Part shown: positions 1 through 64,000 of the stretch, piece by piece | How positions within the stretch are numbered: the first letter of the stretch is position 1 | Layout of the letters: every line of letters begins with the position of its first letter | Assembly (NCBI GenBank): GCA_965199855.1 | Contig: OZ241326.1 | Location: 704,001-768,000 of the forward strand | DNA length: 64,000 nt | Reading direction: 5' to 3' | Origin: a bacterium | GTDB taxonomy: Bacteria; UBA8248 | Program-made: the position numbers and the translations under genes | The notes under the pieces: model-generated | Database searches by the model: none | The model's input: only the letters and a program-made list of their open reading frames with translations | Told to the model about the DNA's origin: nothing

Positions 1-301
1 AGGTGATGACGTGCGAAATCGAGCTGTGCATGTGAAAGAGCATGGCCGTGTTCACGCAGCCCTTCGCCAGCTCGTAGAGGATCATCGAATAGGTGGCGGC
101 GTCCTCGTAGAGGCCGCGCCCGCCCAGCTCCTTCGGAAGCGTCAGGGAGGTGAAGCCCTCCTTCGCCAGGTCGATGAAGTTCTCGCGGGGGAAGATTCCC
201 TCCTCGTCGATTCTCGCGGCTCTCGGGGCGAGAATCTCCTTCGCGCAGGCTTTCGCGCGCTCGAGGAGGTCCTCGTTTTCGGGGTTGACGCGAAAGTCCA
301 C
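1..301 (-). CDS. acyl-CoA dehydrogenase family protein (N-terminal part; runs off the window start)
   Basis: Manual translation from GTG at 301: VDFRVNPENEDLLERAKACAKEILAPRAARIDEEGIFPRENF...LPKELGGRG...ILYELAKGC, a typical ACAD N-terminal helical domain. Not in the ORF track. Confidence 0.85.
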   Translation of the reverse strand, partial: MDFRVNPENEDLLERAKACAKEILAPRAARIDEEGIFPRENFIDLAKEGFTSLTLPKELGGRGLYEDAATYSMILYELAKGCVNTAMLFHMHSSISHVIT

Positions 302-335
302 AGGCTCGCTCCCTCGGCCTTCGTGAAGGGAGCGC

Positions 336-1493
336 CTACGCGCCCCCGGCGTTCCAGCCGCGCCCCTCGTCGCCGTATCCCTCCGAGCCGTCCCCGGTGA
401 CGGCGACGGTGTCCTCGAGCTTCACGAAGCCCACTTCCGGGTTCTTGAGGTCCGTCTCGATGGAGACCACCATGCCGGCCTCGAGGCCCTTGTCCTCGTA
501 GGTGGCGGGGTAGGGCACGACGCCCGAGGAGGTGAGGTGCGGCGCCTCGTGCTGGATGATGCCCATTCCGTGCGCGAGGAACACCATCTGCTCGCCGTGC
601 TCGCATTTGGCCTGCTCGGAGAGGGCGGCGTCGTATATCTCCCGGCCCGTGACGCCCGGGCGGACGACCGCGCGGGCGGCCGCCTGCACCGCCCGGATTT
701 CGTCGAGAAGGTCCTTCATCAGGGGGGTCGGCTCGCCCATGACGGCCATGCGGCAGAGGTCGCCCAGGTAGCCCCGCTTGTTCCCGCCGGAATCGAGCGA
801 GAGGATGCCGCCCTCGTCCCACGTGGCGTTCGAGGGGGCGCGGTTGTAGCTCGTCCCCGCGCAGGTGAGGCAGTATTCAAAGTCGAGCCCCTTGCGGGTT
901 TCGATTTTCTTCATCTCGTCGGCGATTTCGTAGGTGGTCGTCCCGGGGGGCGTGTTCTCCATGACGCTCAGCATGCACTCGACGATCGCCTCGGAGGCCT
1001 CCTTCAGCAGGGCGAGCTCATGCGGCCGCTTCACGGCGCGCAGCTCCTCGAGCATGTGAACGGCGTCGATGAATCTGGCGTCCGGCAGCTCCTCCCGGAG
1101 CGCGTCGTAGGCGTCGGCCGGAAGAAAGCATTTCTCCACCGCCACGGTGCCTTTTTCGTGGCCCAGCCCGCGGATGAAGTCGGCCGCGTCCTTGCCCGCC
1201 TGATCGCTGCGCCACTGGCTGTTCTTCTTCTCCGGCACCCACACGGGCTCCGCTTCCTGCTGCCAGCCCTCCATGACGTTGCCGATGTAGAACGCCTTGT
1301 CGGAGGCGCCCCTGGGCAGGCCCACCATCGGCAGGTAGCGGCTCACGCCGATGGCGTCCTTGTGGGCGAAGAAGAAGAACTTGTAGCCGCCGAGCAGATA
1401 CTGGACGTTCTCCTTCGAGGAGGCGAGGACGACGTCCGCGCCCTCGTCCTCCATCAGCGCGCCGAGCTTGTCTTCATCGAAGGGCAGGTTCAT
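336..1493 (-). CDS. M24 (Xaa-Pro peptidase/creatinase-like) family protein
   Basis: Creatinase-like N-domain; ELRAVK..E; metal-ligand motifs SLDSG..GYLGDLCR, AHGMG..HE, SIETD, KLEDT. Confidence 0.9.
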   Translation of the reverse strand: MNLPFDEDKLGALMEDEGADVVLASSKENVQYLLGGYKFFFFAHKDAIGVSRYLPMVGLPRGASDKAFYIGNVMEGWQQEAEPVWVPEKKNSQWRSDQAGKDAADFIRGLGHEKGTVAVEKCFLPADAYDALREELPDARFIDAVHMLEELRAVKRPHELALLKEASEAIVECMLSVMENTPPGTTTYEIADEMKKIETRKGLDFEYCLTCAGTSYNRAPSNATWDEGGILSLDSGGNKRGYLGDLCRMAVMGEPTPLMKDLLDEIRAVQAAARAVVRPGVTGREIYDAALSEQAKCEHGEQMVFLAHGMGIIQHEAPHLTSSGVVPYPATYEDKGLEAGMVVSIETDLKNPEVGFVKLEDTVAVTGDGSEGYGDEGRGWNAGGA

Positions 1494-1576
1494 GGCGATT
1501 TCCTCCCGGATAGGGGATGTTCCGAAGTCGCTTTCCGATTTCGCGTCAAGAGCGGGCGGCCGCTCATCTCCCGGAA

Positions 1577-1611
1577 ATGCGCGCGGCGCCGGATGAGGGC
1601 GCCGCGCGCAT
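1577..1611. terminator. 14-bp perfect stem-loop (terminator or mRNA-stabilising hairpin)
   Basis: ATGCGCGCGGCGCC-ggatgag-GGCGCCGCGCGCAT in an intergenic gap; no clear U-tract. Confidence 0.45.
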
Positions 1612-1721
1612 CATCCGCCGAAGGCCGGTTCATGGATGCGGGCAGGGTGTCATGCGGGGGCGGAAAACGCAAGCGGGGCGCTTCCGGCCCGCCGCCCTCC
1701 CGCGCCCCAGAATTGAACGAA

Positions 1722-1760
1722 GCCGCCCGTGATGAACGCGACCCCGTTTTCCAGCTTCAC
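1722..1760 (-). pseudogene. 13-codon remnant of an SDR-type gene start
   Basis: GGAG Shine-Dalgarno then GTG: VKLENGVAFITGG, matching the SDR N-terminus pattern MxLxxKVAxITGG; similarity stops abruptly. Confidence 0.5.
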
Positions 1761-1770
1761 GGCGGTCTCC

Positions 1771-3033
1771 TCAGCAGACTTCCCGGACGATGGCCTCGAA
1801 TTCCTCGTTCGTCAGCTGCCGCTTGCGCCAGCGAATCTCCGAGCGGACGCGCTCCGCCACGGCGCCCTCCCTCTCGCGCGGGACTTCGAGCTCCAGCTCC
1901 CGCGCCTTGGCGCGTATGGCCCAGTTTCCGGAATAGTGGCCCAGCAGGTTGCGCATCCGGTTTCCGAAAATCTCCGGCCTCATGCACGAATACGCCCAGA
2001 AGCCCTCCTCCGTGTCGGGCGCGCAGTAGTGCACCTCGACCAGGTGGGAAAACGCCGTTTCGCCGACGAAGGGCATCGTGGCCGTCATGGGCCACTTCAT
2101 GATGTCGGAGACGAGCCGGGAGAGTTCGGTCATCTTCTCGAGCCGGATGCCGCAGTCGACGCCGTAGTAGATTTGAATCACCGAGGCGACCTCGGCCAAG
2201 GGCGCGATGTGGGCGCGCTCGCCCAGGCCGTTCACGCAGGCGTCGAGCAGGTCGGCGCCGCCCTCGAGGCCCGCGTACAGGGCGGCGCACGCCAGCCCGA
2301 TGTCGTTGTGGGTGTGGAGGCCGATTTGCGTTCCGGGCAGCAGGCGCTTCACCTCGCGGACGACGTAGGTATAGACCGGCGCGATCGCCATGCCGTTGAT
2401 GTCGTCGAGCTTGATCATGTCGGCGCCCGCGTCCACCAGCCTGCCGCATACTTCCGCCAGCCGCTCGATCGGAATGCGCGTGCAGTCCTGAATCAGGCAG
2501 CCCACCTTGCGGTCGGCGCCGGACTTCTCCCGCGCGTAGGCCACGGAGCCGCAGGCGCGCTCGATGGCCTGCTCGATGGTGACGTCCGTCTCCCCGGCCA
2601 TGGACTCGAACAGGCACATCTGGTGCGGCGAAAAGGAGAAGCACAGCGTCGTGTAGTCCGCGCCGTGCTCCACGTTGAGATCGACCTCCACCTTGGCGAG
2701 CTCGGGGTTCAGAACGGCGGTGGGATGCACGAGCGCCTCCACCGTGAGCGCGGGGTGCCGCTTTTTCACCTCCTCCATCTCCTGGGGGTCGTCGTGGTGC
2801 ATCTGCGCCATGCTCACGCCGGCGTCCACGAGGGCGTCGGCGATGCGGATGACCTCGTCCCGCCGCAGGGACACCCCCGGCAGCTGCCGGCCCTCCCGCA
2901 GGGTGATGTCGCAAAGCTGAAAGTTCTCGGAAAGCGTCATCCGCGAGCGGATTTCCTCGGAGAAGCAGTGCTGCGAGATTCTCCACTGCTCGGTGATGGG
3001 CTCCAGGTCGCCGTTGACGGGGTAGCCTGGCAT
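1771..3033 (-). CDS. DRE-TIM metallolyase, homocitrate/isopropylmalate synthase-like
   Basis: CDITLREGRQ, GLHTHNDIGL, NGLGERA, VGETAFSH and GHYSG motifs of the LeuA/HCS family; no LeuA regulatory domain. Confidence 0.85.
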   Translation of the reverse strand: MPGYPVNGDLEPITEQWRISQHCFSEEIRSRMTLSENFQLCDITLREGRQLPGVSLRRDEVIRIADALVDAGVSMAQMHHDDPQEMEEVKKRHPALTVEALVHPTAVLNPELAKVEVDLNVEHGADYTTLCFSFSPHQMCLFESMAGETDVTIEQAIERACGSVAYAREKSGADRKVGCLIQDCTRIPIERLAEVCGRLVDAGADMIKLDDINGMAIAPVYTYVVREVKRLLPGTQIGLHTHNDIGLACAALYAGLEGGADLLDACVNGLGERAHIAPLAEVASVIQIYYGVDCGIRLEKMTELSRLVSDIMKWPMTATMPFVGETAFSHLVEVHYCAPDTEEGFWAYSCMRPEIFGNRMRNLLGHYSGNWAIRAKARELELEVPREREGAVAERVRSEIRWRKRQLTNEEFEAIVREVC

Positions 3034-3120
3034 TCCGTCCTCCTTTCATGGAATGGCGCCGCTTGAATCCGGCGAAGTGAAAGCGTCTCTCAGGCCCGGG
3101 CGCTCATCGCCTCGCCCGCG

Positions 3121-4221
3121 TCAGCATCCGCTTTTTCTCCTCCGGGCGATCCGGAGAATCTCCGCCGACGCCAGCGCCTCGTCGTCGGACGCGCCCCCCG
3201 CTATGAGAACCCGCCGCCCCCCGAGGGGGGTGGCCGTGTGAAGCCGCCGGGGAGACTTCATCGCGCCCGCCGCCAGCCAGAAGCAGCGCCTTTCGGGCTC
3301 GAACACCTCCGCGCTGTCCAGGGTGCGGCCCTCGCCCCCCCAGCCCCCGATGAGCGCGACCCTGCCGTCCGCGAGCAGGGCGGCGGCGTGCTGCTGCCTC
3401 CGCACGCGCAGCCCGCTTTCGAGCGGGATGAATTTTTCCGTTTCGGGGTCGAAAATCTCGGCGCTCGCGAGGGTCCCCTCCCGCCCCAGGCCGCCCGCGA
3501 TGAGTACCTTCCCGTCTTTCAGCCGCGTGGCGGTGTGCCGGCTCCTTTGCGCCGCCAGGCTCCGCGCGAGGCGCGTTCTTCTCCGCGCGGGCAGGTAGAG
3601 CTCCGCGTATCGCGCCACCTTCCCCTCCGCGCCGCCCGCGAGGAGGACGCGCCCGTCCTCGAGCCGCGTGGCGGTGTGCTGCTGCCGCGCCGCGAGCATG
3701 GGCCGCCCGGCGGGAGCGAAGCGCCCCCGCGCGGCCTCGTAGATTTCCAGATGGCGAACCGCGCGCCTGCCGTCGTTGCCGCCGGCGATGAGCGCGTCTC
3801 CCGAGAGAAGCCGCGTCGCCGTGTGATCGTAGCGCCCGCGCCCCATCACGGCGCGCGCGGGGGGCGCGCCGCCGCCCCGGATGAGCAGGGAATCCCGGAG
3901 CGCCTCGCCGACCCTCGCCCAGCCCCCGGTGATCAAAACGCCGCCCTCGAGGAGGACGGCCGCGTGCCAGCCGCGGGCGGGCGCGTTCGGAACGGGGCGG
4001 GGCGCGAACGCTCCCCGCGCGGGGTCGTATGTCTCGAAGCTGCCGAGCGGGGAGGTTTTCGTGAGGCCCGCGGCGATGAGGATTTTCCCCGATGCGAGCC
4101 TCGTGGCCGTGTGTCCGTGTCGGGGGGCGCCCATGCTTCCCGCCGGGGAGAAGTCCCCCTCGCCGCCGCAGGCGGAAAGCGCCGCGCCGAGCAGAAGGCG
4201 CAGGGCCGTTCGCCGCATCAT
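3121..4221 (-). CDS. Kelch-repeat (beta-propeller) lipoprotein
   Basis: AAGGAGG upstream of ATG 4221; lipobox LSAC; about seven R..HTAT.L..G.VLIAGG....E.Y/FDP repeats. Confidence 0.88.
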   Translation of the reverse strand: MMRRTALRLLLGAALSACGGEGDFSPAGSMGAPRHGHTATRLASGKILIAAGLTKTSPLGSFETYDPARGAFAPRPVPNAPARGWHAAVLLEGGVLITGGWARVGEALRDSLLIRGGGAPPARAVMGRGRYDHTATRLLSGDALIAGGNDGRRAVRHLEIYEAARGRFAPAGRPMLAARQQHTATRLEDGRVLLAGGAEGKVARYAELYLPARRRTRLARSLAAQRSRHTATRLKDGKVLIAGGLGREGTLASAEIFDPETEKFIPLESGLRVRRQQHAAALLADGRVALIGGWGGEGRTLDSAEVFEPERRCFWLAAGAMKSPRRLHTATPLGGRRVLIAGGASDDEALASAEILRIARRRKSGC

Positions 4222-4342
4222 CGTTCGCCCCTCCTTCGCGCCGCCCGGAAGAGCGGTCTTCTCGGCGATCCTCCGTGACGCGCTTCTCCCCGCCTCCCGA
4301 AGCCATTTTACGCCAGGAGCCATTATGCGCGAGGCGCGCGAG

Positions 4343-4571
4343 ATGCGAAACGTCTCGGTCATCGGCGGCGGATGCGTGGGCCGGGAGGCGGCGCTCCGGT
4401 TCGCGTGGGCGGGGGGGCGACCTCAGAGAGGCCAAGGGGAGCAGCCTGCCGCTTCGGGCGGACGTGTTCGCGTGGGATTCCATCCCCGAGCGCCTCCGAT
4501 CGGAGATCGCCCCCGACCACGTGGCGCCGGCGGAGGGGGCGAGGGCGCGCGCGGGTGAGGCGGAGGGATGA
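4343..4571 (+). pseudogene. chimeric remnant: Rossmann GxGxxG start joined to a minimal nucleotidyltransferase C-terminal fragment
   Basis: MRNVSVIGGGCVGREAALRFAWAG, then a frame change at the G7 run (4411-4417) into DLREAKGSSLPLRADVFAWDSIPERLRSEI. Confidence 0.4.
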
Positions 4572-4595
4572 GGTTCTGGCGCTTGGGGCGGCGGG

Positions 4596-5402
4596 CTATT
4601 CGATAAGTCCGCGGCTTCTTTTGTAGTCCTGAAACGCTTTTCGGTCTCTTTCCGGCAGCGAATGCCCCGGTTGCTTGTCGTGGCACTCCACGCACAGGGC
4701 GCGAAGGTTGCCCCACGAATTATTGGATTTGTCCCCGTTTCTGTGGTGGGCGTGGAGAAACTCGCTGGCTTCTCCCTTCAGCGAAATGCCGCATTCCTCA
4801 CATCGCCATCCCGCCCTGTCGCGGCATATTCGTGAAAATGTCGATTGATGGGACGAGTAAGTATCTACGGGAGCGGTAATGTCCGTATACCGAGGTTTGG
4901 GGGCGATTGCCTTATCATAACTCTCAAAGAATTTCTCCAGGGAAAACTCCTTTTCGCAATAGCCTTGTGAGCGTAAATGGGATAGGCAGTAACCACATAC
5001 CTGCATGGTGATGAGCTTTTCCTTTTCGATAATTTTACCGGAATCCGTAATGTTCGCTACGAATTTTCCGTCCGTCCGGGTCGAGGCGACGTATCGCTTG
5101 TCGAATCGTTCATTCTTTTTCATGTCTTGGATTTTTTCACAATTCGCTACATGGAATTTGTACTTGCCAAAAAACCTGGAGTATTGGTCCCGGATATAGA
5201 CGAGAATCCTGCGGCCTTCGTGAGATAGCGTCCCGTCGCGCTCGACGGTTATCTGACCCGGATCGACGAGCTCTATTCCCTTTCCCGCCAGTTCGATGTC
5301 CAGTTCTTCCCATTCCATCGAATCGTTGCCCTTGACCAGTTCTTCGACTCCCATTTTGCGAAGAACATCGTCGAGCGCGGCGAACGAAACCTCGATTTTC
5401 AT
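4596..5402 (-). CDS. zorE: HNH endonuclease, ZorE-like effector of a Zorya type II-like system
   Basis: ATG overlaps the zorB stop (ATGA, 5399-5402); C-terminal WRCEECG...LHAHHRNGDKSNN..NLRALCVECH HNH motif. Confidence 0.7.
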   Translation of the reverse strand: MKIEVSFAALDDVLRKMGVEELVKGNDSMEWEELDIELAGKGIELVDPGQITVERDGTLSHEGRRILVYIRDQYSRFFGKYKFHVANCEKIQDMKKNERFDKRYVASTRTDGKFVANITDSGKIIEKEKLITMQVCGYCLSHLRSQGYCEKEFSLEKFFESYDKAIAPKPRYTDITAPVDTYSSHQSTFSRICRDRAGWRCEECGISLKGEASEFLHAHHRNGDKSNNSWGNLRALCVECHDKQPGHSLPERDRKAFQDYKRSRGLIE

Positions 5403-6109
5403 GGTCTGTTTTTCCGATCGATGATCTGGACGATTCTTTTTTCCGCGTTCGTTCGCACGCGAAACTCCACCCGTCTCGATTTTTCCCGGTTCTCGCGGCC
5501 ATTCTCGAGCACCGGCTTGCTGGAGGAGAGGCCGTTCGCGGTGAGCCTTCCCTTGAGCCACGCGAAATCCGGGGATACCGCGTTCAGGTTCAGGACGTAT
5601 TCGAGAACGGCCCTCGTCCGTTGCTGGGAGAGCGCCATGTTGTTGAAGTAGGCGACCTTCGGATCGGCGAGAGTCGCCCATTCGCTGGAGGTATGGCCTT
5701 CGACGCGCACCTCCTCGATGTCGGCCTTGTATTTCGGGCCGGTGAGAATCTTCACGTATCTGGGGAAAAAGTCTATGAGAATGTTCTGGAATTTCTCCTT
5801 CATCGCGGCTTTCCCCTGCTCGAAAAGCACCTCGGGCTCCCGGAAGGTGATGGAGAGCGTTTCGCGGCGGATTTCCGCGGCCCACTTCGGCAGGTCGTCC
5901 CTGAACTCGCGCTTCAAGTCCTCATACAAATCGTTCTGCAGGCGGCTGTAGGTGACAGCGATTCCCTCGATGCTGTCCTTGTCCGCCTGCACCGTCGCCA
6001 TGAAGATGACGGTGAGGAACATGAATATCATCATGGTCCCGGACATGACGTCCGAGATGGAAATCCACGGCCCTTCGCTTTCCTCTTGGAGCGATTCGGC
6101 TTCCTGCAC
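5399..6109 (-). CDS. zorB: OmpA/MotB-family protein, ZorB-like
   Basis: N-terminal TM PWISISDVMSGTMMIF with the conserved Asp; OmpA-like domain with EGHTSSEW, NMALSQQR, SRRVEFRV. Confidence 0.85.
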   Translation of the reverse strand: MQEAESLQEESEGPWISISDVMSGTMMIFMFLTVIFMATVQADKDSIEGIAVTYSRLQNDLYEDLKREFRDDLPKWAAEIRRETLSITFREPEVLFEQGKAAMKEKFQNILIDFFPRYVKILTGPKYKADIEEVRVEGHTSSEWATLADPKVAYFNNMALSQQRTRAVLEYVLNLNAVSPDFAWLKGRLTANGLSSSKPVLENGRENREKSRRVEFRVRTNAEKRIVQIIDRKNRP

Positions 6110-6116
6110 GGTCTGC

Positions 6117-7571
6117 CTACCTTTTGATGATATTCTGCGCGCGGTTCAAGGCGTCCGCCAAAGGCGTGTAATCACTGGCGAATTTCTCCGATATGCTCGC
6201 CAGCCTGTCGCCGAGCGCGGCCAGCGCTTTCGTCAATTCTTCCCCCAGCCCTTCATCTATCGCCTTCATTCGCGCTTCGGTGTTCCGCGCGCTTTCTCCC
6301 GCCAGCCGGGTGATTTCCCGCTCCGTTTTCGTGAAAGTATCTCTCACCTGGGCGTCCAGTCGCTCGACCAGATCCGCGACGAGTTTTTGCTGCTGCTCCG
6401 TGGCGTTGCTCACCTGCGCCCGCATCCGTTCCATGCTTTGTCTGGATAATGCGCCGACCTGCTCGATAGCTCCCGATGCCGTTTTATCCAGTTCGGAGAA
6501 TCCGGCAATCACTTTTTGAGCGAAGTCCTTTTGCTTGCTCAAGGATTCCTGGTTCGCTTCCACCGCTCCCCGCACGGATTCGGCGAAATTCTCCGTGAGT
6601 TCGCTTATCTTCGCGTCAAGCGCGGGCAAGAGCTCCTGCGCCTTTTCCGACATGTCAGCGAACTCTCTCAAATAGCCTTCCATGTATTGTCTTTGTTCCT
6701 GAATGGCGGTCAGGATGGGGTCGAGCTTCTCCGCCGCCTCGGTGATGGCCTCGCTCCGCTCCGCCATTTGCGACAGGGAAGCCTGCGTTCGCGCGATGGA
6801 TTCCCGGACCTGATCGATGCCGGCGACCGCCCTGTCGAACTGCTCTATCATCCTTTCCGTTTGCTCCTTGTTCTTGTCCTGCCAGCCGACGAGGGCTCCG
6901 ACCGCCTCGTTGAGCTGCTTGAAGTTGTCTCCGAACTGCTCGTTTATCTTCGCGTTGAAGTCGCGCATCACCTCTTCGAGAGCCTCGATGAGCTTCTGGC
7001 TGTTCGCCTCCGCCATGGTTTCAGCGAAATCCCTGAACTCCCGGATGAGCTCGTCCTGCTTGTCCGTGAAGGTGGTTCGCAGTTTCTGGATCTGGGTGAG
7101 CATGGAAGTATCGCCCTCGCCCGAAACCGACGCGCGGATGCTCTCCAGCCTTTCCAGCGTTTTCTCGTGGTTTGCTTTTCCTGTTTCGATCTGTTGGTGC
7201 AGGAAGTCCGCGAGGGTTTGAACGGTAGCCCCTTCCGGGCGATCTTCTGATGGCTCCCTGACGATGCGGGGGAACATGACGGGGAGGGTTCTCGTGGCCA
7301 GGGTCGCCACGATGCCGACTATGGAAGTGATGAACGCCGTTTGCAGGCCGAAAAGGAGCGTTCGGACGCTTTTTTCGATGTCGTCGGGATTGAAGTCGAA
7401 CAGGCCGATGGAGATGCCTATGAACGTTCCGACGATTCCAAGAACGGTAGTCGTCGATTGTGAAAATTTATGGAGTTTTCTTTCTCGGATACATTTGAAG
7501 AAACAAGCGGCGATTAACGCGCAAATCACCAGTATAACGGGGTCATAGACAGAGCGAAGCAGAATATCCAT
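6117..7571 (-). CDS. zorA: MotA/TolQ/ExbB-type membrane protein with long coiled-coil tail, ZorA-like
   Basis: Three TM segments including TVLGIVGTFIGISIGL and GLQTAFITSIVG, then a long helical tail (FNAKINEQFGDNFKQLNEAV). Confidence 0.85.
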   Translation of the reverse strand: MDILLRSVYDPVILVICALIAACFFKCIRERKLHKFSQSTTTVLGIVGTFIGISIGLFDFNPDDIEKSVRTLLFGLQTAFITSIVGIVATLATRTLPVMFPRIVREPSEDRPEGATVQTLADFLHQQIETGKANHEKTLERLESIRASVSGEGDTSMLTQIQKLRTTFTDKQDELIREFRDFAETMAEANSQKLIEALEEVMRDFNAKINEQFGDNFKQLNEAVGALVGWQDKNKEQTERMIEQFDRAVAGIDQVRESIARTQASLSQMAERSEAITEAAEKLDPILTAIQEQRQYMEGYLREFADMSEKAQELLPALDAKISELTENFAESVRGAVEANQESLSKQKDFAQKVIAGFSELDKTASGAIEQVGALSRQSMERMRAQVSNATEQQQKLVADLVERLDAQVRDTFTKTEREITRLAGESARNTEARMKAIDEGLGEELTKALAALGDRLASISEKFASDYTPLADALNRAQNIIKR

Positions 7572-7670
7572 GGGCGGCCAGCTTCCTTTTGCCGTGTTCG
7601 CGTATTTCAGTAGAACGTCGTCAGGCTAGCATTCGCCCAGGCTTTTGTCATTTTGTCCGCGTCCGCCCCC

Positions 7671-8237
7671 CTACCTCCTCGGGTGGTGGTCGATGCCCTT
7701 GAAGGTCTCGATGAAGCCCGTGACGCGCGCCTCGTCGAACGTCTCCAGGGTGTCGATTCTCCCCCAGGCGGTGAGGGCGATGCGGTGCTTCATGGAGGGA
7801 TAGGGAGCGAGGACGACGAACTTCGGATAGCGGCGCACGATGCCCTCGAGCTTCTCCACGAGGTCGGGGCAGTCGCCGCAGTTGTATTGAACGAGGACGC
7901 CGCCGTCCTCCAGGTTGTGCACCTGAAAGCCGCGGGCGATGGGCTTCTCGTGCACGCCCCAGCGGACGATGGTCGGGTAGTGCGGCCCCGATGTCGGGGG
8001 GTCGGTGTTGTAGGCGACGGCGCCGCTCGCGCCGACCGGAATGTGGCGGTTGCCGAGGGAGGGGACGGCGCGCGCCTGGTTCGCCGGCGCGCCCGAGAAG
8101 TGCCAGACGCCGAAGAGGAGGGCGACCAGGGCGCTCGCCCAGATGAGCGGGGACGCGCCGTTGCTCTTGGAGCCGATGGCGGCCCGGCGGGCCCTGGCGG
8201 GCCGGGATTTTTTCCTCTTTCCGGGCTTGCGGGCCAT
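7671..8237 (-). CDS. DUF3105-like membrane-anchored protein
   Basis: Basic N-terminus and one TM; YNTDPPTSGPHY, VHNLEDGGVLVQYNC, IALTAWGR motifs. Confidence 0.85.
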   Translation of the reverse strand: MARKPGKRKKSRPARARRAAIGSKSNGASPLIWASALVALLFGVWHFSGAPANQARAVPSLGNRHIPVGASGAVAYNTDPPTSGPHYPTIVRWGVHEKPIARGFQVHNLEDGGVLVQYNCGDCPDLVEKLEGIVRRYPKFVVLAPYPSMKHRIALTAWGRIDTLETFDEARVTGFIETFKGIDHHPRR

Positions 8238-8460
8238 GGCGCGGCCTCCTTGCTTTTCCTGAGGTTCTGCGGATGGCGGCGCGTCGGCAAGATACGCGAG
8301 GAAGGCCGCGGGGACAACCGGAGGGCGCGGGCGTCCCGAATCGTTGACAACTCCCGCGGTGGACGATGATAATCCCCGACCGACGCCCGCGGGGGACCCG
8401 GGCGCGGCTCGCCGCCCCCGTGCGACTCGATGAATCTCCCGCCGGATGGAGGGAAGCCGC

Positions 8461-10233
8461 ATGGCCGCCGAGGATTCCGAAGCGCCGTCGGGCGTTCGCT
8501 ACGAGCCCGACGAGAAGCCGCCCGCCCCGCTCGCCGTCGGCCTGGGCCTGCAGCTCGCCCTCCTCAACGTCGCCGGCGTGGTGCTGACGCCCGCCATCGT
8601 GGTGCGCGCCGGGGGCGGAACCGAGGCGTTCCTCTCCTGGGCGGTGTTCGCGGCGGTGGCGGTCTGCGGCCTGACGACGGCGCTTCAGGCGCGCCGGCTG
8701 GGGAGAATCGGCGCGGGCTACGTGCTCCTCATGGGCACCTCCGGCGCCTTCATCGCGGTCTGCATCGCCGCGCTCGCACAGGGCGGCCCGCCGATGCTCG
8801 CCACGCTCGTGGTCGTCTCCTCGCTCTTCCAGTTCGCGCTCGCGGCGCGGCTCTCGCTGTTCCGGCGCGTCCTGACGCCGACGGTGGCGGGCGTGGTGCT
8901 CATGCTGATAGCGGTGACGGTGATGCCGGTCATCTTCGGGATGCTGGAGGACGTCCCCGAGGGAAGCCCGCCCGCCGCCGCCCCCCTGAGCGCGCTGACG
9001 ACCCTGCTCGTCATCACCGGCGTCGCGCTCAAGGCCCGCGGCGCGGCGCGCCTCTGGGCGCCCGTCATCGGCGTCGCGGCGGGCTCGATCGTCGGCGCCT
9101 TCTTCGGCCTCTACGACGCGGGGCGCGTGGCCGGCGCCGCGTGGATGGGGCTGCCCGAGGGGAGCTGGCCGGGCTTCGACCTGGAGTTCGGCCCCGCCTT
9201 CTGGGCGCTCCTTCCCGCCTTCGCGTTCGTGACCCTGGTGGGCGCCATCGAGACGATCGGCGATTCCGTCGCCATCCAGCGCGTCTCCTGGCGCAGGCCC
9301 CGGGCGGTGGACTTCCGCGCGGTGCAGGGCGCCCTGGCCGCGGACGGGACGGGCAACCTGCTCTCCGGCCTGGCGGGGACGATGCCCAACACGACCTATT
9401 CGACGAGCATATCGGTGACCGAGCTCACCGGCGTGGGCGCGCGCGGGGTGGGCGCAGCCGCGGGCGCCGCGTTCCTCGCCATGGCGTTCTCGCCCAAGCT
9501 GATCGCCGTGGTGCTGGCGATTCCGGCCCCGGTCGCCGCGGCCTACCTCGCCGTGCTGCTGGCGATGCTCTTCACGGTCGGCATGAAGGTGGTCGTCCAG
9601 GACGGGCTCGACTACCGCAAGGGGCTGGTGGCCGGCGTCGCCTTCTGGATCGGCGTGGGCTTTCAGAACGGGGCGATATTCCCCGGCTACTTCCCGGAGT
9701 TCCTGGGCGCGCTCCTCAAGAACGGGATGACGGCGGGCGGCCTGGCGGCCGTCCTGATGACCCTGTTCCTGGAGGCGGCCGAGCCCGGGCGCGCGCGCAT
9801 CGAGACGGCCTTCGAGACCGCCGCGCTGCCGAAGATACGGGAGTTCCTCGGCGCGTTCGCCTCGCGCAGCGGCTGGGACGAGGCGATGGCGAGCCGCCTC
9901 GAGGCGGCCAGCGAGGAGACCCTGCTGACGCTCATGCGCGGGGAGGAGGCGCGGCGGGCGCCCGGGCGGCGCCTGCTGCTGATCGCGCGCAGGGAGGAGG
10001 GGGGCGCGACGCTCGAATTCGTCGTTGCGAGCGGGGAGGCGAACCTCCAGGACAGAATCGCGCTCCTCGGCGAGCGGACGGCCGGCGCGCCGCCCTACGC
10101 GGAGGCGTCGCTCCGGCTGCTGCGGCGCTTCGCCTCCTCGGTTCGCCACCAGCAGTACCACGACGCGGACATCGTGATCCTCCGCGTGGAGCCTCCGGCG
10201 AAGCGCGGCGGCGGGGCGGGAGCGGGGCGGTGA
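8461..10233 (+). CDS. NCS2 (xanthine/uracil permease) family transporter with a C-terminal degenerate RsbW-like HATPase domain
   Basis: RYEPDEKPP start, GTSGAF, TPTVAG, ETIGD, PNTTY; many TM helices, then a soluble tail of about 145 aa. Confidence 0.85.
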   Translation: MAAEDSEAPSGVRYEPDEKPPAPLAVGLGLQLALLNVAGVVLTPAIVVRAGGGTEAFLSWAVFAAVAVCGLTTALQARRLGRIGAGYVLLMGTSGAFIAVCIAALAQGGPPMLATLVVVSSLFQFALAARLSLFRRVLTPTVAGVVLMLIAVTVMPVIFGMLEDVPEGSPPAAAPLSALTTLLVITGVALKARGAARLWAPVIGVAAGSIVGAFFGLYDAGRVAGAAWMGLPEGSWPGFDLEFGPAFWALLPAFAFVTLVGAIETIGDSVAIQRVSWRRPRAVDFRAVQGALAADGTGNLLSGLAGTMPNTTYSTSISVTELTGVGARGVGAAAGAAFLAMAFSPKLIAVVLAIPAPVAAAYLAVLLAMLFTVGMKVVVQDGLDYRKGLVAGVAFWIGVGFQNGAIFPGYFPEFLGALLKNGMTAGGLAAVLMTLFLEAAEPGRARIETAFETAALPKIREFLGAFASRSGWDEAMASRLEAASEETLLTLMRGEEARRAPGRRLLLIARREEGGATLEFVVASGEANLQDRIALLGERTAGAPPYAEASLRLLRRFASSVRHQQYHDADIVILRVEPPAKRGGGAGAGR

Positions 10234-10328
10234 GTTGCGCCCCGCGCGGATTTTTTTATACATTCGGGGAGGCCCGAAGGCGCGGGAGCGCTTTTTCGGG
10301 AATCGGAAGGAAATCGAGGGGCCGATAA

Positions 10329-11495
10329 ATGGAAGAGCCTTACAGGATACTCGTCGTCGACGACGAGCCCGACGTCGAGCAGCTCGTCCTGCAGCGGATG
10401 CGCCGCGAGATTCGCCGCGGCCGCTACGAGTTCGTCTTCGCGCGCAACGGGCTGGAGGCGCTCGAGCGCCTGAAGACGGACGACGAAATCGACATGGTGC
10501 TCACGGACATCAACATGCCGGAGATGGACGGCCTCACGCTGCTCAAGCAGATATCGTCGCTCGATCTGAACCTGCGCTGCGTTGTCGTCTCGGCCTACGG
10601 CGACATGAAGAACATCCGCACGGCGATGAACAGGGGCGCGTTCGACTTCGTCACGAAGCCGATAGACTTCGAGGATCTGAAGATCACCATCGACCGCACC
10701 CTGAGCCACCTGGCCATGCTCCGCGAGGCGCTCGAGGCGCGCGACAAGCTGGTCGCCATCCGGAGCGACCTCGCCCTCGCCAGCAGCATGCAGCAGGCGA
10801 TTCTGCCGACGAAGTTCCCCGAAACCCCGGAATACCAGGTATTCGCGAGCATGGAGGCCGCCCGCGACGTGGGCGGCGACTTCTTCGACGTGATGCGCCT
10901 CTCCGACGGCCTCGTCGGCATCACGGTCGCCGACGTCTCGGGCAAGGGCGTGACCGCCGCCCTCTTCATGATGTCCAGCCGCACCCTGCTCCGCAGCGTC
11001 GCCGTCGCCCGCTCCGACCCCGCCGAGGTGCTGACCGAGGTCAACCGCCTGCTCCAGGAGAACAACGAGGCGGCGATGTTCGTCACCGTCTTCCTCGCGG
11101 TCTTCGACCCGGCGAGCGGGCGGCTCGTCTGCGCGAACGGCGGCCACAACCCCCCGCTCATCGTCCACGCCGACGGAACGTCGAACCTGCTGCCCCAGAA
11201 GCCGGGGGTCGCCCTCGGGGTGGTGCCCGACCTCGCGTATGAGAAGAGCGAGGCGTCCCTCGCCCCCGGCGACGCCATCGTCCTCTACACCGACGGGGTG
11301 ACGGAGGCCGAGAACGCCGCCCAGGAGCAGTTCGGGGTCGAGCGGCTGCGCGGAATCTTCGCGGATTCGCCGCCGGGCGACGCCCGCGAGACGAACACGG
11401 CGGTGTTCCGGGCGGTGCGCGAATTCGCGGGCGACGCGCCGCAGTTCGACGACATCACCTGCCTGACGCTTTACCGCGCCGGAGCGGACGGATGA
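10329..11495 (+). CDS. REC + SpoIIE/PP2C phosphatase (RsbU/RsbY-like)
   Basis: ILVVDDE, LTDINMP and FVTKP receiver motifs; VGGDFFD, ADVSGKG, MFVT, LYTDGVTEA and DDIT phosphatase motifs. Confidence 0.95.
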   Translation: MEEPYRILVVDDEPDVEQLVLQRMRREIRRGRYEFVFARNGLEALERLKTDDEIDMVLTDINMPEMDGLTLLKQISSLDLNLRCVVVSAYGDMKNIRTAMNRGAFDFVTKPIDFEDLKITIDRTLSHLAMLREALEARDKLVAIRSDLALASSMQQAILPTKFPETPEYQVFASMEAARDVGGDFFDVMRLSDGLVGITVADVSGKGVTAALFMMSSRTLLRSVAVARSDPAEVLTEVNRLLQENNEAAMFVTVFLAVFDPASGRLVCANGGHNPPLIVHADGTSNLLPQKPGVALGVVPDLAYEKSEASLAPGDAIVLYTDGVTEAENAAQEQFGVERLRGIFADSPPGDARETNTAVFRAVREFAGDAPQFDDITCLTLYRAGADG

Positions 11496-11914
11496 GCGCG
11501 AGGCTCTCCCTGCGCATGAAGCTGCGCGCCGAGGAGCTCACGCGCGTCGCCGCCGCCGTCTCGGAGTTCGCGGGGGCGCAGGAGTGGCCGCCCGAGATGG
11601 AGTTCCAGATCAATCTCGCGCTCGAGGAGCTGGGGCTCAACATCATCAACCACGGACACGACGACCCCGAGGGACGCGAGGTCGAGTTCGAGATCGTCTC
11701 GGAGGCGGAGTCGGTGACCATCGAGATCGCGGACGACGGCCGGCCGTTCGACCCGATGACCGAGGCGCCCGCGCCGGACACCGAATCGGACATTGAGGAT
11801 CGTCCGGTGGGCGGCCTGGGCGTCCATCTGGTGCGGACGATGATGGACGAGGCGCGCTACAGGCGCGAGGGAGAGAAAAACCGCCTGACCCTCGTCAAGC
11901 GGAGGGTCGAATGA
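11492..11914 (+). CDS. RsbW/SpoIIAB-like anti-sigma factor Ser kinase
   Basis: LALEELGLNIINHG (N box), DDGRPFDP (G1), GGLGVHLVR (G2). Confidence 0.95.
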   Translation: MSARLSLRMKLRAEELTRVAAAVSEFAGAQEWPPEMEFQINLALEELGLNIINHGHDDPEGREVEFEIVSEAESVTIEIADDGRPFDPMTEAPAPDTESDIEDRPVGGLGVHLVRTMMDEARYRREGEKNRLTLVKRRVE

Positions 11915-13092
11915 GCCGCCCGCGCCCCTTCCGCCGCGCGCTTTCGGCTCTTGCGGGCGCGGCGCTCTGCGCGGCGTCGGCCGCGCAGGCGGCCGACGCC
12001 GTCCCGGGCGTTTCCGGAGAGCGCGTTCTCTTCGGCCAGTCCGCCGCCCTGAGCGGCCCCGCCAAGGATCTGGGCGAGAACATGCGGCTCGGCATCGAGG
12101 CCGCCTTCCGGGCGGCGAACGAGAGCGGCGGCGTCCACGGGCGCCGGCTCGAGCTCACCTCCGCCGACGACAGCGGAGAGCCCGAAGCCGCCGTCGCCAA
12201 CACCCGCAGACTCATCGAGGAGGAGAAGGTTTTCGCGCTCATCGGCGCGGTCGGGGCTCCCACCTCGCGCGCGGCCGCGCCGGTCGCCGCCAAGGCGGGC
12301 GCGCCCTACATCGCGCCCTTCACCGGCGCCGCCTTCCTGCGCGATCCCAAATGGAAGAACGTCATCAATCTGCGCGCCTCCTATTTCCAGGAGACCGAGG
12401 AGATGGTCGAGCGCCTGATCGAGGATTTGGGAATCGACCGCATCGCCGTGTTCTACCAGGATGATTCCTTCGGCCTGTCGGGCTACCACGGCGTTCGCCG
12501 CGCCCTCGCGCGGCGCGGCCTGAAGCCCGCGGCCATCGGGGTGTATCCCCGGAACACGACGGCGGTCAAGACGGCCCTGCTCGACCTGCGGCGCCAAAAG
12601 CCGGGCGCGGTCGTCCTCGTCGGTGCCTATCGGCCGGTCGCGGCCCTGATCGCCTGGGCGCGGCACGTGGGGGTGAATCCGGTTTTCGTGACGATCTCCT
12701 TCGTGGGCGGCCGCGCGCTCGTGCGCGAACTCGGCCCCGCCGGCGTGGGGGTCTTCGTCACGCAGGTGGTTCCCTTCCCGACGGCGAAGGATCTCCCGAT
12801 CGCGGCGGCCTACCGCCGGGCGCTGGAGGCTCACGCGCCCGGCGCGCCCCCCGGCTTCGTCTCTTTCGAGGGCTATCTAGCCGGCCGGCTGGCCGTCCGC
12901 GCCCTCGAACTCTGCGGGCGGGAACTCAGGCGTGCCTGCCTTCTCGACAGCCTGCGCCGCGAGGCCGTCATCGACCTGGACGGGTTCAAGCTGCGCTTCG
13001 GGAAGGACGACAACCAGGGTTCGGACGCGGTGTTCCTCACCGTCATCGCCGCGCGGGGGCGCTACCTCCCGATCCGGACGATGAAGCGGTGA
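11911..13092 (+). CDS. periplasmic binding protein (LivJ-like family), with no adjacent ABC permease
   Basis: Signal peptide ending AQA; GQSAALSGPA, GGVHGR.L, VFALIGAVG, RASY..E. Confidence 0.9.
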   Translation: MSRPRPFRRALSALAGAALCAASAAQAADAVPGVSGERVLFGQSAALSGPAKDLGENMRLGIEAAFRAANESGGVHGRRLELTSADDSGEPEAAVANTRRLIEEEKVFALIGAVGAPTSRAAAPVAAKAGAPYIAPFTGAAFLRDPKWKNVINLRASYFQETEEMVERLIEDLGIDRIAVFYQDDSFGLSGYHGVRRALARRGLKPAAIGVYPRNTTAVKTALLDLRRQKPGAVVLVGAYRPVAALIAWARHVGVNPVFVTISFVGGRALVRELGPAGVGVFVTQVVPFPTAKDLPIAAAYRRALEAHAPGAPPGFVSFEGYLAGRLAVRALELCGRELRRACLLDSLRREAVIDLDGFKLRFGKDDNQGSDAVFLTVIAARGRYLPIRTMKR

Positions 13093-15296
13093 GCGGAACC
13101 GTGATCGAATCGCTGAAGCGTCTGCTCCAAAGCCGCTCCCGAATCTCGACGCAGCTCTATCTGGGCATCGGCGGCGCCGTGGTTCTCACCGTCATAGCGA
13201 GCCTGGTGGGCTGGATCTCGTTCGACCGGGTCGGCGACGCCCAGAGCCGCGTGAACGAGTCCAGCGTTCCGCTGCTGGCGTCCGCTTTCCGGGTCGCCGG
13301 GAGAAGCGCCGATCTGGTGGTCGCCGCGCCGCGCCTGGCCGCGGTCGAGGACCCCGACGACCTGGCGCGGATCGCCAGCAGGGTCGAGAAGGATCGGGAG
13401 GTGTTCGAGGCGGAGCTGGGCGCGCTGACGCGCACGGGCGGGGAGGCGGAGCGCTTCAGGCGCATCATCGAGCGGGGAAAGGCGCTGATCGCCAACATCG
13501 AGGCCATCAAGGCTTTGGTGCTCCGGCGCTTCGACCTCCTCGATCTGCGGGATACGCTCAGCCTGGAGCTCACGTGGCTGCGCAAGGAACTGGAGAACAT
13601 CCTGCTCCCCGCGATAGACGATCAGCTCTTCTTCGTGATGACGGGCTACCGCAGCCTGGACGACGGGCCCGCGCCCTGGGAGGAGCACTTCTCGGAGGAG
13701 GAATTCGTCCTTTATCGCTACATGGCCGAACTGCATACCGACGCCGCCATCGGAACGCAGGCTCTGGCGGCCGCCTTCAACGTCCCGGACGCCGCTCTTA
13801 TCGAACCGCTGCGGGAGCGCTTCGAGGCCGTGGTGCGCGGCGTCAGACGCCGCCTGGCCTCGCTTGGAAAGGCGCCCGTGCGGGCCAAGCTCGCGCCCCA
13901 CTTCGACCGGATGATCGAGCTGGGCGTCGGGCGGGCGGGGGGCTTCAACCTGCGCGCGCGCGAGCTGGCGATCTCCGAGCGGCTGCGGGAGCTGCTCTCG
14001 AGCAACGGCGACCTCGCCGTGGACCTCCTGAGCGAGACCGAGAGCCTGGTGAAAGCGGCGCGGGAAAGCGCGCGGGAGGCCACGCTGGCCTCCGGCGAGG
14101 CGATTCGCACCGGGCGAAATCTGCTCCTCTCGCTGAGCTTCGTCAGCGTCGTCGCGGCGGTGCTCATCGCCTGGCTGTTCGTCGGCCGGGTGCTGTCGCG
14201 CCGGCTCGGGCGGCTTTCGGATCGGATGCGCCGCATGGCCGACGGCGACCTGGAGGCGGAGGTAGACATCGGCGGGAGCGACGAGGTCTCGGAGATGGCC
14301 GCCGCGCTCGAGGTGTTCCGCCGCCACGCCCTGGAGGTGCAGCGCCTGAACCTGGTGGAGAAGCTGGCCGATGAGCTCAAGGGCAAGAACGATCAGCTCG
14401 AGAGCACGCTGGGCGAACTCGAGAAGGCGCAGGATCAGATCGTCATGCGCGAGAAGCTGGCGGCGCTCGGCGAACTGACGGCGGGCGTCGCCCACGAGAT
14501 CAGGAATCCGCTGAACTTCATCAAGAATTTTTCGGAAGTCTCCGAGGAGCTGATGGAGGAGCTGCAGGAGGAGCTGGAGAAAGTCCTCGGCGGAGGCGGG
14601 AACGGCTCAGGCGAAGACGGCGGCGGCGGGAGCGGGAACGGGAAGAAGGAGGAGGACGCGGGCGGGCTGATCCGCGAGATCGGCGGCGACCTGACCGAGA
14701 ACCTCAAGCGCATCCGCGAGCACGGCGAGCGCGCCAACAACATCGTGCAGAGCATGCTGATGATGGGCAGGGGCTCGAGCGATCGGCAGCCGACGAACAT
14801 CAATGCCGTGATCTCCGAGCACGCGCGGCTCGCCTACCACAGCGCCCGGGCGGTGGACCCGGATTTCCGCCTCACGATGGAGGAGGAGTTCGACGAGGAC
14901 ATCGGGGAATACGAGGCCATCCCGCAGGATCTGGGCCGCGTCTTCCTGAACATGGTCAGCAACGCCTGCTACGCCACCGACGAGAGGCGGCGCGCGATCG
15001 AGGCCGGGGAAAAGAAGCTGGCGGAGGGCGCGCCGCGCTACGAGCCTCTCCTGCGCCTCGTCACCCGGAGCCTGCCGGATCGCATCGAGGTTCGCGTCCG
15101 CGACAACGGAAGCGGAATGCCGCCGGACGTCATCGAAAAGATATTCAACCCCTTCTTCACGACCAAGCCGACGGACAAGGGCACGGGCCTGGGACTCTCC
15201 CTCTGCAACGACATCGTGCGCGAGCACGGGGGAAGCATCCGGGTCGAATCCGCGCCTGACGAGTTCACGGAGATGATCGTCGAACTGCCCCGGTAG
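13089..15296 (+). CDS. sensor histidine kinase with TorS-like periplasmic domain, HAMP, HisKA and HATPase
   Basis: Two TM segments around a large helical periplasmic domain; H box AGVAHEIRNPLN; N box FLNMVSNA; DNGSG, FNPFFTTK, GTGLGL. Confidence 0.93.
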   Translation: MSGTVIESLKRLLQSRSRISTQLYLGIGGAVVLTVIASLVGWISFDRVGDAQSRVNESSVPLLASAFRVAGRSADLVVAAPRLAAVEDPDDLARIASRVEKDREVFEAELGALTRTGGEAERFRRIIERGKALIANIEAIKALVLRRFDLLDLRDTLSLELTWLRKELENILLPAIDDQLFFVMTGYRSLDDGPAPWEEHFSEEEFVLYRYMAELHTDAAIGTQALAAAFNVPDAALIEPLRERFEAVVRGVRRRLASLGKAPVRAKLAPHFDRMIELGVGRAGGFNLRARELAISERLRELLSSNGDLAVDLLSETESLVKAARESAREATLASGEAIRTGRNLLLSLSFVSVVAAVLIAWLFVGRVLSRRLGRLSDRMRRMADGDLEAEVDIGGSDEVSEMAAALEVFRRHALEVQRLNLVEKLADELKGKNDQLESTLGELEKAQDQIVMREKLAALGELTAGVAHEIRNPLNFIKNFSEVSEELMEELQEELEKVLGGGGNGSGEDGGGGSGNGKKEEDAGGLIREIGGDLTENLKRIREHGERANNIVQSMLMMGRGSSDRQPTNINAVISEHARLAYHSARAVDPDFRLTMEEEFDEDIGEYEAIPQDLGRVFLNMVSNACYATDERRRAIEAGEKKLAEGAPRYEPLLRLVTRSLPDRIEVRVRDNGSGMPPDVIEKIFNPFFTTKPTDKGTGLGLSLCNDIVREHGGSIRVESAPDEFTEMIVELPR

Positions 15297-15392
15297 GCGG
15301 GAAGGCTCCTGCGGATGGGCGCGGGGAGGCCGGGGACGGGAAGGCGCCCCCCGGCCCGAAGCCGCCCCGGGCGGGAGGGCCGCTTCCGCTCC

Positions 15393-15731
15393 TCAGCCGG
15401 CGGTCGCGGCGAGCGCCTCCTCCTTGGTGGCGCGGAGCTGGATGATGTGGTCGAAGCCGGATATCTCGAACACCTCGCGTATCAGATCCCCGAGCGCGTA
15501 TAGCGCGAACTTCGCGTCCCGCTGCCCGAGGTACTTGGCGATCAGCAGGACGGCGCGAAGGCCGGCGCTGCTGATGTAGGAGACGCTCTCGAAATTCACG
15601 ATGACGGCGCGGTCGCTCTCGCCGATCGCCGTCTTTATCGCGTTCTCGAACTCCGGGGCGGTGACGCCGTCAATGCGCCCATCGACCTGGACAACCAGCG
15701 TTCCGTCTTCTCGCTCGATCTTGGTCTCCAT
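15393..15731 (-). CDS. STAS-domain anti-sigma factor antagonist (RsbV/SpoIIAA-like)
   Basis: GRIDG..APEF; YISSAGLR with the phosphorylatable Ser; VFEISGF. ATG at 15731. Confidence 0.95.
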   Translation of the reverse strand: METKIEREDGTLVVQVDGRIDGVTAPEFENAIKTAIGESDRAVIVNFESVSYISSAGLRAVLLIAKYLGQRDAKFALYALGDLIREVFEISGFDHIIQLRATKEEALAATAG

Positions 15732-16044
15732 TCTCGGCCTTGCCTCCTCATGCCTGGATGGTTCCTGATAAGCGCTCGCCGGCGCGCGTCGAGCCGATGG
15801 GCCGGGAGCGGCCCGGCGCAATCATACATCAGGCGTCCGCCGATTCGTCAACCCCCGCTCCGGCCAACGCTCGCGCCCGCGTCATCTTTTCGTTGCCCCC
15901 GAGTATATCAAAATATCGCCGCGTTCCGCAACTCATCGCCGCGCCGGAGTTCGGTTCGGCGGAGGCGTCCCCGGGGCTTCCCGCGCGCGGGCGATCATCC
16001 CGTCGGCGCCGGCGCCCGGGCTTCGAGGCGGCGCGCGGCCTCCC

Positions 16045-16190
16045 GCAGGGGGCGTTCGGGAACGCCCCGACGCCTCTGATGCGAACGCCCCTTGAATGCG
16101 GGCGGTTCACGAACCGCCCCTACGAAACCCTCGCCGTCCGCGCCCGTGGGTGAAGCGCCGAGGGGCGCTTCCCACACATTCATGCGTCCC
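16045..16190. repeat. small cluster of REP-like GC hairpins
   Basis: GCAGGGGGCGTTCGGGAACGCCCC, GGGCGGTTCACGAACCGCCCCTAC and GTGAAGCGCCGAGGGGCGCTTC; the same families recur at 45.6-48.4 kb. Confidence 0.75.
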
Positions 16191-16520
16191 GTTTCGCTCC
16201 GTGAAAGCCGCGCGTGAATGTCTGCGAATTTCTGCAAAATCCGACAAATTCAAGGCCAATATAGACAAATACGCAGCTATTTCCCGTCCTTTTTCGACCC
16301 TTTTGAGACCCCTTTGACCATCCTTTGAGCATCCCGCCGGCCCCCGATTCGCCCGCCTTCCCTCCCCCCGCGGGCGCACCCCTCCCGCATCGTGAATATA
16401 CCCCGCCCCGCCCGCCTCCCGAAGCCGCAGATGCGGGCAGATGCGGGCAAATGCGCGCGAGGCTCCTCCGTGGGGCGATTCGGCGGCGCGATTTTCGGGG
16501 AAAATACTCGTTTTCCGGAT
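16099..16520 (-). repeat. dispersed long repeat, copy A
   Basis: Reverse complement aligns with 41900-42200 and 45770-46168; for example TCAAAGGGGTCTCAAAAGGGTCGAAAAAGGACGGGAAATAGCTGCGTATTTGTCT is shared with copy B. Confidence 0.9.
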
Positions 16521-16646
16521 GCGCCTCCCGAGTCCCGGGGCGGCTTCGGGGAGGGACGCCCCTGCGGAGGCGGTCGTTCGCGCAGCCAGCGGGGGCATTC
16601 GCTCCGACGGGGAGGGGCGGCCGGCGGCGTTTTGGGGCGAGCCGAA

Positions 16647-17495
16647 TCAGCATCCAGGCGAGCGAGGTGGGGCTTTTTCGCCCGCCGCGCACCAGTAGGG
16701 GGCGGAATCGGACGCGCGGACGTTTTCGAGCCCCGCCCTTTCGAGCATCTCCACGACCTGCTTTCTCGTGAACCTTCTCTCCAGCCTCGTGGAGAACCTG
16801 TCGAGCGCGTCGGTTCGCATCGTGTAGAAGCTCAAGTCCGCGTAGTAGCTCAGGGGGATGCGCTCGACGCTCCGGCCCCGGGCGGCCAGCGTCCTCGAAA
16901 GCCGCGCCAGGGGAAGATAGACGCAAAGCGCGATGAGGTCGCAGATGTGTTTCTTCACCGCGAAGGGAAGCCGCGAGATCATCCTTCGCAAGGCGTCCGA
17001 AGCCCGCCAGATCGCCCGGAACCAGAGGGGCCGGTTGTCGAAGGCGTAATACAGATAAACGAGAAAGGGCGCGCCGGGCTTCAGGAGCTCGACGCATTCT
17101 CGGACGCCCTCCGTCGCGTCGGGAACGTGGTGCAGCACCCCCAGGGAGTAGCCGAAATCCATGGAGCCTCTCGCCAGCGGAATCGCATCGACGCTCGCGC
17201 GGATGAATTCGACGTTGGCGCAGGCGGCGCAGTTTCTTCTGGCGGCGTCCAGCGCCTTCTCGCTCGCGTCGAGGCAGTAGAGCTTCCCCGCGCGCGGAGC
17301 GAACAGTCTGGCCCAGCGTCCGCTGCCGCATCCCAGGTCGAAGCCGACGGCGCGCGCGTCCACCTTCTCCCACGGAAAAACCGAAAAGTAGTCGTTGAAT
17401 CGCTTTCGGGCTTCCTCCGCGGAGAGCGCGGTCTGGTCGAAGCGCGCCCATTCCTCCCCGAAGTCCGCGACCGTGGCGTCGTCCTGGTTCTTCAC
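16647..17495 (-). CDS. class I SAM-dependent methyltransferase
   Basis: FDLGCGSGRW, YSLGVLHH, LKPGA motifs. Confidence 0.92.
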   Translation of the reverse strand: MKNQDDATVADFGEEWARFDQTALSAEEARKRFNDYFSVFPWEKVDARAVGFDLGCGSGRWARLFAPRAGKLYCLDASEKALDAARRNCAACANVEFIRASVDAIPLARGSMDFGYSLGVLHHVPDATEGVRECVELLKPGAPFLVYLYYAFDNRPLWFRAIWRASDALRRMISRLPFAVKKHICDLIALCVYLPLARLSRTLAARGRSVERIPLSYYADLSFYTMRTDALDRFSTRLERRFTRKQVVEMLERAGLENVRASDSAPYWCAAGEKAPPRSPGC

Positions 17496-17580
17496 GCGGG
17501 CTCCTGAAAAAAACCCTGGTTCGATAAGCGGGGCGCATCCTGCCGCGGCGCGCGGGTCGGCGGGGAGAAAGCGCGGTTCG

Positions 17581-18573
17581 CTAGTCGGTGCGGACGTTCT
17601 TCGCCCACGCGCGGTTGGCCATATACCATTCGACCAGGCGCGCGAGGCCGTCCGCCAGATTCACCTCGGGCCGCCAGCCCAGAAGCCTTTCCGCCTTGTC
17701 GATGCTCGCCCAGGTGGCCTTCACGTCGGCGGGGTTCATCTCCTCGTGGCGGATGGCGGCTTTTTTCTCCGTGAGCGCCTCGATGCGGCGAATCGCGTCG
17801 TTCAGGGCGACGGGTTCGTCCGACCCCAGGTTGATGACTTCATAGGAGAGCGGCTTGAGGGCCGCGACCGTTCCCCGGGCGATGTCGTCCACGTAGGTGA
17901 AGTCGCGCCGCTGGGCGCCGTCCCCATAGACGAGGACGGGCCTTCCCTCGGCGATCCATTGCGTGAAGCGGAAGAGGCTCATGTCGGGCCGCCCCGCCGG
18001 GCCGTAGACGGTGAAGTAGCGCAGCACCGTCGCGTCGATCCCGAACAGGTGATGGTAGGCGTGGCAGAGCGCCTCGGCCGCCTTCTTGGAGGCGGCGTAG
18101 GGCGAGAGCGGCCTGTCGGCCGGGGCGTCCTCCCGAAACGGCATGGACGCCTCCGCCCCGTAGGCGCTCGAGGTGGAGGCGAGCACGAACTTCATGACGC
18201 CGAAGTCCTTGCAGAGCTCGAGCAGGTTCAGCGCGCCCGTGGCGTTGGTCTCGAAATACGCCCAGGGATCCTCGATGGACTGCCGCACGCCCGCGCGGGC
18301 GGCCAGGTTCAGGACGGCGGCGAAGGGCGGCGCGCCGCCCCCGGCGTTTTCCGCGAACAGCCGGCGCAGGGGGTCGAGCCGGGTGACGTCCCCTTTGCGG
18401 AAGACGAAGCCGGGGAGCGCCTTGAGGCGGGCGAGGCGGTAGTCCTTGAGCCGCGCGTCGTAGGCGTCGTTCATGCTGTCCAGGCCGACGACGGCGTGGC
18501 CCGCCTCCGCCAGAAGCTCGCACACCCTGGAGGCGATGAAGCCCGCCGCGCCCGTGACGAGATATTTGGCCAA
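17581..18573 (-). CDS. NAD-dependent nucleotide-sugar epimerase (UDP-glucuronate 4-epimerase-like)
   Basis: TTG start after GAGGAG; VTGAAGFI, LAARAGVR, YAASK, LRYFTVYGP.GRPDM. Confidence 0.92.
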   Translation of the reverse strand: MAKYLVTGAAGFIASRVCELLAEAGHAVVGLDSMNDAYDARLKDYRLARLKALPGFVFRKGDVTRLDPLRRLFAENAGGGAPPFAAVLNLAARAGVRQSIEDPWAYFETNATGALNLLELCKDFGVMKFVLASTSSAYGAEASMPFREDAPADRPLSPYAASKKAAEALCHAYHHLFGIDATVLRYFTVYGPAGRPDMSLFRFTQWIAEGRPVLVYGDGAQRRDFTYVDDIARGTVAALKPLSYEVINLGSDEPVALNDAIRRIEALTEKKAAIRHEEMNPADVKATWASIDKAERLLGWRPEVNLADGLARLVEWYMANRAWAKNVRTD

Positions 18574-18836
18574 TCCGCGCTCCTCCCCGCGACGCGCGCT
18601 TTCGCGCCGAAGACGGCGCACCCTATCAGAAGCGGGGCGGTTCGGACAAAATGATCGGGGAATCGCGCGCGCTTGAAGTCCGCGCCGTTTGTTCGTATGG
18701 TCGGCCTCTCCGCCCGAGCGGCGCATTTTGCATGGGCGAACGCATCCGCCGCCAGGGCCTCGGGGCGGCCTCTCGCCCGGGGGCGGGCGGCGTTCTCGTC
18801 CGATGAGTTCGCCCTGACGCGAATCGGGAATTTTCG

Positions 18837-19769
18837 ATGGCGAACGTGCTGGTGACGGGAGGGGCCGGGTTCATCGGCGGCCACTTGGCGGCGGCCTGCC
18901 TCGAGGCGGGCGATTCCGTCCGGGTGGTGGACAACCTCGCCTCCGGCGCGGCGGACAATCTTCCCGCCGGCGCCGTTTTTTACGAGGGCGACGTGGCCGA
19001 TGCGGACTTCATGCGCGGCCTGGTGAGCGAGGCGCGCCCGGCGCTCATCCACCATCTGGCGGCGCAGGCGAGCGTGGTGCGCGGTTTGGCCGATCCTCTC
19101 CTCGACGCGCGGGTGAACCTCATGGGGACGCTCGGCGTTCTGGAGGCGGCGCGGAGCCTGGATGCGCCGCCGAGAATCGTCTATGCCGCGACGGGCGGGG
19201 CCTGCTACGGCGACCCCGAAGGGGAGATCGTGGACGAGAGCTGCACCGTCGCCCCCTCCTCCCACTACGGAATGAGCAAGGCGGCGGGCGAGCGGTATGC
19301 CATGTTCTACGGCGAGGCTTTCGGGATGCCCGTCGTCTCGCTGCGTCTGGCCAACGTCTATGGGCCGGGACAGCGCGCGGATCTGGACGCGGGCGTCATC
19401 TCGATTTTCGCGGAGAAGCTGCTCCGGGGCGAGCCTGTCACTCTCTACGGACACGGGCGCGCGGGGCGCGATTACGTCCATGTGAAGGACGCGGTCGAGG
19501 CGTTCCTGACGGCGGCGAAGGGGGAAGCGGACGGCGGCGCCTACAACGTCGGCACCGGCGTCATCACCGAGGTGGAGACGCTCCTGGACGTCCTCTGCCG
19601 CAAGATGGGCAGGAAGCCCCGCGCCGTGGAGCGCGCGCCCCTGCGCGAGGGCGAGGTGTTCAGAATCGGTCTGGACGCGCGCGCGTTCCGGCGAAAAACC
19701 GGCTGGGCGCCCCGATACGCGCTCGGCGAGGGACTCGCCGATTTCGTGGAGTCCCTGAAGGCTTCGTAG
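18837..19769 (+). CDS. NAD-dependent epimerase/dehydratase (GalE-like)
   Basis: VTGGAGFIG, HLAAQ, YGMSK, RLANVYGP, RDYVHV. Confidence 0.92.
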   Translation: MANVLVTGGAGFIGGHLAAACLEAGDSVRVVDNLASGAADNLPAGAVFYEGDVADADFMRGLVSEARPALIHHLAAQASVVRGLADPLLDARVNLMGTLGVLEAARSLDAPPRIVYAATGGACYGDPEGEIVDESCTVAPSSHYGMSKAAGERYAMFYGEAFGMPVVSLRLANVYGPGQRADLDAGVISIFAEKLLRGEPVTLYGHGRAGRDYVHVKDAVEAFLTAAKGEADGGAYNVGTGVITEVETLLDVLCRKMGRKPRAVERAPLREGEVFRIGLDARAFRRKTGWAPRYALGEGLADFVESLKAS

Positions 19770-19837
19770 GCCGGCGGACGGCGAGCCGGGCGCGGAGCCG
19801 CGGCGAGACGAATCAAGCTCCCCGAAAAACGAAAAGC

Positions 19838-20266
19838 TTATGATGCCGGCAGGCGTCCATAGACCCGCCCGGGCTCGACCAGCACGGCGACGGCGCCTTG
19901 CTCGACCATCGCCCGGTCGTATTCCTCCCAGTCGGGGTGGTCCGAATCCCCGCACGCGCGATAGACCTCGCGGAACATCCGCCGCATCCGCTCCTTCTCG
20001 GTGTTCTCGTAGTCGAAGAGCCTGGCGTCGCCCTCCACGTTCACCCACGTTCGCCAGTCGGAGGTGACGCAGAGCACCGCGCATCGGGGGTTCGCGCGCA
20101 GGTTCCTGAGCTTCACCGACCAGCCGCGCACGATGACGAACGCCGCGCGACCCTCATGCGCTCCGCATACGATGACGCTCGAATGCGGCGATCCGTCCGG
20201 CCCCAGGGTCGTGACCACCCCTTTGTGGTTTTTCTCCAGAAATGGTCTTGCGTCCTCGAAATTCAT
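19838..20266 (-). CDS. PPOX-class split-barrel oxidoreductase, probably F420-dependent
   Basis: TTLGPDGSPH, KLRNLRANPR, WVNVEG, HPDWEEYDRAM. Confidence 0.85.
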   Translation of the reverse strand: MNFEDARPFLEKNHKGVVTTLGPDGSPHSSVIVCGAHEGRAAFVIVRGWSVKLRNLRANPRCAVLCVTSDWRTWVNVEGDARLFDYENTEKERMRRMFREVYRACGDSDHPDWEEYDRAMVEQGAVAVLVEPGRVYGRLPAS

Positions 20267-20353
20267 GGGATACCTCGCCGTGAGAGGGGTTTTCGATGCG
20301 CCTCATTGTAGCAGAAGTTCGTACCGGATGAGACGCCCGAAGGAGATTCGCCC

Positions 20354-20557
20354 ATGAGCCGTCCGCCGAGGGAACTCCGCTCGAAGCTTTGCGTTCACGC
20401 CTGCTGCGCGGAGCTGCTCAAGACCAGCAGGGCGTCGGAGACCCTCTATCGGGAGGCGCTCTCCCGCCTCGGAGAAAAGGGCCTGATCGCCCTCACCGGT
20501 TTTTGCTCGACCGTCTCCCTCACCCCCAACGCCTTCGAGATCCCGCCCGTGGAATGA
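20354..20557 (+). pseudogene. internally deleted carboxymuconolactone decarboxylase/AhpD-like gene
   Basis: AAGGAGA SD and ATG, followed almost at once by C-terminal-type sequence ELL.T.RASETLYREALSRLGEKGL...NAFEIP; only 67 aa. Confidence 0.55.
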
Positions 20558-22094
20558 GGGCGAGCGCGCCGGGGCGTTCTCGCGCGGGCGCGCGGCCGCT
20601 ATGCTGCGTCATGCCCAGGAGCTTCTCCTGAACGGCTTCGCTCCATGCGCCTTCCTCCATCCGCCAGCGCCAGTTGCCCTCCACGACGCCGGGGCGGTTC
20701 ATGCGCGCCTCGTTGCCGAGGCCGAGCGCGTCCTGCGCGGGCGTGACGGCGAGGGCGGCCCGCGACTGCAGCGCTGCGCGGATCATCGACCAGTGGATGT
20801 CCTCGGGTTCGCCCCCGAAGGTTCTGAGTGCCGTGGCGCGCGAGATGGCGAAGCCGGCAGGCGATTCGTTGTGGAGAATCGGGTCCGCCCCGTGAAACCA
20901 GCCCTGGGCGGTGTCGTTGTCGTGCGTGCCGGTATAGACCACGGCGTTCTCGGGGACGTTGTGGGGAAGATGGGGATTTTCCGGACTGCCGTCGAAGGCG
21001 AACTGCAAAACGCGCATTCCGGGCAGCCCGAACCGCTCCCGCAGGGCGTGAACGTCTTCGTCCACCGCGCCCAGATCCTCGGCGATGAGCGGGAGCGGGC
21101 CGAATTCCCCCTCCAGCGCGTGGAAGAAGGCTTCTCCCGGCCCTTCGCGCCAGGCGCCTTCCTTCGGCGATTCCGCATCGGCCGGAATCGCCCAGAAGCG
21201 CGCGAAGCCGATAAAGTGATCGAGGCGCAGGGCGTCGAACCGCGCGACGTTCGCGGCGAAGCGCGTCTTCCACCAGGCGAAATTCTCCTCCGCGTGCGCC
21301 GCCCAGTCGTAGAGGGGGTTTCCCCAGTGCTGGCCATCGCGGTTGAAGTAGTCGGGCGGGGCGCCGGCGAAGGCGCGCGGCCGGCGGGCCTCGTCGAGCT
21401 CGAACAGGTGCGTCCGCGCCCATACGTCCGCCGAATCATGGGCGACGTAGATAGGGATGTCGCCGATGAGGCCGACCCCGTTTCGCGCGGCGTACTCCCT
21501 GAGCGCGCCCCAGTGGCGGTGAAAGATGAACTGCTCGAAGAGCGCGCGGCGAACGTTCGCGCCAAAGGCCGGGTCGTCGGGATCCTGGCGCTTCGCGTCC
21601 TCCGGCCACGTCCACCAGGGGGAGCCGCCGAAGGCGCGCTTGAGCGCCCGGAACCTCGCGTAGTCGCCAAGCCAGCCCGCGTTCGCCTCGCAAAACGCCT
21701 CATAGGCGGCGTCCGGCCCGCCCTCGCTCTCGAACGCCCGGAACGCCTTCTCCAGCAGCGCTTCGCTCGCCCGGAGTGCCTGGGGGTATCCGGCTCCGCG
21801 GGCCTCGGGCGCTCGGTGGGCTTTCAGGTCTTCTCGGGAGAGAAGGCCCTCCTCGGCGAGGCGCTCGGGCGATATGAGCAGCGGGCTGCCCGCGAACGTG
21901 GAGGAGGAGACGTAAGGGGAGCCCGTCTCGTCCGTCGGGCATACGGGCAGGGTCTGCCACCAGGACTGGCCGGAGGCCTTGAGGCGATCCACGAAGTCGA
22001 ACGCCCCTGGGCCGATGTCGCCGAAGGCCCCCTCGCCCGGAAGCGACGTGGGATGCAGCAGGACGCCGCTGCTTCTCGCGTGAAGCGGTTTCAT
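20520..22094 (-). CDS. malQ: 4-alpha-glucanotransferase (GH77)
   Basis: SGVLLHPTSLP, GDIPIYV, GQHWGNPLYDW, RLDHFIGF, IAEDLG, YTGTHDNDT. Confidence 0.96.
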   Translation of the reverse strand: MKPLHARSSGVLLHPTSLPGEGAFGDIGPGAFDFVDRLKASGQSWWQTLPVCPTDETGSPYVSSSTFAGSPLLISPERLAEEGLLSREDLKAHRAPEARGAGYPQALRASEALLEKAFRAFESEGGPDAAYEAFCEANAGWLGDYARFRALKRAFGGSPWWTWPEDAKRQDPDDPAFGANVRRALFEQFIFHRHWGALREYAARNGVGLIGDIPIYVAHDSADVWARTHLFELDEARRPRAFAGAPPDYFNRDGQHWGNPLYDWAAHAEENFAWWKTRFAANVARFDALRLDHFIGFARFWAIPADAESPKEGAWREGPGEAFFHALEGEFGPLPLIAEDLGAVDEDVHALRERFGLPGMRVLQFAFDGSPENPHLPHNVPENAVVYTGTHDNDTAQGWFHGADPILHNESPAGFAISRATALRTFGGEPEDIHWSMIRAALQSRAALAVTPAQDALGLGNEARMNRPGVVEGNWRWRMEEGAWSEAVQEKLLGMTQHSGRAPARERPGALALIPRAGSRRRWG

Positions 22095-22368
22095 GTTCAC
22101 AACCCGTCCATTGGAGAAATCCTCGGCGCCCTCGCGTCGCGCCCCACGTTCACGGAAATATATGGCGCGCCGCGCCGCGCGTTCAAGCGCCTGGCGCATG
22201 AAGCGGGAGAAAGCGGTCGGGAGAGGGGCGGGGCCATGCCGCGGCCTTTTGGGAGTTCAGGTTTTCCTCGCCGACTGGCCGCGGTTCGAAGGATGTTCAT
22301 GGCCGGAGACGTCTCTTCAAGCCGTCAAATGAGCCGCCGCGGGATTTCCCGGGCGCGCGGGCGCGGCC

Positions 22369-23589
22369 TCAAAGAAGCAGGCGGTCGTCCATGCGGGAGC
22401 GCGTCAGCACCTCATGTCCGTCCTCGGTGATGAGCACGGTCTCCTCAATGCGCGCGCCGCCTCCGCCCTTGACGCCGGGGACCCAGATGAGCGGCTCTAT
22501 GGCGAACACCATGCCCGGCTCGAGGGCGACCTCTTCCGAATCCGGGTCCGGCTCGCCGATATAGGGCGGCTCGTTGGGCGACGTGCCCACCGCGTGGCCG
22601 ATACTCAGCGCGAACCAGTTTTTCCGCAATCCGTATTTCTCGCCCGTCTCCCAAATCCGATCCGCCACCTGCTTGTTCGTAAAGCCGGGGCGCGCGCGCT
22701 CGAGCCCCAGCTGAAGGGACTCATGGACGGCGGTGTAGATTTCCTTTTGTCGTCTGGAGGGTTTTCCGCAGATCATGGTTCGGGCCACGTCTCCGAAATA
22801 TCCGTTCCACTGCGCTCCGATGTCGATGAACACCAAATCGCCGCTTCGGATGATTTTGTCGCTCGCGAAGCGGTAGGGCGGCGACATGTGCTCGCCCGAG
22901 GCGACGAAGGGGGAGACCAGATGCGCCATCTCGCCCCCGTAGCGATGGAGAACTTTCATGGCGTCCGCCGCTACGCCGCACTCGCGCTTTCCCGCCTTCA
23001 CGCTGTCCATGGCCTCTTCGTTCACGGCATCGGCGATTGCGCAGGCCTCTCGAATCATATAGACCTCTTCGGGCATCTTGCGCCGCCGCACCTTGTGCAT
23101 GAGCGAGTCGCCGTTCACGAATTCCACGTCATCCAGAAGCCTCTGGTAGGCGGTGAACTGGATGAATGTCATCAGATCGAGCCCCACCTTCTTCCCGATG
23201 AGGCCCATCTCTTCAAAGAGGGGGCGCAGGGTTTCCCGGACCATCTTGTCCACGAGCGGCTGCTCTTCCAACTTCGCCAAGTGATGGAATTTCTCTATCC
23301 AGGGCATGTCGCGCGAGACGCGGGGTATCTCCCCCCCGTTCGTCATGACGTGCGCTTTGCCCGTTTGCGGGAGGATGACCGCGTTTCTCGTTCCTTCGCG
23401 GTGCGCCAGAAAAGAGGAGCGCATGCTCGTGAGGTAGCGGACGTTTTCCACCTTCCAGAGGAAAAGGGCGTTGATGCCCGCTTCGGCCATCGCTTTTTGC
23501 GCCTTCTCCACGCGCTTTCGGCGCAATGCCCCCACGTCGACGCGCTCCTCGTAGTCCACGATGAATTGACCGCGCGCGAATCCCGTCAT
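22369..23589 (-). CDS. M24 Xaa-Pro peptidase family protein
   Basis: AGGAGG SD; FIDIG..GYFGDVART, GHAVG, AIEP, RIEET. Confidence 0.9.
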   Translation of the reverse strand: MTGFARGQFIVDYEERVDVGALRRKRVEKAQKAMAEAGINALFLWKVENVRYLTSMRSSFLAHREGTRNAVILPQTGKAHVMTNGGEIPRVSRDMPWIEKFHHLAKLEEQPLVDKMVRETLRPLFEEMGLIGKKVGLDLMTFIQFTAYQRLLDDVEFVNGDSLMHKVRRRKMPEEVYMIREACAIADAVNEEAMDSVKAGKRECGVAADAMKVLHRYGGEMAHLVSPFVASGEHMSPPYRFASDKIIRSGDLVFIDIGAQWNGYFGDVARTMICGKPSRRQKEIYTAVHESLQLGLERARPGFTNKQVADRIWETGEKYGLRKNWFALSIGHAVGTSPNEPPYIGEPDPDSEEVALEPGMVFAIEPLIWVPGVKGGGGARIEETVLITEDGHEVLTRSRMDDRLLL

Positions 23590-23636
23590 CAGGCTCGCCT
23601 CCTCCCTGCGGCGAAAGGACAAAGCCGCCTCCCGGC

Positions 23637-24017
23637 TCAGGATTCCTCCACCAGTTCGATCAGGACGTCGTCGGGCGCCTTGATGAAGGCCGTCCTCGAG
23701 CCCAGAACGCCCTCTCCCGGCTTTTTCGTGAAGGCGACGCCCGCCCGCTCCAGACGCCCGGCGAATTCATCGAGTCCTTCAACCTGAATCCCGAAGTGGT
23801 GGAGTCCGCGACCCGCCTTCGCCGTCGCGTCGTCCTCGTCGGCCCTGAGGCCGCGAATCCGAACCTCTATTTCGCCGAGCATCACGCTGATGTAGGGGGA
23901 GCCCCTGTATTCGATCTCGGGCGTGAACAGCTTGGCGCCGAAGTGGTTGATGTAGAATTCCGCCGCCGCCTGCGGGTCTTTGGCGACGTGGTGCACGTGA
24001 TGGGTCCGGGTAGCCAT
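23637..24017 (-). CDS. VOC/glyoxalase family protein
   Basis: HHVH...AAEFY..FG, LHHFGI, FIKAPDDVLIELVE. Confidence 0.9.
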   Translation of the reverse strand: MATRTHHVHHVAKDPQAAAEFYINHFGAKLFTPEIEYRGSPYISVMLGEIEVRIRGLRADEDDATAKAGRGLHHFGIQVEGLDEFAGRLERAGVAFTKKPGEGVLGSRTAFIKAPDDVLIELVEES

Positions 24018-24036
24018 GCCTTTTCCTCCCCTTGTT

Positions 24037-25314
24037 TTAGAGGCCGTCCCCGACGGAGACGTAGGCGCCGCCCGGCACCGGGTTTTCCTCCTCGCTTCGC
24101 GCGCCCCATTGGCCGGTGATGGCGTACATCGCCCGCACCTTCTTCATGTTGTTTCCCCCGTCGCTGGAGAAGAGCATGTTGTGCGCGTCCCGGAACCACT
24201 TTTCCAGGAAGTTCTCGCGCTGAACGCCCACGCCCGCGTGGATTTCCATCGCCATCTTCGTGACGTCGCAGGATATCTCGTGCGCGAACGCGCTGGCCGA
24301 GAGCGTCATGGGCGGGTCAATTGGAATTTCGCCGCGCATGTCCTGACGCCACGCCGCGTGGTGCACGTAGGCGCGCGCCGCCTGGGTTTTCGTGTACATA
24401 TCCACGAGCTTGACGCCGATCGATTGGTGCTCCGAGATGGGACGCCCGCTCTGCACCCGGCTCTGCGCGAACTCGAGCGACTTCTCGTAGGCGGCGCGCG
24501 CCACGCCGATCTGCCCCGCCGCGTTGATGAGGGCGTCGCCGCGCAGGTGCCGCCTGATGTATGAAACGCCGCAGTTCTCGGGGCCGAGGCGGTATTTCGC
24601 GGGAATCACCGCGTTCTCGAAGATGATCTCCGCGTTCTGGTTCAGGCGGTAGCCCATCTTGTTGTGCACCTTGCCCATCCGGATGCCGGGCGCGTCCATG
24701 GGCACCATGAGGAGGGAGGCTCCCTGCTCAACGCCCGCGTCGGGGTTCGTGCGGACGAACGTGAACATGAGCCGCGCCCAGCCCACGTTGGAGATGAAAT
24801 GCTTTTTCCCGTTGACGATGTAGTTGTCGCCGTCGAGCGCGGCGGTGGTCTGGTATCCGCCGTCCGCTCCGTTGTAGGGCAGCTGATTCTCCGATCCCGA
24901 GGCGGGCTCCGTCGTCGCCGTGCCGATGAGGAACGTGGGGTCTTTCACGTACTCGCGCATCCAGTAGTCCGCCAGCTCCGGGTCGCCCAGAAGTTCGCTC
25001 GTGAGGATGTGGGAGATCTTCGTGGAGGAAAGCATGAAGCCAGTGGCGCCCCGGTCTCCCCAGGATATTTCCTCGCCTACGATGCAGTGCGTCAAGAGAT
25101 CGCTGACGCCGCCACCGCCGTATTCCTTGGGGATGCTCATCGTTCTCAGGCCGCACTTGTCGAGTTTCTCGAGCAGGTGCGGCATGTAGGCGCACTTGAG
25201 GGGGTCTTCCTGATGGTCCAGCTCCAGGCTGATGGGCCTGATTTCGTCCCGCGCGAATTCATGCGCGATACGCTGATACTCTTTCTGCTCCTCGGTCATC
25301 CGATAGTCGTACAT
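24037..25314 (-). CDS. acyl-CoA dehydrogenase family protein
   Basis: IPKEYGGGG, TEPASGS, NGKKHFISN, KMGYR, EKWFRDA; ATG at 25314 after GGAAGGA. Confidence 0.93.
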   Translation of the reverse strand: MYDYRMTEEQKEYQRIAHEFARDEIRPISLELDHQEDPLKCAYMPHLLEKLDKCGLRTMSIPKEYGGGGVSDLLTHCIVGEEISWGDRGATGFMLSSTKISHILTSELLGDPELADYWMREYVKDPTFLIGTATTEPASGSENQLPYNGADGGYQTTAALDGDNYIVNGKKHFISNVGWARLMFTFVRTNPDAGVEQGASLLMVPMDAPGIRMGKVHNKMGYRLNQNAEIIFENAVIPAKYRLGPENCGVSYIRRHLRGDALINAAGQIGVARAAYEKSLEFAQSRVQSGRPISEHQSIGVKLVDMYTKTQAARAYVHHAAWRQDMRGEIPIDPPMTLSASAFAHEISCDVTKMAMEIHAGVGVQRENFLEKWFRDAHNMLFSSDGGNNMKKVRAMYAITGQWGARSEEENPVPGGAYVSVGDGL

Positions 25315-25364
25315 GGGTCTCCTTCCTTCCCGATTGATGGACGGATCCGCTCCGCCGCTTGTCC

Positions 25365-26396
25365 CTAGTCGCCTTCCGCGATCACCTCGGCCACTTCCAC
25401 CGGCTCGCCCCGCTCCCAGGAGCGCATGGCCGCCCACACGGCGCCCAAGACGTGAAGTCCTTCGGGTCCGCCGACCTCGGGCGGGCGGCTCTCCCGAACG
25501 GCGCCGGCGAAATCCTCGAATTCTTCCACTATGTAATCGTGCCCGGGATATTCCTCGTAGGAAATTTCCTCTCGTTTCGTCCCGTCTTTTTTCAGGATTT
25601 TAATCCCCTCCCATCTGTCGTGGTAGAGGTTCGCCGCATCGCCGTAAGCGTTCATGAAGTAGGTGTATCGCCCGTTCGGCGTGCGGGGGCTGATGAAGCT
25701 CGTCCCCAAGGTGCCGAGCAGGCCGGATTCGAACTCGAACCAGACGACGCTCACGTCGGGAATTTCTGATTTCGTCTTCACCTTGCTGAAGGCCGCCGAG
25801 GCGCGCTTGATGGGCCCGAACAGATACAAGAGGTTGTCCACTTGGTGGATGGCCACCTGAAGCAACGGACCGCCGGGCGAGCCATCCGCATACCATTGCC
25901 AGTTCTCCGGCGTGTAGTGAAGCCCCCGGTCGTTCGAGTAGTTGGTCTCGGCCATCGCCAGGGTTCCGACGACGCCCTCATCCAGCAGTTTCTTGAAGAG
26001 GCGGTGTCCCCTAAGCCTTCTCGAGCTTGCGCCGACCGCCAGGGTGACGCCGGCGTCCTCGCACGCGCGAATCATCATCTTCGCATCCGGCAGGGAAGCG
26101 GCGATCGGCTTGTCGACGAACACGTGCTTTCCCCGCTCGGCGGCCGAGACGGCGAGCTCCGCGTGGTGGTTGTTGGGCGCGGCGATGACCACGGCGTCCA
26201 CCTCCGGGTTCTCGACCACCGCCTCGTAGCTTTCCTCCTGGCCGCACGAGAATTTTTCGCTGAACGCCCGGCGCTTATCGGGCGTTCTCGTGAAGCACGT
26301 GACGATTTTCAGGCCGGGCGTCTTGACGATCTGGGTCGCCAAGGTGTTGCCCCAGCGGCCCAGCCCGACCACGGCCACTCTGAACGGATCGCTCAT
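25365..26396 (-). CDS. Gfo/Idh/MocA family oxidoreductase
   Basis: VGLGRWG, GKHVFVDKPIA, IHQVD. Confidence 0.92.
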   Translation of the reverse strand: MSDPFRVAVVGLGRWGNTLATQIVKTPGLKIVTCFTRTPDKRRAFSEKFSCGQEESYEAVVENPEVDAVVIAAPNNHHAELAVSAAERGKHVFVDKPIAASLPDAKMMIRACEDAGVTLAVGASSRRLRGHRLFKKLLDEGVVGTLAMAETNYSNDRGLHYTPENWQWYADGSPGGPLLQVAIHQVDNLLYLFGPIKRASAAFSKVKTKSEIPDVSVVWFEFESGLLGTLGTSFISPRTPNGRYTYFMNAYGDAANLYHDRWEGIKILKKDGTKREEISYEEYPGHDYIVEEFEDFAGAVRESRPPEVGGPEGLHVLGAVWAAMRSWERGEPVEVAEVIAEGD

Positions 26397-26424
26397 CAGG
26401 TTTTCTCCTCGCTCTCTGGCAAAT

Positions 26425-27312
26425 TCACAGCGACTTCAAGCGCGGGTCTAAAACGTTTCTCAGCCAGTCGCCCACGAGGTTCGCTCCGAGGACCGTCACC
26501 GTGATAGCCGCGCCGGGCAGGGTGACGACCCACCAGGAAGTGTAGAGATGCACCTTTCCATCGCTGAGCAGGCCGCCCCAGGTGGGCGTGGGCGGCGGGA
26601 CGCCCAGCCCCAGAAAGCTCAGGCCCGCTTCGATGATGATCATCCGACCCAGATACAGGGATGCGATGATGATGACGGGGGCTAGGATGTTCGGGAGAAT
26701 GTGGCGCGTGATGACGCGAAAATGACTGCCGCCGATGCTCCTTGCCGCCTGGACGAACTCCTGCTCCCGGAGCGTGAGCACCTCGCCGCGCACAACGCGG
26801 GCGTAGATGACCCAGATTCGCATCGACATAACGAGTATCAGCACGACGAGGCTCGGCCCCACGATGGCGATGGTCGCCAGCGCCAGCAGGATGAATGGAA
26901 AGGAGAGTGCCAGATCCACGAAGCGCATGAGCAGAAAGTCCACCTTCCCGCCGAAGTAGCCCGCCGCCAGGCCGACGAAGAGCCCGAAGCATCCGGTGAG
27001 CAGAACGGCGAAGAAACCGACCATAAGCGAAATGCGCGCGCCGTAGATGAGCCGGCTCAGGAAGTCCCGGCCCAGATGGTCCGTCCCGAGAAGAAAGATG
27101 CTGTCGCCGTCGGACCACAGGGGCGGCTTGAGGTTCCGGCTCAGGAGCTGCGCCTGTGGGTCCATCGGCGCGATCAGAGGGGCGAAGAGCGCCGTCATCA
27201 CCACGCACGCCAGGATCGCGCAGCCGAGGAGGGCGGATTTGTCCTTCCATAAGGATCTCCACACCCTCGCGCGCTCGGGGAACTCCTCGCGCTCGGCGGA
27301 TTCTCCGGCCAT
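26425..27312 (-). CDS. peptide/nickel ABC transporter permease (DppC/OppC-like)
   Basis: LGTDHLGRD.LSRLIYGAR, EFVQAARSIG, HILPN, PTWG. Confidence 0.93.
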   Translation of the reverse strand: MAGESAEREEFPERARVWRSLWKDKSALLGCAILACVVMTALFAPLIAPMDPQAQLLSRNLKPPLWSDGDSIFLLGTDHLGRDFLSRLIYGARISLMVGFFAVLLTGCFGLFVGLAAGYFGGKVDFLLMRFVDLALSFPFILLALATIAIVGPSLVVLILVMSMRIWVIYARVVRGEVLTLREQEFVQAARSIGGSHFRVITRHILPNILAPVIIIASLYLGRMIIIEAGLSFLGLGVPPPTPTWGGLLSDGKVHLYTSWWVVTLPGAAITVTVLGANLVGDWLRNVLDPRLKSL

Positions 27313-27326
27313 CGGCGACCCTTCTC

Positions 27327-28244
27327 TCATTCGTATGAAATCCGCGGATCGAGCCAAGCATAGACGATGTCCACCCCCAGATTGATGAGCACGAATCCGG
27401 ACGCCAGGATGAACACGGCGGACTGGACGATCGGAAAATCGCGGTTCGCGATCGCCTCGACCACCAGACGCCCGACGCCAGGCCAGGCGAAAACGACCTC
27501 AATGATCACGGTGCCGCCCAGAAGAATCCCTAGGTCCAGCCCCATGACGGTGACGACGGGAATGGAGGAGTTCTTAAGGGCGTGAACCATGATCACGATT
27601 TTTTCGTTCAGCCCCTTCGCCCGCGCCGTCGTGATGTAGTCCTGGCGCATCACCTCGAGCATCTGGGAGCGCATCAGCCTCGCGAGCCGGGCGAGGTGGT
27701 ATGTCGAGGCGGCGAAGGCCGGCATGATGAAGTGCTCCCACCCGCCGCGCCCGAAAGAGGGCAGAAGCCCCAGCGTAACGGAGAAGAACATGATTAACAT
27801 AATCGCCAGCCAGAAGTCGGGAATCGCCTGGATCAGCACCGTGCCGCCGACGCAGCTTTTGTCGTAGGCCGAGCCTTCCTTGGAGGCGGCGAGGCACCCG
27901 AAGGGGATTCCGATGATTACGGCGAAGGCGAAGGCGCCGACCGCCATCTCTATCGTCGCCGGGAAATGCTCCAGGACGAGGCCCATGGCCGATTCGCCGT
28001 GCTCGGTGGACTCGCCGAAGTTCCCCCGCAAGGCGTTCGAGAGGAAGCGCGCGTATTGGACGTAGAGCGGCTGGTCGAATCCCATGAGTTTTCGCAGATG
28101 AGCGATGTCTTCCTGGGTCGCGTCCGTGTCGAGCATCACCATGACGGGGTCGCCCGTCATGTGAAGCAGAAGAAACACGATGATCATGACGCACTTGATG
28201 AGGACGACCGCCTGAATCAAGCGCTTGAAGACATATCCGGCCAT
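27327..28244 (-). CDS. peptide/nickel ABC transporter permease (DppB/OppB-like)
   Basis: GFDQPLYVQY, DYITTARAKGL, HALKNS, EVVFAWPG.G, RDFP. Confidence 0.93.
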   Translation of the reverse strand: MAGYVFKRLIQAVVLIKCVMIIVFLLLHMTGDPVMVMLDTDATQEDIAHLRKLMGFDQPLYVQYARFLSNALRGNFGESTEHGESAMGLVLEHFPATIEMAVGAFAFAVIIGIPFGCLAASKEGSAYDKSCVGGTVLIQAIPDFWLAIMLIMFFSVTLGLLPSFGRGGWEHFIMPAFAASTYHLARLARLMRSQMLEVMRQDYITTARAKGLNEKIVIMVHALKNSSIPVVTVMGLDLGILLGGTVIIEVVFAWPGVGRLVVEAIANRDFPIVQSAVFILASGFVLINLGVDIVYAWLDPRISYE

Positions 28245-28394
28245 CAAGACACCCAGCAACAGGGATACGGTTGTTCCGGCGACGCCTTTCGCATCGCCGG
28301 GGAGCCGCGCCTCGCTTCGGCGGCGGCTCCGGCCGGAGCGGGGTTCGCGCCGCTTCCGGCCGGAGTTTCGCCTAGGACCGAAGCACCGCGGGCC

Positions 28395-29909
28395 CTACCT
28401 GAGCCCGACTTCGGCGGCTATCAGCTTTCCGTCGGCGCGAGGCTGCCAGTCGATCTTCTTGTTCGCGCCGAAGATCCGGAACGTCTGATACAGCGGAATG
28501 ATCGGCACCTTCTCGTGGCGCAGCACGCGGGCGATCTCCTGATACTTCTTCTCCCTCGCCTTGTTCTCCAAGGTGGCGCGCGCGTCGTTTATCATTCCGT
28601 CCACGGCCTTGTCGCGGAACCCCCCGTAGGCCGAGCGGCTGCTGATAGCGCCGGCGAACATGTGCTCGGCGCTGAAGGCCGTGTTCATTCGCGCGAGGTA
28701 ATACAAGAACGGCTTTACGTTTTTCTTGTATTTGCTGAAAATGATCTTCTTCATCGCGCCCCACTCCATCACGCGAACGTTCGCCTTGAGGCCGACCTGC
28801 GACCACTGGCCCGCGATGCCCTCGAGCGCCTCTTTGCCCATCATGAAGCGTCCGCGGGGAATGTAGACGTCGAACGAAAATCCCTTCGGGTATCCGGCTT
28901 CGGCGAGCAGCTTCTTCGCTTGGGCGGGATCGTAGGGATAGGGCTTGAGGTCCGGGTTGTAGCCGAAGCTCGCGGGGCCCTGGATGATCGCCACCGGTTT
29001 GGCGAAGCCCATCATCACGTTCTTGGTGATGGCGTCCCGGTTGATCGCCAGGTTCATGGCCTTGCGGACCCTCACGTCCATCCAGGGCGCGCCCTCTTTG
29101 ATCACCATCAGGATGTAGTTGGTGCGCGGCGACTGCTTGGCGATGACGCTCGCCGTGCCGCTCGCCCGGACCCTCCCGCTCAGCGCCGGGGGGAGATTGT
29201 CGATGACGTCCACGTCGCCCGAGATGAGCGCGGAGACGCGCGTGGTGGACTCGGGGATGAATTTCACGACCGCCGTCTTCACCCTTGGCTTTCTCCAGGC
29301 GTTGGGATTGGCCTCGTAGACGACTTCCTGCCCCTTGCGCCATCTCTTCATCACGAACGGGCCGCTGCCCACCGGATGCCGCGAGAGGTATTTTTTGTCG
29401 TGCTTCTTGTAGTATTTCGGCGGCACGATGAAGCCGTAGATCGCCAGAAACGGCGGGAGCATCGGGTCGGGCTTCTTCGTGTGAATCCGGACCGTGCGCT
29501 CGTCGACCGCCTCCACGCGCGCGATGCTCTTGAAGTAGCGGTATTGTCTCGACTTCATCTTGGGATCGAGAATTCGCTCGAAGCTGAACTTCACAGCGGC
29601 CGCGTCGAGCGCGTCCCCGTTGCTGAATTTCACCCCCTTGCGGAGCTTGAACTCCCACGTCTTCGGAGCCGCCATTTTGTAGCTTTCGGCGAGCTGGTTC
29701 ACTAGGGAGCCGTCCGGCGCGCGGGCGAGCAGCGTTTCAAAAACATTCGGGTGGTGCATCGATATCGGCAGAGAGCTGAAGGTGTGGGGGTCGAACGTGG
29801 TCAGGGAGCCGGCCATGCCCAGCACGACCTTTCCCTTCGGCGCCGCTTTGGCTCCTGCGGGCAGCAACAGGAGTGCCAGAACAACCAGCCAAAGCCAATG
29901 TCTCCTCAT
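28395..29909 (-). CDS. family 5 ABC substrate-binding protein
   Basis: Signal peptide; FKLRKGVKFSNG, PVGSGPF, DVRVRKAMNLAINR, YDPAQAKKLLAEAGY. Confidence 0.94.
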   Translation of the reverse strand: MRRHWLWLVVLALLLLPAGAKAAPKGKVVLGMAGSLTTFDPHTFSSLPISMHHPNVFETLLARAPDGSLVNQLAESYKMAAPKTWEFKLRKGVKFSNGDALDAAAVKFSFERILDPKMKSRQYRYFKSIARVEAVDERTVRIHTKKPDPMLPPFLAIYGFIVPPKYYKKHDKKYLSRHPVGSGPFVMKRWRKGQEVVYEANPNAWRKPRVKTAVVKFIPESTTRVSALISGDVDVIDNLPPALSGRVRASGTASVIAKQSPRTNYILMVIKEGAPWMDVRVRKAMNLAINRDAITKNVMMGFAKPVAIIQGPASFGYNPDLKPYPYDPAQAKKLLAEAGYPKGFSFDVYIPRGRFMMGKEALEGIAGQWSQVGLKANVRVMEWGAMKKIIFSKYKKNVKPFLYYLARMNTAFSAEHMFAGAISSRSAYGGFRDKAVDGMINDARATLENKAREKKYQEIARVLRHEKVPIIPLYQTFRIFGANKKIDWQPRADGKLIAAEVGLR

Positions 29910-29945
29910 CGTGAAGCCCTCCTTTGGGTGAGAATCAACCAGCTT

Positions 29946-31088
29946 TCAGAGACAAGCCAACATGTCCGCGCTCGTGTTCAGCGGTTCATGGCCCTCATCC
30001 GTGACCAGATAGGTTTCGCCCCAGAAAATCTGGCGGTCGGGCCCCAGGTTGAACATGGGGTGCGTCGTCACCACCATTCCCGGCTCCAGCGCCCCCTGGG
30101 ACGCCGGCGTGATCATATAGTCCGTGAGGTCCAGTCCCGTGAGGTGAACCAGACCGTAGGGCCATACTTCGTATCCGTGCTTTTCAAAAATCTCGTTCAT
30201 CGCCGCAACCATGCCGACCATCGGCTCTCCAGGCCCGAGGCGCTCCAGCGAGGCGTCGCGCGCCTCGCGCACCACTTGGTGGGCCTCGACCAGCCATTTT
30301 TCCGCCTCCCCCAGCGTCAGAACCCGTACGATCTGGTTCCAATATCCTTGGACGCGCGGGGAAATCTCCAGCAAGAGGGCGTCGCCCTCCCTGATGGGCC
30401 GGTCCGTCTGGGGGATGACGTAGCCCCAGGGTGCCTCGCCGCCGTCGGCCATGCTCGCCAGACCCATCATGTTGAAGTTCTCCGTCCCGCCCTCCGGGAT
30501 GATCACCCGGTCCATCTCCGCCCGGACTTCGAGCTCCGTCACCCCCTCCCGAATGAAATCGCGGAGATGATCCCATACCCGGTCGCCGAGCTCGGCCGCG
30601 TGGCGCGACATGCCGATCTCTTCTTCGCTCTGCACTAGGCGCAGCTTCCAGATCAGGTCGCCCGCTTCCACCCATTGCTTCGCGTTCACCTGCTCCTGAA
30701 GCTGCTGATGCCAGGCGACGGGAATGATGGAGAGAGAGGAAACGCCTATTCTCGCGCCTGAGGCGGCGATTTCGTTCAAATAGCGGCACGCCTGCGACGG
30801 AACGGGCGTCATGGCCTCGCAGCGGGTGTCGGCGATCCAGCCTTTTCGCAAGGATTCGATTCGTTGATTCTCCACCCCGACGAACAGGACGGGCTCCTCC
30901 TCGCGCGGAAAAACCAGGATCTGCTGGCCGGAGAATGAAATGAAATTGCTGACGTAGGCCAGATTCCCCGATCGGGGGCCCTGGCGGCCGCTGTTGCCGT
31001 AGACGAGGAGGACATCCAGCTCCTCGCGTTCCATCTGCGCCCTGATGTTCGCATGACGGCGATCACGCTCTCTGGTCGATAGCCCCAA
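29946..31088 (-). CDS. M24-fold protein with non-canonical metal ligands
   Basis: Creatinase-like N-domain; LRLVQSEEEI; LEISP..GYWNQIVR, VHLTG, TTHPM, WGETY. Confidence 0.82.
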   Translation of the reverse strand: MGLSTRERDRRHANIRAQMEREELDVLLVYGNSGRQGPRSGNLAYVSNFISFSGQQILVFPREEEPVLFVGVENQRIESLRKGWIADTRCEAMTPVPSQACRYLNEIAASGARIGVSSLSIIPVAWHQQLQEQVNAKQWVEAGDLIWKLRLVQSEEEIGMSRHAAELGDRVWDHLRDFIREGVTELEVRAEMDRVIIPEGGTENFNMMGLASMADGGEAPWGYVIPQTDRPIREGDALLLEISPRVQGYWNQIVRVLTLGEAEKWLVEAHQVVREARDASLERLGPGEPMVGMVAAMNEIFEKHGYEVWPYGLVHLTGLDLTDYMITPASQGALEPGMVVTTHPMFNLGPDRQIFWGETYLVTDEGHEPLNTSADMLACL

Positions 31089-31107
31089 CTTTCCCTCCTC
31101 CGCGTCG

Positions 31108-31860
31108 TCAGAAAATTACCTTGCCGCCCGAGACGGCCAGATTCGCGCCCGTTATGTAGGCGGCTTCATCGCTGCAGAAAAACGCCACGGCGGCGCCTAT
31201 GTCTTCCGGGCGCGCCAGGCGCTTCGCCGGAATGGCGTCGATGTATTTTCTTTGATACTCCTCCGAGTGGAGAATGGGCCGATCCGTTTCGGTGAGGCCT
31301 GGGGAGACCATGTTGACCGTGATTCCGTAGGGAGCCATTTCGACAGACAGATTTTGCGAGAAATACAAAAGAGCGGATTTGACCGACCCGTAGGAATTCG
31401 TGCGCGCCCGCTTCTCGCCCAGGACGGTGGAAAGAACGTTGACGATGCGGCCCCGTCCTCTGTCCCGCATCCCCGGCAGCGCCGCTTGGCAGCAATGGAA
31501 AGCGCCTTTCAGCATCACTTGTATCTGGGGATCGTAATCCTCCTCCCAGTTCATCTCCAGGAAAGCTCTGCCCCTCACCAGCCGCCGCGCGTTGTTGACG
31601 AGAATGTCGACGCGCCCCATCGCCCTCTCGCATTCCTGAAACATGCGGGCCACGTCGTCCCGTCGGCTCACGTCGGCCTGCACGATGAACGCCCTGCCGT
31701 CTTGTTCGCTAATATCTTTCGCCGCCCTTCGGGCCGCCTCCTCGTCCGCGTGGTAATGCACGGCGACCTCGGCACCGGCGCGCGCCAGCCCGCGGGCAAT
31801 GGCTTTTCCGATGCCGCGCGCGGCACCGGTGACGAGCGCGGCGCGTCCTTTCAGCTTCAT
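31108..31860 (-). CDS. SDR family oxidoreductase
   Basis: TGAARGIG, LVNNA, YGSVK, VNMVSPG. Confidence 0.93.
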   Translation of the reverse strand: MKLKGRAALVTGAARGIGKAIARGLARAGAEVAVHYHADEEAARRAAKDISEQDGRAFIVQADVSRRDDVARMFQECERAMGRVDILVNNARRLVRGRAFLEMNWEEDYDPQIQVMLKGAFHCCQAALPGMRDRGRGRIVNVLSTVLGEKRARTNSYGSVKSALLYFSQNLSVEMAPYGITVNMVSPGLTETDRPILHSEEYQRKYIDAIPAKRLARPEDIGAAVAFFCSDEAAYITGANLAVSGGKVIF

Positions 31861-31975
31861 TCGCAGGTCGCCTCGAAAGTCAACGAAAAGCCCTCGTCCC
31901 AGAGTCAACGACAGCAATTCCCCGCGCCTTCTCGGGTATTGACATAGAAGCGGCAACGGCGATCAGTTCTGAATA

Positions 31976-31999
31976 AATGGTATTATATTTAATACCATT
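31976..31999. promoter_or_regulatory. putative GntR/HutC operator in a divergent promoter region
   Basis: Perfect inverted repeat AATGGTATTA-TATT-TAATACCATT in an AT-rich gap between divergent operons; TTGACA at 31939. Confidence 0.7.
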
Positions 32000-32140
32000 A
32001 AAAATCGCAAGTTCTATTTTGGTTTGCGCGGAGGGGATATTTTCCATAAAGTCTCGATATGCGAAGATCACTTCCCGACTTGACGCCCGAATCGCGGCGG
32101 CATTCGTTGGCTGATAAAGATTTCGGAAGGTGAGAGAAGA

Positions 32141-32884
32141 GTGCGCGAATTGATTGCGGAAAAGCCGCTTTCCAACGAATTCATACCCTATTACTACCAA
32201 ATCGCCAGCCTCTTGCGCTGGAAAATCGAATGTGGGGACTTGATTCCGGGAATGAAGCTTCCCACGGAGCTCGACCTTTCCAAGCATTTCGGCGTCAGCC
32301 GGGTGACCCTTCGGCAGGCACTTTCCGTCCTGGAGAAGGGGGGGCTCGTGAGGCGGGAGCGCCGAAAGGGCACGTTCGTCAACGGCGCAAGCGCGAAGCC
32401 GAAAATGATTCATCTCACCGGAGTCATCTGGGAGGAGGACGCCGGCGGCGAGGACATGCGCGTCATATCGATTCGGGACGTGGACGCGCAGCCACGCCTC
32501 GGAAAATTCTTCGGTTTGGACGATGGCGAGGCGTTGACGAGAATTCAGCGCCTCAGGATGATGGAGAGCAAGCCCTTCTGCTGCGTGATGAATTATCTGC
32601 CCCAAAAACTCGCCGCAAGCGTCACGCGCGAGGACATTCGCACCCGCAGCATGCTTCATATCATCAAGAATCGACTGGGTATCCCTTTGGGCAAGATCCA
32701 TCAGACGTTCGAGGCGCGCATCGCCGAGAGCGATGTCGCGAACCATCTTTCCATCGGCGTCATGGAGCCTGTTTTGTATGTGGAGACCTTCGTTCATGGG
32801 AAAAGCGGCGAGCCGATAGAGTTCTCCCAGATCTATTATCGCGGAGATCAGCACAAATACAGCGTGGAGCTCGTAGCCGAGTAG
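32141..32884 (+). CDS. GntR family (HutC/UTRA) transcriptional regulator
   Basis: PYYYQI, LPTELDL..FGVSRVTLRQAL, KGTFV; C-terminal UTRA domain. Confidence 0.95.
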   Translation: MRELIAEKPLSNEFIPYYYQIASLLRWKIECGDLIPGMKLPTELDLSKHFGVSRVTLRQALSVLEKGGLVRRERRKGTFVNGASAKPKMIHLTGVIWEEDAGGEDMRVISIRDVDAQPRLGKFFGLDDGEALTRIQRLRMMESKPFCCVMNYLPQKLAASVTREDIRTRSMLHIIKNRLGIPLGKIHQTFEARIAESDVANHLSIGVMEPVLYVETFVHGKSGEPIEFSQIYYRGDQHKYSVELVAE

Positions 32885-32939
32885 ATTCCCGCGTCTGCCC
32901 TTCGCGTTTCCTGGTTCTCCATTCTCAGAGAGGTGAGAG

Positions 32940-33929
32940 GTGCCCCCGAAGAAGAGCGCGAAGAAAACCATCGGCTTCATCGGCCTGGGCCTCATGGGAC
33001 AAGCGTTTTCCAAGAACCTCATCGCCGATGGGCATCGCCTCGTGGGAACTGACGCGCGGGCGGCGGCGATGAGGAAATTCAGGCGCCTGGGCGGAGAGGC
33101 TCTCGATACGCCTCGCGCCGTCGCGGAAGCCGCCGATGTTGTGTTCATCTCCGTCCCCGACTCGGGAATATCCCTTCGGACGGCGCGCGGAAAAAACGGG
33201 TATCTGGCCTGTTCTCCCGAATCGGCGCCCGAGGTCGTGCTCGACACGACGACGGCGGATCCGGAGGACTCGAAGAAGCACGCGAATCTGTGCCGGAGAA
33301 AGAAAATTCCCTACCTAGATGCATGCGTGAGCGGCAACAGCGGCTACGTGGCCAATCGGGAAGGCCTGTTTCTCGTCGGAGGAGACAGGAAAGCCTACGA
33401 CAAGATGGTGCCGCTTTTGGGGACGATGCTTTCGGATCAGATATACTGCGGCCCATCCGGCTCCGGTGCCGCCATGAAGGTGGTCGTGAACTACATGACT
33501 TCCATGGGGCGTTGCGTCATCGCCGAAACCCTGAGGCTGGGGATGCGCGGCGGATTCGGGAAAGCGTTTTTGTTCGACGCGCTCGCGAGAAGCCGCGCGG
33601 GTGAATGGAGGATGTTGCGCATCCATGGCGGAAACATGTTACGAGGCCGGTTTCGCCGTCCCCTGAGCACCTTGAACGTCATCGCAAAGGACATCCGGCT
33701 CGGTTTGAGGCAGGCGAGGAGAAACGGAGCGGTGACGCCCGTCGGCGGCGCCTGCGCGCCGATGTTCAGGGAAGGCGAGCGCGCGGGATACGGGGAGCTG
33801 GACAGCACGGCGGTTTATTTGTCGTATCTGGATCGGGAGAACAGAAAACAGAATGTCCTTCGCGCCCGCGCTGACAGAGGGAAAGGGCAAACCCCGCGCC
33901 CTCCTCGAGGGAGAACCGAAAGCGGCTGA
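32940..33929 (+). CDS. beta-hydroxyacid dehydrogenase family (3-hydroxyisobutyrate dehydrogenase-like)
   Basis: GFIGLGLMG, DACVSG, GSGAAMKVVVN, KDI. Confidence 0.9.
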   Translation: MPPKKSAKKTIGFIGLGLMGQAFSKNLIADGHRLVGTDARAAAMRKFRRLGGEALDTPRAVAEAADVVFISVPDSGISLRTARGKNGYLACSPESAPEVVLDTTTADPEDSKKHANLCRRKKIPYLDACVSGNSGYVANREGLFLVGGDRKAYDKMVPLLGTMLSDQIYCGPSGSGAAMKVVVNYMTSMGRCVIAETLRLGMRGGFGKAFLFDALARSRAGEWRMLRIHGGNMLRGRFRRPLSTLNVIAKDIRLGLRQARRNGAVTPVGGACAPMFREGERAGYGELDSTAVYLSYLDRENRKQNVLRARADRGKGQTPRPPRGRTESG

Positions 33930-34061
33930 AATCCGGATATTCTCGAATCGGCGTCAGGGAAGCCGGGGACGCGGCTGGAGATTCCCCCAGGTGAGGGAGT
34001 CGTCTTGTCGTGAGCGCGGCGATTTTGGACCTCTCCTTGAAGGATAAGTGGAAAAGCCGCC

Positions 34062-34805
34062 ATGGAACTGAAGGGGAAAGTGCTGGTGATCACGGGTGCG
34101 GCCCGGGGAATCGGCGCGGAAGCCGCGCGCCGGTTCGCGAGATTGGGCGCGAATGTGGCCGCCGTGGACGTGCGGGAAGGCGAACCATGGCGGCTCGGCG
34201 AGGAATCGGAAGGCACCGTCCTCGGAGTGCGGGCGGATATTTCGGATGCGCGGGGCGTCGAAAGCGCCTTTGACGCGGCGGTGGGGCGATTCGGCGGGGT
34301 GGACGTTTTGATCAACTGCGCCGTTGTTCGCGGGAACGGCCCTCTGGCGGAGGTTGAGGAAGGCGCGATTGACTTGGCTTTGGCCGTGGGACTTAAAGGC
34401 GGCATCCTGTGTGCGCGCCGCGCGGCGCAGGAGATGCGAAAGCGCGGCGGCGGGGCCATCGTGAACATGTCGAGCTTCTACGTCCGCACGCCGGCGAAGG
34501 GGCGCGTGGTCTATGTCGCCGTAAAAGGCGGCGTGGAGGCCCTCACGCGCGCGCTGGCCGTCGAGCTGGCGGACGCGAACGTGCGCGTCAACGCCATCGC
34601 GGCGGGGCCGGTGCTGACCAGACTGAGGGAGGCGCGGGGAGAGGGCGGCCCCGACAGCTTGGCGGATCGCTACCGGAAGTCCCCGATGGGCAGGTTCGGC
34701 CGGGTTGAAGAGGTGCTGGACGCCATGATGTATCTGATGACGGCCCGCTCCTCCTACATGACGGGCCAGGTTCTGGCGCTTGACGGCGGCCTGACCATCG
34801 CCTGA
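34062..34805 (+). CDS. SDR family oxidoreductase
   Basis: TGAARGIG, IVNMSS, YVAVK, TGQVLALDGG. Confidence 0.93.
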   Translation: MELKGKVLVITGAARGIGAEAARRFARLGANVAAVDVREGEPWRLGEESEGTVLGVRADISDARGVESAFDAAVGRFGGVDVLINCAVVRGNGPLAEVEEGAIDLALAVGLKGGILCARRAAQEMRKRGGGAIVNMSSFYVRTPAKGRVVYVAVKGGVEALTRALAVELADANVRVNAIAAGPVLTRLREARGEGGPDSLADRYRKSPMGRFGRVEEVLDAMMYLMTARSSYMTGQVLALDGGLTIA

Positions 34806-34978
34806 TTCTTTCGCGCGAGCCTTTGCGGCGCGGGGGCTTCCGGCAGGGCGCGCTCGTCGGGAACGCCGCCGCGGGCGATTTGACGGACGCTTCGCGTCGT
34901 TGTATGAAGCCTGCGTGAGGCTGTAGCGGAACTTTCAGGCGGGTTGACTTTCAAATCTCAGGTGAGGAGGGGAGGAAG

Positions 34979-36166
34979 GTGAGGAAAATTCTGACGACTA
35001 TAGCGGCGCTGGCCATGCTGGCTTCGAGCGCGCCCGCGGCGATGGGCGCCGACATGAAGATCGGCGTCCTGCTGGGCTTTACCGGGCCGATCGAATCCCT
35101 GACGCCGGGCATTGCGTCCGGCGCCGAAATCGCCATGAAGGAAGCGTCCGGGAAGCTGCTCGGGGGGAGGAAGATCGTCCCGGTGCGGGGCGATTCGACC
35201 TGCACGGACGCCGCGGCGGCGCGGGCGGCGGCCGAGCGCCTGATCACCTCGGATCGGGTCGCCGCCATCATGGGCGCGGACTGCTCGGGCGTGACCATCG
35301 CCGTCGTCAACAACGTGGCGGTGCCGAACGGCGTGGTCATGATCTCCCCCTCGGCGACCTCGCCGGCGCTTACCACGATCAAGGACAAGGGCTACTTCTT
35401 CCGCACGGCGCCCTCCGACGCCCGGCAGGGCGAGGTGCTGGCGCAGGTGGCCAAGGCGCGCGGCATCAAGAGCATCGCCATCACCTACACGAACAACGAC
35501 TACGGCAAGGGCCTGGCGGAGTCCTTCTCCAGGGCGTTCAAGGCGATCGGGGGCAAGGTCGAGATTTCGGCGGCGCATCAGGACGGCAAGGCCGACTACT
35601 CCGCCGAGGTGGGGGCGCTGGCCGCCTCGGGCGCCAAGCGTCTGGCCGTGTTCGGCTACATCGACAAGGGCGGCAAGGGCGTCATCCAGGCCTCCATCGA
35701 CGCCGGCGCGTTCGACAGGTTCCTCATGGCGGACGGCATGGTCGGGGAGTCGCTGGTCAAGGCCATCGGCAAGCCGCTGAACGGCTCGATCGCCACCGCG
35801 CCGGGCTCGGATTCTCCCAACGCCAAGAAGTTCGCCGCCCTCGCCAAGGCGGCCGGCGTCAAGGGAAGCGCGCCGTTCGTGGCCGAGGCCTATGACGCGG
35901 CGGCGCTGATCATTCTCGCGGCGCAGGCGGCCGGCTCGACGGATCGCGCGGCCATCCGCTCCAAGATCATGTCCGTCGCCAACGCCCCGGGCGAGGAGAT
36001 CGCGCCGGGAGAGCTGGGCAAGGCGCTCAAGCTCCTCGCGGCCGGCAAGGCGGTGAACTTCCAGGGCGCGACGAACGTCGAGCTGAACGCCGTCGGCGAC
36101 CCTTCGGGCAGCTACAAGGAATATGAGGTAAAGGGCGGGAAATTCGCCGTCGTCAAGGTGCATTGA
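34979..36166 (+). CDS. branched-chain amino acid-type ABC substrate-binding protein
   Basis: Signal peptide; GFTGPIES, GADCSG, ISPSATSP, FFRTAPSD. Confidence 0.93.
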   Translation: MRKILTTIAALAMLASSAPAAMGADMKIGVLLGFTGPIESLTPGIASGAEIAMKEASGKLLGGRKIVPVRGDSTCTDAAAARAAAERLITSDRVAAIMGADCSGVTIAVVNNVAVPNGVVMISPSATSPALTTIKDKGYFFRTAPSDARQGEVLAQVAKARGIKSIAITYTNNDYGKGLAESFSRAFKAIGGKVEISAAHQDGKADYSAEVGALAASGAKRLAVFGYIDKGGKGVIQASIDAGAFDRFLMADGMVGESLVKAIGKPLNGSIATAPGSDSPNAKKFAALAKAAGVKGSAPFVAEAYDAAALIILAAQAAGSTDRAAIRSKIMSVANAPGEEIAPGELGKALKLLAAGKAVNFQGATNVELNAVGDPSGSYKEYEVKGGKFAVVKVH

Positions 36167-36186
36167 CGCCGGGCGGGCGCGAGCGG

Positions 36187-36220
36187 GGAGGCGCGCCCGG
36201 CGCGCGCCGGGCGCGCCTCC
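36187..36220. repeat. perfect 34-bp GC palindrome after the SBP gene
   Basis: GGAGGCGCGCCCGGCGCGCGCCGGGCGCGCCTCC is its own reverse complement. Confidence 0.8.
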
Positions 36221-36264
36221 TCGGCGCCGGGGACGTTTTGCGGAATCGGGATGGCGAGAGAGCC

Positions 36265-37056
36265 ATGATCCGCGTGGTTGACGCGCACAAGAATTTCGGC
36301 GGCGTGAGAGCCGTGAACGGCGCCAGCCTGGAGATTGAGAAAGGATCCATCACGGGGCTGGTCGGCCCCAACGGCGCGGGCAAGACCACCCTGTTCAACA
36401 TGATCGCCGGCGTCTATCCGCCGACCTCGGGACGCATCTATCTCGGCGGCGAGGACGTCACCGGGCTTCGGCCCCACCAGCTGTTCCACAAGGGCGTCCG
36501 GCGCACCTTCCAGATCGCGCGCGAGTTCTCCACGCTGACCGTCCTGGAGAACCTGATGGCGGCGGCCGTCGATCAGAGCGGCGAGAACCTCCTGGGCGCT
36601 TGGCTGCGTCCGGGGCGCGTCCGCGCCGAGGAGGCGGCGATCCGCCGCAGGGCCGGGGAGGTGCTCGAGTTCCTGAGCCTTGAGGCGGTCGCCGGCGAGC
36701 CGGCCGGCAACCTGTCGGGCGGCCAGAAGAAGCTGGTCGAAATCGCGCGCGTGATGATGACGGACGCCAAGGCGATCCTGCTCGACGAGATAGGAGCGGG
36801 CGTGAACCGGACGCTCCTGCGCTCCATCTCCGGCGCCATACTGAGGCTCAACCTGGAGCGCGGCTATACCTTCTGCATGATAGAGCACGACATGGATCTC
36901 GTCTCGCTGCTCTGCGATCCGGTCATCGTCATGGCCGAGGGGGCGGTGCTCGCCCAGGGCCCGGCCCCGGACATCCGGGCGGACGAGCGCGTCATCGAGG
37001 CCTATCTCGGCGCCGGCTTGAGGAGCAGGCCGGCGCCGGCGGCCGATTCCGCATGA
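36265..37056 (+). CDS. ABC ATP-binding protein (LivG-like)
   Basis: GPNGAGKTT, LSGGQ, LLDE, VIEAYLG. Confidence 0.94.
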   Translation: MIRVVDAHKNFGGVRAVNGASLEIEKGSITGLVGPNGAGKTTLFNMIAGVYPPTSGRIYLGGEDVTGLRPHQLFHKGVRRTFQIAREFSTLTVLENLMAAAVDQSGENLLGAWLRPGRVRAEEAAIRRRAGEVLEFLSLEAVAGEPAGNLSGGQKKLVEIARVMMTDAKAILLDEIGAGVNRTLLRSISGAILRLNLERGYTFCMIEHDMDLVSLLCDPVIVMAEGAVLAQGPAPDIRADERVIEAYLGAGLRSRPAPAADSA

Positions 37057-37757
37057 GCTACCTGAGCGGCGAGAACATGCGCGGCGGCTACGGCGCGGCC
37101 GACATACTGCGCGGGTGCGCCGTCAGCGTGGACAAGGGGGAGATCGCGGTCATCGTGGGGCCGAACGGGGCCGGAAAATCGACGGCCATGAGAGCCCTGT
37201 TCGGAATGCTGCGGCTGCGGGAGGGGGAGGTGCGCCTGGGCGGGCGCGACATCAGCGGCCTCACCCCGCAGGATCGGGTGAGGGAGGGCATGGCCTTCGT
37301 TCCGCAGACGGACAACGTGTTCGCCACCATGACGGTGCAGGAGAACCTGGAGATGGGCGCCCTGTTGCTGCGCGACGACATCTCGGAGAGCATGGAGCGG
37401 ATTTTCGAGTTGTTTCCCGTTCTCGGGGAGAAGCGCCGCCAGACGGCCGGCGAACTCTCCGGCGGCCAGCGCCAGCAGGTCGCCATCGCGCGCGCGCTGA
37501 TGATGCGGCCGGACGTGCTGATGCTGGACGAGCCGACCGCCGGCGTATCGCCGATCGTCATGGACGAGCTGTTCGGCCGCATCCTCGATATCCGGCGCGC
37601 CGGCATCGCCGTCCTGATGGTTGAGCAGAACGCCCGCCAGGCGCTCGGCATCGCCGATCGCGGCTTCGTCCTGGTGACCGGAGAAAACCGCTTCATCGAC
37701 ACCGGCGAGGCGCTGCTCGCCAATCCCGAAGTGCGGCGCTCGTTCCTCGGAGCGTAA
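37053..37757 (+). CDS. ABC ATP-binding protein (LivF-like)
   Basis: GPNGAGKST, LSGGQRQ, LDEP, VEQN. Confidence 0.94.
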   Translation: MSYLSGENMRGGYGAADILRGCAVSVDKGEIAVIVGPNGAGKSTAMRALFGMLRLREGEVRLGGRDISGLTPQDRVREGMAFVPQTDNVFATMTVQENLEMGALLLRDDISESMERIFELFPVLGEKRRQTAGELSGGQRQQVAIARALMMRPDVLMLDEPTAGVSPIVMDELFGRILDIRRAGIAVLMVEQNARQALGIADRGFVLVTGENRFIDTGEALLANPEVRRSFLGA

Positions 37758-37764
37758 GCGGGCG

Positions 37765-38781
37765 GTGATCGTCGATATCGCCAACGCCGTCGTCCTGCTG
37801 CTGAACTTCGTCTTCGTGCCGGCGGTCGCCTACGCCTCGCAGCTCGCCCTGGGCGCGCTCGGCGTCACCCTGGTGTTCGGCATCCTGCGGTTCGCCAATT
37901 TCTCCCACGGCGACCTCATGGCCCTGGGTACGATGGCGGTGATTCTGGCGACGTGGCAGCTGCAGGCCTGGGGCGTCGGCCTCGGCCCGCTGCCGACGGC
38001 GCTGCTGGCGCTTCCGTTCGGGGCGCTGACGGCGATCGCCGTCAGCTTCGCCGTGGACCGCGCGGTGTTCCGCTTCTATCGAATCAAGCGGAGCGCGCCG
38101 ATGGTGCTGAGCATCGTCTCGGTCGGCGTGATGTTCGTGATGAACGGCGCCGTGCGCTTCATCATCGGCCCCGACGACAGAACCTTCGCCGACGGGGCGC
38201 GATACCTGATCACGGCGGGCGAGTTCAAGCGCGCGACCGGCCTCGATGAGGGGCTCTCCATCCGCTTCTCGCAGGTCCTGACCATCGTCGTCGCCGTCGC
38301 CGCGGTGGCGGCGCTGTTCTGGTGCCTCCAGCGCACGCGCATCGGCAAATCGATGCGCGCCTATTCCGACAACGAGGATCTCGCGCTGCTCTCGGGCGTC
38401 GATCCGGATCGTGTGGTGCTCGTGACCTGGGCCATCACCGCGGCGCTCGCGACCATCGCCGGCACGCTCTACGGCCTCGACAAGAGCTTCCAGCCGCTCA
38501 CGTATCTGCATCTTCTGCTCCCGATGTTCGCCGCCGCCATCGTCGGGGGCATCGGCCAGCCTCTGGGAGCGATCGCCGGCGGCTTTCTGGTCGCCTTCTC
38601 CGAGGTCATGGTCACCTACGCCTACAAGAAATTCCTGCGCTACCTGCTGCCCGAGGCCCTGCATCCCGATGGCCTGGTGCAGCTTCTCTCGACCGACTAC
38701 AAGTTCGCGGTCTCGTTCATCATCCTGGTGGCGGCGCTGCTCTGGCGGCCCACCGGCCTGTTCCGGGGGCGGGTCCTGTGA
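37765..38781 (+). CDS. branched-chain amino acid ABC permease (LivH-like)
   Basis: ALGVTLVFGILRFANFSHG, IGKSMRA, IVGGIG. Confidence 0.93.
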   Translation: MIVDIANAVVLLLNFVFVPAVAYASQLALGALGVTLVFGILRFANFSHGDLMALGTMAVILATWQLQAWGVGLGPLPTALLALPFGALTAIAVSFAVDRAVFRFYRIKRSAPMVLSIVSVGVMFVMNGAVRFIIGPDDRTFADGARYLITAGEFKRATGLDEGLSIRFSQVLTIVVAVAAVAALFWCLQRTRIGKSMRAYSDNEDLALLSGVDPDRVVLVTWAITAALATIAGTLYGLDKSFQPLTYLHLLLPMFAAAIVGGIGQPLGAIAGGFLVAFSEVMVTYAYKKFLRYLLPEALHPDGLVQLLSTDYKFAVSFIILVAALLWRPTGLFRGRVL

Positions 38782-40142
38782 GCGAGCGAACGCGCGCCAT
38801 CGGCGGCTTCTCGATCATGGCCGCGCTGCTGGTCGCCGTCGGCGTCGGCCAGTCCTGGTCGGTGAGCCTCGCGGTGCTCAACCTGTGCCTGATCTCGGCG
38901 CTGATGACGCTCGGCGTCAACATCCAGTGGGGCTACGCCGGGCTGTTCAACGTGGGTCTCATGGCCTTCGCGGCCCTGGGCGGGCTGGCTGGCGTGCTCG
39001 TCTCCCAGCCGCCCGTAGTTGCGGCCGCGGCGGCGGGCGGCGCGAACCTGCTGTGGGCGGCGGCCGCGGCGTCTCTGACGGGCGGCCTCGTCTGGGCGCT
39101 GCTCCGGCTGATGCCCCGCGGCCGTCTTCGCGCCTTCGCGCTCGCGTGCGTCGTCGTCGCCGGCTTCTTCGCGGCGAGGGCCTTCTTCGACCCCGCCGTC
39201 CGGGCGATTGAGGAGGTGGATTCGTCCACGAGCGGCTATCTCGGGGGGCTGGGCCTTCCCATCATCCTCTCATGGCCCGTCGGCGGCCTGTTCGCGGCGC
39301 TGGCCGCCCGCATGATAGGCCCCGTCGCGCTGGGGCTGCGCTCGGATTATTTCGCCATCGCCACGCTCGGCATTTCCGAAATCGTGGTCTCGGTGCTGAA
39401 GAACGAGGACTGGCTCGCCCGCGGGGTGAAGAACGTGACCGGCCTCGACCGCCCGGTGCCCTACGAGCTGGAGCTGCAGGGGGCGCCCTGGTTTCGGGAT
39501 TTCGTGGCCTCGCTGAACGCCGACGCCCTCGCCGCCCTCGCCGGGACGGAGCGCGCCGGGGCGCTGCGCGAGCTCGTCATCGAAGCGGCGAGCGTTTTCG
39601 TCAAGCTGTGCTACGCGGGCCTGTTCGCCGCCGTTCTCATCGTCATTTTTCTGCTCAGCGAGCGGGCGCTCCGATCTCCCTGGGGACGGATGATGCGCGC
39701 GATACGCGACAGCGAGGAGGCGGCCGAGGCGCTGGGCAAGGACGTCGTCTATCGCCACCGCCAAGTCTTCATTCTCGGCTCGGCGGTCGTGGGCGTCGCC
39801 GGCGCGATGCTCGTCACCCTGGACGGGCAGTTCACGCCCTCCGCCTACAATCCGCTGCGGTTCACCTTCCTGATCTGGGTGATGGTGATCGTCGGCGGCT
39901 CCGGCAACAACCTGGGCGCCGTGCTCGGCGGCTTCTTCATCTGGTTCGTCTGGATCGAGGCCGAGCCGGCCGGCCTGTGGCTGGTGAGCGCGGCGACCTC
40001 GGGGATGGAGCCCGGCGATCCGCTTCGCGCGCGCCTGGTCGCCTCGGCGGCCTACATGCGGCCCATTCTGATGGGGGTCATTCTGCTCGCGGTGATGCGC
40101 TTCAGCCCGCGCGGGATGATACCCGAGACCATCCGGCGCTGA
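38778..40142 (+). CDS. branched-chain amino acid ABC permease (LivM-like)
   Basis: GTG overlaps the upstream stop; NIQWGYAGLFN, LRSDY.AIATLG, WGRMMRAIRD, IVGGSGNN. Confidence 0.92.
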   Translation: MSERTRAIGGFSIMAALLVAVGVGQSWSVSLAVLNLCLISALMTLGVNIQWGYAGLFNVGLMAFAALGGLAGVLVSQPPVVAAAAAGGANLLWAAAAASLTGGLVWALLRLMPRGRLRAFALACVVVAGFFAARAFFDPAVRAIEEVDSSTSGYLGGLGLPIILSWPVGGLFAALAARMIGPVALGLRSDYFAIATLGISEIVVSVLKNEDWLARGVKNVTGLDRPVPYELELQGAPWFRDFVASLNADALAALAGTERAGALRELVIEAASVFVKLCYAGLFAAVLIVIFLLSERALRSPWGRMMRAIRDSEEAAEALGKDVVYRHRQVFILGSAVVGVAGAMLVTLDGQFTPSAYNPLRFTFLIWVMVIVGGSGNNLGAVLGGFFIWFVWIEAEPAGLWLVSAATSGMEPGDPLRARLVASAAYMRPILMGVILLAVMRFSPRGMIPETIRR

Positions 40143-40237
40143 GCGGCGCGCTTCGGAGAGGGCGTGGCCAAGAGGCGTCCCCGCGTCCCTGGCTCGGCTT
40201 CAGGGGGCGATTTCCCCGCCTTCGGGCAAGCGGCGCG

Positions 40238-40663
40238 TCAGCACCAGCTCTCCCGCCGACCGCCCGCGTAGGGCCGGGCGTGGCCCGCGTCCATCATCGC
40301 CCGGGCGAAGTCGCGCCCGTCCGCCAGCAGGATGCCCGCGTCCACGCGCCCGCCGAATTTGTCGTCCTTCACCCCGATGAGCCACACCTCCCGACCGATG
40401 ATCCCGCGGGCGTAGTCGCGCGCCGCCTGTCCCTTCCGGCGCTCCGCCTCGCACTTCGGGCGGAAGATTTCGGGCGCGTCCATGCCCAGCACCCGGACGT
40501 TGACCCGTATCGTCTGGCGCGGCCACGGCCTGGCGTCCACCTTGATCGTGTCGCCGTCCACCACGCTCACGACTCTCGCCGGGATGCGCTGGCCCTGGGC
40601 CGCGGCGGGCCCGGACAGGGAGAGGACGAACGGGAATGCCAGGAGGGCGAGGGCGCGGCGCAA
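40238..40663 (-). CDS. thermonuclease (SNase) family protein with signal peptide
   Basis: VVDGDT, RVLGMDAPE, DKFGGR, GHARPY; probable TTG start, start position uncertain. Confidence 0.85.
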   Translation of the reverse strand: MRRALALLAFPFVLSLSGPAAAQGQRIPARVVSVVDGDTIKVDARPWPRQTIRVNVRVLGMDAPEIFRPKCEAERRKGQAARDYARGIIGREVWLIGVKDDKFGGRVDAGILLADGRDFARAMMDAGHARPYAGGRRESWC

Positions 40664-40699
40664 TTTCCATCCCCGGGGGCGGAGGATGCTCAGACGCGG

Positions 40700-40793
40700 C
40701 GGGAGCGCGTGGGAGTCGAACCCACCGACGAAGTGGTTAGCCCCGTCCACTGGATTTGAAGTCCAGGCGGCACACCGGCGCCGATGCGCTCCC
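40700..40793 (-). tRNA. selC: tRNA-Sec (anticodon UCA)
   Basis: 8-bp acceptor GGGAGCGC/GCGCTCCC, 6-bp D stem, anticodon arm CTGGA-CTTCAAA-TCCAG, long variable arm, T arm GTGGG-TTCGACT-CCCAC, G discriminator; CCA not encoded. Confidence 0.95.
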
Positions 40794-40948
40794 AGAGGGA
40801 GAATACACCGGCGGGGCGGTTTCCGAAAGCGCGCTTTCCCGCCCGCGCCCCGCCTGAACGCTCCCGCCCGCGCCGGCCGGCTTGTCCCGGGGGCGCGAAC
40901 GCTCTACAACAACGGAGCGGAACGCAGCCCGGCGAGAGGAGGAGAGGG

Positions 40949-41851
40949 ATGGCGCGGCGCGTGGGAATCGTGGGCATGGGGCTGATGGGCCAGGCGTTCA
41001 TCAAGAACATGCGCGAGACGGGCTTCGAGGTGCAGGGCTTCGACGTGGACGCGGCGCGCATGGATGAGTTGCGCGAGCGGGGAGGCGAGCCGGTCGAGAC
41101 GCCGGCCGCCGCCGCCCGCGGCGTGAACTTCGTGATCGTCTCCCTGCCCGACAGCGAAATCGCGCGCGAGGCGGCGCTGGGAGCGGGCGGCGTCGCCGAG
41201 GGCGCGCGGGAGGGCCTCTACCTTCTCGATACGACGACCTCCCGCCCCGAGGATTCGGTCCGCCTCGCCGGAGACCTGGCGGAGCGGGGCGTCCGCTTTC
41301 TCGACGCCGCCGTGAGCGGGACGAGCGCGATGGCGCGGGAGAAGGATTTGATCGTCGTCGCGGGCGGTGCGGCGGAGGATTTCGACGCCTGCCGCGCCGT
41401 TTTCTCAGGGTTCAGCCGCGCGGCCTACCACATGGGGCCGATCGGCTCGGGGGCGCGGACGAAGCTGGTCGTCAACCTCGTTCTGGCGGGCAACCGGCTC
41501 GCCCTGGCGGAGGGGCTGCTGCTCGGCTCGAAGGCGGGGATCGCGATGGACGCGCTGCTGGAGGTGCTCCAGGACGGGGCGTGCGCCTCCAAGACGATGG
41601 CGGACAAGGGCCCCAAGATGATTCACGCGGATTATTCCAAACAGGGCCAGGTGAAGACCTCGCTCAAGGACGCGCGCCTGATGCTCGAGCAGGGCCGCCT
41701 CCACGGCTCCCCCATGCTGCTGACGGGCCTGTGGGCGCAGGTCGCGCAGATGGCCTATGAGCGGGGCTGCGGGGAGGAGGACACCGTCGCCTTCTACGAG
41801 GTTCTGCGCGAGCTGGCGGGGCTGCCGGCGAGAATCGGGGGGAAGGAGTAA
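40949..41851 (+). CDS. beta-hydroxyacid dehydrogenase family NAD(P)-dependent oxidoreductase
   Basis: GIVGMGLMG, DAAVSG, GSGARTKLVVN; AGGAGGAG SD. Confidence 0.92.
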   Translation: MARRVGIVGMGLMGQAFIKNMRETGFEVQGFDVDAARMDELRERGGEPVETPAAAARGVNFVIVSLPDSEIAREAALGAGGVAEGAREGLYLLDTTTSRPEDSVRLAGDLAERGVRFLDAAVSGTSAMAREKDLIVVAGGAAEDFDACRAVFSGFSRAAYHMGPIGSGARTKLVVNLVLAGNRLALAEGLLLGSKAGIAMDALLEVLQDGACASKTMADKGPKMIHADYSKQGQVKTSLKDARLMLEQGRLHGSPMLLTGLWAQVAQMAYERGCGEEDTVAFYEVLRELAGLPARIGGKE

Positions 41852-41899
41852 GGCCCCCCGGCGCGGAATCCTTCCCGGGGCGGGGGCGTCCGCGCGCGG

Positions 41900-42200
41900 G
41901 AGGGGCGTTTTTCTTGAAAATCGCGCCCTCGAATTGTTCCACGGAGGAGCCTCGCGCGCATTTGCCCGCAACTGCCCGCATTTGCGAGGCGGCGAGGGCG
42001 GCGGGCCGGGTTATATTCCTGATGCGGCGGAAGTGCGCCCATGGGGGGAAGGAAAACGGGCGAATCGGGGGCCGGCGGGATGCTCAAAGGGGTCTCAAAA
42101 GGGTCGAAAAAGGACGGGAAATAGCTGCGTATTTGTCTGTATCGGCCTTGAATTTGTCTGATTTTGTCGAAATTGGCAAAAGCGCATCCGCCGCTTTCAC
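41900..42200 (+). repeat. dispersed long repeat, copy B (3'-truncated)
   Basis: Aligns with copies A and C; has the half-site TGTTCCAC; lacks 11 bp relative to copy A in the TCAAAGG periodic tract. Confidence 0.9.
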
Positions 42201-42243
42201 CGCGGACGGAAACCCTCCCGGGCGCCCCAAGAAACCCCGCCGT

Positions 42244-43323
42244 CTAGTAGAGCTCCGTCGCGCCCTCGCCGGCGGCCTCCTGCTTGGGCCGCCAGCGCAG
42301 GAGGTAGCGCTCCAGCCGGTTCACGGCGGCGTTGGCGATGAGGACGATGAACATGAGCAGGATGAGGCCCGCGAAGGAGCCCGCGATGTTGAACAGGTTG
42401 CTCGCGTGCTGAATCATGAAGCCCAGCCCCTGGCTCGCCGCCATGAACTCGCCCAGGATGGCGCCGATGATGGCGAAGGGGACGCCGATCTTGAGCCCGG
42501 TCAGTATCCAGGGCATGGAGGCGGGCAGCGTGACCTTCCAGAGAACCTGCATCTCGTTCGCGCCCATGACCTGGGCGAGATTCCTGAGCGCCGGGTCCAC
42601 CCCGCGCAGGCCCGCGTAGGTGTTCATGAAGGTGAGGAAGAGCACCAGGCTCACGGCCAGGACGATCTTCGACTCGACCCCGATGCCGAACCAGATGATC
42701 AGGATGGGTGCCATCGCCACGCGCGGGATGCCGTTCACCGCGACGATGAAGGGGTCGAGTATCTCGGCGAGCGTCTCCAGCCGCGCCAGCACGAACCCCA
42801 GGGCGATCCCCAGCGCGGCGCCGATGACGTAGCCCAGGAACGCCTCGTACATCGTCGTCCAGGTGTCGATGAAGAGGCTGCCCGAGAGGGTGATGTCCAC
42901 CATGTAGTCGAGGACGCGAAGCGGCGAGCCGAACCAGAACGGGTCCACGCAGAGCCACCGCTTGGGGCCGATCTCCCAGGCGCTCAGCTCCCACATGACG
43001 AGAAAGCCGCCCGCGAAGGAGACGCGGTAGGCGAGCATCCGCAGGCGCGGATTCCCGATGAAGCGGCCCGCGCGCGTCATCGAGGCGTCCAGGACGGCGA
43101 TGGCGTGGAAGAACATCCCCGTGACCGAGCAGGCCATGTAGCCGCCCGCCGTCAGCGCGAGCAGGAGGGAGCCCTTGAGGTAGTCGCCCCGCCAGAGCTG
43201 GGGGACGCCCGGCAGGGGCAGGGTGAGGAGAAACGCGCCCCACTTCGGGAGGGCGCGCCGGGCGGGGGGCGCCTGGGGGTCCCTCCGCGGTTCATGCGTC
43301 CGGCGTCCGGTGGCGTCCGCCAT
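42244..43323 (-). CDS. NitT/TauT-type ABC permease with an extra N-terminal membrane domain
   Basis: IPRVAMAPIL.IWFG.G, GANEMQV.WKV.LP, AILGEF; N-terminal extension PGVPQLWRG...KG. Confidence 0.88.
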   Translation of the reverse strand: MADATGRRTHEPRRDPQAPPARRALPKWGAFLLTLPLPGVPQLWRGDYLKGSLLLALTAGGYMACSVTGMFFHAIAVLDASMTRAGRFIGNPRLRMLAYRVSFAGGFLVMWELSAWEIGPKRWLCVDPFWFGSPLRVLDYMVDITLSGSLFIDTWTTMYEAFLGYVIGAALGIALGFVLARLETLAEILDPFIVAVNGIPRVAMAPILIIWFGIGVESKIVLAVSLVLFLTFMNTYAGLRGVDPALRNLAQVMGANEMQVLWKVTLPASMPWILTGLKIGVPFAIIGAILGEFMAASQGLGFMIQHASNLFNIAGSFAGLILLMFIVLIANAAVNRLERYLLRWRPKQEAAGEGATELY

Positions 43324-43352
43324 GTCGATTCCCTCCCCGGCTCGCGGAGCGC

Positions 43353-44156
43353 CTAGGTCGCCGCCCCGTTCTTCATCCATTCCTCGCTGCGCCGCACCTC
43401 CTCGCGCAGCTCCTTCCACAGCTGATCGTAGGTTCGCCTGAACGCCTCCTGGCCGTGGATGGTGAACACGTCCCGCGGACGCGGGATGTCCACCCGGGTG
43501 ACGCTCCGCGTGGCGCCGGGCCGGCTCGTCATGACGACCACCCGATCCGCCAGGGCGATCGCCTCGACGAGGTCGTGCGTGATGAAGATGACGGTCTTGC
43601 GCGCCTCGCGCCAGAGCTGAAGCAGCTGATCCTGAAGGATGATGCGCGTCTGGGCGTCGAGCGGCCCGAAGGGCTCGTCCATCAGGATGACCTCGGGGTC
43701 GTAGATCAGCGTGCGGATGATGTTGGCGCGCTGGCGCATCCCGCCGGAGAGCTCGTGGGGATAGTGATCCTCGAACCCCGCCAGGCCCACCCGCTGGATG
43801 TATTCGCGCGCCTTCGCCTCCCGCGTCCTCTGATCGACCCCGCGCACCTCCAGGGGAAAGGCCACGTTCTTCAGCAGGGTGCGCCAGGCGTAGAGATAGT
43901 CCGACTGCGGCACGTAGCCGATCTCGGTGTTGATGCCCCGGAGCTCGCGCTCGCGGTAGGCGATGGCGCCCGAGGTCGGGCGCACCAGCCCGATGATGGA
44001 GTTGAGCAGCGTGGACTTTCCGCAGCCGCTCGGCCCCACGATGGTGAGGAACTCCCCCTCCTCGACGTCGAGGCTCAGGTTCTCGACGGCGAGCACGCGG
44101 CTACCCCGCGAGAGGAACTCCTTGTGAAGGCCGCGAATCGAGAGAATGGGAGGCAC
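43353..44156 (-). CDS. NitT/TauT-type ABC ATP-binding protein
   Basis: GPSGCGKST, YPHELSGGMRQR, MDEPFG.LD, ITHD. Confidence 0.95.
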   Translation of the reverse strand: MPPILSIRGLHKEFLSRGSRVLAVENLSLDVEEGEFLTIVGPSGCGKSTLLNSIIGLVRPTSGAIAYRERELRGINTEIGYVPQSDYLYAWRTLLKNVAFPLEVRGVDQRTREAKAREYIQRVGLAGFEDHYPHELSGGMRQRANIIRTLIYDPEVILMDEPFGPLDAQTRIILQDQLLQLWREARKTVIFITHDLVEAIALADRVVVMTSRPGATRSVTRVDIPRPRDVFTIHGQEAFRRTYDQLWKELREEVRRSEEWMKNGAAT

Positions 44157-44235
44157 GGAGCGTCGTCTCCGCCGCCGGGGAGAAGCCTCGCGCGGCTCCG
44201 CCCCGGCGGATTCGATGGGTGAAAAGGCGTCTCCC

Positions 44236-45276
44236 CTAGCGGGGCAGATAATCGTCCGAGACCAGAACGCTGCGCGGAAAGGGCTTCTTGAGCTTGCCCG
44301 CCGCGACGAGCAGGTTCTGGGTGATATCGACCGCGCGCTGGGTGACCTTCCCGTCCAGCGAGACGGCCTTCTTCACCGCCTCGATGCTGGCGCGCAGGAG
44401 GCGCTTGTCCGTCTTGGCGAAGTATATCTGGATGCTCTCCCGAATCCGCTCGGCGGAATTCTCGGAGATCCACCTGTTCGCCTTGAGGAGCGCGCGCACC
44501 ACCTTGCGGACGGTGTCGGGGTTCTTCTTCGCGTAGTCGGGCCGCACGAGCAGCACCTCCATCATGAACTGATCCATCTTCGGGTCCTCGCCCGCCGAGT
44601 TCGTGATGAAGGGAATGGCGCCGCCCCGGAAGACGGCCGTCTCCGGCACGGGAATGGTCTGGATGGCGATTTGTATCTTGTTCTGCTCGAGGGCGGCGAT
44701 GAGCACCGGCCCCGCGCCCGCGCCGATGAGCTTCACTTCCTTCTGGGGCGCGTAGCCCGCCTCGCGGATCCAGTATTCGCCCTGGTTGTAGGTGAGCGCG
44801 CCGGGGCGCGTGGCGCCCACGACGAGCCCCTTCATCTTCCTGAGCTTCTCCCTGTAGGGGGTGCTCGCGGTGATGCCCAGCTTCTTCGCCACGTCCTTGC
44901 GGATGGCGGAGTTGACGATGCTGCGGTTCAGGCAGCTCATCACGGCGATGAGGCGGCCGCCCGCCTTGACGGCGTTGATCTGGTAGGTGCCCGCCGCGAC
45001 GGAGAACTCCGCCTTGCCCGCGAGGTTGGCCTTGATGTCCGGGCCGCCGCCCCGGGTGGAGATGACCTCGACGGCCAGGCCCTCATCGGCGAAGTAGCCG
45101 TTCGCGCGCGCCACGTAGTTGCTGACGAAGGCGAGACTCTCCACCGCCTGGGTGATGATGACCTTCTTGACGGCCGCCTCCGGGCGGACGGCGGACGCGA
45201 GGATGAGCGCCGCCGCCACCGCGAGCGTCCAGATCGACCTGAAGAGGAAATTCCGCGGATTCGCTCCGTTTCCCAT
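44236..45276 (-). CDS. NitT/TauT (NMT1/SsuA-like) ABC substrate-binding protein
   Basis: Signal peptide; GYFADEGL.VE, GATRPG, NPDTVRKVVRAL. Confidence 0.9.
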   Translation of the reverse strand: MGNGANPRNFLFRSIWTLAVAAALILASAVRPEAAVKKVIITQAVESLAFVSNYVARANGYFADEGLAVEVISTRGGGPDIKANLAGKAEFSVAAGTYQINAVKAGGRLIAVMSCLNRSIVNSAIRKDVAKKLGITASTPYREKLRKMKGLVVGATRPGALTYNQGEYWIREAGYAPQKEVKLIGAGAGPVLIAALEQNKIQIAIQTIPVPETAVFRGGAIPFITNSAGEDPKMDQFMMEVLLVRPDYAKKNPDTVRKVVRALLKANRWISENSAERIRESIQIYFAKTDKRLLRASIEAVKKAVSLDGKVTQRAVDITQNLLVAAGKLKKPFPRSVLVSDDYLPR

Positions 45277-45769
45277 GATCTCAGCCCCCCTTTGGCCGCG
45301 AGGTTCGCGGCTCGCCTCATGGAATTTCCCGAGGCCCCGGGGCGGGACGCGCCCGGCGCGTCGGGAATATGGGACTCTCCTTCGATTCCTCCTCCGCGAG
45401 GAGCGCGGCGGCCCCGAAAGGCCCCTTTCCCGTTCTGATGAGCTGAAAGAATACCACACCCGCCGGGCGCGCCGCAAGACGGCGAAAACCGCCCCTGGTC
45501 CTCGATGGCGGGGAATGAGGCATGGCGGGAGCAGCCCTCTACCCGGCGCCGCCCTCTCGGGGGGCAAGGCGGTTTCGCCTTCGCAGGGGCGGTTCGCGAG
45601 CCGCCCGATTTGACGGCATGGGCCGACAACCCGGCGATCGTCCGTTTGGTTGGCGGGGCGGGTCGTTCCCGAACGACCCCTACGGGATTTTCGCGCCTTG
45701 GCGGGACGGGAATATAGCGCAGACAACCACGGGGGTTCTCCCCACGCCTCCCCCCGGGCGGCGGCCCGG

Positions 45770-46168
45770 GTCCGGAACGGGCGTTTTCCCCGAAAATCCC
45801 GCCGACGAAATGTTCCACGTGGAACAATCGCGAGCGCCTGCGCGCATTCGCCCGCATTTGCGAGGCGGCGATGGCGCCGGGCCGGGTTATATTCCTGGTG
45901 CGGCGAGAGTGCGCCCGCGGGGGGAGGGAAGGCGGACGAACCGGGGATTGAACGGGGTCGTCAAAGGGGTCTCTAAAAGGTGGAAAACAGCTCCCTATTT
46001 GCAGGATAAGGCCGTGAATTTGTCTGATTTTGTCGAAATTCGCAAAAGCGCATACGCCGCTTTCACGGAGCGAAAAGGGACGCATGAATGCGTGAGAAGC
46101 GCCCCTCGGCGCTTCACCTACGGGTGATGGCGGCGACGGTCCCGTAGGGGCGGTTCGCGAGCCGCCCG
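45770..46168 (+). repeat. dispersed long repeat, copy C
   Basis: Shares TTTTCCCCGAAAATC with copy A, GGGTTATATTCCTG and GAATTTGTCTGATTTTGTCGAAATT with copy B, and GCTTTCACGGAGCGAAA with copy A. Confidence 0.88.
45811..45826. promoter_or_regulatory. parS-type ParB-binding palindrome
   Basis: TGTTCCACGTGGAACA, a perfect 16-bp palindrome matching the chromosomal parS consensus. Confidence 0.75.
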
Positions 46169-46563
46169 TTTGGGGTGGTCGCCCATGGGCGACGGTCCCG
46201 TAAGGGCGGGGTTCTGTGGCCGCCCGTTTTCAAGAAAGATTCACAGCGGAGGCGGGTCGTTCCCGAACGCCCCCTACGGGATGGCGCGCCGTCGGGATGC
46301 GAACGCGGCGAAGGACAACCACGGGGGGTTGTCCCTGCGAAAGCAATCCGTTCGGCGGGCGGGGTTGGCGACGGTTCCGTAGGGGCGACCCCTCCCCGGG
46401 GCCGCCCCGCAATTCGGGAACCGCCCGCCTGCCGCCGAGCGAAACGGGACGCATATACGCGCCCCGCCTCCCGCCTCCTGCCCCTTCCGTCCTCCCGAAG
46501 CGCCGGAGGATTTCATGGCGCGGGGGCGCGGCAACCCCCTCAAGCCGCCGGGCGCCCCGGCCT

Positions 46564-47472
46564 CTACACGGGCTGATCCCCCTTGATCTGGGTGCGGTGC
46601 ATGACGCGCGGGTGGGTGCCGGCGTGGGGTTCGCGGTAGTGCATGGCGCAGCGGTTGTCCCAGAGGAGCATGTCGCCCGGCCGCCACTCGTGCGCCCAGA
46701 CGAGCTCGGGGCGGCAGGCGTGTTCCCAGAGGAAATCGAGCAGCTCCTCGCTCTCGGCCTCCTCCATGCCGTCGATGTATTGGGAGGGCCAGGCGCGCCT
46801 GCGGCCCAGGTAGAGCGCGCGCCTGCCCGATGCGGGGTGCGTCCGCGCGAGGGGATGATGCGGCCCCGGAACCTCCGAGGGCTTCGTGGGCATCCTGACG
46901 CCCGGGCGAAGCGTCCCCGCCGAGTTGCGGCTGGAGTCGTGGACGGCGGCGCGCCCCTCGATCTTCTCCTTCACCTCGTCGGGCAGGGTCTCGTAGGCGA
47001 GATACTGGTTGCTGAAGCAGGTGTTCCCGCCCGAGGGGGGAAGGACGCGCCCGTAGAGCAGGCTGCCCGCCGGCGGCTCCTCGACGTAGGAGTTGTCGCT
47101 GTGCCAGACGACCTCGCCGCTGCCCAGGCTGTCGTTCTCCTGCACGGGGCTTCCGTTCTCGTCCAGGTTGTGGACGACGGTGATTTCGGGATGCCGCGCC
47201 GCCCAGGACTGCTCCTTGCCCGCCTTGTCGTAGTAGGCTTTGGCGGCGCCCACCATGGGCTCGCCGAAGACGCGCGTGGCGTCCAGGTGCTGCTCCTCGG
47301 TGAGCTCCTGATCCCGGAAGAGCAGGACGAGATGCTCCGTCCAGGCGCCGCGCATGGCGCGGGCGACCTCCTCCGGCACGGGGCGGGCGAAGTCCACCCC
47401 CCTGATCTCCGCGCCCAGGGCGGCGCCCGTCGGGACGACCTGAAATGTGTCGAGTGAATTCTCCGCGCTCAC
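46564..47472 (-). CDS. TauD/TfdA family Fe(II)/2-oxoglutarate dioxygenase
   Basis: GTG after GGAGGAG; LGAEIRGVD, WHSD, HPLARTHP.SGR, WDNRCAMHYR. Confidence 0.94.
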   Translation of the reverse strand: MSAENSLDTFQVVPTGAALGAEIRGVDFARPVPEEVARAMRGAWTEHLVLLFRDQELTEEQHLDATRVFGEPMVGAAKAYYDKAGKEQSWAARHPEITVVHNLDENGSPVQENDSLGSGEVVWHSDNSYVEEPPAGSLLYGRVLPPSGGNTCFSNQYLAYETLPDEVKEKIEGRAAVHDSSRNSAGTLRPGVRMPTKPSEVPGPHHPLARTHPASGRRALYLGRRRAWPSQYIDGMEEAESEELLDFLWEHACRPELVWAHEWRPGDMLLWDNRCAMHYREPHAGTHPRVMHRTQIKGDQPV

Positions 47473-47639
47473 CCCCGCTCCTCCCTTTGAAAGGTTTTCG
47501 GCTCCCGTCCCGAAGCGGCGGCCGCCGGGGACGCCTCGTTCGGCGAGGCTGCCGGCCGCGCCGCTTTTCGGACGATGGACGCGCCAGTGTATAGAATCGC
47601 GCCCGCCGCGTAAAGAATCGCCGCGCGCGAGAGCGCGCG

Positions 47640-48390
47640 CGGATTTCATAGGGGCGACCCCTCCCCGGGGCCGCCCCACAATTCTGGGATGGTTGCCTAC
47701 GGGTGGTGATGGGGTGCAGGGGCGGTCCCTTGTGGCCGCCCGTTGCGCTGATCGCCCTTCGCGCGGGTTCCGCCCCCGACGCGCAGGGATTTTCGCGCGG
47801 CGGCGGGATACGAATGCAGCGAAGGACAACCACAGGGGGTTGTCCCTACGGAGGGGGCCAAATCGCCGTGATTCGCATCGTGGCCGCGAACGGGGCGCGA
47901 ATTCGCGCCCCCTACGGGCGGGGGGCAACGGTTTCGCAGGGGACGCATTCATGCGTCCCGCCCGTCGTTCGGCGGGGATGCGGGTTTCGTGTTTCCGTAG
48001 GGGCGGTTCGAGAACCGCCCGTTTTGACAGTGGGGGACGACAACTTGGCGATTGTCCGTTTGGTTGGTGGGGCGGGGCGTTCCCGAACGCCCCCTACGGG
48101 CGAAATGCGCGAAGGACAACCACGGGACGCGGGATTTCGCAGGGGCGGTTCGAGAACCGCCCGTTGCGATGATCGCCCGCCGATCGGGTTCCGCCCCCGA
48201 TATGCGGGGACAGGTCGCGACCTGTCCCTACGGGATTTTTGGGCCTTGGCGGGATGGAGACGCGGCGCGGACAACCACGGGGGGTTGTCCCTACGATCCG
48301 CATTACAACCCGGAACGGGGCGCGAATTCGCGCCCCCTACGGGCGGGGGGCAACGGTTTCGCAGGGGACGCATTCATGCGTCCCGCGCCT
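47640..48390. repeat. second mosaic of REP-like hairpins
   Basis: About 12 hairpins from at least six stem families; exact 74-bp direct repeat at 47888-47961 and 48313-48386. Confidence 0.88.
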
Positions 48391-48430
48391 TTTGGCGTTG
48401 AATGCGCGGCGGGGCGGCTATCGAGGCGCC

Positions 48431-50347
48431 CTAGCGCGCTTCCCGGAGATACACCACCGAGAGGGGGGGGAGCGTCAGCTCCATCGAGAAGGGCTGGCCG
48501 CTCCAGGGCGTCTCCTCCGCGCGGCGGGGGTCGGGATTCCCCATGCCGCCGCCGCCGTAGATTTCCGCGTCGCTGTTCAGCGTCTCGACCCATTCGCCGT
48601 CGGCGGGAACGCCCATGCGGTAGCCCGGGCGCGGCACGGGGGTGAGGTTCGCCGCCACGAGCAGCATGGGCTCGTCCTCCGTGGCGACGCGCGCGAAGCC
48701 CAGCACGCTCTCGGCGGCGGCGTCCGCGCTCACCCAGATGAAGCCGCGCGGGTCGTAGTCGCGGCGGAACAGGGCGCGCTCCCGGCGATAGAGGGCGTTC
48801 AGGTCGCGCACCCACCGCGTCAGCCCCGCCCGGAGCGGCTCCCCGGCGAGGCGCCAGTCGAGCGCGCCCTCGTGGCTCCACTCCCGCCACTGGCCGAACT
48901 CCCCGCCCATGAAGAGGAGCTTCTTGCCGGGCTGGGCGAACATCAGCCCGTAGAGGGCGCGGAGGTTCGCGAACCTGCGCCACTCGTCTCCCGGCATCCT
49001 GCCGAGCAGGGAGCCCTTCCCGTGCACCACCTCGTCGTGGGAGAGCGGGAGCACGAAATTCTCGTTGTAGGCGTACAGCATCCGGAAGGTGAGCAGGTTG
49101 TGGTGGTATTTGCGGTGAACGGGGTCCTTCTTCATGTATTCGAGCGAGTCGTGCATCCAGCCCATGTCCCACTTCATGCCGAAGCCCAGCCCTCCCGCGT
49201 CCACGGGCCGCGAGACCATCGGCCAGGCGGTGGACTCCTCCGCGATGGTCTGCGCGTCGGGGAAGCGGCGATAGACCTCCGCGTTCAGCCGCCTGAGAAA
49301 GGAGATGGCCTCCAGGTTCTCGCGGCCGCCCTCCCGGTTCGGGAGCCACTCGCCCTCCTTTCTCGAATAGTCGAGATAGAGCATCGAGGCCACGGCGTCC
49401 ACGCGCAGCCCGTCGACGTGGAAGCGATCCAGCCAGTAGAGGGCGCTGCTGATGAGGAAGGCGGAAACCTCGTTGCGCCCGTAGTTGAAGATGTGGCTCC
49501 GCCAGTCGGGGTGGAACCCGCGCCTCGGGTCGGCGTGCTCGTAGAGGTGGGTGCCGTCGAAGAAGCCCAGCCCGTGCCCGTCGGTGGGGAAATGCGAGGG
49601 CGCCCAGTCGAATATCACGCCCAGGCCGCGCTGGTGGAGATGGTCGACGAGATACATCAGGTCCTGCGGGCGGCCGTAGCGGCTCGTGGGAGCGAAGTAG
49701 CCCGTGGTCTGATAGCCCCAGGAGCCCTCGAAGGGATGCTCCATGAGCGGCAGGAACTCGACGTGGGTGAAGCCCATGTCGAGCATGTACCCGGCGAGCT
49801 CAGGAGCCAGCTCCCGATAGGTGAGCGGCCGGTTTCCCTCGTGAGCCGCCCTCCGCCAGGAGCCGGCGTGCATCTCGTAGATGGAGATGGGCGCCTCGCG
49901 GCCGTTGCACGCGCCGCGGCACTCCATCCAGTCCGCGTCCCCCCACTCGTAGTCGAGGCTCCAGACGACGGAGCCGCTCCTCGGGGGAACCTCGCAGTAG
50001 AACGCGAACGGATCGGCCTTCTCCGCGCGGTAGTCCGCGACCCGCGAGTGAACGTGATACTTATAGACCTCCCCCGTCCCCACGCCGGGGACGAACCCCG
50101 CCCATATTCCCGAGCTCTCCACCGGCGCCAGGGGGCAGGCGCCCTCCTTCCAGTCGTTGAAGTCTCCGATGACGCTCACGCTTCTCGCGTTGGGCGCCCA
50201 CACGGCGAAGTGGACGCCCGGCTCCCCCTCCGCCGTCATGGGGCGCGCGCCCATCTTCTCATACAGGGCGAAGTGGGAGCCCTGGTTGAACAGGTGGACG
50301 TCGTAGTCCGTGATGTGGGAAAGCGCGGGATAGTGAACGACGCTCAC
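48431..50347 (-). CDS. glgB: 1,4-alpha-glucan branching enzyme
   Basis: FAVWAPNA, SWGYQ, DGLRVDAVASMLY, AEESTAW, LSHDEVVHGKGSL; GTG at 50347 overlaps the glgX stop. Confidence 0.96.
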   Translation of the reverse strand: MSVVHYPALSHITDYDVHLFNQGSHFALYEKMGARPMTAEGEPGVHFAVWAPNARSVSVIGDFNDWKEGACPLAPVESSGIWAGFVPGVGTGEVYKYHVHSRVADYRAEKADPFAFYCEVPPRSGSVVWSLDYEWGDADWMECRGACNGREAPISIYEMHAGSWRRAAHEGNRPLTYRELAPELAGYMLDMGFTHVEFLPLMEHPFEGSWGYQTTGYFAPTSRYGRPQDLMYLVDHLHQRGLGVIFDWAPSHFPTDGHGLGFFDGTHLYEHADPRRGFHPDWRSHIFNYGRNEVSAFLISSALYWLDRFHVDGLRVDAVASMLYLDYSRKEGEWLPNREGGRENLEAISFLRRLNAEVYRRFPDAQTIAEESTAWPMVSRPVDAGGLGFGMKWDMGWMHDSLEYMKKDPVHRKYHHNLLTFRMLYAYNENFVLPLSHDEVVHGKGSLLGRMPGDEWRRFANLRALYGLMFAQPGKKLLFMGGEFGQWREWSHEGALDWRLAGEPLRAGLTRWVRDLNALYRRERALFRRDYDPRGFIWVSADAAAESVLGFARVATEDEPMLLVAANLTPVPRPGYRMGVPADGEWVETLNSDAEIYGGGGMGNPDPRRAEETPWSGQPFSMELTLPPLSVVYLREAR

Positions 50348-52485
50348 GGGCGCGCCTCCTCCCGCGCGGCGGGCGAAGCGTCGGCGCGCTCGAGGAGCGC
50401 CAGGGAGCCTCCCCCGAGAAGATAGGCGCCGTCCGGGCGCAGCCGCTCCCGCAGGGCCTCCTCGTCGCCGTCGTCGAAGGCGTCGATCAGCACGCGCCAC
50501 TCCCTCGCCCTGTCCTCCGCGAGGAAGAAGAAGGGCGCCGCCTCATGGTGAGCGTTCATCAGGACCATCAGCGTATCACGGTTCGCGCCGCGCCGGGCGG
50601 AGGCGCCCTCCTCCCGCGGCGCCCGCAGCCGGAAGCCGAAGCGCTTCACGCGGGGATCCTCCCAGTCGCGCGCCTCCAGCTCGCGGCCCGAGTCGTGGAG
50701 CCAGACGATCTCGGCGTCCTCCGGGTCCTCGCCTCCTCTCGGCGGGAAGAAGCGCGCGCGGCGAAACGCGGGCCGCGCCCGCAGGCGAATGAGCCGCCGG
50801 ACGAAGGCGCGCAGATTCGCGCCGCTCTCCGCCGGCGTCCAGTCCGCCCAGGAGAGGCCGTTGTCCTGGCAGTAGGCGTTGTTGTTTCCGCCCTGGGAGC
50901 GGCCGAACTCGTCGCCCGCCTGGAGCATCGGGACGCCCTGGGCGAGGAACAGGCTCGCCAGCAGGCTTCTCTTCCGCCGCGCGCGCCGCGCCAGGACGCA
51001 GGCCGCGTCCGTCGCCCCCTCCGCCCCGCCGTTCGAGCTGTAGTTCTCGTCCGCGCCGTCCCGGTTGCCCTCCAGGTTCCCCTCGTTTCGCTTCTCGCGG
51101 AAGCTCACCAGGTCCTCGAGGGTGAACCCGTCGTGGCAGGCGATGAAGTTGACGCCCGCCCGGGGGGAGCGTCCGCGGGCCTCGAAGACGTCGCTGCTCC
51201 CCGCCAGGCGCGTGGCGAAATCCGCCGCCCCCCTCTCGTCCCCCCGCCAGAAGCGGCGCGCCGCGTCGCGGAACCTGTCGTTCCATTCCGCCCAGCCGGC
51301 GGGAAAGTTTCCGAGTTGATAGCCTCCCTCGCCCAGATCCCACGGCTCCGCGATGAGCTTGAGGTTCGAGAGGAGAGGATCCGCGGCGACGGCCCGAAAA
51401 AACGGGGCGTTCGGGTCGAAGCCTCCCGCGCCCCGCCCGAGGGAGGGGGCGAGGTCGAACCGGAAGCCGTCCACGCGAAACTCCTCCGCCCAGTAGCGCA
51501 GGCTGTCGAGGATCAGGCGCAGGACCATCGGGTGGGCCGCGTTCAGCGCGTTTCCGCAGCCGGTGGCGTCGGCGTAGCGGCGCATGTCCCCGGGGTCCGC
51601 GCGGTAGTAGGAGCGGTTGTCGATGCCCCGGAACGAAAGGTGCGGCCCCCTGAAGTCACCCTCCCCGGCGTGTCCATAGACCACGTCCAGAATCACCTCG
51701 ACGCCCGCCCGGTGAAGCGCCCGCACCATCTCCTTGAACTCGGCGATCTGCCCGCCCCGGTCGCCGCGGCTGGAGAACCGCGCGTCCGGGGCGAAGAAGC
51801 CTATCGACCCGTAGCCCCAGTAGTTGGAAAGCCCCAGCTCGTGGAGACGATGCTCGGAGACGCGGTGATGGACGGGCAGGAGCTCCACGGCCGTTACGCC
51901 CAAATCCTTGAGGTATTCGACCACGGCCGGACGCGCCAGGCCCGAATACGTCCCCCGCAGACGCTCCGGCGCGCCCGGATGCCGCATGGTGAAGCCCTTG
52001 ACGTGCAGCTCGTAGAGGATGGTCTCCTCCCAGGGCGTCCGCGGCCGGACGTCTCCCTCCCAGTCGAAGGAAGTCTCGGCGAGCACGCTTCGGGGAGTCG
52101 CGTGGGCGTTGTCGCGCTCGTCCATGCGGCGGAGGTCGCCGGGGGGGGCGTGGGCGTACATCTCCGCGCCCCAGCGCGCCTCGCCCGCAATCGCCTTCGC
52201 GTAGGGGTCGAGCAGCACCTTGTGCGGGTTGAAGCGATGCCCCTCCTCGGGGGCGTAGGGGCCGTGGACGCGAAACCCGTAGAGCGCGCCGGCTTCGAGG
52301 CCCTCCGCCTCGGCGCGCCAGACGCCGCCCTCGCCCCTGGCGAGCGGAATCCGCGCCGTCTCCCTGGCGGGCGCCTCGGGGTCGAACAGGCAGAGCTCGA
52401 TCGCCTCGGCGTGCTCCGAGAAAAGCGCGAACCGCGCCCCCCCCTCCCGCAGTTCGGCGCCCAGGCGATCCTCCGGCCGGCTCAT
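50344..52485 (-). CDS. glgX: glycogen debranching enzyme
   Basis: LLDPYAK, YELHVKGFT, NYWGY, DGFRFDLA, IAEPWD, HDGFTL, GNNNAYCQDN. Confidence 0.96.
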   Translation of the reverse strand: MSRPEDRLGAELREGGARFALFSEHAEAIELCLFDPEAPARETARIPLARGEGGVWRAEAEGLEAGALYGFRVHGPYAPEEGHRFNPHKVLLDPYAKAIAGEARWGAEMYAHAPPGDLRRMDERDNAHATPRSVLAETSFDWEGDVRPRTPWEETILYELHVKGFTMRHPGAPERLRGTYSGLARPAVVEYLKDLGVTAVELLPVHHRVSEHRLHELGLSNYWGYGSIGFFAPDARFSSRGDRGGQIAEFKEMVRALHRAGVEVILDVVYGHAGEGDFRGPHLSFRGIDNRSYYRADPGDMRRYADATGCGNALNAAHPMVLRLILDSLRYWAEEFRVDGFRFDLAPSLGRGAGGFDPNAPFFRAVAADPLLSNLKLIAEPWDLGEGGYQLGNFPAGWAEWNDRFRDAARRFWRGDERGAADFATRLAGSSDVFEARGRSPRAGVNFIACHDGFTLEDLVSFREKRNEGNLEGNRDGADENYSSNGGAEGATDAACVLARRARRKRSLLASLFLAQGVPMLQAGDEFGRSQGGNNNAYCQDNGLSWADWTPAESGANLRAFVRRLIRLRARPAFRRARFFPPRGGEDPEDAEIVWLHDSGRELEARDWEDPRVKRFGFRLRAPREEGASARRGANRDTLMVLMNAHHEAAPFFFLAEDRAREWRVLIDAFDDGDEEALRERLRPDGAYLLGGGSLALLERADASPAAREEARP

Positions 52486-52639
52486 CTTTCTCCCGCTTCC
52501 ATCGGCGAGGCCGCCCCCGCCCGTTCAAAAGGCGCATTCTCTCCCCCCGGCGCCGGGAGGAGATTTTCCGGAAAGCGATGATGCGTTCAACGCGCGCGAA
52601 GGACGCCGCCATCTTCCGGCGCGCCTTCCCGCCGGCTCC

Positions 52640-53074
52640 CTAGAGGCCCAGAAGCCACTTGCCCGCGCATATCAGGACGGCGAGGCCCAGAAACGTGAGG
52701 AACATCATGGTCATCGGGTCTCGCACCCTGACGTTCCGCCGGATTTTGGCCGAGTTCCTGACGAGCTCCCCTCTCGCGTCCATCGCCAGCGCCGCCAGCT
52801 TCTGGACGCCCGTCATCTCCGCGTCCCCGTAGCGCCTCCGCAGCTCCCCGCTCAGGAGATAATACGCGAGCCATCCTCCGGCCAGCGCCAGAACGAGCGT
52901 CATCAGCGACGCCGTCCACTCGCCCCAGCCGACGTTCGGGCAGTCTCCCATGAGCAGGCACCGGCCGCTCCCCGAAACCACCAGCCAGACGGCGAGCAGC
53001 GGGAGAACGATGAGTCCGAAGGTCAGAAACAGGCCGACGAGAACCAGGCCGACGAGAATCATCCAGTAGAGCAC
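52640..53074 (-). CDS. hypothetical membrane protein (3-4 TM)
   Basis: GAGGAGG upstream of GTG; strongly hydrophobic segments. Confidence 0.7.
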   Translation of the reverse strand: MLYWMILVGLVLVGLFLTFGLIVLPLLAVWLVVSGSGRCLLMGDCPNVGWGEWTASLMTLVLALAGGWLAYYLLSGELRRRYGDAEMTGVQKLAALAMDARGELVRNSAKIRRNVRVRDPMTMMFLTFLGLAVLICAGKWLLGL

Positions 53075-53429
53075 CGCCCCGCCTCCTCGCGGCGAACGCG
53101 CCGAATCGCCCGCGCCGGGAGAAATTTCTATATCCTCTCATCGCCGCCGGCAAGCGAGGCCCGCGCCGCTCCCCTCATGCGGCGTTCGCGCAACGCATAC
53201 CACACGCGCGCCCCGTTGTCGCTTCTGCAAGGGCTTGGCGGCGGAGATCGACGCTTTGCGCTATCGGAACCGCGGCCTTCGGGATCTGGGGCTCCGGAAG
53301 AACTGCGACCTCCCCAGGCCGAGGGTGGAATTCAAGGAGAAGAAATAGCGAGGAGACGCGCGGCCGTCAGGAGGAAGCCGGGCGGCGCGAGGGAGGAACT
53401 GGCGGGGGGGGTGATTCTTCCACGGCCGC

Positions 53430-54074
53430 TCATGGATTCCGGAGCGGGATGATTTCAGCCACCGCGCGCTCTCCGCCTTCATTCTCCCGGAAAGCCCATT
53501 GCAGCGGGCGCGGCGCCTCGCCTATGATTTCACCCTGCAGGCTTCTCAGATCGACGACCGCGCCGAATCTGATGAACACGTCAAAGAACGCTTCCTGCCT
53601 CGCGCCCCAATAAACCATCGCGCAGGCCATCGGCGCGCCCTTGCCGTCGGAACTGCCGTTTTCAAGGAACTTGAGGCGGGTGTCATACAGAAAGCACACC
53701 GCGGCGGCTTCTCCCCAAACGTGCTTTTTCCAATGCCCGGTATTCACCGCCACCGGAACCAGAGCCAATACCTCCGCGTCATAGCGCCTGAACGCATGGG
53801 CGCATTTGCCCAGCCAGTCCTTGATAGTAGTCCCGCGCGCGCGATCCGCGCCATAGGGGGGATTGACGTAGATGGCTTCAAAATCCCATTCTCTGGCCAG
53901 GCCGTCAATTTCCGGCAAGGCCCATTCCGTATCGGCCTTCACGACGGACCATTGGTTCGAGCACGGATCGAGCGCGATGGATCCGCGAAACATCTCCTTC
54001 ACCGCCTTCACGTATTTGGGCGGAGTGCACCAGTGGACGCTTTGCGACGCCGCGTTGTTTCGACCCGCCGTCAC
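53430..54074 (-). CDS. DNA N6-adenine methyltransferase (phage Dam-like family)
   Basis: GTG after GGAGA; WCTP, IALDPCS, YVNPPYG. Confidence 0.88.
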   Translation of the reverse strand: MTAGRNNAASQSVHWCTPPKYVKAVKEMFRGSIALDPCSNQWSVVKADTEWALPEIDGLAREWDFEAIYVNPPYGADRARGTTIKDWLGKCAHAFRRYDAEVLALVPVAVNTGHWKKHVWGEAAAVCFLYDTRLKFLENGSSDGKGAPMACAMVYWGARQEAFFDVFIRFGAVVDLRSLQGEIIGEAPRPLQWAFRENEGGERAVAEIIPLRNP

Positions 54075-54227
54075 GACAGAATCTCCCGCCAGTCCTTGTC
54101 GGCAAGAATGTCCAGATCCCTCTTCAGCGCGCGAATCAACAACATCCGGGACTGACAAAACATCGCTTCCGATTCCTGGTTGCATGGTCCTTGCGCGAAC
54201 CTAGACACGACCTCCCTAGCGATGAAT

Positions 54228-55046
54228 TCAAACAGGTTGTTGCAATGAATGATTCTTCTTCGCCAGGAAAGAAGAGACCGCGCCGGCGACGCTGACCAAC
54301 AATTCCGCCTCAACCGTATCCGCCGTTTTCCCTTCCTCGCCGTGCCGAGCGCGCTGGGAAGCGAAACCCCATAGTTTTTCGACAGTAGCGTCGAGAGGCT
54401 TGGGAAGGTCGAGTTTTCCGACAAGTTGACCGAGCGTGGGATTGGATTGCCCGGTTACACCTCGGGCTGTCGCTTCAAGAGCCGCCATCGCATGTTGAAC
54501 TGCGCCCGTTGGATCCGATTCGGGACGACGCGAGATATCTTTGAGCGCCTCGCGCATTTCATTCGCGGCTGTTGGACGATTCGTTTCTTCCAAGACCTTG
54601 ACAGCTCCAGCTGTGGTTTCAGGAAAAACTTCCGAACCCCTGAATACGATTCGGCCATCCCGCATTTCCCACCCGATTCCTTTCTCACGGAAAAACCTAT
54701 TGAGGCGATCGGCGAATTTTTCTGCTTGGTCCCTGTTGTGCCAAGAGCCATAAGATGAGTCATAAAATTTTTCAGCGATATCATACACTCTGAACCACTC
54801 GCAGCTCTCTATAAGGCAATTCACCTCGTCCCAAACGTTAGGATAAGCGGACCAGTTGTTTGACCGATCAGGTTGTTTCAGGAGAACTCCACACACAATG
54901 TCACGCATCTGCTCGGGACCCATACCCATATTTCGCACTATCATCAGAATGGCATGGCGCAACTCCTTGGGAGCATCTTCCCGAACGGTAATTTCAGCGT
55001 CAGGCGCTTGATGCCCATGCCGCTCCGAGAATGTTTCTTCAGACAT
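54228..55046 (-). CDS. AbiJ N-terminal domain 4-like protein, putative anti-phage
   Basis: FSERHG..EITVREDAP, NWSAYPN, CEWFRVYDIAE, GIGW; C-terminal A..ALE...KLWGFAS..ARHG. AT-rich codon use. Confidence 0.72.
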   Translation of the reverse strand: MSEETFSERHGHQAPDAEITVREDAPKELRHAILMIVRNMGMGPEQMRDIVCGVLLKQPDRSNNWSAYPNVWDEVNCLIESCEWFRVYDIAEKFYDSSYGSWHNRDQAEKFADRLNRFFREKGIGWEMRDGRIVFRGSEVFPETTAGAVKVLEETNRPTAANEMREALKDISRRPESDPTGAVQHAMAALEATARGVTGQSNPTLGQLVGKLDLPKPLDATVEKLWGFASQRARHGEEGKTADTVEAELLVSVAGAVSSFLAKKNHSLQQPV

Positions 55047-55081
55047 GATAGTCTCCGCCGTTAACGATATGTTCGGCGCCC

Positions 55082-56086
55082 CTACGCGAACTCCGGCATG
55101 ACCTCCCGGGCGAAGCGCTCGAGCGTCCGCAGGACGAGCGCCTGCGGCATCCCGGGCCACTGGACGCGGAACGCCATGTGATCGACGCCCAGCTCGTCCC
55201 GGTGGCGGCGGACGTCCTCCGCCACGTCCTCCGCCGAGCCGATGAGGAACCTGTCCGAGCGCAGCTCGTCGAGCGGCATCCGCAGCGTGTCGCTCCGGGG
55301 CAGCGCCTCGCTCTGGCCCCACTTCACGTAGGCGTCGTATTTCACCGCCAGATAGGGGGCGCACTCCCGGAAGGCGCTCTCCCTGTCCGCGCCGATGAAC
55401 ATCTCCTTGATGACGGGCGTCGCCCCGGGCGCGCCCCGGCCCGCCGCCTCCCGCTCGGCGCGGAACATCTCCATCTGTCGCTTGAGGGTGTCGAAGCGCG
55501 CGTGGGGGTTCAGGAACCACGCCTCGCCCATCCGCGCCGCGCGCCGCACCGCGCCGTCTCCGTTCGCCGCTATCCAGATGGGCGGCCTGGGCTTCTGGAC
55601 GGGCCGCAGGCTGAGCCGGACGTCCTCCAGGCGGACGACCTCGCCCTCGTAATCGACCCGCTCCCCCTCGAGCAGGCGGGCGAGCGCCTCCAGCTTCTCC
55701 TCGAACGCCTTGACGCGGTACGGCTTGCCTAGGCCGAAGGCGCGGTATTCGGGCTCGCGGTAGCCCAGCCCCACCCCGAGCACGAAGCGCCCCCGCGTCA
55801 TGGCGTCCAGGGTGGCGGCCTGCTCGGCCGCGTCCACCGGATTCTGCAGGGCGAGGAGGAGGATGCCCGCCCCCACCGTCATCTCGCCCGCGTGCGCCGC
55901 CACCTGGGCGAGGCTCGGCCAGGTCTGCATCATCCACACGTCCTCGGTGAGGTAGTGCTGGCCGCACCACACGCTGTGAAAGCCCAGGTCCCGTATGAGG
56001 CGCACCTGCTCCAGGTGCTCCTCCCAGCGCGCCGCGGGGTCGTCCCCCAGGGCGTGCTGGTTCATCACGAACATGCCGAATTTCAT
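55082..56086 (-). CDS. LLM class flavin/F420-dependent oxidoreductase
   Basis: GFHSVWCGQH, AEQAATLD, GRFVLGVGLGYR, PVQKPRPPIW. Confidence 0.93.
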   Translation of the reverse strand: MKFGMFVMNQHALGDDPAARWEEHLEQVRLIRDLGFHSVWCGQHYLTEDVWMMQTWPSLAQVAAHAGEMTVGAGILLLALQNPVDAAEQAATLDAMTRGRFVLGVGLGYREPEYRAFGLGKPYRVKAFEEKLEALARLLEGERVDYEGEVVRLEDVRLSLRPVQKPRPPIWIAANGDGAVRRAARMGEAWFLNPHARFDTLKRQMEMFRAEREAAGRGAPGATPVIKEMFIGADRESAFRECAPYLAVKYDAYVKWGQSEALPRSDTLRMPLDELRSDRFLIGSAEDVAEDVRRHRDELGVDHMAFRVQWPGMPQALVLRTLERFAREVMPEFA

Positions 56087-56151
56087 GTCATCCCCCGCTT
56101 TCGGTTCGCGCGTTCATCCCCGGCGCGGCGCGCCGCCTCCCCGCCGCGCCC

Positions 56152-57057
56152 TCAATCCCTCGTTCCGAAGTCCTCCGCCAGGGCGATGACCTTCTCCGCC
56201 GCCTCGACGACGGGATAGTCGATCATCCGCCCGCCCACGGAGACGCTCGCCTCCCCGCGCGCCTTCGCCTCCTCGAAGGCGGCGGCCACCTCGCGCGCCT
56301 TCTCGACCTCCTCGCCCGTCGGCGTGAAGGCGCGGTTCACGACTTCCACCTGGCGGGGATGGATGCAGAACTTGCCGAACATTCCCAGCGCGCGGCACCG
56401 CGCCGCGCTTGCGGCCAATCCCTCGGAATCGTCCAGGGCTATCCACACCGTGTCGAGCGGCTTCTCGAGACCCGCCGCGCGCGAGGCCAGGGCGACGCGC
56501 GAGCGCGGATAGTCGAAGGCGAACTCGTCGCGCGGCCATTCGACGCCGAGGTCGTTCGTGTAGTCTCCCGCCCCGAACGCGAGGCTGAAGCGGCGATCGC
56601 CCGCGTCGGCGGAGGCGACGGCGCGCGCCGCCTCCACCCCCTTCGCGCTCTCGATGATGGCGAGCAGATGGACGCTCCCCGGCGCGAGGCCCGCCCTTCG
56701 CTCCGCGCCGCGCAGCAGGCGGTCGGCCGCGAGTATCTGATCCGCGCGCTCCGCCTTGGGCAGGACGACGCCGCACAGGGCGGGCCGCACCACGGCGTCG
56801 ATGTCCTCCGCGCCGCAGGCGACGGAGAAGCCCGTCGCGTCCTCCAGCGGGTTCACGCGCGCGAAGACGCTCGCCCCGTCCTCCTCCGCGATTTTCTCGA
56901 TCGCCGCGCCCAGGGCGGCGCGCGCGGCCTCCTTCTCCGCCGCCGGCACGGCGTCCTCCAGATCGAGCACGACGGCGTCCGCCCCCGCCTTGCCCACCTT
57001 CGCGAGCATCCGCTCCCTGTTTCCGGGGGCGAAAAGAACGGTTCGATAGAGCTTCAT
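56152..57057 (-). CDS. CitE/HpcH family CoA-ester lyase
   Basis: LFAPG, LDLEDAV, LPK, IESA.G, GK.CIHPRQV, MID.P. Confidence 0.93.
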   Translation of the reverse strand: MKLYRTVLFAPGNRERMLAKVGKAGADAVVLDLEDAVPAAEKEAARAALGAAIEKIAEEDGASVFARVNPLEDATGFSVACGAEDIDAVVRPALCGVVLPKAERADQILAADRLLRGAERRAGLAPGSVHLLAIIESAKGVEAARAVASADAGDRRFSLAFGAGDYTNDLGVEWPRDEFAFDYPRSRVALASRAAGLEKPLDTVWIALDDSEGLAASAARCRALGMFGKFCIHPRQVEVVNRAFTPTGEEVEKAREVAAAFEEAKARGEASVSVGGRMIDYPVVEAAEKVIALAEDFGTRD

Positions 57058-57244
57058 GGAGAGGTTCTCCTTCTCTCGCTTTCGGGGTCACGTGGTTTTA
57101 CTCCCGATGGCCGCCCTTGCCAAGCGCGGAAGCCGCGCGGACGCGGCGGATTCCGGGAGCGACAGCCCCGCCGCGCTTCGGCCCCTTCGCCGTCTGGCGT
57201 ATAATCGACCGACGCCCGACCACGCCCATTGACGGAGCGCGCCC

Positions 57245-58918
57245 GTGAACCCCGACGATCTGACGAGACGATCCATCAAGGAGCTGTCCGCCCTCTTCCG
57301 GGCCGGCGAGGCGAAGCCGAGCGAGGCGCTCGAGGGCTGCGTCGCCAGAATCGAGCGCGACGAGGCCGTCATCAACGCCTTCACGCGGCGCGCCTTCGGA
57401 CTCGCCAGGGAGCAGGCGCGAAAATGCGACGAGGCGCTCGCGCGGGGGGAGAGCCTCGGGCCGCTGCACGGGATTCCCCTGGCGATCAAGGACTTGTTCG
57501 ACCTCGCGGGCTTCCCGACCACGGCGGGCAGCCGGATTCTCGCGGACGGCGAGGCGGCGGAAACGGCGGAGCCGGTACGGCGGCTCATCGAGGCGGGCGC
57601 CGTCATCGTCGGGAAGACGAACCTCCAGGAGTTCGCCCGGGGCCCCACCGGGGCGAACAGCTTCCGGGGCCCCACCCGAAACCCCTGGAGCCTGAACCGC
57701 ACGCCGGGCGGCAGCAGCAGCGGCTCGGCCGCGGCCGTCGCGGCGGGCATGGCCGCCGCCGCCCTGGGCTCCGACACCGGAGGCTCGGTGCGCCTGCCCG
57801 CGGCCTTCTGCAATCTGGCGGGCGTCCGCGCCACCTACGGCCGCGTGAGCAGGGCGGGCGCCGTGCCCCTGGGGCTGAGCTTCGACAGCGCGGGGCCCAT
57901 CGCGCGAACGGTGGAGGACGCCGCCCTCATCCTCCAGGTCATCGCCGGCCCCGACCCCAAGGACCCCGCGACGGGCCGCGCGCCCGTCCCCGATTTTCTC
58001 GAAGGCATCGAGGGCGGCGTGGACGGCGCGACGCTCGGCGTGCCGACGAACCACTTCTGGCCGGGGGAGGACGCCGAGGCGGAGGAAGCCGCGCGCGAGG
58101 CCATCGCCCGCCTCGAGGCTCTGGGGGCCAAGCTCGCGGAGGTGGAGATTCCCTGGGCGCGCCTGGGCCAGGCCGCCTACGCCGCGACCGTAGGGCCCGA
58201 AGCGGCGGAATACCACCGGCGGCTGCTCGAGAATCACCGGGACGACTACGTCTCCCCCGGGGCGGACTTCTTCGAGCACGCCCTCTTCGTTCCGGGCTGG
58301 CGCTACGTGCAGGCGCAAAAGGCGCGGACGCTCTTCATCCGGCAGGCGGCGGAGGCGTTCCGGCGGGTGGACGCCGTGCTGACGCCCACCGCCCCCGTCG
58401 CCCCGCCCACGCTTGCGGACTGCCTCGACGGCATGAAGACGTGGGCGTTGATAAGCGACAACACGGCGCCCTTCAGCGCCATCGGCGCGCCCGCCCTTCA
58501 GGTTCCCTGCGGGTTCACGCGGGCGGGCCTGCCCGTGGGCCTCCAGATCGCCGGAAGGTGGGGGGACGAGGCGCGCCTGTTCCGCATAGGCAGGGCGCTC
58601 GAAGCCGACGGCGAGCTCTGGCGCGCCGGGCCGCCCGAAATCAGCGAGCAGCCGCCCCCGGAGGCGCTCCCCGAAGCGGCCGCGGCGCCGCCCGCCCCGC
58701 GTGACGCGCCGCGGGATGAAGCCGCGCGGCATATTCTCCACGCGGCGGAAAGCATGGGCTACGCCGTGAGGCGCGAGCGGCTCGCCGACCTCGCGCGCGG
58801 GGTCGAAGGCGCTCTGGCGGGGCTTCGCGCGCTTGACGGGCTCGACCTTGCGGGCTGCGAGCGCGCGGAGACGCTGAACCTCCTCGAAATGGACTTCGAC
58901 GCCATTCCGAAGCCCTGA
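57245..58918 (+). CDS. amidase-signature enzyme with a C-terminal GatC/AtzG-like extension
   Basis: LHGIPLAIKD, GKTN, GGSSSGS, GSDTGGSVR, GLPVGLQ; then a Pro/Ala linker and a helical tail. Confidence 0.92.
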   Translation: MNPDDLTRRSIKELSALFRAGEAKPSEALEGCVARIERDEAVINAFTRRAFGLAREQARKCDEALARGESLGPLHGIPLAIKDLFDLAGFPTTAGSRILADGEAAETAEPVRRLIEAGAVIVGKTNLQEFARGPTGANSFRGPTRNPWSLNRTPGGSSSGSAAAVAAGMAAAALGSDTGGSVRLPAAFCNLAGVRATYGRVSRAGAVPLGLSFDSAGPIARTVEDAALILQVIAGPDPKDPATGRAPVPDFLEGIEGGVDGATLGVPTNHFWPGEDAEAEEAAREAIARLEALGAKLAEVEIPWARLGQAAYAATVGPEAAEYHRRLLENHRDDYVSPGADFFEHALFVPGWRYVQAQKARTLFIRQAAEAFRRVDAVLTPTAPVAPPTLADCLDGMKTWALISDNTAPFSAIGAPALQVPCGFTRAGLPVGLQIAGRWGDEARLFRIGRALEADGELWRAGPPEISEQPPPEALPEAAAAPPAPRDAPRDEAARHILHAAESMGYAVRRERLADLARGVEGALAGLRALDGLDLAGCERAETLNLLEMDFDAIPKP

Positions 58919-58927
58919 GGGAGGAGG

Positions 58928-60052
58928 CTAGTCCGGCTTCAGGAGCGCCTTCAGGCACGCCCCCGTTCCCGTGACCTCGATGCCCGCCTGCGCCTGGGAG
59001 AGCGGCAGGCGGTGGGTGAAGATGTCGTCGATGGGCAGGGGCGTTCTCAGCAGCATGTCCATCGCCGGCTCGAACTGCGCCTGGGGATACGCCCACGAGC
59101 CGCAGACGTCCACGTCCTTGTTGCAGACCTGGTGGGGCCTGATTTCCACGCTCCCCGGGTCGCCGTAGTGGCCGACCTCCACCAGCTTCCCGCCCCGGCG
59201 AACGATGTCCAGCCCCTCGGCGAAGGCGGCCGGAACCCCCGCCGCCTCGATCACCACGTCGGGCCCCACCCCGTCCGTCCAGGAGAGGACGCGCTCCTTT
59301 CTCTCCTCCCGCGAGAGTTCGGAGAGATTCACCGTCCGCGTGGCGCCGAATTTTCCGGAGAACGCCAGCCGCTCCTCCGCCATGTCGACCGCGATGATCT
59401 CGCCCGCCCCCATCGTCCTCAGAACGGCCACGACCAGCAGCCCGATGGGGCCGACGCCCAGGACGGCGCACCGCGCCCCGGGGCCGAAGCCCTCCCCCGC
59501 GTAGGGAACCCCCGGGGAGAGGGCGCGCGCGGCCGCCCGCTGCGCCACCGCCAGCGGCTCGCAGAGCGCGGCGCGATCGAGCGGGAGGCCCTCCGGCAGC
59601 TTGAGGACGAAGGAGTCGCCGGGGACGTACACGTATTCCGAGAACGCCCCGAAGAGGTGCGGCGCCTCCGCCGAGGTGCGAAACCCGAACACCGTCCGGT
59701 TCGGACACAGCTGGGGCCGGTGCGGAACGTGGACGCAATGCCAGCACCGCCCGCACGCCTGGCTTCCGGGCGCCACGGTGACGGCGTCGCCCTCCCGGAG
59801 GGGGCCGCCCACGACCTTCATGGCCGCGTTCGCGCCCGCGCCGATCTTCTCGACGACGCCGCTGAACTCGTGCCCCGGAATCACCGGCCACCGGACGTCC
59901 AGCCCGCCCCCGAACATGTGCTTGTCGGAGCCGCACACCCCGACGGCGGCCACCTTCATCATCAGCGCGTCGTCGGCGACCTCGGGCATGGGGTATTCGC
60001 GGAGGGTGATTTCGCCCGGCTCCAGAATCGTGACGGCCCGAACGGCGGACAC
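58928..60052 (-). CDS. zinc-binding (MDR) dehydrogenase
   Basis: GVCGSD, PGHE, C..C..C....C structural zinc site, GVGPIG. Confidence 0.94.
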   Translation of the reverse strand: MSAVRAVTILEPGEITLREYPMPEVADDALMMKVAAVGVCGSDKHMFGGGLDVRWPVIPGHEFSGVVEKIGAGANAAMKVVGGPLREGDAVTVAPGSQACGRCWHCVHVPHRPQLCPNRTVFGFRTSAEAPHLFGAFSEYVYVPGDSFVLKLPEGLPLDRAALCEPLAVAQRAAARALSPGVPYAGEGFGPGARCAVLGVGPIGLLVVAVLRTMGAGEIIAVDMAEERLAFSGKFGATRTVNLSELSREERKERVLSWTDGVGPDVVIEAAGVPAAFAEGLDIVRRGGKLVEVGHYGDPGSVEIRPHQVCNKDVDVCGSWAYPQAQFEPAMDMLLRTPLPIDDIFTHRLPLSQAQAGIEVTGTGACLKALLKPD

Positions 60053-60194
60053 AGGCCCCCCTCCCTCGATGCGGCGGCCCGAAACCCGCGCGGACGCCGC
60101 CGGAAGTTGTGATGAGAGCTACTTTAGCGTATCTGTGATTCCCGCCGCAACGAACGCGGCGCAAGCGAACCCGAAGCGACCGCGGGGAAGCCCC

Positions 60195-61055
60195 ATGCCG
60201 CTCGAGAAGACGCTCGCCATCTTCGGCTGCCCCCTGGGGCACACGCTCTCGCCCGTCATGCACAACGCGGCGGCGCGCGCCCTGGGCCTGCCCTACCGCT
60301 TCATGGCCTACGAGGTGCGCCCGGAGGACTACGAGGAGGCGGTTCGAGGCGCGCGCGCGATGGGCTTCGCCGGCTTCTGCGTCACCATCCCCCACAAGGC
60401 GGCCACCTTCCGGCTGGTGGACGAGGCGAGCGAGGACGCGAGGCTCATGGGCGCGGTGAACGTGGTGACCTTCGAGGAGGGCGGAAGGCTCAGGGGACAC
60501 AACACCGACGGCGCGGGCTGGCTCCGCTCGATGGAGGAGGAGGGCGTCTCGCCCGCGGGGAAGCGCTGCCTCCTGCTGGGCGCGGGGGGCGCCGCGCGCG
60601 CCATCGCCGTCAAGCTCGTCCAGTCGGGCGCCGCCCACGTCGAGATACGAAACCGAACGGCGGAGAAGGCGGCCGCCCTGGCGCGGGAGGTGGAGTCGCG
60701 CTTCCCCGGCGCCCAAGTTCGGGGCGGCGGCCTCGACGCCCTTGAATCCGCCGCGCGGGGGCGGGATATTGTCGTCAACACGACGAGCCTGGGGATGGCG
60801 GGCGACGCGGCCGGGGAGCGGGCGTCGCCCCTGCCCGAGGAGTGGATACCGCCCGGCTGCGTCTGCGCGGACGCGGTCTATCGCCCGCTCGACACCCCGT
60901 TCCTCAAGGCGGCGCGAAGAAGAGGGGCGCGCGCCGTATCGGGGCTGGGCTGGCTCCTGCACCAGGGTGCCGAGGGCTGGAGGCTCTGGACGGGAACCCC
61001 GATGCCGCTCGAACGCGCGCGGGAGAAGATGCTCGAGGCCCTCGGGAGCCGATGA
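60195..61055 (+). CDS. aroE: shikimate dehydrogenase
   Basis: GHTLSP.MHN, VTIPHK, AVN, HNTD, GAGGAAR, NRT, NTTSLGM, D.VY.P. Confidence 0.9.
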   Translation: MPLEKTLAIFGCPLGHTLSPVMHNAAARALGLPYRFMAYEVRPEDYEEAVRGARAMGFAGFCVTIPHKAATFRLVDEASEDARLMGAVNVVTFEEGGRLRGHNTDGAGWLRSMEEEGVSPAGKRCLLLGAGGAARAIAVKLVQSGAAHVEIRNRTAEKAAALAREVESRFPGAQVRGGGLDALESAARGRDIVVNTTSLGMAGDAAGERASPLPEEWIPPGCVCADAVYRPLDTPFLKAARRRGARAVSGLGWLLHQGAEGWRLWTGTPMPLERAREKMLEALGSR

Positions 61056-61091
61056 ATCCATATTTCGGATGAGAGAAGCGGGAGAGACTCC

Positions 61092-62279
61092 ATGACCATG
61101 CCGCTCGCGGGGATTCGCGTCCTCGATCTTTCGAGAATCCTGGCGGGGCCCTTCTGCACGATGACGCTCGGCGACATGGGCGCCGAGGTCATCAAGGTGG
61201 AGAACCCCGAGGGCGGGGACGACACCCGGGGCTGGCCGCCCTTCTACGAGGGGGGCGAGAGCAGCTATTTCCAGTCCGTGAACCGCAGCAAGAAGAGCCT
61301 CACGCTGAACATGAAGGCGGAGGAGGGGAAGGAGATTCTGCGGGACCTCGTCCGGGAATCGGACGTCCTCATCCAGAACTTCCGGCCGGGCGCCATCGAG
61401 CGGCTCGGCTTCGACTGGGCGGCCTGCCGCGCGCTCAACCCCCGGCTCATCTACGCCAGCGTCTCGGGCTACGGCCAGAGCGGCCCCTCGCGGGAGCGGC
61501 CCGCCTACGACATCCTCCTCCAGGGCGAGGGCGGCCTCATGAGCATCACGGGCGGCGAGGAGGGCGGCTTCAAGACGGGCATCGCCATCGCCGACCTCAC
61601 CACCGCCATGTTCGCCGTCCAGGGAATCCTGCTGGCGGTCATCGCCCGCGAGAAGACGGGCGAGGGCCAGTGCGTCGATACGGCGATTCAGGACGGGCAG
61701 GCGGCGCTGATGTCCCACGCGGCGGGCAACTACTTCGCCACCGGCGTCCCGCCCGGCCGGCTGGGCAACCGCCACCCGAGCATCGCCCCCTACCGCGACT
61801 TTCCCTGCGCGGACGGGGAGCTCATCGTGGCGGCGGCGAACGACTCGCTCTGGCGGCGCTTCGCCCGCGCCATCGGGAGGGAGGAGCTGGCCGAGGACTC
61901 CCGGTGGGCGAAGAACGCGGCGCGCGTCGCGGGCCGCGGCGAACTGGAGGCGGAGATCGAAAAAACGATGCGGACGAAAACCCGCGCCGAGTGGGCGGAG
62001 ATCATATCGGCGGCGGGCGTTCCCTGCGGGCCCGTGCGGACGATCGCGGAGCTGTGCGCGGACCCGCAGATTCGCCACCGCGAGATGGTCGTCGAGATGC
62101 CCCACGCGAAAACCGGCGTCCTGAAGGTGATGGGCAACCCCGTGAAGCTCTCCGGCACCCCCGGCGAAATCCGCCTGCCCCCGCCCCTGCTGGGCGAGCA
62201 CACGGAGGAAATCCTCACCGGCCTGCTGGGGAGGACCGGGGCGGAGGTCGGCGCGCTGCGGGAGCGGGGCGTCGTCTAG
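61092..62279 (+). CDS. CaiB/BaiF family III CoA transferase
   Basis: PLAGIRVLDLSR.LAGP, GDDTR, NRSKKS, NFRPG, PLLGEHT. Confidence 0.95.
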   Translation: MTMPLAGIRVLDLSRILAGPFCTMTLGDMGAEVIKVENPEGGDDTRGWPPFYEGGESSYFQSVNRSKKSLTLNMKAEEGKEILRDLVRESDVLIQNFRPGAIERLGFDWAACRALNPRLIYASVSGYGQSGPSRERPAYDILLQGEGGLMSITGGEEGGFKTGIAIADLTTAMFAVQGILLAVIAREKTGEGQCVDTAIQDGQAALMSHAAGNYFATGVPPGRLGNRHPSIAPYRDFPCADGELIVAAANDSLWRRFARAIGREELAEDSRWAKNAARVAGRGELEAEIEKTMRTKTRAEWAEIISAAGVPCGPVRTIAELCADPQIRHREMVVEMPHAKTGVLKVMGNPVKLSGTPGEIRLPPPLLGEHTEEILTGLLGRTGAEVGALRERGVV

Positions 62280-62303
62280 GGCCTCGCGGCGGCGGGGAGC
62301 GCC

Positions 62304-63392
62304 TTGCCAGACGCCGCGCCCGCCGCTAGGATGCGCGGACAGCCGCGGGCCCTCGCCCGCGCGGGTTCCGCCCGAAGACGGAGACGCGCCCTGAGAACGG
62401 TCACGTATTCCTTCAACTTCACCCTGCCCGTCACGAACTGGTGCGTGAACCACTGCGGCTACTGCAGCTTCCGCAGCAGCGCGCCCGTCCTCCTCACGCT
62501 GGAGGAGTGCGAGCGGCGCGCGCGGGAGGCCCGCGCCCGGGGGGTGATCGAGGCCCTCGTCATGACGGGCGAGGGCGTCGACCGGCACAAGGGCCTCAAG
62601 CGCAAGCTCAGGGAATGGGGGTTCGACTCCTACGCCGCCTACGTGGCCCGGGTGTGCCGGATTTGCCTGGAGGTCGGCCTGCTCCCCCACGCCAACATCG
62701 GCACCCTGGAGGCGTGGGAATACGAGATTCTCAAGCCCTGGAACGTCTCGATGGGCATGATGATGGAGACCACGAGCCCCGAAGCCGCGCGCGCAGCCCA
62801 CAGGAGAGCGCCGACGAAGGCGCCCGAAGTCCGGCTCGCCTCCCTCGAGGCGGCGGGGGCGCTCGGCGTCGCGTTCACGACGGGCATCCTCGTCGGCATC
62901 GGGGAGTCGCCCGCCGAGCGCGTCGAGACGCTCGAGGCCATCGCCGGGGTCCACGCCCGCCACGGGCACGTCCAGGAGGTCATCCTCCAGCCCCTGAACC
63001 CCCAGCCCATGACGCCCATGGCGCGCTGGCAGGCGCCGCCCGACGAGGAGATCGCCGCGCTGATCCCCCACGTCCGAAGGCTCATGCCGGGCGTCCGCGT
63101 CCAGGTTCCGCCGAACTTGGTGGACGACCTGGCGGGCCTCATCCTGGCGGGGGCGGACGACATCGGCGGCGTGGCGCCCGAGCCCGATCACATCAACCCG
63201 AACCGCGGCTGGCCCAGGCTCGGCAATCTCGACGAGGCCCTCCACGGGGAGGACATCGCCCTGCGCCTGCGGATGCCGCTCTACGACGAGTTCATCGAGG
63301 CGGGCTGGGCGCCGCCCGAAACCCGGCCCGCGCTCCGCCGGATGCTGGAGGCGCGCGAATCCCTCGAAGCCCTCCCCGCGGAGATCGCGTGA
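62304..63392 (+). CDS. cofG: FO synthase subunit CofG-like radical SAM protein
   Basis: VTYS, TNWCVNHCGYC, LPHAN.G, SMGMMMET, FTTGILVGIGE, HVQEVI.Q, QVPPN, DHINP..WP; start uncertain (62304 or 62331). Confidence 0.87.
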   Translation: MPDAAPAARMRGQPRALARAGSARRRRRALRTVTYSFNFTLPVTNWCVNHCGYCSFRSSAPVLLTLEECERRAREARARGVIEALVMTGEGVDRHKGLKRKLREWGFDSYAAYVARVCRICLEVGLLPHANIGTLEAWEYEILKPWNVSMGMMMETTSPEAARAAHRRAPTKAPEVRLASLEAAGALGVAFTTGILVGIGESPAERVETLEAIAGVHARHGHVQEVILQPLNPQPMTPMARWQAPPDEEIAALIPHVRRLMPGVRVQVPPNLVDDLAGLILAGADDIGGVAPEPDHINPNRGWPRLGNLDEALHGEDIALRLRMPLYDEFIEAGWAPPETRPALRRMLEARESLEALPAEIA

Positions 63393-64000
63393 GCGCGGCG
63401 GCCGCCCGCGAGGTTCTCGACGCCTTCGAGGCGGGCGAGGAGATTTCGCGCGAGGGCGCGGAGGCGCTGCTCGCCGGGCGGGGCCCGGAGTTCGCCGAGC
63501 GCCTCTACGGGGCGGCGGACGCGGAGCGCGCCCGCGCCGTGGGCGAGGAGGCGAGCTACGTCGTCAACGCGAACGTCAACTTCACGAACGTCTGCTACGC
63601 GGACTGCAAATACTGCGGCTTCTGGCGGCGGCCGAACGCACCGGACGCCTACACGCACGACGACGGCGTTCTGCGCGCGAAGTTCGAGCGGGCGCGCGGC
63701 TTCGGGGCGCGCGAAATCTGCATGCAGGGGGGGCTGAACCCGAGCGTCTCCATCGACCGCTACGAGGAGGTGCTCCGGCTCGCGCGCGAGGTCATCCCGG
63801 GCGTCCACATGCACGCCTACTCGCCGGCGGAGATCGACCACATCCAGCGCAAGACGCGGCTTCCTCTGGAGGAAGTCCTCGCGCGGCTGAAGGAGGCGGG
63901 GCTGGGCTCCATCCCCGGAACGGCGGCGGAAATCCTCGTGGAGCGGGTGAAGAGGCTGATCAGCCCGGGGCGGATTCCCGTCCAGCGCTGGTGCGAGATC
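63389..64000 (+). CDS. cofH: FO synthase subunit CofH-like radical SAM protein (runs off the window end)
   Basis: Manual translation from GTG 63389: YVVNANVNFTNVCYADCKYCGF, EICMQGG, HAYSPAEI, GSIPGTAAEIL; coupled to cofG. Confidence 0.82.
   Translation, partial: MSAAAAREVLDAFEAGEEISREGAEALLAGRGPEFAERLYGAADAERARAVGEEASYVVNANVNFTNVCYADCKYCGFWRRPNAPDAYTHDDGVLRAKFERARGFGAREICMQGGLNPSVSIDRYEEVLRLAREVIPGVHMHAYSPAEIDHIQRKTRLPLEEVLARLKEAGLGSIPGTAAEILVERVKRLISPGRIPVQRWCEI

Follow-up and report, generated by a model that had tools for sequence, protein, structure and literature searches.

The window analysed here is a stretch of 64,000 nucleotides from a bacterium of the lineage UBA8248 (assembly GCA_965199855.1, contig OZ241326.1, forward-strand positions 704,001 to 768,000). 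Gene calls and domain matches revealed six genes at the positions given in a preliminary description of this DNA, together with a promoter-like site, a terminator-like hairpin and a distinct domain at the end of the first gene:

8344–8373, + strand: sigma-70-type promoter-like site preceding the permease gene (TTGACA, 18-nt spacer, GATAAT; 11 of 12 positions)
8446–10233, + strand: NCS2-type permease with a C-terminal RsbW-like tail (595 aa; 590 aa from the alternative ATG at 8461)
9790–10188, + strand: RsbW/SpoIIAB-type GHKL domain, catalytically degenerate (permease residues ∼449–581)
10222–10259, + strand: terminator-like hairpin (8 G-C pairs, 8-nt loop) that overlaps the stop codon of the permease
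10329–11495, + strand: REC-PP2C protein (domain matches to Response_reg and SpoIIE)
11492–11914, + strand: RsbW-like serine kinase (HATPase_c_2, 101 bits; N, G1 and G2 boxes intact)
11911–13092, + strand: solute-binding protein of the Liv/urea type (Peripla_BP_6), predicted to be secreted
13089–15296, + strand: membrane histidine kinase (TorS_sensor periplasmic domain, HAMP, HisKA, HATPase_c)
15393–15731, − strand: single-domain STAS protein of the anti-sigma antagonist type with a conserved serine motif, convergent with the histidine kinase gene

The last four genes on the + strand are joined by 4-nt overlaps (11492–11495, 11911–11914, and 13089–13092). The promoter-like site, a consensus match only, is the sole such site between 8000 and 16200 (mean of 0.4 in shuffled sequences). 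A run of seven T begins 4 nt past the stem of the hairpin, whose fold energy has a z-score of only −0.98 in these GC-rich surroundings.

The membrane part of the permease matched Xan_ur_permease (PF00860) over residues 33 to 406, scoring 143.3 bits (cut-off of 27), and the Pfam domain search returned PF00860 alone, with no match to Sulfate_transp or STAS. Scores for NCBIfam models stayed under their cut-offs (TIGR00801, 156 bits versus 291.8; TIGR03173, 184 versus 414; NF037981, 36.5 versus 40). The protein aligned to the structures of UapA and UraA and retains the Glu of TM8. The NAT signature, located in TM10, reads [Q/E/P]-N-x-G-x-x-x-x-T-[R/K/G]. Alignment to UapA revealed a degenerate version in the window permease (UapA, TTFAQNNGVIALTR; window, TTYSTSISVTELTG), in which the Q/E-N-x-G residues have given way to T-S-I-S and the T and last G still conform to the pattern. 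These comparisons show the permease to be an NCS2-fold carrier with a degenerate nucleobase signature.

The last ∼135 residues of the permease had been proposed to adopt a GHKL/RsbW fold, and both structure and profile comparisons bore this out. An AF2 model of the tail (pLDDT of 76.4) has the topology strand-helix-helix-strand-strand-helix-helix-strand-strand. A Foldseek search with this model gave 20 PDB matches at E ≤ 0.001 (best E of 2e-7); all 15 of those listed were anti-sigma kinases, and among the matches listed were UsfX, SpoIIAB, RsbW, and the RsbW domain of Rv1364c. Probability was 1.00 and TM 0.59 to 0.73 against UsfX, SpoIIAB, and RsbW, and the best PDB matches were 8ih8, 8jzt, 1tid, 6m36/6m37, 1l0o, and 3ke6. 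When 45 tails were compared with 24 RsbW-like proteins by hhalign, the profiles aligned over 116 columns with a probability of 93.6% and an E value of 2e-7. Pfam HATPase_c_2 was matched at E ≤ 1 by 19 of the 45 tails (best E of 5e-7); the window tail itself scored 14.6 bits (E of 0.034), below the gathering score of 27.4. The by-eye alignment of tail and neighboring kinase in the preliminary description agreed with the hhalign register in its first and third blocks, and its second block was one residue off. Pairwise BLASTP between the window tail and the neighboring kinase was not significant (E of 2.6), which rules out that the tail is a recent copy of that kinase; its likeness to RsbW is at the family level. 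In a profile search of PDB sequences, designed armadillo-type repeat proteins were the sole matches and were judged spurious. In the ESM Atlas, the best feature match of one homologue (P0009) was a cluster with HATPase_c_2 in 15% of its members (score of 0.93), a weak lead.

Alignment to the neighboring RsbW-like kinase also confirmed the reported loss of the ATP-binding Asn, Asp, and G2 glycines in the tail. The kinase keeps N50, D81, G108, and G110. In the hhalign register, N50 corresponds to T60 of the tail, D81 to V92, and G110 to S120, and G107 and G108 face a gap; the N-box Glu, equivalent to E46 of RsbW, is retained. Across 89 permeases, the tail positions kept at ≥95% were F467, R484, L485, E490, E491, L496, L510, E524, F525, and N533, followed by S555, R557, L558, L559, H568, Y571, D575, I576, and V581. 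Mean pairwise identity in this set was 0.53 for the tail and 0.55 for the membrane core, and conservation at about the level of the core fits a conserved binding function. These data show that the C-terminal part of the permease is a conserved GHKL domain of the RsbW type without the ATP-binding residues. The tailed family comprises 546 clusters at 50% identity, with one to seven paralogs per genome. Its members are annotated publicly only as "purine/pyrimidine permease" or "hypothetical protein," and PF00860 alone is precomputed on 119 of the 120 proteins listed for the family. The architecture is real, and the full-text literature searched, with subscription journals and supplements outside its reach, yielded no description of a permease-RsbW-like fusion.

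The remaining five genes form a complete partner-switching set, as had been claimed: a PP2C phosphatase, an intact HATPase_c_2 kinase, and a STAS protein of the phosphorylatable type. The STAS protein scored 72 bits against TIGR00377 (cut-off of 53), and its motif SYISSAGLR is invariant, including S54 and S55, in 15 orthologues. The genome encodes one SpoIIE-family phosphatase (the REC-PP2C), two STAS proteins, and four sigma-70-family factors; none of the four Sigma70_r2 matches falls inside the window, consistent with the sigma factor's reported absence from it. The histidine kinase matched TorS_sensor_domain with 31.5 bits (cut-off of 27) and, below cut-off, TIGR02956 over residues 22 to 441. 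The N terminus of the binding protein, read from its sequence, resembles a signal peptide, and the cluster holds no ABC partner genes for it. Together with the TorS-type sensor of the kinase, this lack of ABC partners makes it plausible, by analogy, that the binding protein feeds the kinase. The five-gene module recurs as a conserved cassette in different phyla; when 31 of its loci were clustered, no conserved extra regulator gene emerged beside it.

Are the tailed permease and the cassette linked beyond this window? By hand tally, the two lie within 10 kb of each other in 15 of 50 assessable genomes. Outside the window's lineage this holds for 5 of 40 genomes, with a rough chance expectation of ∼0.6, and at least 8 of 65 Dehalococcoidia have a tailed permease adjacent to the module. 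A restriction of the rsb association to the window's own lineage was rejected, since module loci from other phyla have tailed paralogs, more divergent ones, next to the module. Six gene orders of permease and module, with different permease paralogs, were found. On a tree of the 89 permeases, a sample enriched for near-module paralogs, the near-module label needs seven changes, of which well-supported branches force at least five. Co-occurrence at the genome level was strong. The counts for 401 Dehalococcoidia were 65 with tail and module, 7 with tail only, 9 with module only, and 320 with neither, an odds ratio of 330 that ignores kinship and habitat; for 401 Alphaproteobacteria they were 3, 7, 6, and 385, respectively (Fisher P of 9e-4, rising to 0.012 when the centre genome is left out, again ignoring kinship and shared habitat). 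A REC-PP2C match at E ≤ 1e-60 was present in 69 of 75 tail-bearing genomes, two of them doubtful (40% identity in a 712-aa frame in G003; the REC part only in G041). The co-occurrence of fusion and rsb-like genes elsewhere, on which the preliminary description had staked its interpretation, gives a mixed picture: these frequencies and the six gene orders speak for it, but it has many exceptions. The module is absent from 7 of the 10 tail-bearing Alphaproteobacteria, and the tailed permease from 6 of the 9 module-bearing ones, five loci from which show the whole module.

Partner switching is a textbook route to sigma factor control, with a few systems whose non-sigma outputs are unknown. In the scheme that we consider here, the binding protein would signal the presence of a solute outside the cell, probably a nitrogenous one, to the histidine kinase, and this kinase would control how active the REC-PP2C phosphatase is; phosphatase and RsbW-like kinase would then jointly set the phosphorylation state of the STAS protein. 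One STAS state, or the RsbW kinase, would dock on the dead tail of the permease, and of its paralogs where a genome has several, and change transport activity, bypassing transcription. We are highly confident of the identity of the parts. We infer the docking step from the fold, the recurrent gene adjacency, and the co-occurrence, and we regard direct control of transport through the permease tail only as a tentative reading, short of probable. The permease's own terminator-like hairpin, the occurrence of each part without the other, the location of most tailed paralogs away from the module, and a plain ammonium transporter as the module's commonest neighbor count against it. The wider proposal, that one mobile cassette sets all one to seven tailed permeases of a cell by STAS docking on their dead tails, with a transporter family in place of a sigma factor as the output, is somewhat more doubtful. 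Phospho-STAS is a possible ligand in it, given the Glu, Asn, Ser, Arg, and His retained by the remodelled pocket. A tail serving as the sole partner of an orphan STAS protein was ruled out for the 25 genomes considered: every small STAS in them has a canonical HATPase_c_2 kinase of its own, usually adjoining it, and 22 of the 25 locus permeases in these genomes lie far from any STAS. Overall, the interpretation in the preliminary description is partly supported.

Could the tail instead have no partner in the module at all? It may be an autonomous cytoplasmic domain that holds the carrier dimer together or senses a small ligand in its remodelled nucleotide pocket, a role akin to that of the STAS domain of SLC26/SulP carriers, with adjacency to the module reflecting a shared, horizontally exchanged gene pool. 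This would suit a large and mostly stand-alone family. Of the 80 loci that best match the tail, 69 had no match to REC-PP2C, RsbW, SBP, or HK at a distance of up to 10 kb and 11 had a REC-PP2C nearby; no neighbor was common to more than 17 of 81 tailed-permease loci, most tailed paralogs sit elsewhere in the genome than the module, and tail-bearing genomes without the module exist. The conserved E490, E491, N533, S555, R557, H568, Y571, and D575 would, in the hhalign register, lie on elements that line the ATP pocket of GHKL proteins, and transposase genes flank the module in one locus (L125). Such a reading has to contend with the repeated adjacency, seen for different paralogs and in six gene orders, and with the strong co-occurrence of tail and module, and both dimerization and ligand binding are purely putative. 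We consider it possible but doubtful.

Permease and module may also be linked by theme rather than by touch. The module would then be a sensor of nitrogenous nutrients that tends to sit beside genes for uptake of nitrogen compounds, tailed or not, with its output elsewhere (a distant sigma or other factor, or an RssB-like adaptor). Its commonest neighbor is indeed a plain ammonium transporter, present in 13 of the 31 module loci in three phyla and in 8 of 16 loci whose selection did not depend on a nearby permease; these transporters carry no tail, the Pfam domain ending 2 to 13 residues from the C terminus in all 8 checked. Tail-less canonical NCS2 genes lie near the module in two loci (L105 and L129), a Na:alanine symporter separates permease and module in another (L106), the binding protein belongs to the Liv/urea type, and the NCBIfam model nearest to the REC-PP2C, below its cut-off, is the Pseudomonas-type RssB. 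In five genomes, 17 of 18 NCS2 matches were tailed (frames of ≥580 aa, one fragment counted); because nearly all NCS2 proteins there are tailed, adjacency does not single out tailed over plain NCS2. Against a purely thematic link, no conserved output gene lies beside the module either, and it offers no reason for the retention, throughout a carrier family, of a dead version of the very fold that binds STAS; we think it unlikely. The least probable alternative in our judgment, and a rather remote one, is that the permease is a transceptor whose substrate-dependent conformations expose the tail for STAS capture or for heterodimer formation with RsbW, so that transport status would feed the partner switch. 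The evidence from fold and adjacency serves it equally well as it serves direct control, the degenerate NAT signature fits sensing over bulk uptake, and a tail-kinase heterodimer is conceivable because RsbW-type proteins act as dimers. Its signalling direction is purely putative, the module already owns a sensor in the binding protein and kinase, and the exceptions to co-occurrence apply to it equally.

The individual parts of the locus resemble known systems. In Bacillus cereus, the RsbK-RsbY-RsbV-RsbW-sigmaB pathway has a histidine kinase that feeds a REC-PP2C acting on a STAS/RsbW pair. The window cassette shares this arrangement but lacks an adjacent sigma B-type gene, has a TorS-type sensor and an orphan binding protein, and occurs in many phyla. 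In the TorT-TorS system, a binding protein signals to a histidine kinase. The window kinase likewise has a TorS_sensor_domain, and the gene for the binding protein overlaps its start; in contrast to TorT-TorS, the binding protein is a Peripla_BP_6 protein, the kinase is non-hybrid, without REC or HPt, and the coupling between them is inferred. The tail shares with the RsbW, SpoIIAB, and UsfX kinases the fold, the order of secondary-structure elements, an in-register profile match, and the N-box Glu. Unlike them, it is fused to the C terminus of a 14-TM-type carrier, lacks the ATP-binding residues of the N box (Asn), G1 box (Asp), and G2 box (glycines), and has invariant motifs of its own (SLRLL, H-x-x-Y, and D-I). 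The carrier, in turn, shares the PF00860 match, the structural alignment, and the TM8 Glu with NAT/NCS2 proteins (UraA, UapA, and XanQ/PbuX) and differs from them in its degenerate signature, its TIGR scores below cut-off, and its extra tail of ∼150 aa.

In SypA/SypE, BtrV/BtrW/BtrU, and RbaV, STAS itself forms the output, with targets other than a known sigma factor (PMC8256260). The proposed scheme shares with them STAS as the output; none is reported to act on a transporter with a dead kinase domain, and the review never uses the word "permease" (PMC8256260). A kinase-side fold captured by a carrier family would give the partner switch a direct, posttranslational handle on transport. SLC26 carriers have an architecture in common with SLC23/NCS2 (PMC6497670). 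SLC26/SulP proteins and the window permease are alike in joining a 7+7 inverted-repeat carrier to a cytoplasmic C-terminal domain from the partner-switching toolkit. The window permease differs in carrying the kinase-side fold rather than STAS, which is here a separate small protein. If direct control through the tail holds true, it would hint at why STAS-type and RsbW-type domains both occur on 7+7 carriers, and the tailed permeases would be the mirror image of the SLC26 carriers, which bear the STAS half of the pair.

Gene calls and domain matches agreed in placing six genes where the preliminary description had put them, and the identity of the parts (the permease, its C-terminal RsbW-like tail and the cassette proteins) is secure.

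Features of the locus (position in the window, strand, description)
8344-8373: promoter-like site upstream of the permease
8446-10233, +: permease, 595 aa, with an alternative ATG at 8461
10222-10259: terminator-like hairpin over the permease stop codon, 8 G-C pairs followed by a run of 7 T
10329-11495, +: REC-PP2C phosphatase
11492-11914, +: RsbW-like HATPase_c_2 kinase
11911-13092, +: Peripla_BP_6 binding protein (SBP)
13089-15296, +: histidine kinase (HK) with TorS-type sensor, HAMP, HisKA and HATPase_c
15393-15731, -: STAS protein, convergent
In the window (order d of the gene orders): all of these as listed

The four genes from REC-PP2C to HK overlap by 4 nt at each junction, and the permease gene stands separate; judged by its z-score, the folding energy of the hairpin is not exceptional. 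G+C is ~68-71% around the locus; window 4001-8000, with the same range on both flanks, has 58.7%. Encoded there are a DUF3105 protein, an OmpA-family ORF and a further ORF of 484 aa whose sole match, to an apolipoprotein-like repeat, is sub-threshold. The absence of a sigma factor from the window was borne out: Sigma70_r2 has four matches in the genome, all outside the window. This genome (3.04 Mb, one contig) encodes one SpoIIE-type phosphatase, one tailed permease, two STAS proteins, two HATPase_c_2 proteins above the cut-off and three ammonium transporters (Amt), the closest ~72 kb from the module. Its second HATPase_c_2 domain starts a 505-aa protein (L131:1692-3209, -) whose other ~350 residues have no Pfam match, and its second STAS gene (112 aa, L132:3303-3641, -) lies alone amid metabolic genes.

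Does the tail keep an RsbW-type fold? Permease residues ~449-581 contain no Pfam domain above the cut-off, and pairwise BLASTP of the tail against the neighbouring kinase was not significant (E 2.6). Searched alone, the tail had HATPase_c_2 as its best Pfam match (14.6 bits, E 0.034), aligned in register to positions 4-112 of the 127 in the profile. We aligned 45 tails drawn from 80 genome loci (A1) and 24 canonical RsbW-like proteins (A2); 19 of the 45 tails matched HATPase_c_2 at E ≤ 1 (best 5e-7), and hhalign of A1 against A2 gave 93.6% probability (E 2e-7, 116 columns). The AF2 model of the tail (pLDDT 76.4, pTM 0.73) is ordered strand-helix-helix-strand-strand-helix-helix-strand-strand. 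When it was compared with the PDB by Foldseek, all 15 matches listed among 20 were anti-sigma kinases (E ≤ 0.001, best 2e-7): UsfX (8ih8, 8jzt), SpoIIAB (1tid, 1l0o, 1th8), RsbW (6m36, 6m37) and the RsbW domain of Rv1364c. In the hhalign register a conserved tail Glu lies opposite RsbW E46, N50 is replaced by Thr and D81 by Val or Ala, and Ser or a deletion takes the place of the G2 glycines. Because the profile, Foldseek and register evidence agree, the earlier claim that the fold is preserved and the ATP-binding motifs lost is confirmed. Conservation across 89 permeases is similar in the tail and in the membrane core (mean pairwise identity, 0.53 and 0.55, respectively), and the polar tail positions E490, E491, N533, S555, R557, H568, Y571 and D575 are conserved at ≥95%.

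Of 8000 candidates scored in a search with the tail, 2546 proteins reached E ≤ 1e-3; among 50%-identity representatives, 546 did. PF00860 was the sole precomputed Pfam domain on 119 of the 120 matches listed, the few names among these being "purine/pyrimidine permease" or "hypothetical protein". Full-length members are ~575-595 aa long, the tail occupying residues ~430-580, and many shorter entries are fragment-like. Relatives were encoded in 88 stretches of species-representative genomes, of which we kept 80, all from MAGs titled Nitrospinota, Latescibacterota, Dehalococcoidia, Alpha- or Gammaproteobacteria, Binatia, Acidobacteriota, Gemmatimonadota, Tectimicrobiota or plain "bacterium". Genomes carry 1 to 7 copies; tandem or closely spaced paralog pairs occur at L032:10001-12400 (G006:C1:1299936-1302343), at locus L123 and at G061:C1:972593-974907. 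The core has the NCS2 fold (PF00860, 143 bits) and reaches neither the NCS2 superfamily nor the xanthine permease cut-off in NCBIfam. In alignment to UapA the TM8 Glu is retained, and the NAT signature motif, QNNG...TR, reads TSIS...TG. Because the core misses these cut-offs and its signature is altered, the substrate may be something other than a nucleobase.

The expectation that the fusion would keep company with rsb-like genes elsewhere held in part: co-occurrence across genomes is strong and adjacency recurs, and each partner also occurs alone. By tblastn with the window proteins, REC-PP2C was found in just 11 of the 80 tail loci (L001-L007, L009-L011, L079) and STAS in 9, of which the one in L050 is unrelated. 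ORF clustering of 81 loci revealed no non-permease gene common to more than 17, and in other lineages the neighbours of tailed permeases are unrelated enzymes. Small STAS and canonical HATPase_c_2 genes were present in all 25 genomes examined, mostly adjoining each other; they lay within 10 kb of the locus permease in only three, all of the window's lineage. In a sister lineage (L003, L004, L005, L006, L007, L009), 1.3-2.7 kb separate permease and REC-PP2C, a gap with an additional, free-standing receiver gene (~155-aa frame, 76% identity to the REC part; e.g., G019:C1:1908541-1908960) and otherwise, among the ORFs checked, none with a Pfam match. A different PP2C protein (G003:C1:2951074-2952609; 712-aa frame, 40% identity) with a canonical HATPase_c_2 gene lies 12 kb from the L025 tailed permease, just beyond our 10-kb neighbourhood limit.

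A second survey fetched regions around canonical HATPase_c_2 kinases of tail-bearing genomes. The five genes (STAS, REC-PP2C, RsbW, SBP, HK) form a conserved cassette, with proteins mostly ~45-75% identical to those of the window; of 12 loci retrieved, from several phyla, 11 contain it, STAS being included in 10, and some adjoin a second, more divergent tailed permease. REC-PP2C was matched at E ≤ 1e-60 in 69 of 75 tail-bearing genomes, two being doubtful (the 40%-identity, 712-aa frame of G003 and, in G041, the REC part only). Tail and REC-PP2C share a contig in 50 genomes; by a hand tally of coordinates, they are no more than 10 kb apart in 15. Ten of these belong to the window's lineage; outside it, 5 of 40 were adjacent (G008, G055, G057, G014, G071) versus a rough chance expectation of ~0.6.

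Evenly sampled Dehalococcoidia (401 genomes) comprised 65 with both tail and module, 7 with the tail only, 9 with the module only and 320 with neither (odds ratio, 330). The distance between the two is 10 kb or less in at least 8 of these 65 genomes, a lower bound because 83 matches were unlisted. Among 401 Alphaproteobacteria, 10 bear the tail, 9 the module, 3 both (one being the centre genome) and 385 neither (Fisher P = 9e-4; 0.012 without the centre genome). Thus this module is absent from 7 of the 10 genomes with the tail, and 6 of the 9 with the module have no tailed permease at all; five of the module-only loci hold the whole cassette, at up to ~74% identity, and the sixth (L130) only REC-PP2C and partial kinase matches. 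At L125, an alphaproteobacterial locus with the window's gene order and no permease, Mutator-family and IS481-like transposase genes lie immediately upstream of REC-PP2C (L125:7142-9754), which fits a mobile cassette.

Where the permease is near, its placement varies.

Gene orders other than that of the window
Order a1: STAS-RECPP2C-RsbW-SBP-HK-permease on a single strand (L102, L122)
Order a2: STAS-RECPP2C-RsbW, three opposite-strand genes (Alpha-E, Amt, ATP-grasp), then permease (L113-L115)
Order b: permease convergent with HK-SBP-RsbW-RECPP2C (L116-L119)
Order c: permease divergent, 4.8 kb from STAS, in Latescibacterota (L106, L120, L121)
Order e: permease ~6 kb off, divergent (L079)

On a FastTree phylogeny of the 89 permeases, the near-module label takes 7 changes, at least 5 of them forced by well-supported branches, versus a mean of 19.1 in label shuffles (0 of 500 as low); since 13 near-module paralogs had been added deliberately, the tree shows polyphyly, not frequency.

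Amt was the commonest extra neighbour in ORF clustering of 31 module loci (13 of 31: L103, L104, L105, L106, L113-L115, L120, L121, L125, L126, L128 and L129, from three phyla), directly adjoining the STAS or kinase end, and lay beside the module in 8 of 16 loci not selected for permease adjacency. Genes for a circularly permuted ATP-grasp and an Alpha-E domain recur beside the cassette in seven loci (L113-L115, L101, L104, L105, L129; e.g., L113:8025-11860). There is good support for the cassette being a self-contained signalling unit that moves between phyla and tends to lie beside genes for uptake of nitrogenous solutes.

From gene context we infer, tentatively, that the STAS protein or the kinase of the cassette would dock on the dead RsbW-like tail of the permease. 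The idea is attractive: docking, if real, would account for the retention of this fold in a carrier family and for the recurrent adjacency. The association is obligatory for neither partner, and docking is less likely than not; a tail that works autonomously, by dimerising or by sensing a ligand, is nearly as probable, with the genome-level co-occurrence standing against it. A thematic link between cassette and permease, with no contact, is unlikely; on its side are the module-adjacent Amt proteins, none of which had a C-terminal extension in the eight inspected, and a tail-less canonical NCS2 protein (L129:1560-3014; 484 aa, PF00860 280 bits) ~2.7 kb beyond the HK gene, with an NCS2 core match in the same position at L105:1543-2769 (30% identity). 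Adjacency does not discriminate in favour of the tail, since almost every NCS2 gene in five genomes carries one. A transceptor, with signalling in the reverse direction, would draw on the same adjacency and is very unlikely.

In a full-text literature search, with subscription journals and supplements outside its scope, no paper describing fusion of an RsbW-like domain to NCS2 or any other carrier was found. The word "permease" does not occur in the accessible text of a STAS review (PMC8256260), which documents the STAS-only proteins SypA, BtrV and RbaV, whose targets are unknown or are not sigma factors.
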